Shown piece after piece: positions 1-48,534 of a DNA stretch of 48,534 nt; the first letter of the stretch is position 1, and each line of letters starts with the position of its first letter. The DNA is from Eubacteriales bacterium (GTDB lineage: Bacteria; Bacillota; Clostridia; Oscillospirales; CAG-272). A program made the translations under genes and the position numbers. Under the pieces are notes generated by a model. The model did not search any database and was not told the origin of the DNA. It worked only from the letters and a program-made list of their open reading frames with translations. The DNA lies in assembly GCA_045576195.1 (NCBI GenBank), contig JAZNFZ010000030.1, positions 1 through 48,534 of the forward strand. The letters are read 5' to 3'.

Positions 1-91
1 ATGATATGAAACGAATACGAGAGAACGAAGAACGGCAGCTCTTATCTTCGAAAGATATGGAGATACGAGTGTCTTACACCGTAACAAGCAG

Positions 92-160
92 GACGTTTGT
101 GTGCCAAACGTCGCCCCGCAACAAGGCTTTTGTGGCAGAGATTTTAGGGGATGCCCCTAA
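92..160 (+). promoter_or_regulatory. Candidate oriT region (two short inverted repeats upstream of mobC)
   Basis: Hairpins GACGTTTG-tgtgc-CAAACGTC (92-112) and TTAGGGG-atg-CCCCTAA (144-160) lie just upstream of mobC/relaxase, the usual oriT position. No nick-site consensus was recognised. Confidence 0.3.
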
Positions 161-184
161 TACCCCGAATGAAAGGATGGTTTT

Positions 185-511
185 ATGAAAAAAGAAGATA
201 TTAGAATCGTTGCCCGCGTTACGCAAAATGAGAAGGAGCGTATCAACTCCATAGCCGAAAATTGCGGGCTAAGCACAACCGAATATATCCGTCAGAGAGC
301 GTTGGGATTTGAGCCGAGATCGGTTCCGCCTGACGCTCTTTTTGCTTTCTGCGAGAAATTGGACGTACTCATCGAGCCACCGTTCTCCGCAGAGGTCAAC
401 GCGGCGGCGCTCGCATTACTAAGGGATATATCCGACACATTGATTGCGCCGAGAAAGGAGAATATGCGTAAATGGCAACCACAGGATTCTGGCCCGTCAA
501 AGGACGGTTGA
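185..511 (+). CDS. mobC: MobC-like relaxosome accessory protein (ribbon-helix-helix type)
   Basis: 108-aa ORF. The N-terminal segment IRIVARVTQNEKERINSIAENCGLSTTEYIRQRALG resembles the MobC family. It overlaps the relaxase start by 40 nt. Confidence 0.7.
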   Translation: MKKEDIRIVARVTQNEKERINSIAENCGLSTTEYIRQRALGFEPRSVPPDALFAFCEKLDVLIEPPFSAEVNAAALALLRDISDTLIAPRKENMRKWQPQDSGPSKDG

Positions 512-1845
512 AAGAGGTTATCGACTATGCGAACAATCCCGACAAAACCACCGCCAAGGAATATCTTGACGAGGACTTATATGCGGCGATTCGCTATGTA
601 GAGAATGACTCTAAAACCGACCACACGGCATTCGTCACGGGCATCAACTGCTCCAAGCACAATGCCTATCACGAAATGATTGCCGTGAAGCGCCGTTTCG
701 GTGAGCGCGGGAAGAATATCGCCTACCACGGATACCAAAGCTTTGCCGAGGGCGAGGTTACTCCCGAGGAAGCGCATCAGATCGGCGTGGAAACCGCGCG
801 GAAGATGTGGGGCGCGAAATATCAAGTGGTCGTTACCACCCATCTCAACACTGATAACATCCACAACCATTTCGTAATCAATAGCGTTTCCTTTACCGAC
901 GGCAAGAAATTCCGCAACAGTATTGGCGACCGTTTGGAGCTTAGAAAAATCTCCGATGCCATCTGTGCCGAAAGAAGTAAATCGGTTATAGAGAGCCACA
1001 AATTTTATAGCAACAAGAAGGCGTATTGGGCGCAAAAAGCGGGACACGTCACCCACCGCGAAATGTTGAGACGCGACATGGAGGAAGCACTATCCAAGTG
1101 CATTACCCACAATGAATTTGTGGCATATATGAAAACTCTTGGATATACCTTTACGAGAGATTTCAGATACGACCATCCCTCCGTTATTTCGGCGGGGTGG
1201 TCGCGTGCTGTCCGTATCAGCAGTTTGGGTGATCGGTATTCAAAAGAGAATCTTATTAACCGTTTCCGTTGGAATTACGATCATATCGAGCAAATAAAGT
1301 TTAACCCACCGAAATCGAAGCGCAAGCCATTTCTTGATTTTGAATACCAAATGCGAGAAGCGGCGCAGATGGATGGGCTTCAACTCTTATTTGCCATTAT
1401 CGTTGAACTATTTAAGATCTGCACGGGCAACAATGTGCAGGAAGCGGACAACCGACCACTCTCTCCGATGATACGCACCGAGGCATCGAAAGCCGACAAA
1501 TATATGGAAGAATATTGGCTCTTGCGCGACCACTTTATCGAGTCGCCGCAGGAGCTTTTGTCATTTCAGCAGAATAAGGCGGCTCAAATTGCCGAGTTGG
1601 AGCAGAAACGCTATGAATTGCGCTTGCGGATTCGCCGCGTGAAAACGCCCGAGGAAGAAGCATCGCTCAAAGATCAATGCAAGGAGCTGACAAAGAAAAT
1701 GATGCCCTTGCGCAAACAATTAAAGATTTCTCTGCGCATTGAGCAACACACCCCACGTATCAAAGAATTGCTTGATGCCGAGCGAGAGATTGAACTAAAG
1801 AACAATGGACTTATCCAAAAGAAAGAAAAAACAAGAACGAGGTAA
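472..1845 (+). CDS. Mobilization relaxase (MobA/VirD2-type relaxase/nuclease domain)
   Basis: 457 aa. Histidine-triad motif HLNTDNIHNHFVINSV in the N-domain and a charged coiled-coil-like C-terminal tail. AAGGAG RBS upstream of the ATG. Confidence 0.85.
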   Translation: MATTGFWPVKGRLKEVIDYANNPDKTTAKEYLDEDLYAAIRYVENDSKTDHTAFVTGINCSKHNAYHEMIAVKRRFGERGKNIAYHGYQSFAEGEVTPEEAHQIGVETARKMWGAKYQVVVTTHLNTDNIHNHFVINSVSFTDGKKFRNSIGDRLELRKISDAICAERSKSVIESHKFYSNKKAYWAQKAGHVTHREMLRRDMEEALSKCITHNEFVAYMKTLGYTFTRDFRYDHPSVISAGWSRAVRISSLGDRYSKENLINRFRWNYDHIEQIKFNPPKSKRKPFLDFEYQMREAAQMDGLQLLFAIIVELFKICTGNNVQEADNRPLSPMIRTEASKADKYMEEYWLLRDHFIESPQELLSFQQNKAAQIAELEQKRYELRLRIRRVKTPEEEASLKDQCKELTKKMMPLRKQLKISLRIEQHTPRIKELLDAEREIELKNNGLIQKKEKTRTR

Positions 1846-1851
1846 AATGAT

Positions 1852-2706
1852 ATGAAAAACACGAAAAATATATTGATTGAGAAATTACACGCATTTGAAA
1901 ACCACCCTTACAAGGTGCAGGACAACGAAGAAATGGAGCGCCTTTCCGAGAGTATTCGAGAGCACGGCGTTCTATCACCCATTATCGTTCGCCCTAAGGA
2001 GAATACCGAAGATGAATACGAGATCATATCCGGTCACAGACGGGTTATGGCAAGCCAAAAGGCAGGGATCAAAGAGGTCCCTGCCTTAATCGTTTCTCTC
2101 GACCGTGACGCGGCGGCAATCGTTTTGGTGGATAGCAACCTCCACCGCGAGCATATTCTGCCGAGCGAGAAAGCCTTTGCTTACAAGATGAAAGCCGATG
2201 CAATGGCGCATCAAGGTTGGAGGTCTGATTTAACTTCGTGCCAAGTTGGCGCGAAGTTGAGAACCGACGAGCAAATTGCCGTCGATAGCAATGAAAGCGC
2301 AAGACAAGTTCAGCGTTATATCCGCCTTACAAATCTTATTCCCGAAATCCTTGAATACGTGGACGAGGGGCGCATTTCCTTTACTCCCGCCGTGGAGCTT
2401 TCCTATCTCGACGAGCAAGAGCAATACGACCTCTTGGAGCAGATGGAGATCAACGATTGCACTCCGTCGCTTTCGCAGGCTTGCCGCTTCAAGAAGATTA
2501 GCTTCGAGCAGGGATTAACTCCCCAAATTATTGCCGAGATTATGAGCGAGGAAAAGGCAAATCAGAAGGAAATGTTCAAGGTGCCGATGGAGCGTATCAG
2601 AAAGTATATCCCCAAAGGCAACGCCAAACAGACTGAGGACTTCGTGCTCAAAGCCTGCGAGCATTACTACAAAGTCCTTCAACGCAAAAAAGAGCGAAGC
2701 TTATAA
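1852..2706 (+). CDS. ParB-like N-terminal (nuclease/partition) domain protein
   Basis: 284 aa. ParB-box-like motif IISGHRRVMASQKAGIKEVPALIV. Position directly after the relaxase is typical of Clostridial mobilizable elements. Confidence 0.75.
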   Translation: MKNTKNILIEKLHAFENHPYKVQDNEEMERLSESIREHGVLSPIIVRPKENTEDEYEIISGHRRVMASQKAGIKEVPALIVSLDRDAAAIVLVDSNLHREHILPSEKAFAYKMKADAMAHQGWRSDLTSCQVGAKLRTDEQIAVDSNESARQVQRYIRLTNLIPEILEYVDEGRISFTPAVELSYLDEQEQYDLLEQMEINDCTPSLSQACRFKKISFEQGLTPQIIAEIMSEEKANQKEMFKVPMERIRKYIPKGNAKQTEDFVLKACEHYYKVLQRKKERSL

Positions 2707-2718
2707 GGAGGACTGCCT

Positions 2719-2940
2719 ATGACCAAACGCCCAAAAATCGACGTAGCACTCCCCGAAGAACTGCTCAATTCCTTTGCCAAAGCCTTAGTGCCCGAGATAC
2801 GCGCGTTTTACGACAGCGACGTGGGCAAAGCCTACTTTGAAAAGTGGCTCGCTAAGCACCCCGAATACTATGAAAGGACACCCGATGCTCTTGCGTCGGG
2901 TGTTTCCGTAGCGGTACAATCGACTTATCAAGAGAAATAA
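2719..2940 (+). CDS. Small hypothetical protein of the mobile element
   Basis: 73-aa ORF with a strong RBS (AAGGAGG), tightly spaced between the ParB-like gene and the recombinase. No recognisable motif. Confidence 0.55.
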   Translation: MTKRPKIDVALPEELLNSFAKALVPEIRAFYDSDVGKAYFEKWLAKHPEYYERTPDALASGVSVAVQSTYQEK

Positions 2941-2975
2941 TTATAATTATATTAGGACGAATAGGAGGTATTACA

Positions 2976-4628
2976 ATGAACGTAGTAATATACGCTCGAT
3001 TTTCAAGCCATAGTCAGACCGAGCAATCCATCGAAGGTCAGTTAAAGGTCTGTTACGAATATGCCGAATCTCACAATTACACTATTGTGGGTGAATATAT
3101 CGACCGCGCGCAAAGCGGTAAGTTTGATAACCGCGCAGATTTCCAAAGAATGATTGCGGATAGCGACAAGCATACCTTTGAGGGTGTGCTTGTCTATCAG
3201 CTTGACCGCTTTGCACGTAACCGTTACGATAGTGCAATATACAAAGCCAAGCTGAAGAAGAACGGAGTCCGAGTGATGTCTGCCAAGGAAAATATCTCGG
3301 ACGATGCCTCGGGCATTCTTATCGAGGGTGTTCTTGAAAGTATGGCAGAATACTATTCCGTAGAGCTTGCGCAGAAGATAAACCGAGGTATGGCAATCAA
3401 CGCAGAGAAATGTCTATCCAACGGCAGCAATCCCGGACTTGGATATAAGGTAAACAAAGATCGCACCTTTTCGGTTGACGAGGAAGAAGCGGCAATCGTC
3501 CGCGAGATCTACGAGCGTTACGCAAGCGGAGAAACCAAAGCCGAGATCGTCAAGGACTTACAACGAAGGAAGGTCAAGACCTCAATCGGTAACGAGTTTA
3601 CCTACAACAGCCTCAGCCATCTTCTCAAAAACAAACGCTATATCGGCATATATTTATACAAAGGAGTTGAAACGCCCGGTGGAATGCCGCGTATTATGGA
3701 CGACGACTTATTCTATCGGGTACAAGCGCTTATGAACAAGAACAAATCCGCACCTGCGCGGACTCGCGGTGAAAATGAATACCTTTTGACAACCAAGCTT
3801 TTCTGCGGTCATTGCAAGGAAATGATGGTCGGCTACGGCGGCACGGGCAAGTCGGGCAGACAGTACCATTATTATAAATGCAAGAACTCTCGCAAAAACA
3901 AATGCGATAAGAAGGTTGTCGGTAAGGAGTATATTGAAAACCGCGTAATCGAAGTGTGCCTGCAAATGCTCACCGACGATAAGATACGCTATATTGCAAA
4001 GCGGGTTGCGGAGGAATGCAACAAGAGTCCCGACAACCTTTCAATAAAGGAAATCAAGAAAGCCATCAAAGAGGTAGATACCGCGATTGAGAACCTTTGG
4101 AAAGGCATTGAGCAAGGACAAGCGGTGGATATGTTGACAGAACGTCTTAACCGCCGCCAAGCCGAGAAAACCGAATTGGAAACACAGCTTGCTATTGAGA
4201 GCAACAAGAAAATCTGTTTGACCGAGGCGCAGATATATGCCTTTCTTGATTTCGTTTGCGAAATGCCGATGGACGATTTCAATAAGCGCAGAGCGCTCAT
4301 CAACATCTTCGTACACTCGGTCTATCTGTACGATGACCATTTCACGTTGATCATCAACGCGAGCAAGAAGCCTTTGAGCATCGACAATATCCCGCTTGAC
4401 GATATTGAAGAAGCTTTTGAGGGCGAAAATGAAGGAAAGGAGGGGTGTTCGTCTATGGCGACACCCGCTCCACCAGCGCAAAAGAGCCGCAAATGCGGCT
4501 CTTTTTTTATGCGTTGGTGGACCCGAGGGGACAAATCGAAACCCTGCGAAAGGTGCGAAACAAAAAGAGGTGGGGGAGAGAATGGAAGGCCTTTTTTGAG
4601 GGGAGCGCAGGCTGTGGCGCACCTTTAA
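2976..4628 (+). CDS. Large serine recombinase (resolvase/invertase N-domain, recombinase domain, zinc ribbon, coiled coil)
   Basis: 550-aa ORF. Catalytic-serine N-terminus VVIYARFSSHSQTEQSIEGQ, motif YQLDRFARN, and Cys-rich ribbon CGHC...YYKCKNSRKNKC. RBS AGGAGG. The last ~53 codons (4470-4628) are encoded by the tandem repeat, so the true C-terminus is uncertain. Confidence 0.9.
   Translation: MNVVIYARFSSHSQTEQSIEGQLKVCYEYAESHNYTIVGEYIDRAQSGKFDNRADFQRMIADSDKHTFEGVLVYQLDRFARNRYDSAIYKAKLKKNGVRVMSAKENISDDASGILIEGVLESMAEYYSVELAQKINRGMAINAEKCLSNGSNPGLGYKVNKDRTFSVDEEEAAIVREIYERYASGETKAEIVKDLQRRKVKTSIGNEFTYNSLSHLLKNKRYIGIYLYKGVETPGGMPRIMDDDLFYRVQALMNKNKSAPARTRGENEYLLTTKLFCGHCKEMMVGYGGTGKSGRQYHYYKCKNSRKNKCDKKVVGKEYIENRVIEVCLQMLTDDKIRYIAKRVAEECNKSPDNLSIKEIKKAIKEVDTAIENLWKGIEQGQAVDMLTERLNRRQAEKTELETQLAIESNKKICLTEAQIYAFLDFVCEMPMDDFNKRRALINIFVHSVYLYDDHFTLIINASKKPLSIDNIPLDDIEEAFEGENEGKEGCSSMATPAPPAQKSRKCGSFFMRWWTRGDKSKPCERCETKRGGGENGRPFLRGAQAVAHL
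4470..4520. other. 51-nt palindrome with bidirectional-terminator-like core (copy 1); candidate recombination site or terminator
   Basis: CCACCAGCGC-AAAAGAGCCGC-aaat-GCGGCTCTTTTTTTAT-GCGTTGGTGG. The outer 10-nt arms are complementary with one G-T pair. The core is a 7-bp GC stem flanked by an A-run and a T-run. Confidence 0.6.
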
Positions 4629-4677
4629 GCAGCCGAGGGCGGCAATGACGCCCTTGCCTGCGGGGTTCCGATTCCCC

Positions 4678-4728
4678 CCACCAGCGCAAAAGAGCCGCAA
4701 ATGCGGCTCTTTTTTTATGCGTTGGTGG
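4678..4728. other. 51-nt palindrome with bidirectional-terminator-like core (copy 2)
   Basis: Identical to 4470-4520, one period (208 bp) downstream. Confidence 0.6.
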
Positions 4729-4885
4729 ACCCGAGGGGACAAATCGAAACCCTGCGAAAGGTGCGAAGCAGAAAGAGGTGGGGGAGAGAATGGAAGGCCT
4801 TTTTTGAGGGGAGCGCAGGCTGTGGCGCACCTTTAAGCAGCCGAGGGCGGCAATGGCGCCCTCGCCTGCGGGGTTCCGATTCCCC

Positions 4886-4923
4886 CCACCAGCGCAAAAG
4901 AGCCGCAAACGCGGCTCTTTTTT
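4886..4923. other. Truncated third palindrome: left arm and core hairpin kept, right arm replaced
   Basis: CCACCAGCGC-AAAAGAGCCGC-aaac-GCGGCTCTTTTTT, then cttgtaacag instead of atgcgttggtgg. The array ends exactly after the T-run. Confidence 0.6.
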
Positions 4924-4924
4924 C

Positions 4925-5320
4925 TTGTAACAGAAAACCACGCGATAGTGGCGTGGTTCGAAAAAGGCTATTGCCGATGAGAGGAAGCAAATAGAGGGCG
5001 AGAGTAGGATGTATTATAAGAAAGGCTCCCTTGTGCAAAGGGAGCTGTCGCCGCAGGCGACTGAGGGATTGTTGAACATAGAAAACAAAGCCAAAAGAGC
5101 AAAAAGAGAAAATCAAATTACAATCCCTTCGACGTTTTCTTACGAAAACGCCACCTCCCTTTACACAAGGGAGGCTTGAGACTTAGTCCCGCTTGAGCGG
5201 GGTTTCGTAACAAATGCATGGCTGGCAGGCCAATAAAAAGCGCACTTGTGCGCAGCCAGTAATATTAGGGCTATGCCCGAAACTGAAATACCCCCCGTTT
5301 TACGGGGGGATATTTATTTC
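4925..5320 (+). ncRNA. Candidate large structured non-coding element, copy A (unassigned family; strand inferred from the T-rich tail after the terminal hairpin)
   Basis: Collinear homology with 19755-20174. At least 7 hairpins. Compensatory changes between the copies in 3 stems. No shared ORF. Ends in a GC hairpin plus T-rich tail. Confidence 0.45.
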
Positions 5321-5323
5321 TTT
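5291..5323. terminator. Intrinsic-terminator-like hairpin closing element copy A; may also terminate the convergent AraC-family gene
   Basis: CCCCCCG-tttta-CGGGGGG followed by atatttatttcttt on the + strand, and by tatttcagttt on the - strand. Confidence 0.6.
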
Positions 5324-5333
5324 AACTGCAGGC

Positions 5334-6155
5334 TCAAGTGGGATTTTGCCTCCGAAAAGCTGAGGGGGATACGCCCCGAAAGCGGCGGAAGGTCTTGGTG
5401 AAATAGGAAAGGTTTTCAAAGCCGCACCGTCTGGCAGCCTCTGCTACCGTGCAGCCACCGTGGAGCAGCTCTGCAGCCGCATCGCAGCGGTAGCGGTTGG
5501 TGCTTTCGATCACAGTCCTGCCCGTCAGTCGCTTGAATTCGCGGCAGAGCGCGTATTTGTCAAGCAGTACTCTGCGGGAGAGCTCGTCCAGCGTGATCCT
5601 TTTTTCGTAATTTTGGCGGAGATAGAGAAGTGCCTCCTTCACCGCATTCGTTGCCGCGCCGACGGTTGGCTGCTTTTCCCGCGGCATAGCATAGCGGGAG
5701 CAGAGCAGGATCAGGATGGCAAGCAAAAGGTGAGAGGCTCTTGCCTTTTGCAGGGGGTCCTCCTTCTCGCCGTATACCCGCGTCAGATCCTCCATCAGCC
5801 GCACCATCTCACTGTCTCTGATGTGAGGGGAGAAGGCCAGCGCCTCGTAGTCAATGCCGTGCTGCTTGCAAAAATCGGTGTTGACGATCAGGCAGGTGTA
5901 GGTAAGGTGGTCGGCGGTGTCGGTATAGTGGATGACGTTGGAGTCTACTACGACGATATCGTTTTTCGCAAACGCGTAGCGCTCACCGTTCAGAAGAACA
6001 GAGCCCTCACCTCCCAGGCAGAGCTGAAGCTCAATGTTTTCGTGCCAATTTTTCTCATGGCTGAGATTGTGGGGCGTTCTCTCAAGCCCCGCGTGCAGCA
6101 CAAAGGGTAGCGCGTGCCCTGCGGCGGTGTGGATCTCGTAGCGGATGTTTTCCAT
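5334..6155 (-). CDS. AraC-family transcriptional regulator (cupin-like sensor domain plus HTH)
   Basis: 273 aa. C-terminal AraC HTH signature (ITLDELSRRVLLDKYALCREFKRLTG ... GFENLSYFTKTFRRFRGVSPSAFRR). Divergent from the next gene. Confidence 0.9.
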   Translation of the reverse strand: MENIRYEIHTAAGHALPFVLHAGLERTPHNLSHEKNWHENIELQLCLGGEGSVLLNGERYAFAKNDIVVVDSNVIHYTDTADHLTYTCLIVNTDFCKQHGIDYEALAFSPHIRDSEMVRLMEDLTRVYGEKEDPLQKARASHLLLAILILLCSRYAMPREKQPTVGAATNAVKEALLYLRQNYEKRITLDELSRRVLLDKYALCREFKRLTGRTVIESTNRYRCDAAAELLHGGCTVAEAARRCGFENLSYFTKTFRRFRGVSPSAFRRQNPT

Positions 6156-6269
6156 AAATCGCGCAAGATCGTGTTAAATTTATCCAATTTTGAGCCTTGA
6201 ATAGCGGTCGATCCTGCAATATAATGATTATAACACAAAGTGACTCACTTGTCAAACAAAGGAGAGACT

Positions 6270-7961
6270 ATGAATTTTTTTGCACAGCTTTTTGGCGTTG
6301 GTGCGATGGTTTCGCTCTTTTTGATCTACCAGCAAAAAAGCAGAAAAAGGATCCTTGCGGCAAAGCTCTCTGCCGATCTTTTCTGGATCGCCCATTACGC
6401 GCTGCTGGGTGCCACGGCGGGGATGATCCCCAATTTTGTGGGCGTGTTCCGCGAGCTGGTTTTCCTGCACCGAAAAAGCAAAAAATGGGCAGGCCTTGTC
6501 ATCTGGCCGATCCTGTTCGTTTTGATCAACTGGGGACTTGGCATCCGCACCTTCCATTCCTGGTTTAATCTGCTGCCCATTGTGGCCTCCACCTTTGTCA
6601 CCTTCTCGCTCTGGATCGACAATCCGATGCTGACGAAGCTGATCTCGGTGCCGATCTCGCTGGCCTTTCTTGTTTACGATGTGTTTGTGGGCTCCTATGT
6701 GGGCATTGTCAGCGAGACGATCGCCATTTGCTCGATTTTACTGTATTTCATCAAAAAATATCTCATAAAGGGGGAAAAGAATATGAAAAGCAAGGTGTTT
6801 ACCGAGGATGCTGCAACCGAAAGAGAGCTGATCGTCACGCGGGGCGAGCCGATCTCCTCCGTGGCCGCTACCATCACCGATGATGCGAGCGAGGAGGCGC
6901 TTGCCCGCGGTGCGCGCTTTTCTGCGGAGATCGGGGAGCGCTTTGTCTCCGATTTTGAGAAGGCGGGGGATAAGATGTGCCACGTTTCCACCTTTGCCGT
7001 TATTGACAATACGGTGTATATGACCTATTATGCCAACACCAAGGAGCCCTCTGAGGATCCCAAAAATCAGACCGCGCGCCTGGTCTATGCCGATCTTGAC
7101 GATCTTGAGCACAAAACCTATCTTGATCTGCAGACCACGGGCGATACGGTGGGGGATAAGGTGATCGATATGGTGTACGATACCATCTTTATGAGGAAGG
7201 ATGCGGACACCATCTATATCATGTGGACGGCGCGGACGGGGGAGAACTACTATCGCTTTTATTGCCCCTTTACGCTCTCCACCAAAACATTGGGTGAGAT
7301 CGGGGTCAATCGCTTTCGGGTGGGGGATGTGGTCAACGACTTTTCGATCAGCGGCATCAAGAGCGCCCTGGCCGCAAACGGTGTGCCCTGCAAAAAAATG
7401 TATTCCGATATCGGCATAATGCAAAAGCTTTCCTCCCGCATAGAAAACGGCGAGACCTGGTACTATTCGGGCACCTACAGCGGCGACTTTACCTGCGTGA
7501 TCAAAAGCCGCGATCTTGTGACCTGGGAGTATGTTTCCCAGCCTGATTTTATCAACGATTCCAAGTGGGAGAACGCCACCTATGTGCTTGGCGACAAGGT
7601 ATATTACTTTGTCAGACAGCAGGATAGCAACAAATGCGGATTTTTAACGGCCTTCGACCTTGAAAAAGGGACTTGGGCCACCCCCGTTGAGGTCTATGAC
7701 TGCCAGTCGCGCTCCGATTTTATCGTGTATCAGGGCAAGCTTTATCTGTTCCACGCCCCCATTGACCGCGAGCACATCGGGGTGATCGAGGTGAACACCG
7801 AGGACCTGGCCGCCAGCCGCGTGGTGCTGCAGGCGAAAATGCCCACCAGCTGCTTCTATCCCTTCATTGAGTATTTTCAAAACGGTGAGCTTGCCATGTC
7901 CTACACCGTAGCAAGAAGGCATATCAGACTGGCAGAGTTTACACTTGGTCACTATCTTTGA
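6270..7961 (+). CDS. Fusion ORF: N-terminal YgjV-like multi-pass membrane domain (6270-6782) plus C-terminal ~392-aa predicted beta-propeller/sialidase-like-fold domain of unknown function (6783-7961)
   Basis: RBS AAGGAGAG before ATG 6270. A second good RBS (GGGGG) precedes the in-frame ATG at 6783. The N-part resembles the YgjV family in size and hydrophobicity. The C-part is rich in aromatic/Gly-Asp beta-strand repeats. See the finding on the A6 tract. Confidence 0.6.
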   Translation: MNFFAQLFGVGAMVSLFLIYQQKSRKRILAAKLSADLFWIAHYALLGATAGMIPNFVGVFRELVFLHRKSKKWAGLVIWPILFVLINWGLGIRTFHSWFNLLPIVASTFVTFSLWIDNPMLTKLISVPISLAFLVYDVFVGSYVGIVSETIAICSILLYFIKKYLIKGEKNMKSKVFTEDAATERELIVTRGEPISSVAATITDDASEEALARGARFSAEIGERFVSDFEKAGDKMCHVSTFAVIDNTVYMTYYANTKEPSEDPKNQTARLVYADLDDLEHKTYLDLQTTGDTVGDKVIDMVYDTIFMRKDADTIYIMWTARTGENYYRFYCPFTLSTKTLGEIGVNRFRVGDVVNDFSISGIKSALAANGVPCKKMYSDIGIMQKLSSRIENGETWYYSGTYSGDFTCVIKSRDLVTWEYVSQPDFINDSKWENATYVLGDKVYYFVRQQDSNKCGFLTAFDLEKGTWATPVEVYDCQSRSDFIVYQGKLYLFHAPIDREHIGVIEVNTEDLAASRVVLQAKMPTSCFYPFIEYFQNGELAMSYTVARRHIRLAEFTLGHYL

Positions 7962-8104
7962 GATGTGTACCGAAAAAAGACCGGTGCGGTGGTGAGGTAT
8001 CATCATCCACCGCTTTGAGATCGGAAGCAAACCGTAAAACGGAAAAATGCATAGATCTGTTTAAAATATTAAAAATCACTCTTTTCAAAATTAACAAAAA
8101 GCGC

Positions 8105-8134
8105 AAAAGGCACGCCCAAATAGGCGTGCCTTTT
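8105..8134. terminator. Bidirectional intrinsic terminator (end of addA)
   Basis: AAAA-GGCACGCC-caaata-GGCGTGCC-TTTT. Confidence 0.8.
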
Positions 8135-8138
8135 GTTA

Positions 8139-11100
8139 TTATGGGCGCTCCAGCGCCATGCCGAGCGGCAAGGAATAGATGAGAACGGTGTCGGGCGCAC
8201 GCCCGATCATGCGCTCCAGCGCCTTGGCATAATAGGTCAGCTGTCTGCCGTGGCGTTCAAACAAGATTTTTGCCGCCAGAGCGGGTGAGCGAAGCGCCTC
8301 GGGGGGCAAACGGTCGGTTTTGTAGTCACACAGCACCAGTCTGCCGTCGCCGTCAATAAAGAAGAGGTCGATCACACCCTGCACCATCAGCAGCTCCTCC
8401 TGCAGCTGCTCGCGCAGGGTGGGGCTTTCCGTGAATTCTGCGGCGGGCAGGAAGATGTTGAAGCGTGTTTCGCGATGGATCTCGCGGGCGTGTGAAAGGG
8501 AGTGGAACAGCTCGCTTTCAAAAAAGCGCGCCAGCTCATCAAGACGAACAAGCTGCCTTGCCTCGCAGGGCAGGAAATGTGCGGCAATCAGCCGCTCCAG
8601 CTCCTCCCTCGGGTCCGCTGCCGCCCGCTCGTAGTCGCAGAACTGCAAAAACTCGTGGGTGGCCGTGCCGCGCTCGGCGGCGGTCGTCTCCCTTGCTGCC
8701 CCAAAGCGCGGGGTGCGGTCAAAGGAGCGCAGCAGAGCCTCGGTGTTGGGAGCGAGCAGCTCATCGGGATCGGGGGCGTTGTCGGTGTCAAACACGTCGA
8801 GAACATCGGGCGTCAGACGGGAGACCGAGAGCTTGGCAGGGAGCTTTGTCAGGTGCTCAAAGGGGTAGGTGAAGGAAAAGCGCTGGCGCAGCAGCTCGGG
8901 TGAGGTGTCCGTCTCCGAGACGGCCTCCTCGGGGAGCGTGTCGCACGGGGGAGGCGTTTGAGAGAGGATCGAGAGCTCGGGGTAGATGTCAAGCTCGCAA
9001 AAGGGCTCGTAATCGGTTTTCTGCAGCCCCGCCAGAATAAAGTCAAGAAAGCTGCTGCCGTCAGCAGCAAAGAGATCGGTCTTGTCGCTGCCGCCGATCC
9101 GCGATTTTGAAAAGCAGCCCTCTGTGCCGTAGGTGGGCGAGCCCGTTACATAAAGCCGCTCGCGCGCACGGGTCATTGCCACATACAGCACCCGCATCTC
9201 GTCCTCCTTTTCAAGGCGGGCAAGCGTCATACGCAGGCACTCGCGCCAGAAGGTGTTGGCGTGCGAAAAGGCACCCGCATTGGGAAGGCGAAAGGCCGCG
9301 CCGATGTCATCAATGCTGATGAAGGATTCGCTCTGATCCTTGGTCTGGAAGGAGGCGGCCGCGTTGGCGATGAAGCAAACGGGGAACTCAAGTCCCTTGG
9401 AGTGGTGAATGGTGATCAGAGAAACGGCGTTGGGCGACTCGGTGGGGGTGGGAATGGCGGTGTTGTTCTTCATAATATCGTCAATGTACCGCACGAAGCC
9501 GAAAAGCCCCCTGAAGCCGTTTGCCTCAAATTTTCTGGCGTATTCGAGGAGTCGCCTGAGATTGGCGCGGCGTGCACGCGCCCCCTCCTCGGTGAGCGTG
9601 TCGCCGTCGGTGATCGAAAAGGCCGTCGTTTCGCGGTAGAGGTAGCGCAGCAGCTTGTCTACCGAAAGCGCCTCGGCTCTCTCGCAGTAATCCTGCAGCC
9701 GCCTTTCAAAATCAAGGCATTTGCGGTAAAGCGCGGGGGCATCGGCGCCGCCGTTTGCCAGGACGCATTTGAGCGAGCGGTAGAGCGAGAGCTCATGGCC
9801 GCCTGCGCGGCGGATGGCGACCAGATCCTCCAGCGTAAAGCCGAAGAAGGGGGAGCGCAGCGTGGCCGCCAGATGGATATCCCGCTCGGGGTTATCGATG
9901 GTGGCAAGCAGGCTGTAAACACAAAGGACCTCGGGATTTTCAAAAAAGCTTTTCTTCGAGGCGTCGTTTGCGGCAATGTGATAGGCGGCCAGCTCGCGGG
10001 AGAGCGCGGCGGCGATCTTATCGCTGCGGAACAGCACGGCAATGTCCGAGGGGCGGATGGGGGTGCCGTCGGCCTTGGTCTCCTCGCGGATCAGACGGTG
10101 GATCTCCCGTGCGATCATCCGCGCCTCGGCAGTGGTCCTGTCGTCGGCCACGTCCTCCCGCTCCTGCTTTTTGGCGCGCTCCACCAGCATCAGACGGCAT
10201 TTGGGGGAGCGGTAGTCCTCGCAGGGCGGCTTTTTGGAAAAGATGAGGTCGTCCTCCTTGGTGTAGCCGATCGCCTTGGCGCAGGTGGAAAAGAGGTGAC
10301 CCGATACCGCGTTGGAAAAGCGGATCACGTTTTCGTCGCAGCGGAAGCAGTTGGACATCAGCACCGCCGCGGCGGCATCCTCCTTTTTGGCTTCTTCCAG
10401 CAAAGGGAAGGCGTGACGGTAGGAGGCAAACACCGCAGGCTGTGCACCGCGGAAGCGATAGATGCTTTGCTTGATGTCACCCACCATAAAGCGGTTGCGG
10501 GGCGTGGAGATGGCGCGGAAGGTGGCATCCTGCATGGCATCGGTGTCCTGATATTCGTCGATGTAGATGGCATCAAAGGACTTTGAAAGCTCCCGTGCCA
10601 GCGGTGTCGGCTCGCCGTTTTTCTCCACCAGAAGGCGGAAGGCGGCGCGGGAAATATCGGAAAATTCGCAGATCTCGCGCTGGCGCTTTGCCAGGCGGTA
10701 TTCCTCAAGATAAAGCGAGATCGCGCGGTGAAGGATCCGCAAAAGCGAGGCGGTCTCAAGTGCCGAGGCCTCTACCTCCTCGGCGGAGAAGACACCGAAG
10801 GCCTCGGAGAGTGCTTTGAATTTTTTGTGGAACTCGGCACAAAGAGCGATATACTCGGTGCACGCGGGCGAGAGCTCGCCCATTCCTCTGCCGCCCCGCA
10901 GGCTTCCTTCAAATTTTTTCGCGAGAAGCAGGAGCACATCGGTAAGGTCACCCTTTTTCAGAGCGGCCAGCAGCGCGTTACAGCGATCCAGCGTCTCGGT
11001 GTAAAGCTCGCCGTATTTTTTGCGGAGCTTGTCCGCCTCCGCCTCTTCGGTAAAGGCCGCCAGCGCGTGGGCGAACAGCAGCGCACCGCCCGTTGCCAGG

Positions 11101-11759
11101 CGCTCCAGCTCGTCGGCAAAGGATCTGCCGAAGGGGGTGGAAAGAGGCTTGTCCGCCCCCCGCTCCAGCACCGTTGCGGAATTCAGCAGGAAATCGGCAA
11201 AGGCGGGGTATTTTTCCAGCTTCCCCGTGATCTCCACCAGCGTGTCGGTCAGCGATTCCTCGGAGCGGATGCGGCAAAACAGATCGGAGATGCGGTAAAA
11301 ATCCTCGCACTCGCGATACATACGGTCGATCACGTCACTCATCGTATCACGGCGGAGCGAAAGCAGCTCGGCATCGTCTGCCATGCGGAAGGAAGAGGGA
11401 AGCTCGGTCGACTCAATATTGGCGCGCACCAGATCCAGATAAAAGGAGTCAATGGTTGAGATCCTTGCGCCGCCAAGCAGCATCAGCTGGCGGGTCAGAT
11501 GGCGGTTTTCGGGGTCGGCGGCCAGCGCCTCGGTCAGCGCCCTTGAAATGCGCTGCCGCAGCTCGCCCGCCGCGGCTCTGGTAAAGGTGACGATCAGCAG
11601 CCGCGAAATGTCGGTGGGGTTTTCCTTGTCGGTCAGTGAGCGGATAATGCGCTCGGTAAGAACGGCGGTTTTGCCTGAGCCTGCTGCGGCGGATACCAGC
11701 AGGGTGCGCCGACGCTCATCCATTGCGGATTGCTGCGCTTTGGTAAATTCTCTTGCCAT
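8139..11759 (-). CDS. addA: ATP-dependent helicase/nuclease subunit A (AddA)
   Basis: UvrD-type helicase with Walker A SAAAGSGKTAVL and a C-terminal RecB-family nuclease region. Start set at MAREFT (ATG 11759), preceded by AAAGGAGG. The ORF track extends to 11807. Confidence 0.9.
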   Translation of the reverse strand: MAREFTKAQQSAMDERRRTLLVSAAAGSGKTAVLTERIIRSLTDKENPTDISRLLIVTFTRAAAGELRQRISRALTEALAADPENRHLTRQLMLLGGARISTIDSFYLDLVRANIESTELPSSFRMADDAELLSLRRDTMSDVIDRMYRECEDFYRISDLFCRIRSEESLTDTLVEITGKLEKYPAFADFLLNSATVLERGADKPLSTPFGRSFADELERLATGGALLFAHALAAFTEEAEADKLRKKYGELYTETLDRCNALLAALKKGDLTDVLLLLAKKFEGSLRGGRGMGELSPACTEYIALCAEFHKKFKALSEAFGVFSAEEVEASALETASLLRILHRAISLYLEEYRLAKRQREICEFSDISRAAFRLLVEKNGEPTPLARELSKSFDAIYIDEYQDTDAMQDATFRAISTPRNRFMVGDIKQSIYRFRGAQPAVFASYRHAFPLLEEAKKEDAAAAVLMSNCFRCDENVIRFSNAVSGHLFSTCAKAIGYTKEDDLIFSKKPPCEDYRSPKCRLMLVERAKKQEREDVADDRTTAEARMIAREIHRLIREETKADGTPIRPSDIAVLFRSDKIAAALSRELAAYHIAANDASKKSFFENPEVLCVYSLLATIDNPERDIHLAATLRSPFFGFTLEDLVAIRRAGGHELSLYRSLKCVLANGGADAPALYRKCLDFERRLQDYCERAEALSVDKLLRYLYRETTAFSITDGDTLTEEGARARRANLRRLLEYARKFEANGFRGLFGFVRYIDDIMKNNTAIPTPTESPNAVSLITIHHSKGLEFPVCFIANAAASFQTKDQSESFISIDDIGAAFRLPNAGAFSHANTFWRECLRMTLARLEKEDEMRVLYVAMTRARERLYVTGSPTYGTEGCFSKSRIGGSDKTDLFAADGSSFLDFILAGLQKTDYEPFCELDIYPELSILSQTPPPCDTLPEEAVSETDTSPELLRQRFSFTYPFEHLTKLPAKLSVSRLTPDVLDVFDTDNAPDPDELLAPNTEALLRSFDRTPRFGAARETTAAERGTATHEFLQFCDYERAAADPREELERLIAAHFLPCEARQLVRLDELARFFESELFHSLSHAREIHRETRFNIFLPAAEFTESPTLREQLQEELLMVQGVIDLFFIDGDGRLVLCDYKTDRLPPEALRSPALAAKILFERHGRQLTYYAKALERMIGRAPDTVLIYSLPLGMALERP

Positions 11760-11773
11760 GCTGTGATCCTCCT

Positions 11774-14700
11774 TTACTGATTTTTCTGCTTTTTCGAGGC
11801 GCGGCAAACCTTGTCAAAGGGGCAGTACTCGCAGGGCAGTCTTCCTCCGTGCTCGTTGGGGATCGCCTCGGCGTGCCCGCTCTTCATGCTGCTGTTGATG
11901 CGCGAAACACTCGCGGTCAGTCGGTCAAACAGCCCCTCAAGCTCCTCCTTTTCCATCTGCCGCTGGCTCTTGCTGCGGCCACCCCCCACGATCTCGGGGG
12001 AAAGGGAATGGGAAAGCGCTCCCTTGATCTCCTCGTCATTGAGCACCACACCCTCGCGGGAAAGCCTTGAGAGTGCCGCCTCCATTGCGGCCTCCTCCTC
12101 AATGCGGGCGGGGGTATGCTCGGTGCCGATGGCCGTGGAAAGGTAGCTGACGGCGGCAGGCCTCAGGGGTGTGCCCTCACCAAGGCCCAGCTGCTTCACG
12201 AGATCGGGGTGATGCTCGCGGCAAAGCGCCATCAGGTAAAGGGGCATCTGCAGGCAAAAGCCGCGCTCGATCTCGTCGGGATCAAATTTTCGCGTGCCTG
12301 TTTTATAGTCAACCACGCGGAGGTAGGCTTCGTTGCTTGCCTTGTGGTGATAGACATCAACGCGGTCGATCTTGCCGTTGAGAGGGATCCTTGTGCCGTC
12401 CTCCAGGTGAAGGGCGGGAGGGGTGGCAAGGCGGGAAAGGTCAAGCTCAAGAAAGGCAGGGGTAAAGCTGCTGTCGGCAAGCTCTGCTGCAATGCTCGAG
12501 ACAATGAGCCTTGCCAGGGTGAAATAGCGGCGGAGCAGTGCCTCGGTGCGGGGCGAAAATTCGCCTCCCGCCTCGATCAGCTCCTTTTTGTAATCGGTAA
12601 AAATGTGGTCAACAAGCGCATCCACCTCATCGGCGGTATAGTCAGAAAGGCGCTTGCTCTGGGCGCGCATCGTGCCCATCACGTGCTCCAGCACGTGATG
12701 GATAAAGATGCCCGTGTCGGCTGCGGAGAGCGTGTTGCTCGGCTCCTCGCGCAGGCGCAGGATCCTGCTGCAATAATAGGCAAAGCGGCAGGAGGCGTAG
12801 CTCTCAAGCTGCGAGGGGCTGAGAGTGTTGCGGGAAAAGATATCCCGTGCGGCCTCGGGGGAGATGCGGGCGTTCTGCTCGGTGATGGGCAGCCCGTAGT
12901 GGGAAAGGCCCGTCACACCGTGCTCCTCAAGGAGCGGGAGCAGCGCCCGACGGCGCGCGGGATCAAGCTCGGGCAGATGCTCGGCTGCTGCCTCGGGCGT
13001 GAAGATATGTGAGAGGGGATCTGCCGCATCAAAGCGCTCCTCGCGAAGGAAGGGAAACAGCTTTTTGACGCGCTCCAGCACAAAGGAGGGGGTCGCGGCG
13101 CGCCCCTCGGTGGTGGCTTCGGAATACGAGAGATAGAGCCCCTGCTGCGGCGCCGTCAGCGCTCGCCAGGCATAAAACAGCTCGTCGGAGGTTTGGGTGT
13201 CGGTGGTAGCGGAAAGCTCAATGCCAAGCTCTGAGAGCTTTCTCTTTTCCGCATCGCCGAGCAGGCCGTTTTCACTGACAATGCGGGGAAACTCGCCCTC
13301 ATTGAGGCCTAACACCAGCACGAAGCGGGGGTGGTCGGCGCGCAGCGTGGAGGCAGAGCCGACAGTCACCTCATCTGCCGCCGTGGGGATCGAGCCGATG
13401 TCGGTCTCCGCAAACAAAATCGAAAGTGCATCCGAAAACTGCGCGAGCGAAAGAGGCTCGTCGCAAAGGGTGTCGGAAAGGCTCTCCAGTGCATCCACCA
13501 TCACGCCCCACAGGCGGGAAAGCTCCTCCGCCTCCCGCTTTTTGCCTGCGCGAAGCCGCGTATCGGCCTGCGCCTTCAGGGTATCGGCCACACCAAGGGA
13601 GGTCAAGAGCTCGTAGAGCGAGCGGCAGAGTGCTGAGGCACTCTTTTCCTCCTCGGCGGCGGTGAAGAATGCGGAAAGAGCAGGATAGATGGCCTCGCGC
13701 ACGCGGTTGGCCGCGGCAAGGATCTCCTCGCCGCGCCTTGAGCGGATCGTGGTATAGCCGTCGGGATTTTTGGTAAAGGGTGCCGCGTAGCTTTTTGCAC
13801 CGCGCAGCCGCCAGGTATTGGCATATTCCTCAAATAGGTAAACATCGTCGCGGGATACGGGGCAAAAGCCTGTTTTGAGGTAACCGATCACATCCTCCCC
13901 GCGCCAGCCGTAGCGGCCGATGCGAAGCACATAAAGGATCAGCTTGATCAGCGGATGCAGGGTGAGGTCGGTTTTCTCGGAGAAGAAGAAGGGGATGCCC
14001 TCCTTTTCAAGCGTTGCGTCGATAATGCCGCTCCACCCGTTGGCATCGCGCATCACCACCGCAATGTCGCGGTAGCGAGCGCCCTCGCGCACCAGGCGGT
14101 GGATCGTGGCGGCGGCGTGCTCGGCCTCCGCAAAGGGAGAGGGGCAGGCGGTGACCGTCAGGTCATTCCACGAGGCAGCGGCAAGCGGAGATGGCTCCGC
14201 GGTCATGTCAAACAGTCGGTCTGCAAGCAGCTCGGCGGAGCGGGTAGGCTTCTTTTTCGTGGGCGGGCAGACAAAAACCTCCTTGCCTGCCTTGGCTGCC
14301 AGTCGCTCCAGACGGCGCACGGTGTGGCGGGCGGAGGAAAGATGCAGGCTCCCATCCCGCACAGAGGGGAGGGGAGTGGTAAAGTTGATCTCGGGGGAGA
14401 CCTGCATCAGCTCACCCAGCACGGCAAGCTCCTGTGCGGTAAAATCCGTAAAGGAATCCACAAAAAAGACGGTGTCGGCAAACAGCTCCCTGCCGTTGTC
14501 CTTCAGAATGGCGGCCAGGCGTGTCAGGTCGTCCTCCATATCGTCAAAGCGGTCGTAAAGCGCCCTTTCAAAGGAGGCAAGGATCAGTCCGATGTCATGC
14601 AGCTTTGCGCCGAGCGGATCCTCCTCCTCCAGCTGCTCGGCAGCGCCAAGCAGCGTGTCGGGGGAGACGAGATAGGCCTTGAACTGTGCCTTGGCGGAAA

Positions 14701-15061
14701 GCATGGTATCGCAAAAATGAATGTCACCCGCCGCGCTCTCCCCGTATTTGGTCAGCAACGGCGCCACCTCGCGCAGGGTGCGCCACATCAGAAGGGCAGA
14801 GACCCCCCTTGTGGCATAGCGATGGGAAAGTCCGCCCACCGTGCGGAAGGTGCGGTTGGCAAGTCTGGTGAAATTCAGCACCTCAAAGGAGAGCTGAGCG
14901 GATGGGGGCAGGAGCCGCAGCATTTGGCGCTCACGGCTGACCGTCTCCTGCTCGGGCACCAGCAGGACCGCGCGCTTGCCTGCGGCAACCGTGTCCTTGA
15001 TGGATCGGCAGAGCGTTTGCTGTGTCTCGTCGTATCCTGCGCCGTAAAGCAAGCGGATCAT
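11774..15061 (-). CDS. addB: ATP-dependent helicase/nuclease subunit B (AddB)
   Basis: 1095 aa, immediately upstream of addA. C-terminal nuclease/Fe-S cysteines (YASCRFAYYCS ... CEYCPFDKVC). Confidence 0.9.
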   Translation of the reverse strand: MIRLLYGAGYDETQQTLCRSIKDTVAAGKRAVLLVPEQETVSRERQMLRLLPPSAQLSFEVLNFTRLANRTFRTVGGLSHRYATRGVSALLMWRTLREVAPLLTKYGESAAGDIHFCDTMLSAKAQFKAYLVSPDTLLGAAEQLEEEDPLGAKLHDIGLILASFERALYDRFDDMEDDLTRLAAILKDNGRELFADTVFFVDSFTDFTAQELAVLGELMQVSPEINFTTPLPSVRDGSLHLSSARHTVRRLERLAAKAGKEVFVCPPTKKKPTRSAELLADRLFDMTAEPSPLAAASWNDLTVTACPSPFAEAEHAAATIHRLVREGARYRDIAVVMRDANGWSGIIDATLEKEGIPFFFSEKTDLTLHPLIKLILYVLRIGRYGWRGEDVIGYLKTGFCPVSRDDVYLFEEYANTWRLRGAKSYAAPFTKNPDGYTTIRSRRGEEILAAANRVREAIYPALSAFFTAAEEEKSASALCRSLYELLTSLGVADTLKAQADTRLRAGKKREAEELSRLWGVMVDALESLSDTLCDEPLSLAQFSDALSILFAETDIGSIPTAADEVTVGSASTLRADHPRFVLVLGLNEGEFPRIVSENGLLGDAEKRKLSELGIELSATTDTQTSDELFYAWRALTAPQQGLYLSYSEATTEGRAATPSFVLERVKKLFPFLREERFDAADPLSHIFTPEAAAEHLPELDPARRRALLPLLEEHGVTGLSHYGLPITEQNARISPEAARDIFSRNTLSPSQLESYASCRFAYYCSRILRLREEPSNTLSAADTGIFIHHVLEHVMGTMRAQSKRLSDYTADEVDALVDHIFTDYKKELIEAGGEFSPRTEALLRRYFTLARLIVSSIAAELADSSFTPAFLELDLSRLATPPALHLEDGTRIPLNGKIDRVDVYHHKASNEAYLRVVDYKTGTRKFDPDEIERGFCLQMPLYLMALCREHHPDLVKQLGLGEGTPLRPAAVSYLSTAIGTEHTPARIEEEAAMEAALSRLSREGVVLNDEEIKGALSHSLSPEIVGGGRSKSQRQMEKEELEGLFDRLTASVSRINSSMKSGHAEAIPNEHGGRLPCEYCPFDKVCRASKKQKNQ

Positions 15062-15885
15062 GGTGTGGTCTCCTTTCCTTCTTTGATGGTGAGATTGCGA
15101 AGAATCGTCTCCCTGCCGCGCCAGCTGTAGGCGCGGGCGGCAAACGCCGCTTCCTCCATTTCGGTGACCTCGGCGGCGGTAATGGATGGCTTTGCGGTAT
15201 TGCGGAAGAACGCAATAGGGGTGCAGAGCGTGCCGTTGCGGCGTGCTGCTTCGGTAAAGGGGCAGACGGTCTGGCAGCGGTCACAGCCCCAGCAAAGCTC
15301 GTGCGCCAGCAGCGCATCGGTCTCCTCCCTTGTCAGCGCCCCCTTTTTCTGGGTCAGCGCGGAAAGGCAGCGCGCGGGATCGAGCGACACGGGGCAGGCC
15401 GCAAGGCAGGCTCCGCAGTCGGCGCAGCCCCCGATCTCCCCTCTGGGTAGCACAAGGGGCGCATCGGTAATGATCTCGGCGAGAAACACAAAGGAGGAAT
15501 GCTCCTTTGTGAGCAGCAGGTGATTTTTTCCGATCACCCCAAGCCCCGCGCGCGCGGCAGCCTCGACCTCGGCAATGGGGGAATGATCGCCGAAAAAGGC
15601 AAAGCGGTTGGCGGGAAAGGCCTCCTGCAGCGGGCGGCGAATTGCCTCAAACAGCCGCGCAAGAAACAAATGGTAATCCGCAGAAACCGCATAAACCGAA
15701 ATATTTCTTGCAGAATCGTCACAGCTTGTGGTATAATAAGGTATGGCAAGCATAAATGCCGTTCCCGCCCCGATGCCCGCACGGTCAAGAAGATAGGGGC
15801 GCGTGATGCGGCAATGGTCAAGTGAGATCGGCGCCACCAGCGTGATGCCGTGCTCTGCCAGCAGAGCCTTGATCGTATGAAGCAT
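15058..15885 (-). CDS. Short QueG-like 4Fe-4S ferredoxin-domain protein (putative epoxyqueuosine reductase family)
   Basis: 275 aa. Two ferredoxin-type Cys clusters (CADCGACLAACP, CWGCDRCQTVCP). The stop overlaps the addB start (ATGA). Confidence 0.55.
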   Translation of the reverse strand: MLHTIKALLAEHGITLVAPISLDHCRITRPYLLDRAGIGAGTAFMLAIPYYTTSCDDSARNISVYAVSADYHLFLARLFEAIRRPLQEAFPANRFAFFGDHSPIAEVEAAARAGLGVIGKNHLLLTKEHSSFVFLAEIITDAPLVLPRGEIGGCADCGACLAACPVSLDPARCLSALTQKKGALTREETDALLAHELCWGCDRCQTVCPFTEAARRNGTLCTPIAFFRNTAKPSITAAEVTEMEEAAFAARAYSWRGRETILRNLTIKEGKETTP

Positions 15886-16058
15886 GTTCCGTACCGCCTT
15901 TCTTCAAGCTTTTCTTTATTATAGCAAATTCTTTTCGTCATTGCAATCGGGAAAGTGCTTTTTTGCCCGAATTCAGCGAATTTTTGCCACATAATCATCA
16001 AATCTTCACAGAACGGCTCTATACTGGAGCTATATCACAAGGAGGGGAGAGATCGCTT

Positions 16059-17459
16059 ATGTTCCAATCAGGTGATTTTGATAAGTTTGATCCGCAAAGC
16101 AAGGAAAATCAGTCGACCACCGACTCCGCGACCTGCGGGGCAGAGGGGGAGACCGAATCGGCCGATGCACCTCACTGGTACGGCGTTTCGTACAGTGATG
16201 GCGGCAACGTGTCGGGTGCCTCGTTCTATCGCACCGCACCCGACCAACCGAAAAAGTCAAGGCGTAGCAAAAGAGTGGCGCTGGTGGCAGGGCTCGTTGC
16301 CCTTGCGGTGCTGCTTTCGGCGCTGGCGGGCTTTGGCGGTGCTATGCTGGCGGGCAAGCTGCTGACTACCCGCTCCGAGCAAGGCGGCGGTCTTGAAAAT
16401 TCGGATGTGGAGCAGAGCACACAGCTCCCGGGCGGCACGCTTTATCCCATTGGAGATGTGAGCGGCTATGATTTCGGAGCGGTCAGCCTGCAGAAAAATG
16501 ACGGCTCGGCGCTGGCAGACTCGCAAAACGGCTCTGCGGGAGATGCAGGCCTTAGTCTGATCACCGCAGCAGCACTGGTGAAGGATTCCGTGGTGGAGAT
16601 CACCACGACCACCACCTACTACGGCACCATTGCCGCAGGTGCGGGCAGCGGCGTGATCATCCACGCCGACGGTATCATCGTGACCAACAATCACGTGATC
16701 AGCGGCTCGGATACCATCTATGTGCGCCTGACCAACGGCAACACCTACGAGGCGGTGGTGCGCGGCGTGGACGAGGACTGCGACATTGCCATTTTGAAGA
16801 TCACCCCCAAGGAGACACTCACTGTGGCAAAGCTCGGCTACAGCGGTGCGCTGGCTGTGGGTGAGGAGGTCATTGCCATCGGCAATCCTCTCGGTGAGCT
16901 GGGCGGCACCGTGACCAACGGCATCATCAGCGCGCTGGAGCGTCGGGTGCAGATCGACGATACGGTTATGACCCTGGTGCAGACCAATGCAGCCATCAAC
17001 TCGGGCAACTCGGGCGGCGGCCTTTTCAATATGGCAGGTGAGCTCATCGGCATCGTCAACGCCAAATACGCGGCATCGGGTGTGGAGGGCCTTGGCTTTG
17101 CCATTCCCATTGACACGGCCATGAAGTCGATCGATTCCTTGCTTCGCTACGGCTATATCCGCGGTATTCCCGCACTGGGAGCAACGGTGCAGGAGCAGGC
17201 CATTCGCTACGGCTTTACCATCAGAACCGTGCTTTATGTCTTTGACGCGGAGGAGAGCTCGGGGCTTCTCAAAAACGATATCATTCTCACCGTGGACGGT
17301 GTAAGCGTTTCCACGGTCTCCGCCCTGAAGGCGATCATCCGCGAGAAGGCCGTGGGCGACACGGTGGAGCTTGGCATTTCCCGCAACAACAAATCACAAA
17401 CCGTGACGGTAACGCTGGTGGAGTATATCCCGAGCGATGCCAATATTTCCTTTGAATGA
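16059..17459 (+). CDS. htrA: HtrA/DegP-family serine protease with N-terminal membrane anchor and C-terminal PDZ domain
   Basis: Trypsin-like motifs TNNHV, DIAILK and GNSGGGLF. Start chosen at ATG 16059 after AAGGAGGGGAG. The ORF track starts at 15963. Confidence 0.9.
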   Translation: MFQSGDFDKFDPQSKENQSTTDSATCGAEGETESADAPHWYGVSYSDGGNVSGASFYRTAPDQPKKSRRSKRVALVAGLVALAVLLSALAGFGGAMLAGKLLTTRSEQGGGLENSDVEQSTQLPGGTLYPIGDVSGYDFGAVSLQKNDGSALADSQNGSAGDAGLSLITAAALVKDSVVEITTTTTYYGTIAAGAGSGVIIHADGIIVTNNHVISGSDTIYVRLTNGNTYEAVVRGVDEDCDIAILKITPKETLTVAKLGYSGALAVGEEVIAIGNPLGELGGTVTNGIISALERRVQIDDTVMTLVQTNAAINSGNSGGGLFNMAGELIGIVNAKYAASGVEGLGFAIPIDTAMKSIDSLLRYGYIRGIPALGATVQEQAIRYGFTIRTVLYVFDAEESSGLLKNDIILTVDGVSVSTVSALKAIIREKAVGDTVELGISRNNKSQTVTVTLVEYIPSDANISFE

Positions 17460-17481
17460 CGACCTGAAAAAGAGGATGGGT

Positions 17482-18174
17482 ATGTATCATATTTTAGTAG
17501 TAGACGACGAGATCCGCATCCGTTCCATCATCCGCAAATACGCGGAGTTTGAGGGGCATACCGTAACCGAGGCGGGAGACGGCATGGAGGCCGTGCGCCT
17601 GGTGAGAAATGGCGAATATGACATCATTATTTTGGATATTATGATGCCCGAGCTGGATGGCTTTTCCGCCTGTCGGGAGATCCGTCGGATCTCTGCCACC
17701 CCCATTATTATGCTCTCTGCGCGGGGCGAGGAGTATGACAAGATCAATGGCTTTGAGCTGGGGATCGACGACTATGTGGTCAAGCCCTTTTCTCCCCGCG
17801 AGTTGATGCTTCGCGTGGAGGCAGTGATGAAGCGCACGCGGCGCGGCGTGCGGCAGGAGAGGGCGCAGAATGAGATCGAGGAATTTGACAACGGCGGTCT
17901 TCGCGTGGACCTGACGGCCCGCATCGTGTATGTGGAGGGTGAGCGGGTAGAGATGTCGCCGAAGGAGTACGATCTCTTCTTTTACCTGCTTCGCAACCGC
18001 AATGTGGCGCTCACGCGCGAGCGCCTCATCAGCGAGGTGTGGGGCTACGATTTTTACGGCGATGCCCGCACGCTGGATACTCACATCAAGCTGCTTCGCA
18101 AGAGCCTTGGCAAATACAGCAGCTACATCGTGACCCTGCGTGGCGTGGGCTACCGCTTTGAGGAGCGCAAATGA
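17482..18174 (+). CDS. OmpR-family response regulator
   Basis: Receiver domain (ILVVDDE ... DIIILDIMMPELDG) plus a winged-helix C-terminus (TLRGVGYRF). Start at ATG 17482 after AAGAGGA. Confidence 0.9.
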   Translation: MYHILVVDDEIRIRSIIRKYAEFEGHTVTEAGDGMEAVRLVRNGEYDIIILDIMMPELDGFSACREIRRISATPIIMLSARGEEYDKINGFELGIDDYVVKPFSPRELMLRVEAVMKRTRRGVRQERAQNEIEEFDNGGLRVDLTARIVYVEGERVEMSPKEYDLFFYLLRNRNVALTRERLISEVWGYDFYGDARTLDTHIKLLRKSLGKYSSYIVTLRGVGYRFEERK

Positions 18175-19694
18175 GGCGGCGCGAGCAAAGGAGAGAGCGG
18201 CTGCATCATCGCGTGGGTATTCGCTGGCGACTCTTCGTCAGTCTTGCGATCTTTACCGTTGCCATTCTTATGGGGCTTTGGGTCTTTCAGATCAGGCTGC
18301 TCGGCTACTTTTACGAGCGCGAAAAGGTGGATGAGCTGCAGGACATTGCGGACGACCTGGCGGCGTATGTGACGGAGACAGACCTTGATGAGCGCGTGGA
18401 CAGCTATTCCTTCGATAAGCATATCTGCATTCGGGTGTTTCGGCTGAAAAGCGAGAGCGAGGGTCTGGTGGCGGAAAAAATTGCCGATTGCGATGTTTCC
18501 GACAACTGTATGATCCATCACCTCTCGGAGGATCTGCTCTCCGAGCTTTATGACAAGGCAAAGCAAAACGGCGGCAGCTACGATGAGCGCATGGAGCTGA
18601 GCCTTGGGGATAAGAGCGGCGAGGAGGGCTTTTATGTGCCCGGTATGCGCCCTCGGGTCAAGACCGTCAATGCCATCCATGTGGAGATCCTTCGCGTGGA
18701 TGAGCAGGATTATCTGGTGCTGCTGGATTCCGAGCTGACCCCGCTTGATGCCACCATCAAGACCCTGCAGGTGCAGTTCTCCTGGATCGCACTTTTTCTC
18801 CTGCTTGGCGTGCTGCTGCTCACCTTTTTCCTTTCGCACATCATTGCAAGCCCGCTGACCGCCATTACGGCCAAGGCGGGAAAGCTGGCAAAGGGGAACT
18901 ATGAGGCGGATTTTGAGGGGCGCGGCTATCGTGAGGCGCGGGAGCTGGCGGAGGCGCTGAATTTTGCCGCCCGCGAGATCGGTGCCACCGACCGCCTGCA
19001 AAAGGAGCTGATCGCCAACATCTCCCACGATCTTCGCACTCCCCTTACCATGATCCGCGGCTACGGCGAGATGCTAAGGGATATCCCGGGCGAAAATACG
19101 CCCGAAAATGTGCAGGTGATCATCGATGAGGCCAACAGACTCTCGGAGCTGGTAAGCGACCTGATGGACCTTTCCAAGCTGCAGGCAGGCACACAAAAGC
19201 CTACCCCTACCCGTTTTGACCTGACGGAGGTGGTGCGCGACGCGATGCAGCGCTACGAGGCGCTGGTGCGCCACGACGGCTACCGCATTGAGCTGGCGCT
19301 GGCGGGCGAGGCTCCCGTTCTGGCGGATCGCACGATGATCTTGCAGGTGATCTACAATCTGATCAACAATGCCGTCAATTACACGGGCGAGGGGCGTCGT
19401 GTCCGCGTCACCGAAACGGTTTCCGAGGGTCGGGTGCGGCTATCGGTCGCCGATGACGGAGAGGGAATTCCACCCGATAAGATCGGGGAGATCTGGGATC
19501 GCTACTATCGCGTGGATCGGATCCACAAGCGCGCCGTCATGGGCACGGGACTTGGCCTTTCCATTGTCAAAAGCGTGCTGGAGGCACATCACGCCTCCTA
19601 TGGCGTTGACAGCGCGGTGGGCGTGGGCAGTGTCTTTTGGTTTGAGCTTCCCTTGGCGGAGTCACCCTGCGACGGTGAAAAAAGCTCATCATAA
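18171..19694 (+). CDS. Sensor histidine kinase (two TM segments, HAMP, HisKA, HATPase_c)
   Basis: H-box ISHDLRTPLTMIRGYGEML, N-box NLINNAVNYT, and G-boxes DDGEGIP / GTGLGLSIV. ATGA overlap with the regulator gene. Confidence 0.9.
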   Translation: MRRREQRRERLHHRVGIRWRLFVSLAIFTVAILMGLWVFQIRLLGYFYEREKVDELQDIADDLAAYVTETDLDERVDSYSFDKHICIRVFRLKSESEGLVAEKIADCDVSDNCMIHHLSEDLLSELYDKAKQNGGSYDERMELSLGDKSGEEGFYVPGMRPRVKTVNAIHVEILRVDEQDYLVLLDSELTPLDATIKTLQVQFSWIALFLLLGVLLLTFFLSHIIASPLTAITAKAGKLAKGNYEADFEGRGYREARELAEALNFAAREIGATDRLQKELIANISHDLRTPLTMIRGYGEMLRDIPGENTPENVQVIIDEANRLSELVSDLMDLSKLQAGTQKPTPTRFDLTEVVRDAMQRYEALVRHDGYRIELALAGEAPVLADRTMILQVIYNLINNAVNYTGEGRRVRVTETVSEGRVRLSVADDGEGIPPDKIGEIWDRYYRVDRIHKRAVMGTGLGLSIVKSVLEAHHASYGVDSAVGVGSVFWFELPLAESPCDGEKSSS

Positions 19695-19705
19695 AAAATC
19701 CCCGC

Positions 19706-19756
19706 GGCATGAGCGTGATACTCCGTTAAGAGTATCACGCTCATGCCGTGCTTTTT
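19706..19756 (+). terminator. Intrinsic terminator of the kinase operon (unusually long, perfect 18-bp stem)
   Basis: GGCATGAGCGTGATACTC-cgttaa-GAGTATCACGCTCATGCC followed by gtgcttttt. Confidence 0.8.
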
Positions 19757-20174
19757 GTAAGACGAAAACCCCGCCATAGTGGCGGGTTTCCATAAAGGCT
19801 TTGCCGATGAGCAGAAAGCAAATAAAAATTCAGCGTAGAATGATCTTGAGTCAAAGGCTCCCTTGTGTAAAGGGAGCTGTCAGCGAAGCTGACTGAGGGA
19901 TTGTTTTGTGTAGATTATCGCTTTTTACAATCCCTCCGTCACGGCAAGCCGTGCCACCGCGACCACCGTGAAACGGTGTGTCGACGTGCTCACCGCAGGC
20001 GAGCACAGCTCCCATTTACACAAGGGAGGCTTGGTTTTAGTCCCGCTTGAGCGGGGTTTCGTAACAAATGCATGGCTGACAGGCCAATCCTTAGCGCACT
20101 TGTGCGTAGTCTGTAGTATTAGGGATATACCCGAAACTGAAATACCCCCCGCTATGCGGGTGGATTATTATTTT
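19755..20174 (+). ncRNA. Candidate large structured non-coding element, copy B (paralog of 4925-5320)
   Basis: Collinear with copy A. The last ~135 nt is ~85% identical by hand count. Stems are conserved with compensatory substitutions, and apical regions differ in length. Ends with CCCCCCGC-tat-GCGGGTGG plus attattatttt. Confidence 0.45.
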
Positions 20175-20277
20175 GCAAGGCTGAAAGGTTTTTTTGCCGT
20201 CTTTTAGCCGAGGTATCCCGCAAGTGCCACTCTCGATAATGGCGGCATTAGGGCGGTGCAGTGCAACAAAAAGCCCC

Positions 20278-20306
20278 TTGCAAATGGCGACGAAATGTGG
20301 TACAAT
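20278..20306 (+). promoter_or_regulatory. Sigma-A type promoter upstream of rlmA
   Basis: TTGCAA, 17-nt spacer, TACAAT, with an extended -10 TG (tgGTACAAT). Confidence 0.6.
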
Positions 20307-20327
20307 GGGATTGCGATCCTGACGGCA

Positions 20328-20385
20328 GCTCGCCCATCTGCGGCAAATCGCCGCAGGTGAGCGAGTTATTGTAGACTTATTTTAA
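20328..20385 (+). promoter_or_regulatory. Leader hairpin with U-rich tail in the rlmA 5' UTR (possible attenuator or stabiliser)
   Basis: GCTCGCCCATCTGCGGC-aaatc-GCCGCAGGTGAGCGAG followed by ttattgtagacttatttt, between the promoter and ATG 20406. Confidence 0.3.
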
Positions 20386-20405
20386 CACAGAAAAGAGCTG
20401 ATGTT

Positions 20406-21236
20406 ATGAATTTGTGGTGGGAAGCACTTCTTTGTTGTCCCGTATGCGGTGCCGAGGTGAAAAAGGAGGGCAACAGCCTTTATTGCCACGGTGTGCGCCG
20501 CCATTGCTTTGATTTTGCCGCAAAGGGCTATGTCAATCTGGCCGATTCCCGCGCTGCGGGCGGCGGGGATGATGCTGCTCTGATCGCCGCGCGCACTGCC
20601 TTCCTTTCCCGCGATTTTTACCGTCCCATTGCCGACCGTGTGTGCGATCTGCTGGGAGCATATGCGCCCGGTAAGACCGTGGTGGATGCGGGATGTGGGG
20701 AGGGCTACTATACCTGCCATATGGCAAGGGCGGGATATCGTGTGCTGGGGCTTGATCTCTCCAAGCGGGGAGTCGGCACGGCCTCCCGCGCTGCCGCGCG
20801 GGAGGGGCTTGATCCGCTTTTTGCGGTGGCGGGCATCTTTAAAATGCCCATCGCTACCGCATCACTTGATGCGGTGGTCAGTCTGTTTGCCCCTGTGGCG
20901 GAGCAGGAATTTTTGCGCGTGCTGCGCCCCGGTGGGGTGCTGATCACGGTGGGGGCAGGGCCCGAGCACCTGTTTTCGCTCAAATCGCTGCTCTACGATA
21001 CCCCCTACCGCAATGAGGTGCGGGAGGATGCTCCCGCAAAAATGGAGCTGCTGAAGCATGAGCGCCTTCGCTTTCCAATGGCGCTTGACGGTGACGATGC
21101 GCGGCATCTGTTTGCCATGACCCCCTATTATTACCGCACCGCAAAGGAGGGTGTGGCGCGGCTTGACGCCGTTACCTCCCTTGACTGCGAGGCGGATGTG
21201 GAGCTTGCGGTATATCGGCGCCCCGAGGAAGAATAA
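20406..21236 (+). CDS. rlmA: 23S rRNA (guanine-N1)-methyltransferase RlmA-like (Zn-finger plus class I SAM methyltransferase)
   Basis: N-terminal CPVC...C..H Zn motif followed by KGYVNL, and SAM motif VVDAGCGEGYY. The layout matches E. coli RlmA. Confidence 0.8.
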   Translation: MNLWWEALLCCPVCGAEVKKEGNSLYCHGVRRHCFDFAAKGYVNLADSRAAGGGDDAALIAARTAFLSRDFYRPIADRVCDLLGAYAPGKTVVDAGCGEGYYTCHMARAGYRVLGLDLSKRGVGTASRAAAREGLDPLFAVAGIFKMPIATASLDAVVSLFAPVAEQEFLRVLRPGGVLITVGAGPEHLFSLKSLLYDTPYRNEVREDAPAKMELLKHERLRFPMALDGDDARHLFAMTPYYYRTAKEGVARLDAVTSLDCEADVELAVYRRPEEE

Positions 21237-21243
21237 CAAAAAA

Positions 21244-21297
21244 GGGAGGCACGGCGTACCTGCCGTAGCGCAGGTACGCCGTACCTCCCCTTTTTTT
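21244..21297. terminator. Bidirectional intrinsic terminator (20-bp stem, one mismatch)
   Basis: A-run, then GGGAGGCACGGCGTACCTGC-cgtagc-GCAGGTACGCCGTACCTCCC, then T7. Lies between convergent genes. Confidence 0.8.
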
Positions 21298-21313
21298 GTA
21301 TAGAGCCTTGCGA

Positions 21314-21781
21314 TCAGCGCCGATGCCGCCGTCGCGGGCGCTTTTTTTGCCGCGCGGCAAGGAAGGCGCCGAGGATGGCTGCGGGCAAAAGAAGGGCGCG
21401 GAGCAAAAGCGAGGTGAGCCCCCAACCCGCATCGGCGCTGCGCGGCAGAAGCAGCGCGCAAAGAAGCGTAACGGCAAACAGTGCCGCGCCGAGGAAAAGG
21501 CCGCACAAAAATGGCGTTCTTCTGCCGTAAAGCCATGTGGCAACAGCACCGCCCGCCACGGCCGTCAGGTAAAGCACGGCAAGCGCCACAGGTCGGCAGA
21601 GACGGGAGGGATCCTCGGTTTTGAGCAGGATGGCGGTGGCAAGGAGCAAAAGAAGCGCGCCCAGCAGCAGCGTGAGCAGTAGGGAGGGGAGCGTGTTCTT
21701 GAGAACGGCACCAAGGGACATGGTGCCGTCTTTATCCGTGCCGCGGGGTGCGGTTCCTCTTCGGGGTGCTTTTTTTGACAT
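21314..21781 (-). CDS. Small multi-pass membrane protein (hypothetical)
   Basis: Basic N-terminus followed by 3-4 hydrophobic Leu/Ala-rich segments and a basic C-tail. Start set at ATG 21781 (MSKKAP), preceded by GGAGG. Confidence 0.6.
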   Translation of the reverse strand: MSKKAPRRGTAPRGTDKDGTMSLGAVLKNTLPSLLLTLLLGALLLLLATAILLKTEDPSRLCRPVALAVLYLTAVAGGAVATWLYGRRTPFLCGLFLGAALFAVTLLCALLLPRSADAGWGLTSLLLRALLLPAAILGAFLAARQKKRPRRRHRR

Positions 21782-21836
21782 AAAAAACCTCCTCATACAA
21801 TAACACTTGGTTCATTGTATGAGGAGGCTTTTGCTT

Positions 21837-22154
21837 TTAGTCCTGTGCGTCCTCGGCACGAACATCGACCGAGCGGATGGCAGATTTGAGCAGACGGATG
21901 CGGGTGTGGTCGCGACCGGTCTCAATGATCATGGTCTCTTCCTTGATACTGACCACCTTGCCGATGATACCGCCGATGGTGGTGATCTCATCACCCACAG
22001 AAAGGTTGTTTCGCATTTCCGCAGCAGCCTTTTCCTGCTTTTTCTGAGGACGGATGCCGAAGAAATAGAACACAACGACAAGCACCACGATCATACCGAT
22101 GGTCATGATCAGGTTGCCGCCGCCCTGTGCCTCCAAAAGAGAAGTGAAATTCAT
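21837..22154 (-). CDS. yajC: Preprotein translocase subunit YajC
   Basis: Single TM segment followed by FFGIRPQKKQEK ... VGDEITTIGGIIGKVVSI, the classic YajC signature. Start at ATG 22154 after GGAGG. Confidence 0.85.
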   Translation of the reverse strand: MNFTSLLEAQGGGNLIMTIGMIVVLVVVFYFFGIRPQKKQEKAAAEMRNNLSVGDEITTIGGIIGKVVSIKEETMIIETGRDHTRIRLLKSAIRSVDVRAEDAQD

Positions 22155-22301
22155 GTGTAACCTCCGTTTTTGTGATGCTTCCATTATAGCCTCTTTTTGC
22201 CATAAATACAAGGGGGGAATTGTAAAAATTTCCTCAAAATTCAAAAAATCATCAAAAAAAGCGCCAAAATGAGGCTCCCGATGAAAAAAACAGAAAGAGT
22301 G

Positions 22302-22330
22302 TTGAAAAAAAATAAAAAGTGTGCTATACT
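22302..22330 (+). promoter_or_regulatory. Sigma-A type promoter upstream of rimM-trmD
   Basis: TTGAAA, 17-nt spacer, TATACT, with an extended -10 TG. Confidence 0.6.
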
Positions 22331-22359
22331 AAATTAAATATATCTTGAAAGGATCACCT

Positions 22360-22869
22360 ATGGCCATCATCAGCTACCCCGAATGCGGAAGGATCATCAA
22401 TACCCACGGCTGCCACGGTGCCGTCAAGATCGAGCCGTGGTGCGACACCCCCGCCGTCCTTGCGGGGCTCCCCCGTGTTTTCCTCAAAAAGGCCGAGGGG
22501 CTGGTGCCGCTTGCCGTGAAAAAGGCCTCGGTGTTCCGCAGCTTTGTGTTTGCCGAGCTTGCGGGCGTTACTACCATGGAGGCGGCCGAGGCGCTGCGCG
22601 GCACGGTGCTTTATGCCGACCGCAACGATCTGGGAATTCCCGACGGAGCTTTGCTGATCGCCGAGCTGGTGGGGCTTCCCGTGAGGCACGCCGATACGGG
22701 TGAGCTGCTGGGGCAGGTGGAGGATGTGATCCATCCCGGTGCCACCGATATTTATGTGATCAAGACCCCGCGGGGGGAGGCAATGATCCCCGCCGTGGCA
22801 GAATTTGTGGTCAGCACCCACCCGCAAGAGGGGATCGCGGTGCGGCCGATCGAAGGGATGCTTCCGTAA
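22360..22869 (+). CDS. rimM: 16S rRNA processing protein RimM
   Basis: About 170 aa with RimM/PRC-barrel layout (GRIINTHGCHGAVKIEPW ...), immediately upstream of trmD. Confidence 0.85.
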   Translation: MAIISYPECGRIINTHGCHGAVKIEPWCDTPAVLAGLPRVFLKKAEGLVPLAVKKASVFRSFVFAELAGVTTMEAAEALRGTVLYADRNDLGIPDGALLIAELVGLPVRHADTGELLGQVEDVIHPGATDIYVIKTPRGEAMIPAVAEFVVSTHPQEGIAVRPIEGMLP

Positions 22870-23567
22870 TGCGATTTGATATTATGACGCTGTTTCCCGA
22901 CCTGGTTCGCACCGTGCTTAACGAGAGTGTGATCGGGCGGGCGCAGAAGAACGGACACATTGAGGTCCTTACCCATAACATCAGGGATTATTCCAAGGAC
23001 AAGCACCGTCGCGTAGACGATACCCCCTACGGCGGCGGAAAGGGGATGCTGATGATGGCACCGCCGATCTATGATTGCTATACTGCTATTGTGGAGTCCA
23101 CCCCCGCCCCCCTTCACCGCAGGGTGATCTATATGTCGCCGCGCGGCCCTGTGCTCGATCAGAAAAAGGCAAGAGAGCTGGCGGGCTACGAGCAGCTGGT
23201 GATCCTTTGCGGCCATTATGAGGGCGTGGATGCCAGAATTATTGAGGAGATCGTGGATGAGGAGATCTCCATCGGCGATTTTGTGCTGACGGGGGGCGAG
23301 ATCCCCGCCTGCATCCTGGTGGATGCCGTGGCGCGCCTGGTGGATGGAGTGCTGGCGGCTCCCGAGTGCTATGAAAACGAAAGCCTTTCGGGGGGACTTG
23401 TGGAATACCCCCAATATACAAGACCCGTGGAGTTCCGCGGGCGCACCGTGCCCGAGGTGCTGGTTTCGGGTCACCACGCCAACATTGAAAAATGGCGGGC
23501 GGCAAAGGCTCTGTCCGAAACAGAGCGACTGCGGCCCGACCTGCTGAAAAAAACCGATGCTACCTAA
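22869..23567 (+). CDS. trmD: tRNA (guanine37-N1)-methyltransferase TrmD
   Basis: MRFDIMTLFPD ... YGGGKGMLM ... CGHYEGVDARI ... SIGDFVLTGGE, all conserved TrmD motifs. Confidence 0.95.
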   Translation: MRFDIMTLFPDLVRTVLNESVIGRAQKNGHIEVLTHNIRDYSKDKHRRVDDTPYGGGKGMLMMAPPIYDCYTAIVESTPAPLHRRVIYMSPRGPVLDQKKARELAGYEQLVILCGHYEGVDARIIEEIVDEEISIGDFVLTGGEIPACILVDAVARLVDGVLAAPECYENESLSGGLVEYPQYTRPVEFRGRTVPEVLVSGHHANIEKWRAAKALSETERLRPDLLKKTDAT

Positions 23568-23600
23568 ATAACCGTCGAGAGACAGAAGGGAGGAAAGACC

Positions 23601-25541
23601 GTGAAAAGGCGTAAGCCGCGTGAGGGCATTATTTGGCCGTTTCTGCTTTATTTTTCGGATTTTATCTATCACGCCGTGACCAACGGCTTTTTCGGGCGGA
23701 TCTTTACCTCCTACCATACCCTTGACCGTCATTATCTTTCGTCGGGAGTGGGCAGACGACTGAACACCGACCGCGGCGGTAGGCTGCACCGTGTGGTCTG
23801 TCGCAATGTGGCTGCTACCATGGAGCAAAACAGAGTGCTCGGCTTTTTCCGCCGCGCGGCGCGCTCTCTTAGCCTTTGCGGTCTGCGGACCGTGGGGCTT
23901 TTCCTTCTGGTGTCGGGCGTTTACACGGCGGTGATCTACTGGCTGTCGGCGGTGGTCTGGAGCAGCAACTCCCTTGGCTGGGTCACGCTGCCCGCGGGGC
24001 TTATCGCAATGCTTGTGGGCATCCTGCTTCTGTTCTCCGATCTTTCCCTCGGCTTCGCGCTGGGGAAGGGCGTTTTCTTCCGCAGTGTCCTGATGGAGCT
24101 GTTCGGACTCTCGGACGATGCGCTGCGAAATGTTCCCCAAAAGGGGAAGCAGCATTATGTGATCGCGGTGCCGCTGGGTATGGCGGTGGGTGCGATCTCG
24201 GCTTGGCTCCACCCGCTGCTGGTGGTGGGTGCGGTGCTGGCGGTGCTGCTTGCTTCGGTGGTGCTCTCTGTGCCCGAAACCGGTGTGCTGCTGCTCTTTT
24301 TGGTGCTGCCATTTGTGGGCTTTTTGCCCCATAGCAGCCTCTTTGTGTTGCTGGCGGTGCTGCTGCCCCTTGCGGGCTATATCGGAAAGCTTTTGCGCGG
24401 CAATCGCGCCTTCCATACGCGCGTTCAGGATCTTCCCGTGGCCGTTTTGCTTTTGCTGGTGCTGCTCTCCTCCTTCTCTTTGGCAGAGGGGGCTTGGCGC
24501 GGGGCATTCTTTGCGGCCATTATGATGTCGGTGTATTTCCTGGTGCTCAATGTGATGGTAACGCCCCGTTGGATCTCCCGCGGCCGCGCGGTGCTGATGA
24601 TCTCGGCTACGGTGGCCTCTCTTGTGGGTATTCTGCAGTTCGTGCTGCTTGCCGTGGCGCAGGCAGACGGCGTTGGCAATGTGATGGATATCGGCAGAGG
24701 TGTTCGGGCAGGCTTTGCCGATCACACCACCTTTGCCTACTTCCTCACCTGCGTTTTCCCGTTGGCACTCTCCTCGTTCTTTGGCAGTCAGCGGCAGCAT
24801 CGCGTGATGATGGGGCTTTGCTCGTTGCTGATCGTGGTCACCGCGGTGCTCACCTTTGTGCAAAGCGCTTGGATCGCACTGTTTGCCGTGTCGGTCATCT
24901 TTTTCCTGCTTTACAATCACCGCTCGCTGCCCTTCTTCCTGATCGGTGGCGGAGTCTTTGCCTCCCTTTATACCATTCTTCCGTATCGGCTTCGCGCTTA
25001 TTTGCTTCGCCTTTTGCAGGGTGGCGCGGGGAGCTCGCTCTCCGAGCTTTCGGTATCGGAGGTGCTTTTTGCGGATCGGGGGCTGTTTGCCGAGGTATCG
25101 GGGCTTTCTCGCTTCCTGTTCGGCTACGGTCACGGCGGTTTTGAGACGGTCTGCCGCTCGCTTTCGCTTGGCGATACGGCAACACTGCTGCAAAACTGCG
25201 GCTTCTGGCTCTATTTGCTGACCGAGCTTGGCATATTGGGCGTGCTTGCGATGGCGACCTTCATCTTTTTTGTGCTGCAATGCTGCTTCAGCGCGATGCG
25301 GGGCGGCGGAGCAGGGCAGCGGCGCAACGCCGCGATCTCGGGAATTGCCATGATGGCATCCGTGCTGGTGATGGGACTTTTCCGCTATGCCTGGTATGAT
25401 CCTGCGGCAATGGGACTTTTCTTCGCCATCGCGGCACTGATCTTGGCCGAGCTTCGGTATCTGGATCCCGCGCAGGCGGCACCCGAGGCGGGAGAGATCA
25501 GCCGTTCCTATGCGGAGATCGATTATTATGTGGGATTTTGA
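23601..25541 (+). CDS. Large polytopic membrane protein, O-antigen ligase/polymerase (Wzy_C)-like
   Basis: 646 aa with more than 10 predicted TM segments. GTG start after GGGAGGA. The family call rests on general architecture only. Confidence 0.5.
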   Translation: MKRRKPREGIIWPFLLYFSDFIYHAVTNGFFGRIFTSYHTLDRHYLSSGVGRRLNTDRGGRLHRVVCRNVAATMEQNRVLGFFRRAARSLSLCGLRTVGLFLLVSGVYTAVIYWLSAVVWSSNSLGWVTLPAGLIAMLVGILLLFSDLSLGFALGKGVFFRSVLMELFGLSDDALRNVPQKGKQHYVIAVPLGMAVGAISAWLHPLLVVGAVLAVLLASVVLSVPETGVLLLFLVLPFVGFLPHSSLFVLLAVLLPLAGYIGKLLRGNRAFHTRVQDLPVAVLLLLVLLSSFSLAEGAWRGAFFAAIMMSVYFLVLNVMVTPRWISRGRAVLMISATVASLVGILQFVLLAVAQADGVGNVMDIGRGVRAGFADHTTFAYFLTCVFPLALSSFFGSQRQHRVMMGLCSLLIVVTAVLTFVQSAWIALFAVSVIFFLLYNHRSLPFFLIGGGVFASLYTILPYRLRAYLLRLLQGGAGSSLSELSVSEVLFADRGLFAEVSGLSRFLFGYGHGGFETVCRSLSLGDTATLLQNCGFWLYLLTELGILGVLAMATFIFFVLQCCFSAMRGGGAGQRRNAAISGIAMMASVLVMGLFRYAWYDPAAMGLFFAIAALILAELRYLDPAQAAPEAGEISRSYAEIDYYVGF

Positions 25542-25571
25542 TCCAAAACATCCGAGAGGAGGATTTTAAAT

Positions 25572-26174
25572 ATGCACCGTGAAAAAAGTGGTGTCTCGCT
25601 GTCGGAATACGACAGAGAAAAAGGACATCGTGCGGGCGCTTACCGAAAAGGCGGCAAGAGCCGATCGGACGGCGACAAGCGCAAATGGATCTTCTGGGTC
25701 GTGGATATTGCCCTGGTGGCGGTGATCCTTGCGGCCGTGCTCTTTATCGTTTCCTTGCTCACGCCGTTTTCACTGTTCGGTGGCGGCGAGGAGCTGCGCG
25801 GCATTTCCTATACCGTGGAGTTTGCGGGAGTTAACAGCAGCTTTGTGGAAAAGCTGCAGGTGGGAGATGCGGTGACCGATGCCGAGACGGGAAAGGTCAT
25901 CGGTACGGTGAGTGCCATTGATATTCGCCCCTATGAGGTCTATACCGATGTGCCCTCATCGGAAAAGGACGAGGAGCTTGACAGCTTTGTGGTGACCAAG
26001 ATCACCTATCCCGAGGGCTACCATACCATTGCCGTGACCATCAAGACCGACGCCGAATACAGAGAGGGCAGCGGCTATACTGCAGGCGGCACGCGCATTG
26101 CGGTTGGCCGTATGTATACTCTCCGCCTTCCCGCCTACACGGGCGAGGGCGAATGCATTGGATTGGAGGGATGA
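25572..26174 (+). CDS. Single-pass membrane-anchored protein (DUF4330-like), paralog 1
   Basis: 200 aa: basic N-terminus, one TM segment (WIFWVVDIALVAVILAAVLFIV), then a beta-rich domain. RBS GAGGAGG. Confidence 0.55.
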   Translation: MHREKSGVSLSEYDREKGHRAGAYRKGGKSRSDGDKRKWIFWVVDIALVAVILAAVLFIVSLLTPFSLFGGGEELRGISYTVEFAGVNSSFVEKLQVGDAVTDAETGKVIGTVSAIDIRPYEVYTDVPSSEKDEELDSFVVTKITYPEGYHTIAVTIKTDAEYREGSGYTAGGTRIAVGRMYTLRLPAYTGEGECIGLEG

Positions 26175-26176
26175 GC

Positions 26177-26701
26177 ATGGCAGCAAGAGAGGAAAGAAAG
26201 CCCAAAACACATCTCCGCTTCAATCTTCTTGATGCGGTGCTGATCCTGCTGGTGATCCTTTGCGTGGTCGGTGTGTGGCAGCGACATAACCTGCAAAAGC
26301 TGTTTGCCTCCGATGCCGAGACCGAGAGCTTTGCTGTGACCTTTGAGATCAAGCAGCTCCGCAGTACAACGGTGGATCTTCTGGAAAAGGATACCGCCTT
26401 TTATCTGGTGGAGCAGGGCGAGGAGATCGCACTTGGTGTGCTGCAGGAGCGCGTGTCGGCCTCTGCCGCCACTGTCTATCTGCAGGATGCGGCGGGGAAC
26501 ACCGTAACGGCGGTGTATCCCGAGGATAACTACCGCTATTTGCTGGATGTCAACGGCATCCTGACCTGCCGCGGCGTGATGAGCGACGGTACCTTCCTGC
26601 TCAACGGCAGGACCTACCTTGCCGTCAACCAAGTGATGGCAGTGTATACCGAGGCTGCCGATCTTGAAATCCGCATTACGGGTATCGTTCCAATGGCTTG
26701 A
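26177..26701 (+). CDS. Single-pass membrane-anchored protein (DUF4330-like), paralog 2
   Basis: Same architecture (FNLLDAVLILLVILCVVGV, then a beta-rich domain). Start at ATG 26177 after GGAGGG. The ORF track starts at 26153. Confidence 0.55.
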   Translation: MAAREERKPKTHLRFNLLDAVLILLVILCVVGVWQRHNLQKLFASDAETESFAVTFEIKQLRSTTVDLLEKDTAFYLVEQGEEIALGVLQERVSASAATVYLQDAAGNTVTAVYPEDNYRYLLDVNGILTCRGVMSDGTFLLNGRTYLAVNQVMAVYTEAADLEIRITGIVPMA

Positions 26702-26762
26702 TTATAGTCAATTTTCACAGAGTTTTGGTGGCTTTTTGTCAAAAATACCAAAAAAATGCCCA

Positions 26763-26791
26763 TTGATTTTGTGGTTTGCTTTTGCTATACT
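26763..26791 (+). promoter_or_regulatory. Sigma-A type promoter upstream of ptsH
   Basis: TTGATT, 17-nt spacer, TATACT (an overlapping TATAAT follows at 26791-26796). Confidence 0.55.
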
Positions 26792-26869
26792 ATAATTGAG
26801 ATTATGTATCTGTACCCTCGGCCATAGCAGGCTTTAGGGGGGCGGAACAAAGAAATGGAGCACTGTTCT

Positions 26870-27133
26870 ATGATTTCTCGCGAGGTAACCATTACGAATG
26901 CGATCGGTCTGCACGCAAGACCCGCAACCTTCTTCATCCAAAAGGCAAACGGCTATAAGTCCTCTGTCTGGGTGGAAAAGGATGACCGCAAGGTCAATGC
27001 CAAAAGTTTGCTCGGCGTGCTGTCTCTCGGCATTGCCAAGGGTATGACCATCAAATTGATCGCAGAAGGCGCTGACGAAAACGATGCGCTGGACGGACTT
27101 GAGGATCTGGTCAATACCGGCTTTGGGGAGTAA
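26870..27133 (+). CDS. ptsH: Phosphocarrier protein HPr
   Basis: His15 site GLHARPA and Ser46 site NAKSLLGVLSLG. 87 aa counted from MISREV. Confidence 0.9.
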   Translation: MISREVTITNAIGLHARPATFFIQKANGYKSSVWVEKDDRKVNAKSLLGVLSLGIAKGMTIKLIAEGADENDALDGLEDLVNTGFGE

Positions 27134-27173
27134 TCGTATTCATAATAAGAGAGCGGACGTAGTCCGTAAAAAA

Positions 27174-27207
27174 GCGGGGGCGGTCGAGAACGCCCCCGCC
27201 TTTTTTT
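27174..27207 (+). terminator. Intrinsic terminator after ptsH
   Basis: GCGGGGGCG-gtcgagaa-CGCCCCCGC followed by CTTTTTTT. Confidence 0.8.
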
Positions 27208-27219
27208 ACAAGAGGTGAG

Positions 27220-29058
27220 ATGATGCAAGGTGAGAAAAGCCGACAGCGGCTGCTTGAAAAAGCAAATGAGCTTCCCCTGTCTCCCGGTGTATATCTGATG
27301 CGGGATAAGCAAAATAAGATCATCTATGTGGGCAAATCCCGCAAGCTGAAGAACAGGGTCTCGCAATATTTTCAAAACGGGATCAAGCATATAAAAACCG
27401 CCCGTATGGTCTCGCAGGTAGAGGACTTTGACTATTTTCTCTGCGATACCGAGATCGAAGCGCTGGCGCTGGAAAACACTCTGATCAAGCAGCACAGCCC
27501 GCGCTACAACATTCGCTTGAAGGATGCAAAATCCTATCCTTATATCAAGGTGACGGCAGAGCCCTATCCGCGCCTGCAATTTACCCGCACCCGTCTTTCC
27601 GATAAAGGGCGGTATTTCGGCCCTTATTCGGGTGCATCGGTGGTCAGCTCGGTGCTTCGCACCCTGCAGCGGACGCTGCGCCTGCCGGGCTGCAGCAGAC
27701 AGTTCCCCCGTGACATCGGCCGCGAGCGCCCCTGCCTTTACTATCAGCTGGGGCAATGCTGCGGCGTTTGTACGGGCAAGGTCAGCGAGGCGGAATACGG
27801 CGAGCGGATCCGTATGGCTTGCGAGATCCTGCGCGGCGATACCGCCGCGGCACGCCGCAGCGCAAGAGAGGAAATGGAGCGCGCGGCAGAAGCCGAGCAA
27901 TTTGAAAAGGCTGCGGCCTGGCGCGATACGCTGTATGCTCTGGAAAAGCTTTCGCAAAAGCAAAGGGTGGTGGCTGCCCCCGGTACCGATCGGGATGTGT
28001 TCGGCTTTTATCAGGATGATCTCTTTGCCGTGCTTTCGATCTTTTATGTGCGGGACGGCGCGCTGACCGACAAGGAGGAGATCGTGTTCGGCCGCGAGGA
28101 GATCGTGGAGGAGAGCGGCCTGCTGTCCTTTCTGTATGCCCATTACCACAACCGCGCTGATATTCCCCCGCAAATTTTGCTTTCCTTTGCTGCCGCAGAG
28201 GAGGAGCTCGCCTCGCTTTCCGAGGCACTGGGTGCGCTGGCAGGACATCGCGTGCAGATCTCGGTGCCGCAGCGCGGCGACCGTAAAACGCTTTGTGAGC
28301 TGGCGGTGAGCAACGCCCGTGAGCGGGCGAGCGCCGATCGGCGCGAGCAGGAAAAGAGCGACGGCGCGCTGTATCGGCTGGCCTCGCTTCTGTCGCTGGA
28401 GACGGTGCCCGAGCGAATTGAGAGCTATGACATCTCCAACCTCGGCAGGGAACACAAGACCTGCGGTATGATCGTGCTGGATCACGGCAAATTTTTAAAA
28501 AGCGACTATCGCGTGTTCAAGATCAAGAGCGTAGAGGATACCGATGACTACGCCTCGATGCGCGAGGCGCTGTCACGGCGGCTTGCCCATCTCGGTGATG
28601 AGACGGGTGCCTTTGCGGTGCCGCCCGATCTGATACTGCTGGATGGCGGCACGGCACACGTGGCCGTGGTGCGCCGCCTGCTTGACGAAATGGGGCTTGC
28701 GATCCCCGTGTTCGGCATGGTCAAGGACGAGTATCACAAGACCCGCGCCCTTTGCACCGACGAGGGCGAGATCTCAATTGCCAAGGATCGGGAGATCTTT
28801 ACCCTGATCTACCGCATCCAAGAGGAGGTGCACCGCTTCTCGGTGAAGCAGATGAGCGCCTCCAAATCAAGCACGCTCAAGCACTCTGCGCTTGAAAGGA
28901 TCCCCGGTGTGGGGGCAAAAAAGGCCAAGGCGATCCTCGCGCATTTCGGCGGCCTTGGCGCGGTGAAAAAGGCCGACAAGACGGCACTGGCCGCAGCGCC
29001 CGGCGTTGGCCCCGTGCTTGCGGAGGAGATCTATCGTTATTTTCACGAAAGGAAGTGA
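27220..29058 (+). CDS. uvrC: Excinuclease ABC subunit C (UvrC)
   Basis: GIY-YIG N-terminus (GVYLMRD...IIYVGKS..LKNRV), a UVR domain, and a C-terminal RNase H-like plus HhH region. Confidence 0.95.
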   Translation: MMQGEKSRQRLLEKANELPLSPGVYLMRDKQNKIIYVGKSRKLKNRVSQYFQNGIKHIKTARMVSQVEDFDYFLCDTEIEALALENTLIKQHSPRYNIRLKDAKSYPYIKVTAEPYPRLQFTRTRLSDKGRYFGPYSGASVVSSVLRTLQRTLRLPGCSRQFPRDIGRERPCLYYQLGQCCGVCTGKVSEAEYGERIRMACEILRGDTAAARRSAREEMERAAEAEQFEKAAAWRDTLYALEKLSQKQRVVAAPGTDRDVFGFYQDDLFAVLSIFYVRDGALTDKEEIVFGREEIVEESGLLSFLYAHYHNRADIPPQILLSFAAAEEELASLSEALGALAGHRVQISVPQRGDRKTLCELAVSNARERASADRREQEKSDGALYRLASLLSLETVPERIESYDISNLGREHKTCGMIVLDHGKFLKSDYRVFKIKSVEDTDDYASMREALSRRLAHLGDETGAFAVPPDLILLDGGTAHVAVVRRLLDEMGLAIPVFGMVKDEYHKTRALCTDEGEISIAKDREIFTLIYRIQEEVHRFSVKQMSASKSSTLKHSALERIPGVGAKKAKAILAHFGGLGAVKKADKTALAAAPGVGPVLAEEIYRYFHERK

Positions 29059-29063
29059 GCGGC

Positions 29064-29639
29064 ATGATGCGAATTATCACGGGCAGTGCGAGGGGAGTTC
29101 GCCTGAAGACTCTTGAGGGGAAGGATACCCGCCCCACGGCAGAGCGTGTCAAGGAGGCGATCTTTTCATCGCTGCAATCCGAGATCGAAGGGCGGCGGGT
29201 GCTGGATCTGTTCGGCGGCTCGGGGCAAATGGGCCTTGAGGCCCTCAGTCGCGGTGCCACCCATGCCGTGCTGCTGGATGCCTCGCGCGATGCGGTGAGT
29301 GTCATCAGGGAAAATCTGGTCCGCACAAGGCTGGGAGAGCGTGCGACGGTGCTTTGTACCGATGCGCTTGCCTACCTGCGCGCCTTCTCTGCAGAGCCCT
29401 TTCATCTTGTGTTTTTAGATCCGCCCTATGCCGCGGGTCTTATACCGTCCTGCCTTGCGGCACTGCTTGCGCGCGGCACGCTTGCCGCAGGGGCATTTGT
29501 GGTATGCGAAACCGCCGACGCGGGCGACGTGTTTGGCGGTGATGAGGCGCTTGCCGCGCGCTTTTCGGTTTTGCGGGAGCAGCGCTACGGCGCGGCGTAT
29601 GTAACGATTCTGACACCGAAAGGGGAGGGAACGGTATGA
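29064..29639 (+). CDS. rsmD: 16S rRNA (guanine966-N2)-methyltransferase RsmD
   Basis: MRIITGSARGVRLKT..G..TRPT..RVKEAIFS ... DLFGGSG ... FLDPPY. Confidence 0.9.
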   Translation: MMRIITGSARGVRLKTLEGKDTRPTAERVKEAIFSSLQSEIEGRRVLDLFGGSGQMGLEALSRGATHAVLLDASRDAVSVIRENLVRTRLGERATVLCTDALAYLRAFSAEPFHLVFLDPPYAAGLIPSCLAALLARGTLAAGAFVVCETADAGDVFGGDEALAARFSVLREQRYGAAYVTILTPKGEGTV

Positions 29640-30133
29640 GTATTGCATTGGTTCCGGGCAGCTTTGACCCCATTACCGTGGGGCATCTTTCGGTGATCCG
29701 CCGTGCTGCCGCGCAGTATGATGAGGTGGTGGTGGCGGTGATGATCAACGACGCCAAGACCTACCGCTATTCCATTGAGGAGCGCGCCGAAATGGTGCGG
29801 CTTGCAGTGGCAGACATGCCCCACGTCCGTGTGCTTTGGGATACGGGTCGCCTGGTCGACCTTTTTGATCGGGTTGGGGCGGATGTAATTGTCAAAGGGG
29901 TCAGAAATAACAAAGATCGTTCTTACGAAGAAGAAATGGCGTCCTATAATCGCACCTGCAACCCTCGTGCGGTGACGGTGCTGCTGGATGCAGAGGAGGA
30001 GCTTGCCGATGTCAGCTCCACGCTGGCACGGGAGCTGCTGGAGGGGGGTAAAAGCCCTGCGGCGATCCTGCCGCCCGCGGTGCTGGAATATCTGAAAAGG
30101 GAAAAGACGGGGTGCGAAAATGGGTCAAAATAA
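29636..30133 (+). CDS. coaD: Phosphopantetheine adenylyltransferase CoaD
   Basis: PGSFDPITVGHLSVIRRA nucleotidyltransferase motif. ATGA overlap with rsmD. Confidence 0.95.
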   Translation: MSIALVPGSFDPITVGHLSVIRRAAAQYDEVVVAVMINDAKTYRYSIEERAEMVRLAVADMPHVRVLWDTGRLVDLFDRVGADVIVKGVRNNKDRSYEEEMASYNRTCNPRAVTVLLDAEEELADVSSTLARELLEGGKSPAAILPPAVLEYLKREKTGCENGSK

Positions 30134-31049
30134 GCTCTCCTCGGGTGTAGCCACGGCCATGATCGTGGCGGCGGGGTGCCTCTGGGGCACAACGGGCCTT
30201 TTTATCGACCGCTTCAATGCGCTGGGGCTGGGCTCGCTTGATATCAGCTTTTTGCGCTCCTTCTTCGCGGCGCTCTTCTTTGCCGCCTATCTCCTTGTCA
30301 GACGGCGCAAGGCCTTTTTCATCCGCCTGCGCGATCTCTGGTGCTTTCTCGGCACGGGCGTGGCCAGCCTTGCCTTTTTCAATATCTGCTATTTTGCCGC
30401 CATTGAGGCGACCTCGATGGCCATTGCCGCCGTGCTGCTCTATACCGCGCCCGTGTTTGTGCTCTTTCTCTCGATCCCCGTGTTCCGCGAGCGGCTGACC
30501 GCCAAAAAGGGTCTGGCCGCGTTGCTGGTGATCGTGGGGTGCGCCCTTGTTTCGGGGGCGGTGGGCAGCGGTGCTGCTATCACACTCCCCTCGCTCCTTT
30601 TGGGGCTTGGCGCGGGCTTCGGCTACGGCCTTTACAGCATTTTCGGTCGATTGGCGCTGGAGCGCGGCTACGGCTCGGATACGGTCAATTTTTACACCTT
30701 TCTGTTCTGCTCGCTTGCCCTTGCGCCCTTTGCCGATTTCGGCGCGGTCACATCCTCGGTGCAAAAGGACCCCGCGGCGCTTCTTTTGATGATCCTGTTT
30801 TCGCTTCTTGCATCGGTGGCGCCCTATATCCTTTATACCAAGGGGCTTTCGGTGGTGGAGGGAAGCGTGGCCTCGATCCTTGCCTCGGTGGAGCCCGTGG
30901 TGGCCTCCCTGCTCGGCATTGCCGTGCTGAGGGAGCCCCTCCCCGACCTCTGGCAGCTTCTCGGTATGCTGGCGGTGCTTTTTGCGATGATCTTGCCGAA
31001 TCTTCATTTCCGCAGCATTGTTTGCGGGAGCCGCGAGAAAACCAAATAA
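30120..31049 (+). CDS. EamA/DMT-family transporter
   Basis: 309 aa with ~10 TM segments in two EamA-like repeats. Confidence 0.8.
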   Translation: MGQNKLSSGVATAMIVAAGCLWGTTGLFIDRFNALGLGSLDISFLRSFFAALFFAAYLLVRRRKAFFIRLRDLWCFLGTGVASLAFFNICYFAAIEATSMAIAAVLLYTAPVFVLFLSIPVFRERLTAKKGLAALLVIVGCALVSGAVGSGAAITLPSLLLGLGAGFGYGLYSIFGRLALERGYGSDTVNFYTFLFCSLALAPFADFGAVTSSVQKDPAALLLMILFSLLASVAPYILYTKGLSVVEGSVASILASVEPVVASLLGIAVLREPLPDLWQLLGMLAVLFAMILPNLHFRSIVCGSREKTK

Positions 31050-31089
31050 AAAAAGAGCGCGGACCGCTTTGCGGCCCGCGCTCTTTTTG
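31050..31089. terminator. Bidirectional intrinsic terminator between EamA gene and nnr
   Basis: A-run, then GAGCGCGGACCGC-ttt-GCGGCCCGCGCTC, then TTTTT. Confidence 0.8.
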
Positions 31090-31103
31090 CTTTATGACTT
31101 GCT

Positions 31104-32600
31104 CTATGACAGCACCTCACAAAGCCCGTCGATGATGTCGCTTGCCATCACGGCGCGGTTGCCGAGCCGCGCGGCGGCGGCATCGCCCGCGAGGGCGTGG
31201 CAAAGCACGCCGAGGTAGGCGGCCTTATCCCCCCGCGCGCCCTGGGCGAGGAGGGAGGCGATCACGCCCGCCAGCACATCACCGCTGCCGCCCGTGGCCA
31301 TGCCGCTGTTGCCGTAGGTGTTGAGGTATGCGCGCATGCCGTCCGCTGTGACGGTGTGGGCATCCTTCAGCACCACGGTGGCACCCGTTGCCCTTGCCAG
31401 GGCGGTGGCGCTTGTCACAAGGTTGCCTGCGATCTCGGGGATCGGTCGCGCGGTAAGGCGGCTCATCTCGCCGAGATGCGGTGTGAGAACAAGGGACGCG
31501 GGATAGGCGCGGAGCGTGGCGGCAAGGGCAGGGGAGGCGGCGATCACATTCAGCGCGTCCGCATCAAGCAAGAGAGGCTTGCGGCAGTGGGAGAGCACAA
31601 GCGAGGTGATCCTCTCGGTCGGCTCCGCCGTGGTAAGGCCCATGCCGAGGGCTACCGCATCGGCGCGGTCAAGGGCGCGGAAAAGCGCCGTTTCGTCAAG
31701 GGCATCAGGGTCATACAGAGTCAGCAGTGCCTCAGGCAGGCTTGTCTGGTAGATCACCCGATTTTCCGTGGGGCAAAAAATCTCCACCAGACCCGCACCC
31801 GTGCGGTAGGCAGCCTTTGCCGTAAAATACGCCGCGCCGCTCATCCCCACCGAGCCGCCGATCACCAGCACCCGCCCGAAGCTACCCTTGTGGGCGCGGC
31901 GGGGTCTTGGCGGGAGCAGGGAAAGGTCGGATCTCTCGGGTGAAAGGATCGTACTCGCTGCCACGCCCGTATCAATGCCGATGGAAACCGTGTCGACTAT
32001 GCCGCAAAGCTCGGCACCGGGGAAGAGCAGGTGGCAGGGCTTTTTTGCTTCTATGGCCACCGTGCGCGTGGCGCGGAGCGCCGCGCCCATCACGGCACCC
32101 GTATCGGTGTGAAGTCCCGAGGGCAGGTCGATTGCCAGCGTGGGGAGTGAGAGGGCGTTGAGGCGCTCCACCGTCTCCCGATAGCGCCCCTCAAGAGGGC
32201 GGCAGGGCCCCGTGCCGAGCAGGGCATCCACCACGACGCTCACGCCGCTTGTGTCAAGCTCGGTCAACAGTGCGATTTCGGGTGGGAGAAGCGAGAGCTG
32301 CCGCGCGGCCTCCTCGCTCATTTGAGCGGTGTCGGGCGTGCCGTCGGAGTTAGTCGCGCCCAGATAAAGCACCGCTCCCTTGCCGCCGTGGGCGGCAAAA
32401 AAGCGGGCCATGGCAAGTCCGTCGCCGCCGTTGTTGCCGCTGCCGCAGAGAAACAGCACACGCGTGGTGTCAAAATGGCGCTCCAGCAGGTCAAGCGCGG
32501 CGCGGGCGGCGCGCTCCATCAGCACGCGGGCAGGCGTGCCGCTTTCTATGGTGCGCGCATCGGCGGCGCGCATCTCGGCCGCAGTCAGAATTCGAAGCAT
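31104..32600 (-). CDS. nnr: Bifunctional NAD(P)H-hydrate repair enzyme Nnr (epimerase/dehydratase, YjeF family)
   Basis: N-domain GSGNNGGDG and C-domain GGSGDVLAG. 498 aa. Confidence 0.9.
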   Translation of the reverse strand: MLRILTAAEMRAADARTIESGTPARVLMERAARAALDLLERHFDTTRVLFLCGSGNNGGDGLAMARFFAAHGGKGAVLYLGATNSDGTPDTAQMSEEAARQLSLLPPEIALLTELDTSGVSVVVDALLGTGPCRPLEGRYRETVERLNALSLPTLAIDLPSGLHTDTGAVMGAALRATRTVAIEAKKPCHLLFPGAELCGIVDTVSIGIDTGVAASTILSPERSDLSLLPPRPRRAHKGSFGRVLVIGGSVGMSGAAYFTAKAAYRTGAGLVEIFCPTENRVIYQTSLPEALLTLYDPDALDETALFRALDRADAVALGMGLTTAEPTERITSLVLSHCRKPLLLDADALNVIAASPALAATLRAYPASLVLTPHLGEMSRLTARPIPEIAGNLVTSATALARATGATVVLKDAHTVTADGMRAYLNTYGNSGMATGGSGDVLAGVIASLLAQGARGDKAAYLGVLCHALAGDAAAARLGNRAVMASDIIDGLCEVLS

Positions 32601-32781
32601 AATCCCATCCTTCTTTCTTTGATGCTTTTATTTTAGCACATTTTGAAAAAAAGCGCAACACCCAAATGGCGGGCTCTGTAAAAGAAAGAAATGATGTATT
32701 TCGAGCAAAGATTTGTTGTGGAATGATGCGGTATTATATGTTAAAATACAGATAAAGAAGAAAGGCAAGGAGGATCCCCTT

Positions 32782-35265
32782 ATGACCGAATTTGCAAAAT
32801 TTATCTACAACCCCAATGTGGAGCTCAAATCCTTTGGCAGACCGTGGGGAACGGGTGTTTACAATTCCCCCGAACTGAAGATTGAGCCCGAAAACGGTCT
32901 TTCCGCCTTTCGGTGCGAGTTTGACCTGCCCGCAGGCACCAAAAAAGTGATGCTTTCGGCCACCGCGCTCGGCGTGTTTGATATGTACGTCAACGGCCTG
33001 CGCGTCGAGGGAGAGGAGATGAAGCCCGGTTGGACCGACTATGCCTGCCGTGTGTTTGAATTTAACTACGACATTACCGCGCTCTGTGAGGAGAAAAGCG
33101 CGTTTGTTGCCACGGTTTCGCGCGGCTGGTGGAGCGGCCGCATCTCCTGGGGCACCTACGGCAACCGCGCCCCTGCTCTTGCCGCCGAGATCTGTTGCTT
33201 TGACGAGGGCGGCGCTCTGCTTGCCCGCTTTGCAAGCGACGAGAGCTGGGATACCGTCGTGGGCGGACAGATCCTGTTTGCCGACATCTGGGACGGCGAA
33301 TACCGCGACGCTACCATGCCCGACATCTATACCTTCCCCGCCGCCTACGCATGGCAAAAGGCTTCGGTGATGACTGACGACCTGCCCAAGATCGTGCCGC
33401 ACGTCGGCGAGCCCGTGCGCGTGCGCAAGGCGCTTTGCCAAGCACCGAAAAGCGCGGTGCTTTACCGCGACGTGGCCGATAACGGCACCGATTTCGGTGA
33501 GATCGTGCCGATCTCTTGCAAAGAGGGTGTGGGCTGTGAGCGCACGGTGCTTCACGCGGGCGAGCGGCTGATCCTTGACCTCGGTCAGGAGATGGTCGGT
33601 CGACCCAAGCTTTGCATCAAGGCGCCCCGCAAGGCGCGCGTTGAGGTGATGGTGGGCGAGCTGCTCAACGACAGCGGTGCGCTCTCGCGCGGCAACGACG
33701 GCCCCAAGGGCAGCATCTATATGGCCAACTACCGTTCGGCAAAGGCGAGAGCGGTCTATATTGCCGCAGGTAAGGAGCAGGAATGCTACGAGCCCACGCA
33801 CGCCTTCTTCGGCTTCCGCTATTTCTGCATCGTGGCCGACGCCGACGTCGAGATCCTTTCGGTTGAGGGTGTGTTCCTCAGCACCGATATGCGCGAGACG
33901 GGCAGCATTGAAACCAGCAACGAGGAGATCAACCGCTTCATCGAAAACGTCAAGTGGGGACAGCGCTGCAACTACCTTTCGATTCCCACCGACTGCCCCC
34001 AGCGCGACGAGCGCTACGGCTGGTCAGGCGACACGCAGATGTTCTGCGGCGCGGCGACCTATAATGCCTATGCGCGCGGCTTTCTGCGCAAGTGGCTGGG
34101 CGACGCGCGCGACGGCCAGCGCTATTCGCAGGGCTACGGCGCCGTGATCCCTGTGCTCAAGGGCTTTTCTCACGAGGATCACCCTGCAGACGGCGCTGCC
34201 GCGTGGGGTGATGCGGGTATCATCGTACCCTATATGCTCTATCTCAAGTACAACGATCTGGAAACGCTGACCGAGCATTTTGACTCGATGGAGGCCTATA
34301 TGGATTTCCTTGCCTCCTTTGGTATGCACGGCCCGCGCGAAACCTACGGCGACTGGCTCTCCTATGAGGAAACGCCTCATCCCTATATTTCCATTGCGCA
34401 CTATGCCTATGATGCCAAGCTGATGGAAAAAATGGCTGCGGCGATCGGCCAGCATCGCCGCGCCGCCCACTACGCCGCACTTTTTGAAACGATCAAGGCG
34501 GAGTTTGGCAGACAGTACGTGCAAAACGGCACGCTGACCGTCACCTCGCAGACGGCTTGCCTGTTGGCGCTTCATTTCGGTCTCGTCGACGGCGAGGTGC
34601 GCGAAAACGTCATCGCGCTGCTTCGCAAAAAGATCGTGGAAAACGACTATACGCTCTCCACGGGCTTCATCGGCACGGGCATTCTCAACCAAACGCTTTC
34701 CGAGGTCGGCCTTGACGACCTTGCCTATTCGCTTTTGCTGCAAACGCGCGACCCCTCGTGGCTTTACAGCGTCCGTCAGGGGGCGACCACGGTTTGGGAG
34801 CGTTGGAATTCCTACACCAAGGAGAAGGGCTTCGGCAAGGTGACGATGAACTCCTTCAACCATTATGCCTACGGCGCGGTGATGGAGTGGATGTACGGCA
34901 AAATGGCGGGCATCTCGCCCGATCCCGATGCCCCCGGCTTTACGCACTTTGTGCTTTCACCTATGCCCGACACAAGAAAGGGAAGCGACCTTCCCGCAGA
35001 TCAAGAGCCCATCACCTATGTAAAGGCCTACTATGAAAGCGTTGCGGGTCGCATTGAGAGCGCGTGGGAGCAGGAAAACGGCGTTTACACCTTCCGCTTC
35101 ACGATTCCCACGGGTACAAGTGCGAGAGTCGAGCTGCCCTTGCTTTGCGGCAAGCAGACTGTTACCGTAAACGGCAAGGTCTGCACACCGGAGGAGCTTT
35201 GCGGCAGAATTTCGGGCGGAAAAGCGATTTTTGAGCTTGCCGCAGGCACATACACGTTGCAATAA
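32782..35265 (+). CDS. Alpha-L-rhamnosidase (glycoside hydrolase family 78)
   Basis: Motif DCPQRDERYGWSGD and overall length are typical of GH78. Start at ATG 32782 after AAGGAGGA. The ORF track starts at 32713. Confidence 0.85.
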   Translation: MTEFAKFIYNPNVELKSFGRPWGTGVYNSPELKIEPENGLSAFRCEFDLPAGTKKVMLSATALGVFDMYVNGLRVEGEEMKPGWTDYACRVFEFNYDITALCEEKSAFVATVSRGWWSGRISWGTYGNRAPALAAEICCFDEGGALLARFASDESWDTVVGGQILFADIWDGEYRDATMPDIYTFPAAYAWQKASVMTDDLPKIVPHVGEPVRVRKALCQAPKSAVLYRDVADNGTDFGEIVPISCKEGVGCERTVLHAGERLILDLGQEMVGRPKLCIKAPRKARVEVMVGELLNDSGALSRGNDGPKGSIYMANYRSAKARAVYIAAGKEQECYEPTHAFFGFRYFCIVADADVEILSVEGVFLSTDMRETGSIETSNEEINRFIENVKWGQRCNYLSIPTDCPQRDERYGWSGDTQMFCGAATYNAYARGFLRKWLGDARDGQRYSQGYGAVIPVLKGFSHEDHPADGAAAWGDAGIIVPYMLYLKYNDLETLTEHFDSMEAYMDFLASFGMHGPRETYGDWLSYEETPHPYISIAHYAYDAKLMEKMAAAIGQHRRAAHYAALFETIKAEFGRQYVQNGTLTVTSQTACLLALHFGLVDGEVRENVIALLRKKIVENDYTLSTGFIGTGILNQTLSEVGLDDLAYSLLLQTRDPSWLYSVRQGATTVWERWNSYTKEKGFGKVTMNSFNHYAYGAVMEWMYGKMAGISPDPDAPGFTHFVLSPMPDTRKGSDLPADQEPITYVKAYYESVAGRIESAWEQENGVYTFRFTIPTGTSARVELPLLCGKQTVTVNGKVCTPEELCGRISGGKAIFELAAGTYTLQ

Positions 35266-35306
35266 ACGCAAAAATACAAAAAAATAAAGAAAAACAAAAA
35301 AATCGC

Positions 35307-35335
35307 TTGACAAACGGTGCTTGCATCGCTATAAT
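35307..35335 (+). promoter_or_regulatory. Consensus sigma-A promoter for yceD-rpmF
   Basis: TTGACA (35307-35312), 17-nt spacer, TATAAT (35330-35335). Confidence 0.75.
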
Positions 35336-35385
35336 ATATCTGTTGCTTTTTTAAGAAGAGCAAAATCCGCGAAGGGAGACACGCC

Positions 35386-35901
35386 ATGGTACTCAATATG
35401 GGCCCCCTGCTGCGCGGCGAGATCGCGCGAATGGAGATCGAATACGATCTTGCCCCGGAGCCCGTGCTTGATGTGGAGTTTCCCGAACACGCGCACGTCA
35501 AGGGGTATATTACCGACGATGCGGGCTATATGCGCCTGTTTCTTCGTGCCACCCTGCCTTATCGCGGCCAATGCGCCAGATGCCTTGATCCCGTGGAGGG
35601 TGTGTTCACGCTGGATTTTGAGCGGACGGTGGCAGCCGAGGGGTCGATCACAGAGGAAAAGCTCGCCGAGATGGATGATGCCTATGTGATGATCCGTGAG
35701 GGCAAGCTCGATGTGGATGAGCCCTTGCGCGAGGAGCTTTTGATGTGCTTTCCCATGCGCCTGCTCTGCGACGAGAGCTGCGAGGGGCTTTGCCCCAAGT
35801 GCGGTAAGCCGCGGCGAGAGGGCGATTGCGGCTGTCCCACCAAGGAAATCGATCCAAGACTTGCAGTTTTGCAAAAATGGGTTGACAAAAATAAAAATTA
35901 A
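35386..35901 (+). CDS. yceD: YceD/DUF177 family protein (23S rRNA accumulation protein)
   Basis: 171 aa. CARCLDPV ... CEGLCPKCG Cys pairs. Conserved position upstream of rpmF. Confidence 0.85.
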   Translation: MVLNMGPLLRGEIARMEIEYDLAPEPVLDVEFPEHAHVKGYITDDAGYMRLFLRATLPYRGQCARCLDPVEGVFTLDFERTVAAEGSITEEKLAEMDDAYVMIREGKLDVDEPLREELLMCFPMRLLCDESCEGLCPKCGKPRREGDCGCPTKEIDPRLAVLQKWVDKNKN

Positions 35902-35910
35902 ATGTATAAT
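35882..35910 (+). promoter_or_regulatory. Second consensus sigma-A promoter overlapping the yceD stop, driving rpmF
   Basis: TTGACA (35882-35887), 17-nt spacer, TATAAT (35905-35910). Confidence 0.65.
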
Positions 35911-35955
35911 AAACAATGCTGTGTTTAACACAATCCCAAGGAGGTGTAGGTAGAA

Positions 35956-36138
35956 ATGGCAGTACCGAAGAAAAAGGTTTCCAAAGCGCGCAGAGATAAG
36001 AGACGTTCCAATAACTCCAAGCTCGACATGCCCGGCATGGTCAAGTGCGCAAAGTGCGGCGAGTACGTATTGGCTCACCGTGTGTGCAAGGCTTGCGGTT
36101 CTTACGACGGCAAGGAAGTTATCAAGACCGAGGCTTAA
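35956..36138 (+). CDS. rpmF: 50S ribosomal protein L32
   Basis: [17 protein letters not shown] ... C..CG......H.VC..CG, the zinc-ribbon form of L32. Confidence 0.95.
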
Positions 36139-36145
36139 TTTGCAT

Positions 36146-36182
36146 AAAGAAAGACCGACTCAAACGGGTCGGTCTTTCTTTA
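36146..36182 (+). terminator. Intrinsic terminator after rpmF
   Basis: AAAGAAAGACCGAC-tcaaacg-GGTCGGTCTTTCTTT. Confidence 0.8.
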
Positions 36183-36192
36183 TGTCAGGCGA

Positions 36193-36234
36193 GAGAAAAA
36201 GAGAGGCTCCCCGCGGGGAGCCTCTCTTTTTCTC
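36193..36234 (-). terminator. Intrinsic terminator after ylbJ (convergent)
   Basis: GAGAAAAAGAGAGGCTCCC-cgc-GGGGAGCCTCTCTTTTTCTC, directly after the ylbJ stop. Confidence 0.8.
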
Positions 36235-36235
36235 G

Positions 36236-37219
36236 TTAAACGCCCGATGCCAGAGTAAGCACAGGGCAGAGCAGACGAAGATACCCTTCGGCAAAAAGGA
36301 GGCAAAGCCCACCCTGCGCCAGCTTGGCGGCGAGATAGGCGGGGAGCGAGAGTCCCTCGCCCTCGGTGACAGAGAAGATCTGCATCAGGACCGAAAGTCC
36401 CGAAAATCCCGAAAAAAAGGCGCAAAAGCGAAAGGCCGATGCGGGCGGGAGTGTGGCAACCGCCTCCTTGATGCCGCTCGTCAGCTCAAGGAGCCCCGCC
36501 ACCGCCACCAAGGCCTTGTGCGGAAGCCCTGTCGCCTCGGTAGCCGAGTCTATACAGGCAAGAAGGCAGGAGAAAAAGAGCAGAAAGGCACAGACCTGCA
36601 GCATAGAGGAAAAGGCGCGGGTCACGCACCCCGTAAGATCAGTAGCGGTAAGACGGTGCTGTACGGGTGGGGGGAGCGCGCGCCTCTCCCCGCAGGCAGG
36701 GCCTCTAAGGACTCGAAGCAGCATACCGCAGGAAAGGGCGCTGAGAAGTGTGATCACAAAAAGGGCAAGACCGACTGCGCGACTGCCAAAGAGTGCGCCG
36801 CCCACCACGCCGATCAGAAATCCCGCGCTCGGGTTGTTGACAAACAGCAAAAGGCGCGCCAGCTCCTTTTTTTCAAGCGCCCCTTCACGGTGCAGCCGCA
36901 GTGCCGTGGTCGCCCCCACGGGAAAGCCGCACACTGCGCCGAGCAAAAGGGCGATCGCGCCCTCGCCCGATACGCCAAGCAGAGCGTAAAGCGGTCTTCC
37001 AAGGAGCCTGCTCGGTGCTCTGCCTATGTGCAGGGTCACCAGAAGTTCGGAGAGCACGAGGAAGGGAAAGAGCGCGGGGAGGAGCGTGTTGGCACAAAGA
37101 GTGAGTCCCTGCCGAATGCCGTCTGCCGCAAAATCGGCATTCAGAAGGAGAAGAAGCAGCAAAAAGAAGCCGAGCAGAGACAGTATGCTCTCCCGCACAT
37201 AGGGCAGCCTTGCCCTCAC
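36236..37219 (-). CDS. ylbJ: Sporulation integral membrane protein YlbJ (nucleoside-recognition-domain membrane protein)
   Basis: Polytopic. N-terminal signature GIRQGLTLCANTLLPALFPFLVLSELL. Start set at GTG 37219, 7 nt after GGGAGGG. The ORF track extends to GTG 37240. Confidence 0.7.
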   Translation of the reverse strand: MRARLPYVRESILSLLGFFLLLLLLLNADFAADGIRQGLTLCANTLLPALFPFLVLSELLVTLHIGRAPSRLLGRPLYALLGVSGEGAIALLLGAVCGFPVGATTALRLHREGALEKKELARLLLFVNNPSAGFLIGVVGGALFGSRAVGLALFVITLLSALSCGMLLRVLRGPACGERRALPPPVQHRLTATDLTGCVTRAFSSMLQVCAFLLFFSCLLACIDSATEATGLPHKALVAVAGLLELTSGIKEAVATLPPASAFRFCAFFSGFSGLSVLMQIFSVTEGEGLSLPAYLAAKLAQGGLCLLFAEGYLRLLCPVLTLASGV

Positions 37220-37286
37220 GGCATATCCCTCCCTTCGCACTCATAAAATAGCTACAGTTCATTCTATTAGAGTTGGGGAGAGGGTT

Positions 37287-37571
37287 ATGCGAAAAAGAAG
37301 GGATCTTTTGGCACGGCTGGCACAAAAGCTGGATATTCCGCGGGAGGCGCTGCCGGGGGGCTTTGGAATGACGCTTTCCGGGCGTGGGGAGCTGACTGCG
37401 GTGGGCTGTCGCCGCATTTTGCAGTATACCCCCTCGGTCATCCGCCTGGCGGTGGGGCGAGAGACCCTTGCCATACACGGAAAGGAGCTTGCTTGCTCCG
37501 TGTTCGGCGCGGGGGCGGTAACGGTGGTGGGCGAGATCGATACGCTTTGCTTTGAGGAGGGGGAGAAATGA
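37287..37571 (+). CDS. yqfC: Sporulation protein YqfC
   Basis: 94 aa with the typical YqfC pattern (LDIPREALPG....TL.G...L.V.....IL.Y....I.L). Followed by yqfD with an ATGA overlap. Confidence 0.85.
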   Translation: MRKRRDLLARLAQKLDIPREALPGGFGMTLSGRGELTAVGCRRILQYTPSVIRLAVGRETLAIHGKELACSVFGAGAVTVVGEIDTLCFEEGEK

Positions 37572-38746
37572 GTCCTTTCTTGTTTGCGGTGGGCTTTGTT
37601 CGCGTGCGCGTGGCAGGAGCACGGATGACAGAGTTTTACGAGGCCTGCAGAAAAAGCGGAGTCAATCCGCGGCGGGCAAGGCGGAGATCTGCGGGGGGTG
37701 ACCCCTCCTTTTTGCTCACGGTCACGGCGACGGCAAGGCTTTCCCCCTTCCTTTCGGACGGCGAGGTGCTTTTTGAGGAGGAGAGGGGCGGTGTGCCGAT
37801 CCTACTGCGACGGCTGCTTTACCGCCCGGGGATGCTGGCAGGCATCATCGCCGCCATACTGCTGCTGGTTGCCTCCTCGCTTTTTGTGTGGGATGTGGAG
37901 ATCAGCGGGACTGAAGCGATGAGCGAGAGCGAGGTGCGGGAGGTGCTGGCGCTGGCGGGGCTTGATCGGGGCAGCTTTCTGCCCGCCCTTGATCCCGATC
38001 GGATCTCGCTTGCGGCACGGCAAGGGGAGGCGCGGCTCTCCTTTGTTGCCGTCAACCTGCGGGGAACGGTTGCTATGGTGCAGGTGCGCGAGGCAAGGGA
38101 GGGGGTGCTGCCCGAAAAACGCCCTGCCAATCTCGTGGCAAGGTGCGACGGCGTGGTCACCATGCCGCTGATCTTTGCGGGCAAATGTCTGGTCAGTGAG
38201 GGAGAGGTGGTTCGTGCGGGGCAGATCTTGGCAAGCGGGCTTCTGGAAAGCGAGAACAACGGGCTTCGTATGACCCGCGCTGCGGGGCAGGTCCTGGCCA
38301 GGACCGTGCACACCTACGAGGTTTTTGTGCCCTTTTCCTACGAGGAGCAGGTGCCGATGGGGGGCGAGGGCCTTGAGGTATCACTTCTTTTTTTCGGGTT
38401 TGAGGGAAAAGTTTTCAAAAGTACTGGAAAAAGCGGGGTACAATGTGATATAATAAAAAATGTGAAGGAATTTTCTCTGCCGGGTGGGCGCACGCTGCCG
38501 TTTGGCCTTGTGCTGACCCGTACCGTTCCTTATACCTCGGTGAGCGCAAAACGGAGCGTTGCCGAGGCAAGAGCGCTGGCCCTTGCCGAGCTTTCCTCGC
38601 GACTTGAGGCGGACAGCGCGGGGCGCACCCTGCTGCAAAAAACGACCGAGGCAAGGATCGATACCAAGGGGGTCACCCTTGTTTGCACCGTGGTGGCAGA
38701 GGAGGATATTGCCCGCGTGGCGGAATTTCAGACAGCGGTAGAATAG
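37568..38746 (+). CDS. yqfD: Sporulation protein YqfD
   Basis: 392 aa with a central TM segment. Conserved yqfC-yqfD-phoH order as in Bacillus and Clostridia. Confidence 0.85.
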   Translation: MSPFLFAVGFVRVRVAGARMTEFYEACRKSGVNPRRARRRSAGGDPSFLLTVTATARLSPFLSDGEVLFEEERGGVPILLRRLLYRPGMLAGIIAAILLLVASSLFVWDVEISGTEAMSESEVREVLALAGLDRGSFLPALDPDRISLAARQGEARLSFVAVNLRGTVAMVQVREAREGVLPEKRPANLVARCDGVVTMPLIFAGKCLVSEGEVVRAGQILASGLLESENNGLRMTRAAGQVLARTVHTYEVFVPFSYEEQVPMGGEGLEVSLLFFGFEGKVFKSTGKSGVQCDIIKNVKEFSLPGGRTLPFGLVLTRTVPYTSVSAKRSVAEARALALAELSSRLEADSAGRTLLQKTTEARIDTKGVTLVCTVVAEEDIARVAEFQTAVE

Positions 38747-38771
38747 CCGCACCTTCATTTTGATGTTTTAC

Positions 38772-38799
38772 AGAGCCGACCGTTCACGGGATCGGCTCT
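38772..38799 (+). terminator. Weak hairpin between yqfD and phoH
   Basis: AGAGCCGA-ccgttcacggga-TCGGCTCT followed by only TT. Possibly a partial terminator or processing site. Confidence 0.3.
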
Positions 38800-38812
38800 T
38801 GAAAGGATGCTT

Positions 38813-39826
38813 ATGAACCGAGAAATAATCAAAATCGAAAGCAGCGAGATCACCGCTCGCATCTTTGGCGTATGCGATGCCCACGCGCGGAGCGTGGAGG
38901 CCGCCTTTGGTGTGGATATCAGCAACCGCGCCGAGGGCGCGGGAGATGCCATTCTCGTCGCGGGAGAGAGCGAGGAGCAGGTGGGACTGGCCGCGCGGGT
39001 GCTGCGCTGCCTTCGCGATGAGGCGGGGCGCAGCGAGGAGATCTCCGAGCAGCGCGTGGCATACCTGATCGGTATGGTGCGAGACGGCAAGGAGGAGGAG
39101 CTTGCCGAGCTCCACGGCAACGCCATCTGTGTGACCGCAAAGGGAAAGCCGATCAAGGCAAAGACCGTGGGGCAGAAGAAGTATGTGGATGCCATTGCCA
39201 AAAGCACCATTGTGCTTGGTGTGGGACCCGCAGGCACGGGCAAGACCTTTCTGGCGGTCGCTATGGCGGTCAAGGCCTTGCGCTCCAAGGAGGTCAACCG
39301 CATCATTCTGACCCGCCCTGCCATCGAGGCGGGGGAAAAGCTCGGCTTTTTGCCTGGCGATCTGCAAAGCAAGATCGACCCCTATCTCCGCCCGCTTTAC
39401 GATGCGCTTTACGAAATGATGGGTGCGGAAAATTATGCCCGCCTGGTGGAAAAGCAGGTGATCGAGATCGCCCCGCTTGCCTATATGCGCGGCAGAACGC
39501 TGGACGATTCCTTTATTATCCTTGACGAGGCGCAAAACGCCACGCCCGAGCAGATGAAAATGTTTCTCACCCGCCTTGGCTTCAACTCAAAGGCTGTGGT
39601 GACGGGAGATCTGACGCAGACCGACCTGCCCTCGGGGCAAAAAAGCGGACTTGCCGAGGCCGTCAAGATCCTTTCGGGCGTGCCCGATATCAAGATCCAC
39701 TATTTCTCCGATCGGGATGTGGTCAGACACAAGCTGGTGCAGCAGATCATTCTTGCCTATGAGAGCTATGAGCGCGAGCAGCATCGGCAAAGGACCGCCC
39801 GCAGGGGAGAGAGGAGCTCCAAATGA
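38813..39826 (+). CDS. phoH: PhoH-family ATPase
   Basis: Walker A GPAGTGKTFLAV and Walker B ILDEAQN. Start at ATG 38813 after AAAGGA. The ORF track starts at 38807. Confidence 0.9.
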   Translation: MNREIIKIESSEITARIFGVCDAHARSVEAAFGVDISNRAEGAGDAILVAGESEEQVGLAARVLRCLRDEAGRSEEISEQRVAYLIGMVRDGKEEELAELHGNAICVTAKGKPIKAKTVGQKKYVDAIAKSTIVLGVGPAGTGKTFLAVAMAVKALRSKEVNRIILTRPAIEAGEKLGFLPGDLQSKIDPYLRPLYDALYEMMGAENYARLVEKQVIEIAPLAYMRGRTLDDSFIILDEAQNATPEQMKMFLTRLGFNSKAVVTGDLTQTDLPSGQKSGLAEAVKILSGVPDIKIHYFSDRDVVRHKLVQQIILAYESYEREQHRQRTARRGERSSK

Positions 39827-40302
39827 GAAAAAAACTGAGGATATATTTTAAAAATGAGCAATCGGACGAGCGTGTCACCCTGCGGCTGCGGGCGCTGGTG
39901 CGCCGTGCCGTTCTGGCCACGCTCTCCTATGAGAGGATCGACGGGCCCTGCGAGGTCTCGGTCACCTTTACCGATCCCGAGGGGATCCACGACCTCAACC
40001 GCCGCTTCCGCGGCGTGGATGCCCCCACCGACGTACTGTCCTTTCCGCTGCTTGAGGAGGGGATCACGCCGATGGGAAGGATGCTTGGCGATATTGTGCT
40101 CTCGCTGGCGCGCTGCCGTGAGCAGGCAGAGGAATTTGGCCATGGCTTTGACCGTGAGTGTGCCTTTTTGACCGTACATTCCACTCTGCACCTGCTTGGC
40201 TACGACCACGAAACAGGCGAGGGGGATGAGCAGGATATGCGCGCGCGCCAGACCGCCATCGTGGCGGAAATGGGGCTTGGTATAAAGGAGAAAGCAAGAT
40301 GA
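39823..40302 (+). CDS. ybeY: rRNA maturation endoribonuclease YbeY
   Basis: Zn-binding motif HSTLHLLGYDH. Confidence 0.95.
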   Translation: MRKKLRIYFKNEQSDERVTLRLRALVRRAVLATLSYERIDGPCEVSVTFTDPEGIHDLNRRFRGVDAPTDVLSFPLLEEGITPMGRMLGDIVLSLARCREQAEEFGHGFDRECAFLTVHSTLHLLGYDHETGEGDEQDMRARQTAIVAEMGLGIKEKAR

Positions 40303-41186
40303 CAAAAGCAGGATACATTGCCATTGTAGGTCGCCCCAATGTGGGCAAATCCACCTTCCTCAACGCCGCTCTCGGCGAGAAGATCGCCATTGTTTCGGCC
40401 AAGCCTCAGACCACGCGCAACCGCGTGCTGGGCATTCTCACCCGCGGCGAGGCGCAGTTCGTGTTTGTGGATACCCCCGGTATGCACAAGCCGCAAAATT
40501 CCCTTGGCGATTTTATGGTGGAGACCGCCAAAAGCTCGATGCGCGAGGCCGATTGTGTGGTGCTGATGGCAGATGTGGGCAGGGAGATCTCCTCGGTGGA
40601 GGAAAATGTGATCACCTACCTCAAGCAGTCGGGCACTCCCTGTGTGCTGGCACTGAATAAGACCGATCTTTACGATGCCGTTACCGTGGGCGATGCCATC
40701 GGTGCATACGCCGCACGGCACGATTTTGCCGCCGTGGTGCCGCTCTCCGCCAAGAACGGAGGGCAGGTTGCGGATGTGCTTTCGGAATGTGAGCGCCTGC
40801 TGCCCGACTCCCCCTGGTTTTTCCCCGAGGATATGATCACCGATCAGCCCGAGCGGCAGATGGCCGCCGAGATCATTCGCGAAAAGCTTTTGCGTACCCT
40901 TGACCGCGAGGTGCCCCACGGCGTGGCGGTGGTGATCGAGGAGTTCAAGGATGAGGAAAGCCTCATCCGCATCCGTGCCGAGATCTTCTGCGAAAAGGCC
41001 TCACACAAGGGCATTATCGTGGGCAAAAACGGCGCTGAGCTGAAGCTGGTCGGCTCCTATGCAAGGCAGGATCTTGAGAAGCTGTTTGGCACCAAGGTCT
41101 ACCTCAACCTCTGGGTCAAGGTCAAGGAAAACTGGCGTGACAGCCGTGCTGCGGTGGGCAACTTCGGCTACCGCGAGGAGAAGTGA
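40299..41186 (+). CDS. era: GTPase Era
   Basis: G1 GRPNVGKST, G3 DTPG, G4 NKTD, and a KH domain at the C-terminus. Confidence 0.95.
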   Translation: MTKAGYIAIVGRPNVGKSTFLNAALGEKIAIVSAKPQTTRNRVLGILTRGEAQFVFVDTPGMHKPQNSLGDFMVETAKSSMREADCVVLMADVGREISSVEENVITYLKQSGTPCVLALNKTDLYDAVTVGDAIGAYAARHDFAAVVPLSAKNGGQVADVLSECERLLPDSPWFFPEDMITDQPERQMAAEIIREKLLRTLDREVPHGVAVVIEEFKDEESLIRIRAEIFCEKASHKGIIVGKNGAELKLVGSYARQDLEKLFGTKVYLNLWVKVKENWRDSRAAVGNFGYREEK

Positions 41187-42007
41187 CCGTGCAGCACTTT
41201 TGTACCGACGCGCTGATCCTGCGCTCCGTGGATCGGGGCGATCACGATAAGCTGCTGACGGTGCTGGCGGCCGATTACGGCAGGTTTTATGCCATCTTGA
41301 AGGGAGCGCACTCGGTGCACCGCCGCGAGGTGGCCGCCACCGAGCCCTATACCTGGAGCAACATGGAATTTTACGAAAAAAACGGCGTGAAGTGGGTCAA
41401 GGGAGCCACCGTAAACGAGATCTTTCCCGGCATTCGGTATGACGTGGACAAGCTCTTTCTGTCTGCCTATGTGGCAGAGGTGGTGACCGAGCTCTCCGAC
41501 GAGCGCGAGCCTGCGGACGAGATCCTTTCCCTCGCGCTCAACACCCTGCATATGCTATCCGTCACCAAGGGAGAAAACGCGCGGATCAAGGCAACCTTTG
41601 AGATGCGCGCCGCTGCCATTTCGGGCTTTTATCCCGAGCTCTCCCTTTGCGGTCGCTGCGGCGGCGATTTTTCCGAGGGCGGTTATCTTGACGTGATGAA
41701 CGGCGCGCTGGTCTGCCGCTCCTGTATGCGGCGTGCGGAGGCACTGACCCCTCTGCCCGAGATCAACGAGCAGGGAGAGCGCACCGTTCTCTCGCCGCTC
41801 TCGCCCTCGGCGGCCGCCGCGCTTCGCTATGTGGTGGAGGCAGAGCCAAAGCGGGTGTTTTCCTTCCGTCTTGCCGATGAGGAGTCCCTGCGGGAATTCT
41901 CACGCGCGGCGGAGACCTATCTGCTTCACCATCTGGAACGGGGCTTCCCCTCGCTGGAAAACTACAAGCTGATGCAGGGAAGCACACATTTAGAAATCAA
42001 ACGGTAA
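41183..42007 (+). CDS. recO: DNA repair protein RecO
   Basis: OB-fold N-terminus and Zn-finger CGRCG...C..C. GTG start overlaps the era stop. Canonical era-recO order. Confidence 0.85.
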   Translation: MTVQHFCTDALILRSVDRGDHDKLLTVLAADYGRFYAILKGAHSVHRREVAATEPYTWSNMEFYEKNGVKWVKGATVNEIFPGIRYDVDKLFLSAYVAEVVTELSDEREPADEILSLALNTLHMLSVTKGENARIKATFEMRAAAISGFYPELSLCGRCGGDFSEGGYLDVMNGALVCRSCMRRAEALTPLPEINEQGERTVLSPLSPSAAAALRYVVEAEPKRVFSFRLADEESLREFSRAAETYLLHHLERGFPSLENYKLMQGSTHLEIKR

Positions 42008-42016
42008 AGGGGCATT

Positions 42017-44404
42017 ATGCAAACCGATCAAAGAACACACAACACTTTGGAATATGATAAAATACTCGGTATGCTGGCAGAGGTAGCTCCCACGGCGGGG
42101 GCTAAGTCGCTGGCGCTTTCGCTGCTGCCCGATGACGATCCCGATGTCGTGGAGAAGCGGCTGACGCGCACCGAGCATGCAAGGCAGCTGCTTGCCGATA
42201 AGGGCATGCCCTCCTTCGGCCTTGTGGCCGATCCCGCCGATGCGCTGGAGCGCGCGGCCAAGGGGGCAACGCTTTCCACCCGCGAGCTGCTTGATCTCGG
42301 TAATCTGCTTCGCACCGCAAGGGGCCTGCTTGATTACATTCGCACCAACCGTCGCTTTGACACCGTGCTTGACGAGGTGTTCGAGCGCCTGCTGCCCGAT
42401 CGCAGGCTGGAGGATCGCATCTATCGCTCGATCCTCTCGGAGGATATGATCGCCGACGAGGCCAGCCCCGCGCTCGGCGACATCCGCCGCAAGATCCGCG
42501 CGGCCAACAACGAGATCAAAACGAGATTGCAGCATTACCTCACGGGCAGCTATTCCAAATACCTGCAGGAAAGCATTGTAACCATGCGAAACGGTCGCTT
42601 TGTGGTGCCCGTGCGCGTGGAAAATAAAAACGAGATCAAGGGTCTTATCCACGATACATCCTCGTCGGGTGCCACCATTTTTGTGGAGCCGATGGCGGTG
42701 GTGGATGCCAACAACGAGCTTCGGATGCTGGAGGCAAAGGAGCAGCACGAGATCGAGCGGGTGCTCCTTGAGCTTTCCACGCTGGTGGCGGGGCAGGTGA
42801 GTGCGCTTTCCCTGAACTACCAAAACATCACGGAGCTGGCCTTCGTCTTTGCCTGCGGAAGGCTGGCTGAGGATATGAATGCCACAAGACCCGTGATCTG
42901 CCGCGAGAGAAAAATTGATCTCCGCCGCGCCCGCCATCCCCTGATCGACAAATCGCGGGTGGTGCCGATCTCGGTCTCTCTCGGCGGCGAATGGGATAGC
43001 CTGATCATCACGGGCCCCAATACGGGCGGCAAGACCGTAACGCTGAAGACCCTGGGGCTGTTTGCCCTGATGGCGCAGTCGGGTCTTCATATTCCCGCCG
43101 AGGAGGGCTCAAGCCTTTGTCTGTTTGATCGGATCTTGGTGGATCTCGGTGACGAGCAGAGCATTGAGCAATCGCTTTCCACCTTCTCCTCGCATATGGT
43201 GCATATCGTGTCTGTTGTCAATAGCCTGACGCCCCGTGCGCTGGTGCTGTTTGATGAGCTGGGTGCGGGTACCGATCCCGTGGAGGGTGCAGCCCTTGCG
43301 GTGGCCATTATCTCCGAGGTGCGCCGCCGCGGCGCGCTTTCGGCCGTCACCACCCACTATGCCGAGCTGAAGGCCTTTGCGCTGGATACCAAGGGCGTGC
43401 AAAACGCCTCCTGCGAGTTTGATGTTACCACCCTGCGCCCCACCTACCGTCTTGTCATCGGCACACCGGGTAAGTCCAATGCCTTTGCCATTTCGGAGAA
43501 GCTGGGGCTGCCCGCCGCCGTCATTGAGGAGGCAAAGAGCCTCATCAGCGCGGAAAACCGCCGCTTTGAGAGCGTGATCGAGCAGCTGGAGGCTGCCCGC
43601 GTGGCGGCCGAGCGGGACAGAGATGCCGCCGCCCGCGAGCGCGCCGAGATCGAGGCGCGTCGGCAGGAGCTGCTGCAAGCGGCCGAGCGGGAGCGCAAAA
43701 ACGCTGAGCGGGAGCTGCAATCGGCAAGGTCCAAGGCCGATGCCCTGGTGCAGAGCGCCAAGGCCTCAAGCGACTATATTTTTGCACAGCTGGAGGAGGT
43801 CCGCCGTGCCAGGGAGTCAGAGCGCCTTGGCGAGCGGCTTGACGAGACCCGCCGCGCCGTGCGCGCGCATCTGCGGGAGAATGAGGATCGCTTCAACCCC
43901 GTGGAGGAGCGCTCCAACGAGAATTATCAGCTGCCCCGCCCGCTCAAAAAGGGCGATGAGGTCTACCTTGTGGACATCGACAAAAAGGGCGTGCTGATCT
44001 CCGATCCCGACCACAGCGGTAATGTGCAGGTGCAGGCGGGCATCATCAAAACGAAATCGCGGGTCGAAAATCTTCGGTTGATCGAAAACGAGCCAACCGT
44101 GGGCGGCAAGGGCGAGAGGAAGACCTCCGCCAAGGATTATCGCCTCAACATCTCAAGAGAGTTTCACGATGAGATCGACCTGCGCGGTCAGACGGGTGAC
44201 GAGGCCTGGTTTATGGTGGATAAGTACTTTGATACCGCCGCCATTGCGGGCTTCCATACGGTTCGCCTGGTGCACGGAAAGGGAACAGGTGCACTTCGCG
44301 CGGCACTTTGGAAATACCTCAAGAACGACCGCCGCGTCGCCTCCTTCCGCATTGGCCGTTACGGCGAGGGCGACGGTGGTGTGACCGTGGTGGAGCTGAA
44401 ATAA
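42017..44404 (+). CDS. mutS2: Endonuclease MutS2 (MutS-family ATPase with C-terminal Smr domain)
   Basis: Walker A GPNTGGKT, motif DELGAGTDP, coiled-coil region, and Smr motif LVHGKGTGALR. Confidence 0.95.
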   Translation: MQTDQRTHNTLEYDKILGMLAEVAPTAGAKSLALSLLPDDDPDVVEKRLTRTEHARQLLADKGMPSFGLVADPADALERAAKGATLSTRELLDLGNLLRTARGLLDYIRTNRRFDTVLDEVFERLLPDRRLEDRIYRSILSEDMIADEASPALGDIRRKIRAANNEIKTRLQHYLTGSYSKYLQESIVTMRNGRFVVPVRVENKNEIKGLIHDTSSSGATIFVEPMAVVDANNELRMLEAKEQHEIERVLLELSTLVAGQVSALSLNYQNITELAFVFACGRLAEDMNATRPVICRERKIDLRRARHPLIDKSRVVPISVSLGGEWDSLIITGPNTGGKTVTLKTLGLFALMAQSGLHIPAEEGSSLCLFDRILVDLGDEQSIEQSLSTFSSHMVHIVSVVNSLTPRALVLFDELGAGTDPVEGAALAVAIISEVRRRGALSAVTTHYAELKAFALDTKGVQNASCEFDVTTLRPTYRLVIGTPGKSNAFAISEKLGLPAAVIEEAKSLISAENRRFESVIEQLEAARVAAERDRDAAARERAEIEARRQELLQAAERERKNAERELQSARSKADALVQSAKASSDYIFAQLEEVRRARESERLGERLDETRRAVRAHLRENEDRFNPVEERSNENYQLPRPLKKGDEVYLVDIDKKGVLISDPDHSGNVQVQAGIIKTKSRVENLRLIENEPTVGGKGERKTSAKDYRLNISREFHDEIDLRGQTGDEAWFMVDKYFDTAAIAGFHTVRLVHGKGTGALRAALWKYLKNDRRVASFRIGRYGEGDGGVTVVELK

Positions 44405-44509
44405 GCCCACGGCGATAAATGGGTGTAAAACACAGCCAAATATGTTCTTTTCTTTGTCTTGCCTTTGTGCTAAAATCAAAGAGGAACAACATAGAAAGGA
44501 GCGGTTTTT

Positions 44510-45979
44510 ATGAAAGATTTAAAAATGCTTGCCATTGATCTCGGTGCCTCCAGCGGCCGTGGGATCATCGGCTCTTATAACGGAGAGAGGCTGACCCTGC
44601 GCGAAAATCACCGCTTTTCCAATGACCCTGTGATGGTATCGGGGCATTTCCGCTGGGATATTCTCCGTATCTACCACGAGATCAAGCAGTCCATCCGTGA
44701 AACGGTGCTGTCGGGGGACCGTGTGGCGGGTATGGGCATTGATACCTGGGGCGTGGACTACGGCCTGATCGACAGCCGCGGTCAGCTGCTTTCCAATCCG
44801 ATGCACTACCGTGACCTGCGTACAAACGGGATGCCTGCGGTAACAGAGGAGAAGCTGCCCTTCCGTGAGCTCTATGAGATCACGGGCATTCAGTCCATCG
44901 ACTTCAATACGGTCTGGCAGCTGGCTGCCGACCTGCGGGATAACCCCGCGCTGCTGCAGAGCGCAGAGCGGATGCTCTTTATCCCCGATCTGCTCAATTA
45001 TTTTCTCACGGGCATTGCTGCCAACGAGTACACCATTGCCTCCACGGGCGCGCTTCTTGATGCCCGCAGGAGAAGCACGGCCACCGAGATCTTTGACCGT
45101 CTCGGTCTGCCTCGCCTGCTCGGTGACCTGGTAGAGCCCGGCAATCGCCTCGGCCGTCTTTCAGCCGCCGTGAGCGAGGAGCTGGGCGGCGCACAGATGG
45201 ATGTGATCAATGTCGCCTCGCACGACACCGCCAGCGCCGTGCTTGCCGTACCCGCCAAGGGAGAGGATTTCGTGTATATTTCCAGCGGCACCTGGTCTCT
45301 GATGGGCGTGGAGAGAAGTGAGCCCCTGATCAGCGATGAGAGCCGCCGTCTTAACTTCACCAACGAGGGCGGAGCGCTCGGCACCATTCGCGTGCTGAAA
45401 AATATTATGGGTCTCTGGATCCTGCAGGAGAGCCGCCGTCAGTGGAAGCGCGAGGGCAAGGACTTCAGCTTTGCCGATCTGCAAACGCTGGCCGAGGCAG
45501 AAAAGCCGCTTGTTTCCTTTATCAATCCCGATGACCCCGTATTCGCCACTCCGGGCGATATGCCCAGCCGCATTGTGGAGTACTGCCGCAAAACGGGTCA
45601 GCACGTGCCCGAAAACGAGGGACAGATCGTCCGTGTGATCATGGAGAGCCTTGCTATGCGCTATCGCTTCGTGATGGAGGGCATTGCAGCACTTCGTGGC
45701 CGTCCCGTCAGTGCCATCCATATCGTGGGCGGCGGCACCAAGGATACCTTCCTTTGCGGCCTTACCGCCAATGCCTGCGGCATTCCCGTGGTGGCAGGTC
45801 CCGTGGAGGCCACGGCCATCGGTAACCTTCTGATGCAGTATATTTCCGCAGGTGAGCTGCGCGATCTTGATGAGGCAAGAGAGCTGGTGCGTGCTTCCTT
45901 CGAGCCTGATGTCTACACGCCGCAAAAGGACCGCGCTGCCTTTGAGGAGGCCTACGTCCGCTTTCTCACCCTTTGCTGA
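44510..45979 (+). CDS. rhaB: Rhamnulokinase (FGGY carbohydrate kinase)
   Basis: N-terminus AIDLGASSGRGI...RF.N, typical of RhaB, plus a C-terminal FGGY motif HIVGGGTKD. Confidence 0.8.
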   Translation: MKDLKMLAIDLGASSGRGIIGSYNGERLTLRENHRFSNDPVMVSGHFRWDILRIYHEIKQSIRETVLSGDRVAGMGIDTWGVDYGLIDSRGQLLSNPMHYRDLRTNGMPAVTEEKLPFRELYEITGIQSIDFNTVWQLAADLRDNPALLQSAERMLFIPDLLNYFLTGIAANEYTIASTGALLDARRRSTATEIFDRLGLPRLLGDLVEPGNRLGRLSAAVSEELGGAQMDVINVASHDTASAVLAVPAKGEDFVYISSGTWSLMGVERSEPLISDESRRLNFTNEGGALGTIRVLKNIMGLWILQESRRQWKREGKDFSFADLQTLAEAEKPLVSFINPDDPVFATPGDMPSRIVEYCRKTGQHVPENEGQIVRVIMESLAMRYRFVMEGIAALRGRPVSAIHIVGGGTKDTFLCGLTANACGIPVVAGPVEATAIGNLLMQYISAGELRDLDEARELVRASFEPDVYTPQKDRAAFEEAYVRFLTLC

Positions 45980-46095
45980 CCGAAGCAGATCTACAAAATA
46001 CAAAAAATCCTGATTTTTCGCATTTTAGGGCTTTTCAAAAAGGATTTTTTATGTTATAATACTCTTGTTAAAATAAATAGCGGCGGAGGTATGCA

Positions 46096-47244
46096 ATGAA
46101 GGAAGCACTTTACGGAGAGCTCAGTGTCATTGGAATGAGCGGCTGTGAGCAGTTCGTATTGCAGGTGGACAATTACTTAAAGGAGTGGCGTCGCCACGGC
46201 GGAGAGGAGTCCTTCCTTGCCAAGGCGGAGTGCCCGAGATTCAGCACGGGTGAGGCCAAGGGACTGTTGCACCAATCCCTTCGCGGACACGATGTCTATA
46301 TCTTTTGTGATCCCTTCAATTACAGCGTGACCTACAATATGTACGGTCAGCAGGTGCCGATGAGCCCCGACGATCATTTTGCCGATCTCAAGCGCGTGAT
46401 CGCCGCCATTGCGGGCAAAGCACGCCGCGTTTCGGTGATTATGCCGATGCTCTATGAGGGCAGACAGCACAAGCGCTCTCACCGCGAGTCGCTTGACTGC
46501 GCGCTGATGCTCAAGGAGCTTGAAATGATGGGCATTCAGAACATCATTACCTTTGACGCGCACGATCCCCGTGTGCAAAATGCCATCCCGCTGTGCGGAT
46601 TTGATGACGTGCGCCCCACCTACCAGATGATCAAGGCAATGGTGCGCGCCTGCCCCGATATCTCGATCGACAAGGAGGATATGGTCATCATCTCTCCCGA
46701 CGAGGGTGCAATGGGACGTTGCATGTATTTCTCCTCGATGATGGGTCTTGACATCGGTATGTTCTACAAGCGCCGCAATTACGCCAAGGTCGTCAACGGC
46801 CGCAACCCCATTGAGGCGCACGAGTACCTCGGCCGCGACCTGCACGGCAAGGATGCCGTCATCGTGGACGATATGATCTCCTCGGGCGAGTCGCTCATTG
46901 ACGTGGCCCTTCAGCTGAAGGAAAAGGGTGCCAAGCGCATCTTCTGCTTTGCCACCTTCGGCCTCTTTACCGATGGACTTGAAAAGTTTGATAACGCCTA
47001 TAAAAACGGCGTGATCAACCGCATCTTCACCACCAATCTGGTGCATCGCTCTCCCGAGCTGCTCTCCAAGGATTGGTATGTGGAGGTCAATATGTGCAAG
47101 TACATTGCCTACATCATTGATACCCTCAATCACGATGAGACCATCAGCAACCTTCTCAATCCTGCCAAGCGTATTCATAACCTTTTGGAAAAGCACAAGA
47201 GAGAGCTTGGCGGTCAGATGAAGATCAATTTTAATAAAAAGTGA
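46096..47244 (+). CDS. prs: Ribose-phosphate pyrophosphokinase family protein (long form)
   Basis: RFSTGEAK ... RGHDVYIF ... MPMLYEGRQHKR ... FDAHD ... VIVDDMISSGESL, matching the PRPP synthetase motif order. Confidence 0.8.
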   Translation: MKEALYGELSVIGMSGCEQFVLQVDNYLKEWRRHGGEESFLAKAECPRFSTGEAKGLLHQSLRGHDVYIFCDPFNYSVTYNMYGQQVPMSPDDHFADLKRVIAAIAGKARRVSVIMPMLYEGRQHKRSHRESLDCALMLKELEMMGIQNIITFDAHDPRVQNAIPLCGFDDVRPTYQMIKAMVRACPDISIDKEDMVIISPDEGAMGRCMYFSSMMGLDIGMFYKRRNYAKVVNGRNPIEAHEYLGRDLHGKDAVIVDDMISSGESLIDVALQLKEKGAKRIFCFATFGLFTDGLEKFDNAYKNGVINRIFTTNLVHRSPELLSKDWYVEVNMCKYIAYIIDTLNHDETISNLLNPAKRIHNLLEKHKRELGGQMKINFNKK

Positions 47245-47308
47245 GACAAAAAGCCGTTGCAGCAAAGGAATTCTCTGTAACGGCTTTTCCGTGTGAAAGG
47301 AACCCTTT

Positions 47309-48361
47309 ATGAAGAAAAACGAGCTGATCTGCGCGCGCAAAAAAACCTCGATCGGCGGTCAGGCGCTGATGGAGGGCATTATGATGCGCGGTCCTCAAAA
47401 AAGCGCTATGGCGGTGCGCCGCCCCAACGGCGAGATCTATTTTGAGGAAGAGGAAAACCAAAAGAAAAAGCGCCCCGCCATCTGCCGCTGGCCCATCATC
47501 CGCGGCATTTTCGGGTTTGTGGACTCCATGGTGCTGGGCTATAAATACCTGATGCGCTCTGCCGATATTTATATGGAGGAGCCCGAGAAGGCAGAGGAGA
47601 GCGAGGAGGCCGTGGCCGCCGAAGAAGCAACCGAGACCGTGGAGACGGCAAAGGATGCGACCGAGGAAAAGAAGAATGCGCCCAAAAGCGCGGTGGGAAA
47701 GGGAACCATGACCGTGGTGATGATCGTGGCCGTGGTGCTTGGTGTGGCCTTGGCGTTCACGCTGTTTTCCTGGCTGCCCAGCCTGCTTTACGAAAAGGTG
47801 ATCGAGCCGATCTCCTTCTGGCCCGATGACAACCGTTACTTAAAATCGGTGTTTGAGGGGCTTATCAAGGTGGTGGTGATCGTGGCGTATATGGCGCTGG
47901 TCTCCCTGATGAAGGATATCCACCGCACCTTTATGTACCACGGAGCCGAGCATAAGACCATTTTCTGCTACGAGAGCGGGCTTCCCCTTACGGTGGAGAA
48001 TGTGCGCGCCCAGCGCCGCTTCCATCCTCGCTGCGGCAGCTCCTTTATTATGCTGATGATGCTGGTGGGCATTGTGATCGGTCTGTTTATCCCCCCCACC
48101 ATCCCCGGTGTTAACGAAACGCTTTACACCGTGATCCGCGCCTTTATTAAGGTGCTGCTGCTGCCTGTGGTAATGGGTGTCGGCTATGAGCTTCTGAAGC
48201 TGGCGGGTCGCCACGACAACATTCTGACCCGCATCATCTCCGCGCCCGGTATGTGGCTGCAGCGCATCACCGTGCGCGAGCCCACCGATGATATGATCGA
48301 GTGTGCCATTATGGCCTTTCAGGCCGTGCTCCCCCCCGACGAGGAGGAGAAAAAGGAATAA
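47309..48361 (+). CDS. DUF1385-family membrane protein
   Basis: IGGQALMEGIMMRGP ... YHGAEHKTI ... RCGSSF, signatures of DUF1385, with an acidic insert and TM segments. Confidence 0.8.
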   Translation: MKKNELICARKKTSIGGQALMEGIMMRGPQKSAMAVRRPNGEIYFEEEENQKKKRPAICRWPIIRGIFGFVDSMVLGYKYLMRSADIYMEEPEKAEESEEAVAAEEATETVETAKDATEEKKNAPKSAVGKGTMTVVMIVAVVLGVALAFTLFSWLPSLLYEKVIEPISFWPDDNRYLKSVFEGLIKVVVIVAYMALVSLMKDIHRTFMYHGAEHKTIFCYESGLPLTVENVRAQRRFHPRCGSSFIMLMMLVGIVIGLFIPPTIPGVNETLYTVIRAFIKVLLLPVVMGVGYELLKLAGRHDNILTRIISAPGMWLQRITVREPTDDMIECAIMAFQAVLPPDEEEKKE

Positions 48362-48436
48362 AAAAAGCCCTTGCGAACGGTAGGTACTCTTATGGACAGT
48401 TTCAAGTTCAGAAGATATAATATCTACAGACAGGAA

Positions 48437-48476
48437 GAGGACAGAGAATGTTTTTACACTCTCTGTCCTCTTTTCT
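48437..48476 (+). terminator. Intrinsic terminator downstream of the DUF1385 gene
   Basis: GAGGACAGAGA-atgtttttacac-TCTCTGTCCTC followed by TTTTCTT. Confidence 0.7.
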
Positions 48477-48534
48477 TGACAAGCACTGCATTTGTGGACA
48501 CAAATACTACTTTTCGTTATGAGTTATGAGTTAT

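Follow-up and report, generated by a model that had tools for sequence, protein, structure and literature searches.

The locus considered here raises the question of what a tandem array of 208-bp units, wedged between a large serine recombinase gene and a dispersed repeat, represents: traces left by the recombinase, DNA of the host, or a set of small terminated transcripts. The window (the whole stretch of DNA that was analysed, 48,534 nucleotides) is an entire contig of a short-read metagenome-assembled genome (MAG) of 124 contigs, and a search of this genome finds the array once. Tandem Repeats Finder places it at 4470-4923, with a period of 208, 2.2 copies, 97% matches, no indels and a score of 873. 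The units are as follows.

4470-4677, + strand: unit 1, consisting of CCACCA, then a terminator palindrome, then a structured module
4678-4885, + strand: unit 2, 98% identical to unit 1 and scoring 130.3 bits with the covariance model R1
4886-4923, + strand: partial unit 3 (38 nt), reduced to CCACCA and the terminator hairpin, without the palindrome's outer right arm

Units 1 and 2 differ at four positions (4560 A/G, 4563 A/G, 4648 A/G and 4655 T/C), the last of which replaces a G.T pair by G-C within the hairpin at 4629-4661 / 4837-4869; the third copy carries one change, located in the terminator loop. The period, the copy number, the four substitutions and the pair change described in the initial annotation are all reproduced. 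So is the end of the array directly after the T-run of the third hairpin (4923), and the structured element reported beyond it is a dispersed repeat of ~400 nt, which starts where the array stops. Other copies of this dispersed repeat likewise begin directly after terminator T-runs, and a BLAST search against a plasmid collection gave only two short matches, both within it.

Each unit opens with CCACCA, the six final bases of the tmRNA gene, and with a 53-nt near-palindrome, which in unit 1 extends from 4469 to 4521. The core of the palindrome is an intrinsic-terminator hairpin, at the position taken by the terminator after ssrA in relatives; its third copy (4896-4923) is also listed by the terminator scan. 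The strong terminator-like hairpin noted earlier for every unit is this core, and it belongs to the opening of the unit. The parts of a module, with their second and third occurrences, are:

4469-4521 and 4677-4729, + strand: 53-nt palindromes (inverted repeats) around the terminator hairpin
4480-4508, again at 4688-4716 and 4896-4923, + strand: ssrA-type intrinsic terminator hairpin with T-run (inverted repeats I11, I17, I18 and I23)
4514-4544, again at 4722-4752, + strand: arm I, TTGGTGGACCCGAGGGG..ATCGAAACCC, the inverted Watson-Crick complement of the tmRNA 3' end
4548-4626, again at 4756-4834, + strand: arm H2, GAAAGGTGCG (4548-4557) / CGCACCTTT (4618-4626), with a 60-nt variable loop
4629-4661, again at 4837-4869, + strand: arm H3, hairpin GCAGCCGAGGGCGGCA / TGACGCCCTTGCCTGC, an inverted repeat with covariation
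4662-4683, again at 4870-4891, + strand: D2*, GGGGTTCCGATTCCCC and CCACCA, the tmRNA 3' end repeated in direct orientation, in decayed form

The closing helix consists of arm I paired with D2. The reverse complement of arm I reads GGGTTTCGAT..CCCCTCGGGTCCACCAA, to be compared with GGGGTTCGATTCCCCTCGGATCCACCA in the ssrA genes of relatives. D2* has an 8-nt T-loop and a deletion of the acceptor strand TCGGAT (6 nt), in contrast to the intact copies, GGGGTTCAGATTCCCCTCGGATCCACCA, of G020, G029, G036 and G031; intact second tail copies bound the units in these four genomes and in G008, G005, G022 and G019, and the unit junctions in the array are host-type pseudo-tails. Two other readings of the module were considered and rejected. 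A tRNA-like cloverleaf or mini-tmRNA as the main fold is contradicted by the 5' arm, which is a perfect complement (A3-U70, not G3.U70), by several modules in which the 5' T-stem is absent, and by the deleted acceptor strand in the units of the array. A leader peptide (ATG at 4583, MEGLF*) was discarded as the small ORFs of the variable loop differ between species.

In G004, G020, G025 and G018, the stretch immediately behind ssrA is homologous to the first ~180 nt of unit 1. Among relatives, a homologous module is found directly behind ssrA in 0, 1 or 2 copies; it is present in G005 and absent from G006 between identical flanks, and two modules in G019 correspond to one in G022, again with identical flanks. 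Related genomes that lack the element at the ssrA site still carry a homologous module right after ssrA. The GC content of the array is 0.58-0.605, against 0.45-0.49 for the recombinase gene, and these values, together with the homology to ssrA flanks, bear out the suggestion that the GC-richer units are of host origin. Judged by this homology, the array is chromosomal DNA and not a product of the adjacent recombinase. The same array in relatives free of the element had been named as the sign of a plain chromosomal satellite: the chromosomal nature and the independence from the element stand, but 'plain satellite' does not describe a structured module framed by target copies. In the genome of the array itself, the 5' part of ssrA lies at the end of contig C90, and there is no other ssrA. 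Because the attL junction of the element and the last ~70 nt of ssrA are missing from the MAG assembly, we infer rather than read both the linkage of C90 to the contig of the array (C30) and an insertion at the true end of ssrA as opposed to a distal copy. On sequence grounds, then, the array represents a gene-less 'tmRNA-tail module' just downstream of ssrA, present twice in full and once in part.

The element next to the array is defined by two features.

2976-4628, + strand: large serine recombinase ORF, 550 aa (Pfam Resolvase PF00239, Recombinase PF07508 and Zn_ribbon_recom PF13408)
4445-4475, + strand: element-side half of the predicted attR (P arm), comprising GTGTTCGT (4445-4452), a 17-nt spacer and TCCACCA (4469-4475)

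The catalytic domain of the recombinase resembles that of TP901-1 integrase, and the genes neighbouring the array encode a relaxase, ParB, the serine recombinase, an AraC protein, a YgjV-like protein and AddA; exact look-ups of the recombinase and of the flanking AraC protein returned no record. The part of the recombinase that is conserved among homologues stops at 4475 (..APP, encoded by CCACCA), and 4476-4628 is read-through into host DNA. Ten homologues of 63-87% identity all end with ..GTGTTCRTC..GCTCCACCA and diverge beyond it. In G391, G226 and G136, homologues share the orientation of ssrA and are found 20-30 kb downstream of it, and attP was reconstructed from the attL and attR junctions of these genomes and from G304, in which P-P' is intact. 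The predicted attP is 51 bp long (GTGTTCGT-35 nt-ACGAACAC); its 8-bp inverted repeat provides half-sites around a central dinucleotide, and the site is centred on TCC, at the first C of CCACCA. In the same three genomes attL reads ssrA..CTCCACCA|AACAGGTATTGGACGAACACC, while all attR junctions read ..GCTCCACCA followed by host-specific terminators. The attR of the present locus spans 4445 to about 4500; independent insertions share the same short element/host boundary, an observation that applies to this junction only. The predicted crossover centre, 4470 within TCCACCA, is the first base of the array, in agreement with the proposal that the insertion target lies within the units. The recombinase frame runs on for 51 codons, presumably because the 3' end of the gene harbours attP, and integration would exchange the natural tail of the protein (..PP-NRYWTNTYFFSGGFA..) for host-encoded residues. 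The recombinase element appears to have arrived independently of the modules and after them, at the TCCACCA end of ssrA.

The initial annotation had also considered that the repeats are att footprints of this recombinase, left by repeated integration and excision. The recombinase gene does abut the array, the predicted crossover centre coincides with the first base of unit 1, and the unit junctions resemble the attB region in having a pseudo T-arm, CCACCA and a terminator. The products of a serine integrase should, however, have P/P' arms, and GTGTTCGT/ACGAACAC is found once only, at 4445: the P motif occurs once in the genome (about 4444/4445-4475), the P' motif is absent from the genome, and neither occurs inside the units, leaving copies 2 and 3 with no P or P' arm. 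The 6-nt deletion moreover alters the half-site spacing at the unit junctions, and homologous modules are found after ssrA where the element is not at the site, as well as behind four kinds of tRNA gene without such a recombinase (see below). An origin of the repeats as footprints is therefore very improbable.

The tmRNA gene is the most favoured target of islands (Islander, PMC4383910), and the 2014 reference database paper stated that no serine integrase was known to use tRNA-type genes as targets (PMC4383910). The ssrA islands of Dehalococcoides are associated with the serine recombinase DsiB and with direct repeats of ssrA that measure 20 bp (McMurdie et al. 2011, PMC3146451), and resemble the present locus in the large serine recombinase element at the tmRNA gene and in the arrays of ssrA 3'-end repeats downstream (PMC3146451). 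Their crossover lies in the T-loop (PMC3146451), whereas here it is predicted at TCCACCA; their integrase, read from the reverse strand, stands beside attL and is accompanied by a second, small recombinase, whereas here a single recombinase occupies the distal end and its gene contains attP. The Dehalococcoides units are kilobase islands, gene-poor ones having been proposed as cis-mobilizable elements (PMC3146451), in contrast to the 208-bp non-coding modules that the recombinase did not, on the evidence above, produce. The array also shares with the tRNA and tmRNA fragments of integrative islands (Williams 2002/2003; Islander, PMC4383910) a regenerated gene and displaced 3' fragments at the unit ends, but the units of such islands carry an integrase and cargo, while those described here are gene-less and have an extra inverted copy of the tail and a conserved fold.

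This fold is conserved with many compensatory changes, and the tRNA-sense strand is favoured. In a structure-guided alignment, which is biased towards its own model, helix 3 (H2) is 99.6% paired over 34 copies and seven of its eight pairs are changed on both sides; helix 4 (H3) has compensatory changes in seven of nine pairs; 92% of cells are paired, compared with 36-54% in slid controls; and double changes affect 20 of 29 pairs and 125 cells, compared with ~33 in shuffles, of which 0 of 500 reach this level. The paired columns contain 58 G.U against 10 A.C. The minimum free energy fold of 4514-4683 reproduces the Y-shape (-74.2 kcal/mol, z = -2.7); the reverse strand also folds well (-66 kcal/mol), with an equal z-score. 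The likeness of the units to small terminated, structured units, noted at the outset, holds in this respect.

The covariance model R1 recovers both units of the array (130 bits each), ssrA modules in at least 10 species, and ~20 further copies beside tRNA-Ala, Ser, Lys and Val genes, including one at G000:C78. The module ends match the local gene in every case, and the genus carries 0-3 modules behind ssrA and the tRNA-Ala, Ser, Lys and Val genes. Arrays at tRNA-Lys include members that have diverged and whose terminators differ; several modules become identical to the target from a point inside the T-loop, and at G000:C78 a Ser-type core is combined with Lys-type ends, the switch lying in the T-loop. 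A run of R1 over 150 genomes of the order, with stricter filters, gave no match outside the genus, and because of these filters the sequence family is to be taken as shown at genus level. For a 16-nt motif across the module family, control matches were about as many as real ones, and the motif was set aside. An element end after the tRNA-Ala module of G036 was considered and rejected, since only ~500 bp of non-coding DNA precede a transporter gene.

The closest analogue of the array is the set of distal repeats at tyrT-tyrV of Escherichia coli (RttR/rtT RNA, tpr), both being tandem and starting right after a tRNA-type gene. At the tyrV locus (NC_000913.3) the copy number, ~3.1 units of 178 bp, is comparable; each unit ends with the last ~19 nt of the tRNA, from the T-loop to CCA; the upstream complement of this tail is GGGGAAGGAT, and both kinds of unit have a gene-tail copy at the end and a complement of the tail upstream. 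In the present case, by contrast, it is the tmRNA gene that serves as host, a terminator palindrome opens each unit, the module family occurs at five kinds of gene in one genus, and there is no conserved small ORF. Neither did R1 match the E. coli tyrV units, nor rtT the array at Rfam E<=10. A further reading is that the modules are primarily functional trailer RNAs of tmRNA/tRNA operons, which tRNA-processing enzymes would release, as with RttR behind tyrV, the array being a dosage or terminator reinforcement and not a relic of a mobile element. The strong covariation with its excess of G.U on the tRNA-sense strand, the tRNA-like 3' ends with CCA, the terminator after each of them, and the 3.1 E. 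coli units with their annotated small RNA all speak for such a role. It is nonetheless tentative: a strong terminator precedes each module and no promoter-like site was found within the array, so that transcription is only predicted; species differ freely in whether they have a module and in how many, and the tail in the array is decayed. Rfam 15 at the gathering score gave no match over the whole window, and at E<=10 over 4300-5400 only sub-threshold noise, neither rtT nor tmRNA explaining the unit.

The present state of the array can be derived from a simple precursor. A single module flanked by a repeated 'tail + terminator' segment, as in G031, would serve as the starting state, and its doubling by unequal homologous crossover or replication slippage would yield R-Z-R-Z-R, that is, 2.2 copies. 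The two 98%-identical units are most likely due to unequal crossover, and the duplication is presumably recent, as both junctions share the 6-nt deletion and the units differ by only four substitutions. We consider it probable that tmRNA-tail modules of the host, a later insertion of the element and a recent doubling of the module jointly explain the array. Transcription of the module, or its folding as a single strand, would take place in the tRNA sense, and the module may serve as a trailer cassette that carries a terminator and, in addition, provides reserve copies of the integration target.

As the source is a single short-read MAG, the copy number of the array rests on one assembly. The best relative of the AraC protein in metagenomes has 37% identity, so that there is no conspecific locus for a comparison of copy number or of the empty site, and exact-pattern scans of metagenome and genome contigs for the unit junction or an intact attB gave no match. 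The second full copy might accordingly be an assembly artefact, in which two strain variants of a true 1.2-copy array were threaded through the repeated terminator segment. The contig comes from a 124-contig metagenome-assembled genome, the four unit differences could be strain SNPs, and arrays of the module family are often found at contig ends. The assembled junction, however, joins a unit end to an AAAT-loop terminator and a right arm, whereas in the terminal copy an AAAC loop is followed by the dispersed repeat; for words that span at least ~35 nt, a real unit-to-unit junction is therefore needed. Two- and three-copy arrays are also present in other assemblies of the genus, and an artefact is hardly to be expected.

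A different route to the array would be the addition of units one at a time by site-specific recombination, as a CIME-like tandem accretion of a miniature, gene-less integrative element. A 208-bp circle (tail, terminator and module) would re-integrate at a copy of the tmRNA tail, catalysed in trans by some recombinase specific for tRNA/tmRNA ends. The CIMEs of Streptococcus thermophilus are kilobase-long deletion derivatives of ICEs, recombined by the integrase of a neighbouring ICE. Like the array, they are made up of units that are not autonomous, have att-like repeats at their borders and stand in tandem with an integrative mobilizable element; unlike the situation in CIMEs, the neighbouring recombinase here has another crossover point and no sites in the units. 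Accretion would account for modules bounded exactly by copies of the target 3' end, for their precise presence or absence between species, and for identity with the target from inside the T-loop; the diverged tRNA-Lys members with different terminators are what successive insertions predict. The concept of accretion at ICE att sites is cited in PMC3146451, and the ssrA direct-repeat arrays and proposed cis-mobilizable islands of Dehalococcoides offer a precedent (PMC3146451). Set against this, there is no candidate enzyme, and the tail copies of the array lack 6 nt of the acceptor strand and are therefore poor sites. The 98% identity across 208 bp fits simple unequal crossover equally well, and the C78 chimera, with its T-loop switch, could also have arisen by ectopic gene conversion. 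We regard accretion as unlikely.

For the family as a whole, it is conceivable, although we would not favour it, that the modules form a class of cassettes, as yet undescribed, which lack genes, have a conserved fold and install themselves behind tRNA/tmRNA genes. Their frame would be a direct copy and a perfect complement of the last ~20-28 nt of the preceding gene. Movement might proceed by recombination of a single strand whose fold imitates the double-stranded end of the gene (attC/CTX-like), or by copying templated by the tRNA tail. The attC sites of integrons occur in tandem units and are imperfect palindromes in which structure is conserved over sequence, with terminal bases that, as in the array, are identical to the primary insertion site. 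The module is likewise a structure-conserved imperfect palindrome with strand polarity, seen in its covariation and in the G.U to A.C ratio, but its palindrome arms are copies of the tRNA/tmRNA end. No IntI-type integrase is found among the genes neighbouring the array, the unit ends are tRNA/tmRNA tails and not GTTRRRY, and there are no cassette ORFs. Alternatively, the family may be a new class of tRNA-operon trailer RNAs. If the modules are indeed self-installing cassettes, their end-matching at five targets, the T-loop switch and the strand-specific fold would point to a new mechanism of mobility.

The findings describe a family of serine recombinase elements that uses the end of the tmRNA gene as its predicted attB and has its attP inside its own coding sequence, where the predicted position implies that integration rewrites the C-terminus of the recombinase. 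Dehalococcoides is the known exception to the 2014 statement on serine integrases and tRNA-type genes (PMC3146451). Behind the tmRNA and tRNA genes of the genus lies a family of small structured modules with unusually clear covariation, matched by no described RNA family. The tyrT repeats of E. coli, known for 45 years and still awaiting an explanation, are linked to these findings by their similar arrangement. Should the modules be mobile, or be processed RNAs, they would have a bearing on tRNA-gene ends as universal landing pads for mobile DNA, and also on the assembly breaks that occur at these ends.

The repeat at 4470-4923 is the sole strong array in the window, with a period of 208, 2.2 copies, 97% matches and no indels (Tandem Repeats Finder). 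The two full units (4470-4677 and 4678-4885) differ at four positions, 4560, 4563, 4648 and 4655, and the 38-nt third copy (4886-4923) has one difference; the 208-bp tandem array with four substitutions between full units described in the initial annotation is thereby confirmed, as is the T>C change at 4655/4863, which improves a G.T to a G-C pair in the hairpin at 4629-4661. A near-palindrome of 53 nt (4469-4521 in unit 1) stands at the start of each unit; its core is a terminator hairpin with its T-run, and a terminator-like hairpin per unit had indeed been proposed. The array is also richer in GC than the recombinase gene, as expected from the first reading (0.58-0.60 vs 0.45-0.49). The 208-bp unit has no further occurrence in its own genome, and no conspecific sequence was found in public collections. 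The array copy number comes from one short-read assembly; the unit-to-unit junction consists of an AAAT loop and the right arm and differs from the terminal copy, an AAAC loop followed by a dispersed repeat, which argues that at least two units are real.

The window is the entire contig C30 of a 1.77-Mb MAG in 124 contigs (G000), and begins within a mobilizable element encoding a NikA-like protein, a MobA/VirD2 relaxase, ParB, a 73-aa ORF and a large serine recombinase. The array lies between two features:

2976-4628: large serine recombinase of the mobilizable element.
4921-5320: dispersed structured repeat of ~400 nt, hairpin-rich and non-coding; second window copy at 19752-20173.

The dispersed repeat is present in this genome in over 20 copies, complete or partial (contigs C121, C24, C52, C93, C20, C73, C87, C12, C47 and others), and genus-wide in hundreds of pieces; it is modular, with sub-blocks found alone, and has no Rfam match. 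Every full copy begins directly 3' of a terminator T-run (..TTTTTTGTAACAGAAAACC..) and terminates in its own terminator-like hairpin, so that copies can stack. The apparently exact stop of the array at 4923, noted in the first reading, arises because copies of the dispersed repeat start right after terminator T-runs.

The identity of the unit is given by its relatives. A homologue of its first 80-180 nt lies directly 3' of ssrA, the tmRNA gene, in four congeneric genomes (weak DNA matches), with the junction ...GGGGTTCGATTCCCCTCGGATCCACCA|ACGCAAAGAGCYGCAAAAGCGGCTCTTTTTTT...; the six bases that open the unit, CCACCA, are therefore those in which ssrA ends, and the palindrome of the unit is the ssrA terminator. 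The repeat is real and host-derived, the origin suspected initially, and the array arose by recent duplication of a tmRNA-tail module, which has the following parts:

4514-4544: arm I, an inverted, perfect Watson-Crick complement of the tmRNA 3' end.
Between arm I and H3: H2, a helix (GAAAGGTGCG/CGCACCTTT) enclosing a variable loop of 60 nt.
4629-4661: H3, a GC hairpin.
4662-4677: D2, a second copy of the tmRNA T-arm, in direct orientation and continuous with the next CCACCA.

In the window, the T-loop of D2 is 8 nt long and the six acceptor bases TCGGAT are missing; D2 is intact in four other genomes (G020, G029, G036 and G031: GGGGTTCAGATTCCCCTCGGATCCACCA). Of the genome's only ssrA, the assembly includes just the first ~300 nt (C90:1-301, minus strand, cut by the contig end), the last ~70 nt and attL being unassembled, and ARAGORN found no complete tmRNA gene in G000. 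Assemblies commonly break at the ssrA site: in the genus, at least nine ssrA genes are found a few hundred bases or less from where a contig ends.

Insertion of the recombinase element at the ssrA end was a separate event. All ten recombinase homologues (63-87% identity, from other genera and families of the order) share a conserved end, ..GTGTTCRTC..N..GCTCCACCA, followed by host-specific divergence in which the host sequences resemble ssrA terminators. In the three genomes with enough contiguity for the distance to be read (G391, G226 and G136), the recombinase gene lies 20-30 kb downstream of ssrA in the same orientation, and ssrA is followed at once by the conserved element end (...CTCCACCA|AACAGGTATTGGACGAACACCTATTTCTTCAGCGGCGG). 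In G304, the P' sequence, one of the two element-side arms (P and P'), stands 3' of the recombinase gene, giving an intact attP, GTGTTCGT - 35 nt - ACGAACAC, of 51 bp with 8-bp terminal inverted repeats and its centre at the first C of CCACCA. This locus (L055, G304:C4:42398-46882) has the P-P' junction in place of a host flank, and hence represents a tandem or circular form, or a resident of a plasmid-like contig. Transferred to the window, where the P motif lies at 4445-4452, the attP centre is predicted to fall on base 4470, where the array begins. Identity between attL and attR is just 7-9 bp, (GC)TCCACCA. The proposal that the units are products of the adjacent serine recombinase fails, since the genome has a single P motif and no P' motif, so units 2 and 3 did not arise in this way.

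The recombinase frame first meets a stop at 4626-4628, 159 nt into unit 1. It runs on because attP lies inside the 3' end of the gene (4445-4628; loci L049, L048, L047, L055, L105, L107 and L108) and the integrated form reads into host DNA. The excised form would encode the tail ..APP-N(R/V)YWTNTYFF(S/K)GGFA.. (..APP-NRYWTNTYFFSGGFA..), which is conserved in G391, G226, G136 and G304 and at a contig end in G027; in integrated copies the host-encoded tail differs each time, and in the window comprises 51 residues read through the ssrA terminator. Integration may thus switch the recombinase C-terminus. In a genome of another family (L047, G136:C28), the host flank 3' of attR consists of CCACCA, a terminator palindrome, an inverted tail-like arm and a helix pair, which suggests that analogous modules, unrelated in sequence, exist beyond the genus.

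Modules flanking ssrA in seven species were aligned and folded with RNAalifold, giving a Y-shaped fold in which arm I and D2 form the closing helix and H2 and H3 the two arms. A covariance model built on this alignment (R1) was searched in 40 genomes of the genus, and finds both window units (130 bits each), the ssrA modules and ~20 more matches elsewhere (125-134 nt, often in tandem pairs or triples), including G000:C78:108-241. In 15 of the 16 scanned loci with tRNA hits, the match lies 34-42 nt 3' of a tRNA gene (ARAGORN), just past its terminator; the genes are tRNA-Ala(GGC), Ser(GGA), Lys(TTT) and Val(CAC). The 3' end of these modules copies the T-arm, acceptor and CCA of the local tRNA, and the 5' end is the complement of the local tail (Lys GGTGCTCCTGCGGGG, Ala GGTGGAGCATAGGGG); at genes that themselves carry G3.U70 this complement is still perfect, so arm I was not copied from the 5' strand of the gene. 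R1 has no match in 150 other genomes of the order, which makes the sequence family genus-level at that sensitivity. At one locus (L169, G020:C24), the 162 nt that separate tRNA-Lys from the first R1 match hold a compact module of ~100 nt with an H2 loop of only 4 nt, GATGGAAGAATCG-CCAA-GCGATTCTTCC; the long variable loop is therefore dispensable.

Modules behave as discrete units, and their number varies among relatives: G005 has ssrA, module and flank X and G006 ssrA and flank X; G019 has two tandem units and G022 one, with identical flank; and G031 has one unit with a second tail and terminator copy, i.e. 1.2 copies. A 6-nt deletion is identical at both unit junctions of the window and the units are 98% identical, indicating a recent duplication. 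Our preferred mechanism is unequal homologous crossover, or slippage, between the repeated segments of tail and terminator; one unequal crossover on a G031-like 1.2-copy state would give the 2.2 copies of the window. Alternatively, a unit-length circle may have re-integrated to add units, which at the family level would fit arrays with diverged members and target identity beginning in the T-loop, as well as the C78 copy with its Ser-type core and Lys-type ends. The spare tails do serve as landing sites, since G008 and G005 carry insertions of other DNA 3' of the module's distal tail copy and not of ssrA itself. A different small non-coding array, in which TATATCATCA-type words recur and each precedes a short hairpin whose sequence varies, lies 3' of the tmRNA tail in G005, G006, G062 and G026 (L077, L083, L079 and L084), and in G026 stands between ssrA and a displaced module. 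A short non-coding sequence, GCGGCAAGTTGCCGCCCCCAATMATCGGGGGA.., follows ..TCCACCA at tRNA-Ala and tmRNA tails alike (L164, G036:C78, after a tRNA-Ala module; L081, G008, after an ssrA module; L089, G002, after ssrA) and is another small unit using the common tail end; in G036 this gene-less stretch of ~500 bp precedes an EamA-type transporter.

The best tested analogue, with the same grammar, is E. coli tyrT-tyrV (NC_000913.3), where tyrV is followed by 3.1 repeats of 178 bp, partly annotated as the small RNA RttR and tpr. The repeat unit ends in AATCCTTCCCCCACCACCA, the last 19 nt of the tRNA from the T-loop, and contains the complement GGGGAAGGAT; R1 has no match to these units. The Dehalococcoides ssrA islands, with a large serine recombinase at ssrA, ssrA direct-repeat arrays and proposed cis-mobilizable units (PMC3146451), are a precedent for a serine recombinase at ssrA with repeat arrays. 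The Islander paper describes the tmRNA gene as the most enriched target and serine integrases as not known to target tRNA-type genes (PMC4383910).

The fold is supported by the 34 copies, in which 92% of cells are paired vs 36-54% with partners slid. Both sides change in 20 of 29 pairs, in 125 cells vs ~33 in shuffles (0 of 500 as high), and H2 is 99.6% paired with seven of its eight pairs covarying. G.U cells outnumber A.C cells 58 to 10, favouring the tRNA-sense fold, with caution as the alignment was fitted to the model. The Y-shape is also the minimum free energy structure predicted for 4514-4683, at -74.2 kcal/mol and z = -2.7, compared with -66 kcal/mol for the reverse strand. Every module begins directly 3' of a terminator. 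The array has no promoter-like site, the variable loop no small ORF conserved between species, and the unit no match among Rfam families. The module family is fold-conserved and apparently undescribed. Covariation and the G.U asymmetry argue for selection on a single-stranded, tRNA-sense fold, which could be that of a read-through trailer RNA or of a folded DNA strand.

Follow-up and report, generated by a model that had tools for sequence, protein, structure and literature searches.

Two regions on the forward (+) strand of the window, the 48,534-nt stretch of DNA that we analyzed, are very probably (at a probability of about 0.92) insertions of a non-autonomous element of the IS200/IS605 family, a PATE/MITE that would be mobilized in trans by a TnpA transposase. 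The first-pass annotation had described the same regions as a novel noncoding RNA gene of ~400 nt and its paralog. That proposal has to be abandoned: the copies belong to a multi-copy mobile element, their ends are the ends of an insertion sequence (IS) with a Y1 transposase, and the locus is not syntenic. As is characteristic of PATEs, the two regions share homologous left ends (LE) and right ends (RE) with the IS, present subterminal hairpins without terminal inverted repeats, lack target duplications and a transposase gene, and are copies of an amplified unit. What each of them retains of the IS is a left end of ~57-68 nt with a subterminal hairpin and a right end of ~112 nt with four hairpins, one of which is subterminal; ~225 nt of hairpin modules stand in place of tnpA.

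Two copies of a dispersed repeat

Reading of the sequence, a repeat finder and blastn all identified the two regions, hereafter copy A and copy B, as same-strand copies of one element. The extents first assigned to them (4925-5320 and 19755-20174) stood and only the exact ends were moved, to about 4927-5318 and 19757-20172, with an uncertainty of ~2 nt for both copies; for copy A, runs of T flank both junctions. These limits are based on a multi-copy alignment with flanks, LE and RE profiles and homology to autonomous copies in the case of A, and on the family alignment, end homology and the LE and RE profiles in the case of B. Nucleotides 1-149 are 80% identical and nucleotides 228-395 are 87% identical between the copies according to blastn. 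The repeat finder returned a 53-nt block at 89% identity (5021-5073 versus 19853-19905) and, in the 3' part, 88% identity over 137 nt (5183-5319 versus 20037-20173), close to the ~85% previously counted by hand. The middle of the copies can be aligned at hairpin stems only, and the list of open reading frames bears out that A and B have no frame in common. A 13-codon frame (MA[DG]RPI..) is kept in the right end with no Shine-Dalgarno sequence visible by eye, and a 29-codon frame of the consensus is broken in copy A; a small protein or type I toxin was rejected on these grounds.

The left end of copy A (4927-4981), common to the autonomous IS, carries the subterminal hairpin at 4936-4958, with GAAAA as a candidate guide on its 5' side. 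The interior specific to the PATE (4982-5206), which occupies the place of tnpA in the alignment to the IS, includes an internal inverted repeat detected by blastn (arms at 5022-5050 and 5149-5177), two hairpins predicted by folding (5047-5061 and 5133-5150), a helix (5063-5072 with 5120-5128) and a hairpin that aligns with the last tnpA codons of the IS (5188-5201). The right end (5207-5318), also common to the autonomous IS, presents hairpins at 5220-5231, 5240-5253 and 5268-5278, the subterminal hairpin at 5291-5309 and the terminal TTATT at 5314-5318. In copy B, the left-end subterminal hairpin CCCGCC ATAGT GGCGGG was located at 19770-19786 by a hairpin scan and covaries across the family, and the right end, defined by RE homology and alignment, extends from 20061 to 20172 with its subterminal hairpin at 20145-20163 and a terminal TTATT. 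Relative to the family consensus, copy B is of the consensus-type subfamily with a private insertion of ~51 nt carrying two hairpins (~19959-20009). Copy A represents a diverged subfamily, and its hairpin variants recur in other members of that subfamily. Both terminal hairpins of copy B present one mismatch relative to the consensus (GGCGGGT for GGCGGGG on the left, CCC for CCA on the right), and this copy appears to be decaying.

One genome per species was then searched with an exact 20-mer from the most conserved stretch of the element, in the right end (TTTCGTAACAAATGCATGGC). Matches were found at 68 loci in 25 metagenome-assembled genomes (MAGs) of gut and rumen Clostridia/Oscillospiraceae. 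Most of these matches are at contig ends, one MAG (JAZPZY01) having 19 such contigs, and ~140 nt of the repeat are retained at many MEGAHIT k141 contig ends, a pattern typical of repeats at which assemblies break. Copies of ~367 nt that are 93-99% identical occupy unrelated loci in these 25 MAGs, and most copies are 91-99% identical to the consensus copy, across different species. We aligned 16 full-length copies with 60 nt of flanking sequence: they present the same interior and the same LE/RE junctions at different loci, and their flanks are unrelated with the exception of a left flank common to two loci (L045 and L067). The ends are sharp and read 5'-(TT)GTA(A/T)nnnGAAAACC[hairpin] ... [hairpin]GGATnnTTATT-3', and a hairpin with a T run constitutes the left flank of every aligned full-length copy. 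Neither a terminal inverted repeat nor a target duplication was seen among the 16-18 copies aligned with flanks, so that a MITE of a DDE transposon was discarded. We also considered the leader of an rRNA operon, as many left ends lie ~40 nt from contig ends; Rfam searches of 12 loci returned no rRNA, one drum RNA and two tRNAs.

Several observations concern the surroundings of the copies. The first part of the window (1-4628) has a GC content of 47%, against 52-61% in other bins, and encodes a NikA-like protein (185-511), a MobA/VirD2 relaxase (472-1845), a ParB-like protein (1852-2706) and a large serine recombinase of 550 aa (2976-4628). This region looks like the end of an integrative mobilizable element and, since copy A lies at its edge, may have brought in the diverged A subfamily. 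An association of the repeat with the neighboring serine recombinase, or with the att site of this enzyme, was rejected because dozens of loci have the element without such a gene. Between the two lies a 208-nt tandem repeat (4470-4923; 2.2 copies, 97-98% identical) that starts inside the 3' end of the recombinase frame. The same terminator hairpin closes every unit, and copy A comes after the third of these hairpins; a recent duplication, an att-related feature and an assembly artefact are candidate origins for this repeat. Exact-protein look-ups of the flanking genes gave no record.

The interior module GGCTCCCTTGTGyAAAGGGAGCTGTCAGCGAAGCTGACTGAGGGATTG (5021-5073 and 19853-19905 in the window) also occurs alone in Vescimonas fastidiosa (L069, 3001-3047) and in three human-gut contigs labeled 'Bacteriophage sp.'; phage and plasmid collections yielded a match of 47-50 nt to a single interior module and nothing else. 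In Vescimonas, the spacer is crowded with further GC-rich hairpin repeats, among them GTAGGGGCGG... units of REP-like appearance, which points to a distinct family of short hairpin repeats dispersed among Oscillospiraceae.

The tnpA-carrying parent and the loss of its gene

A left-end pattern in which the four variable stem positions were left free (GAAAACCNCGCNATAGTNGCGNGGTTC) matched at least 120 metagenome contigs and 11 viral contigs. All-against-all comparison assigned most of these matches to an element of ~740 nt, which has the first ~100 nt and the last ~100-140 nt in common with the short elements. One of these longer elements, on a phage contig (L202, about 2056-2780), contains a 156-aa open reading frame with the motifs DHIHLL and GYYVDTVG (the HUH and Tyr motifs). 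Its product matches Pfam Y1_Tnp (5.8e-42) and the NCBIfam equivalog transpos_IS200 (2.1e-45), as well as the solved TnpA structures of Sulfolobus, IS608 and ISDra2 (E = 2e-29 to 2e-20); the match to the model of REP-associated tyrosine transposases was weak (36 bits for a cutoff of 80). We detected tnpA in 58 loci, internally deleted copies included, and TnpA has diverged to about 60% identity within the family.

Both ends of both window copies are homologous to the ends of these autonomous elements. Nucleotides 1-57 of copy A are 78-92% identical to the LE of tnpA-carrying copies and nucleotides 283-395 are 80-91% identical to their RE, with E values down to 8e-42. The corresponding figures for copy B are 76-86% for nucleotides 1-68 and 80-88% for nucleotides 307-420. 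Within the window, the LE and RE profiles match A and B only, and in the correct order. We found no credible tnpA in the 48.5-kb window using tblastn (best E = 0.037 over 24 aa, outside both copies) and none within 8 kb of the 68 MAG copies (L001-L068). No tnpB or iscB is linked to any copy and the parent IS carries tnpA only; together with the lack of a HEARO match in Rfam, this led us to reject an element encoding a TnpB/IscB guide RNA (omega RNA).

Other gene-less lineages were identified, in forms of ~450 nt and ~395 nt with differing interiors (L083/L129/L158 and L163). One of them, L163, is an intermediate that still reads ...ACCCGTTTACGGGTAGCAAGTAG. Further copies have a 5'-deleted or internally deleted tnpA (L090/L134 and L138), and L098 is another internally deleted intermediate. 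The existence of several short or deleted lineages of the same IS indicates that tnpA was lost repeatedly. Such intermediates would also be expected if full-length copies had decayed independently and in place, each losing tnpA locally, and the short form were not itself mobile. We regard this as most improbable, given that at least 16 copies present the same non-IS interior and the same LE/RE junctions, mostly at 91-99% identity, and that several distinct short lineages exist. A common interior and common junctions across copies indicate that the short form was itself amplified.

A few loci display more complex arrangements. On one viral contig (L195, 5447-5624), a full-length IS200-type copy directly follows a drum RNA (RF02958, 102 bits) and a terminator. 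On a 1,584-nt contig (L113), the left end abuts the RE hairpin of a second IS200-like element, 61% identical, with no T run, which suggests a nested or tandem insertion beside the terminal hairpin of another element. Finally, one short element (L033, 554-1675) contains an IS30-family transposase gene (321 aa, 710-1675, minus strand) at approximately consensus position 220; IS30 was dismissed as an autonomous partner, since this IS merely inserted into that copy.

Conservation of the hairpins and the question of RNA

Most of the stems on which the RNA proposal was built are present as it described them. The left-end stem H1 (AACCACGC/GCGTGGTT, 4936-4943 and 4951-4958) and the interior helix GAGGGATTGT/ACAATCCCT can be read in the sequence, H3 is GTCGCC/GGCGAC in A (5047-5052 and 5056-5061) against GTCAGC/GCTGAC in B (19879-19884 and 19888-19893), and the terminator scan recovered the GC hairpin with a T-rich tail at the 3' end (5291-5309, followed by ATATTTATTT). 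The 3'-domain stem was only partly as described: GCTGGC/GCCAGT does pair in copy A, but its counterpart in copy B (GCTGAC/GTCTGT) contains an additional T-T mismatch that had been missed.

We used the larger family to evaluate whether these stems covary. We counted 131 independent left-end instances, distinct in either flank or hairpin. Of the two pairs formed by the four free stem positions, the outer can pair in 131/131 cases (A-T 87, C-G 42, G-T 1, T-A 1) and the inner in 129/131 cases (G-C 85, C-G 44, unpaired 2). Across 49 right ends, the five local hairpins are 94.4% paired and double changes occurred in 11 of 25 pairs; none of 500 shuffles reached the observed covariation, and slid controls fell to 20-48% paired. 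The pair statistics at both ends thus substantiate the claim that selection keeps the hairpins. The long-range 3' stem GCTGGC/GCCAGT behaves differently: it is pairable in 89% of cells in the same 49 right ends and competes with a covarying local hairpin (GGC...GCC), and 499 of 500 shuffles equaled or exceeded the observed value over 49 family members. The prediction of covariation in a larger alignment was consequently borne out for the local hairpins and failed for this one of the three stems cited as compensatory.

By analogy with related transposases, this selection probably acts on the DNA hairpins bound by TnpA, and possibly on the structure of the tnpA mRNA, among lineages of the element. 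Hairpins of single-stranded DNA to which TnpA has to bind would be expected to undergo structure-preserving changes just as RNA stems do, and covariation is, therefore, no argument for RNA. The broken pair in each terminal hairpin of copy B is in line with selection among element lineages. Each strand of both copies folds with z-scores of -6.8 to -10 relative to shuffled sequences, and the fold is equally good on both strands. Equal folding of the strands is what palindromic DNA shows, and it does not tell whether either strand is an RNA, or which one.

These results bear directly on the possibility of a stand-alone structured RNA gene of ~400 nt with a paralog, whose stems would be kept for a function in the host. 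Folding far better than shuffled sequences, compensatory changes in the hairpins, a terminator-like hairpin at the 3' end and the absence of coding potential are all features that such a gene would present. However, its ends would not be expected to be homologous to those of a transposase-bearing IS, nor would tens of near-identical copies occupy unrelated loci and break assemblies, and a syntenic locus exists without the element. In addition, no promoter was predicted in copy A, both strands fold equally well as DNA palindromes would, copy B has a broken pair in both terminal hairpins and the long-range 3' stem does not covary. Rfam contains no known RNA family that matches at gathering score anywhere in the window, and relaxing the threshold to E <= 10 yielded chance-level matches only for the two regions, such as ncr1175 (28.7 bits, cutoff 60) and dauA (29 bits, cutoff 45). 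We therefore consider a host RNA gene to be extremely unlikely.

A different possibility is that the regions are indeed PATEs whose multi-hairpin right end, or whole length, is transcribed and acts as an RNA; candidate roles are a small or antisense RNA, a 3'-end stabilizer or terminator booster, and a guide-type RNA for a nuclease encoded in trans. IS608 TnpA needs, at each end, only one hairpin with its guide and cleavage sites. Three right-end hairpins beyond the one bound by TnpA covary here, despite the divergence of TnpA to about 60% identity, and interior hairpins are conserved between subfamilies, features that this requirement does not obviously explain. A regulatory antisense RNA has been described for IS200, and PATEs often encode guide RNAs according to Meers et al. 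(PMC10055086). Against a transcribed PATE, the parent is of the tnpA-only type, no copy has a linked TnpB or IscB gene, no Rfam family matched, HEARO included, and the hairpins may equally be single-stranded DNA structure or a passively inherited structure of the tnpA mRNA 3'-UTR. We consider a PATE acting as RNA unlikely, and it is quite unlikely that the ~112-nt right end, which gene-less copies keep intact, or the whole element is expressed as a discrete functional RNA, either regulatory or exploited by the host as a terminator or 3'-end module. If this was true, the family would spread functional RNA to many operon ends.

Target sites and proposed mobilization

Both copies lie directly downstream of an intrinsic terminator. 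A terminator scan identified the hairpin 4896-4921 followed by TTCTT (4922-4926) immediately 5' of copy A, giving a target at 4896-4926 on the + strand. The target of copy B (19703-19756, + strand) is the terminator of a histidine-kinase gene (18171-19694), with its hairpin at 19703-19750 and a T run ending in TTTTT (19752-19756). The same arrangement characterizes the family. Over 125 distinct left flanks, the five bases that precede GTA are T (0.90), T (0.89), N (T at 0.65), T (0.92) and T (0.93). This defines a TTNTT motif at the left flank, in one orientation, with no conservation of the right flank. In 117 of these 125 left flanks, the end of a stable hairpin is no more than 10 nt away from the junction, and the mean folding energy is -19.3 kcal/mol for left flanks compared with -6.9 kcal/mol for right flanks (Mann-Whitney p = 4e-28). 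IS608 inserts at TTAC and ISDra2 at TTGAT. The RE always finishes with TTATT, similar to the target motif, which makes the two cleavage sites resemble each other; within the T runs, the cuts cannot be assigned to one exact position.

Targeting of terminators raised the possibility of a group IIC intron, which likewise inserts directly after intrinsic-terminator hairpins in one orientation and whose ORF-less forms are ~400 nt long and highly structured. No Intron_gpII or group-II-D1D4 match was obtained even at E <= 10 and the element starts with GTAA or GTAT. Unlike these introns, it has no domain V/VI, its 5' end is not GUGYG and its ends are homologous to those of a DNA transposon with a Y1 transposase.

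Empty sites are consistent with insertion of the IS200-type element at the TTNTT motif. On the phage contig that carries the full-length IS (L202), the left flank ...GACTGC-TTTTTT is followed by CATACC in empty alleles and by GTATCAG in the filled one, and what lies before the right flank ATTATTAAGTG in empty alleles is another terminator with T6. These alleles fit an insertion 3' of TTNTT by an element running from GTA to TTATT. The two flanks of this IS (2027-2810) match the empty alleles of two different phage loci (L206-L229), so that this contig has recombined across the IS; several places reuse the phage terminator GCAGTTAGTCTTAGGATTGACTGC-T6. A search for empty sites with the flank of the drum-associated copy (L195) returned filled alleles only. 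For copy B, a relative (L074) presents the same order of genes, HtrA-response regulator-histidine kinase-methyltransferase, without the element: its kinase-methyltransferase spacer is 95 nt long, with a terminator, a T run and a promoter, versus 711 nt in the window. From this sequence comparison, copy B is an insertion and not a locus conserved in synteny; the relative, with a methyltransferase 65% identical, is the only empty comparison for B, and no filled/empty pair with near-identical flanks was found for the short element.

Two further features suggest how the ends might be recognized. The sequence 5' of the LE hairpin is GAAAA and that 5' of the RE hairpin is GAAA(A/T)A, the search pattern having itself fixed the guide region of the LE. 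These A-rich stretches 5' of the hairpin feet are candidate guides that may pair with the cleavage sites, as the guide tetranucleotides of IS608 do (PMC5934647). Every one of the twelve 4-kb bins of the window has a positive GC skew on the + strand and, taking the direction of replication from this skew alone, the top strand of A and B is weakly suggested to be on the lagging-strand template, consistent with the IS200/IS605 family (PMC5027513).

By analogy with IS608 and ISDra2, mobilization in trans would proceed through the peel-and-paste pathway. A Y1/HUH TnpA, provided by a full-length relative located at another site of the genome or in another member of the community, would bind both subterminal hairpins on the top strand while it is single-stranded at the replication fork. 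It would cut after the TTNTT of the flank at the left junction and after the terminal TTATT of the element, releasing the element as a single-stranded circle that would then be pasted 3' of another TTNTT, in this family nearly always the T run of an intrinsic terminator. Pasting at such T runs would explain the position of both window copies right behind a terminator and their orientation, which is that of the gene upstream. As for the compensatory substitutions, they would result from selection among element lineages, favoring hairpins to which TnpA still binds and possibly RNA structures of the transposon, rather than from an RNA function in the host.

The parent resembles IS200/IS1541 in its length of ~740 nt, its single gene for a Y1/HUH transposase of ~150 aa, the absence of terminal inverted repeats and target duplications, the left-end hairpin upstream of tnpA and the terminator-like sequences just upstream, which are over-represented at this position for IS200/IS605 elements (PMC13548323). 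The 5' UTR of the parent can pair over the Shine-Dalgarno sequence (CTCCTAATGTGT...ACACATTAGGAG), and RNA structures of this type are used by IS200, as far as the citation of Beuzon et al. 1999 in PMC13548323 goes. Unlike IS200/IS1541, the window copies do not carry tnpA and contain instead ~225 nt of unrelated hairpin modules. Likewise, the family has in common with IS608 of H. pylori and ISDra2 of D. radiodurans a homologous TnpA (E = 1e-21 and 1.6e-20 to the solved structures), subterminal hairpins and oriented insertion 3' of a short target that is kept at the left flank (TTNTT in the present family). The strand may also agree, being consistent with the lagging-strand template (PMC5027513). 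The short A-rich stretch 5' of each hairpin foot recalls IS608 in particular (PMC5934647), with guide pairing here predicted from sequence. In contrast, IS608 and ISDra2 also carry tnpB and a guide RNA, and no tnpB is present here.

PATE-like derivatives of IS200/IS605 elements have already been described (PMC10055086). As in the PATEs of haloarchaea and Geobacillus stearothermophilus (PMC10055086), the element is gene-less, keeps its LE and RE, is multi-copy and is predicted to be mobilized in trans by TnpA. It differs from these PATEs by its hosts, gut and rumen Clostridia/Oscillospiraceae, by its parent IS and by an interior made of hairpin modules that are found alone elsewhere in Oscillospiraceae. 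REP/BIME and BOX repeats are similarly extragenic, located after genes, built of modular hairpins in variable number and stably folded on both strands, but these do not possess the defined LE and RE of an IS200 element.

These results call for caution in the inference of RNA genes: structure-preserving substitutions between two intergenic repeats are alone no proof of an RNA gene, as the IS200/IS605 family of single-strand transposons exerts the same kind of selection on DNA hairpins. Annotation of the element is possible, and in MAGs of gut and rumen Clostridia it is a cause of broken assemblies. It also marks terminator-adjacent insertion sites, with an unusually clean target composed of a terminator hairpin and TTNTT. 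Finally, the LE and RE together (~170 nt) constitute a compact natural substrate for studying the IS200-type TnpA of gut Firmicutes.
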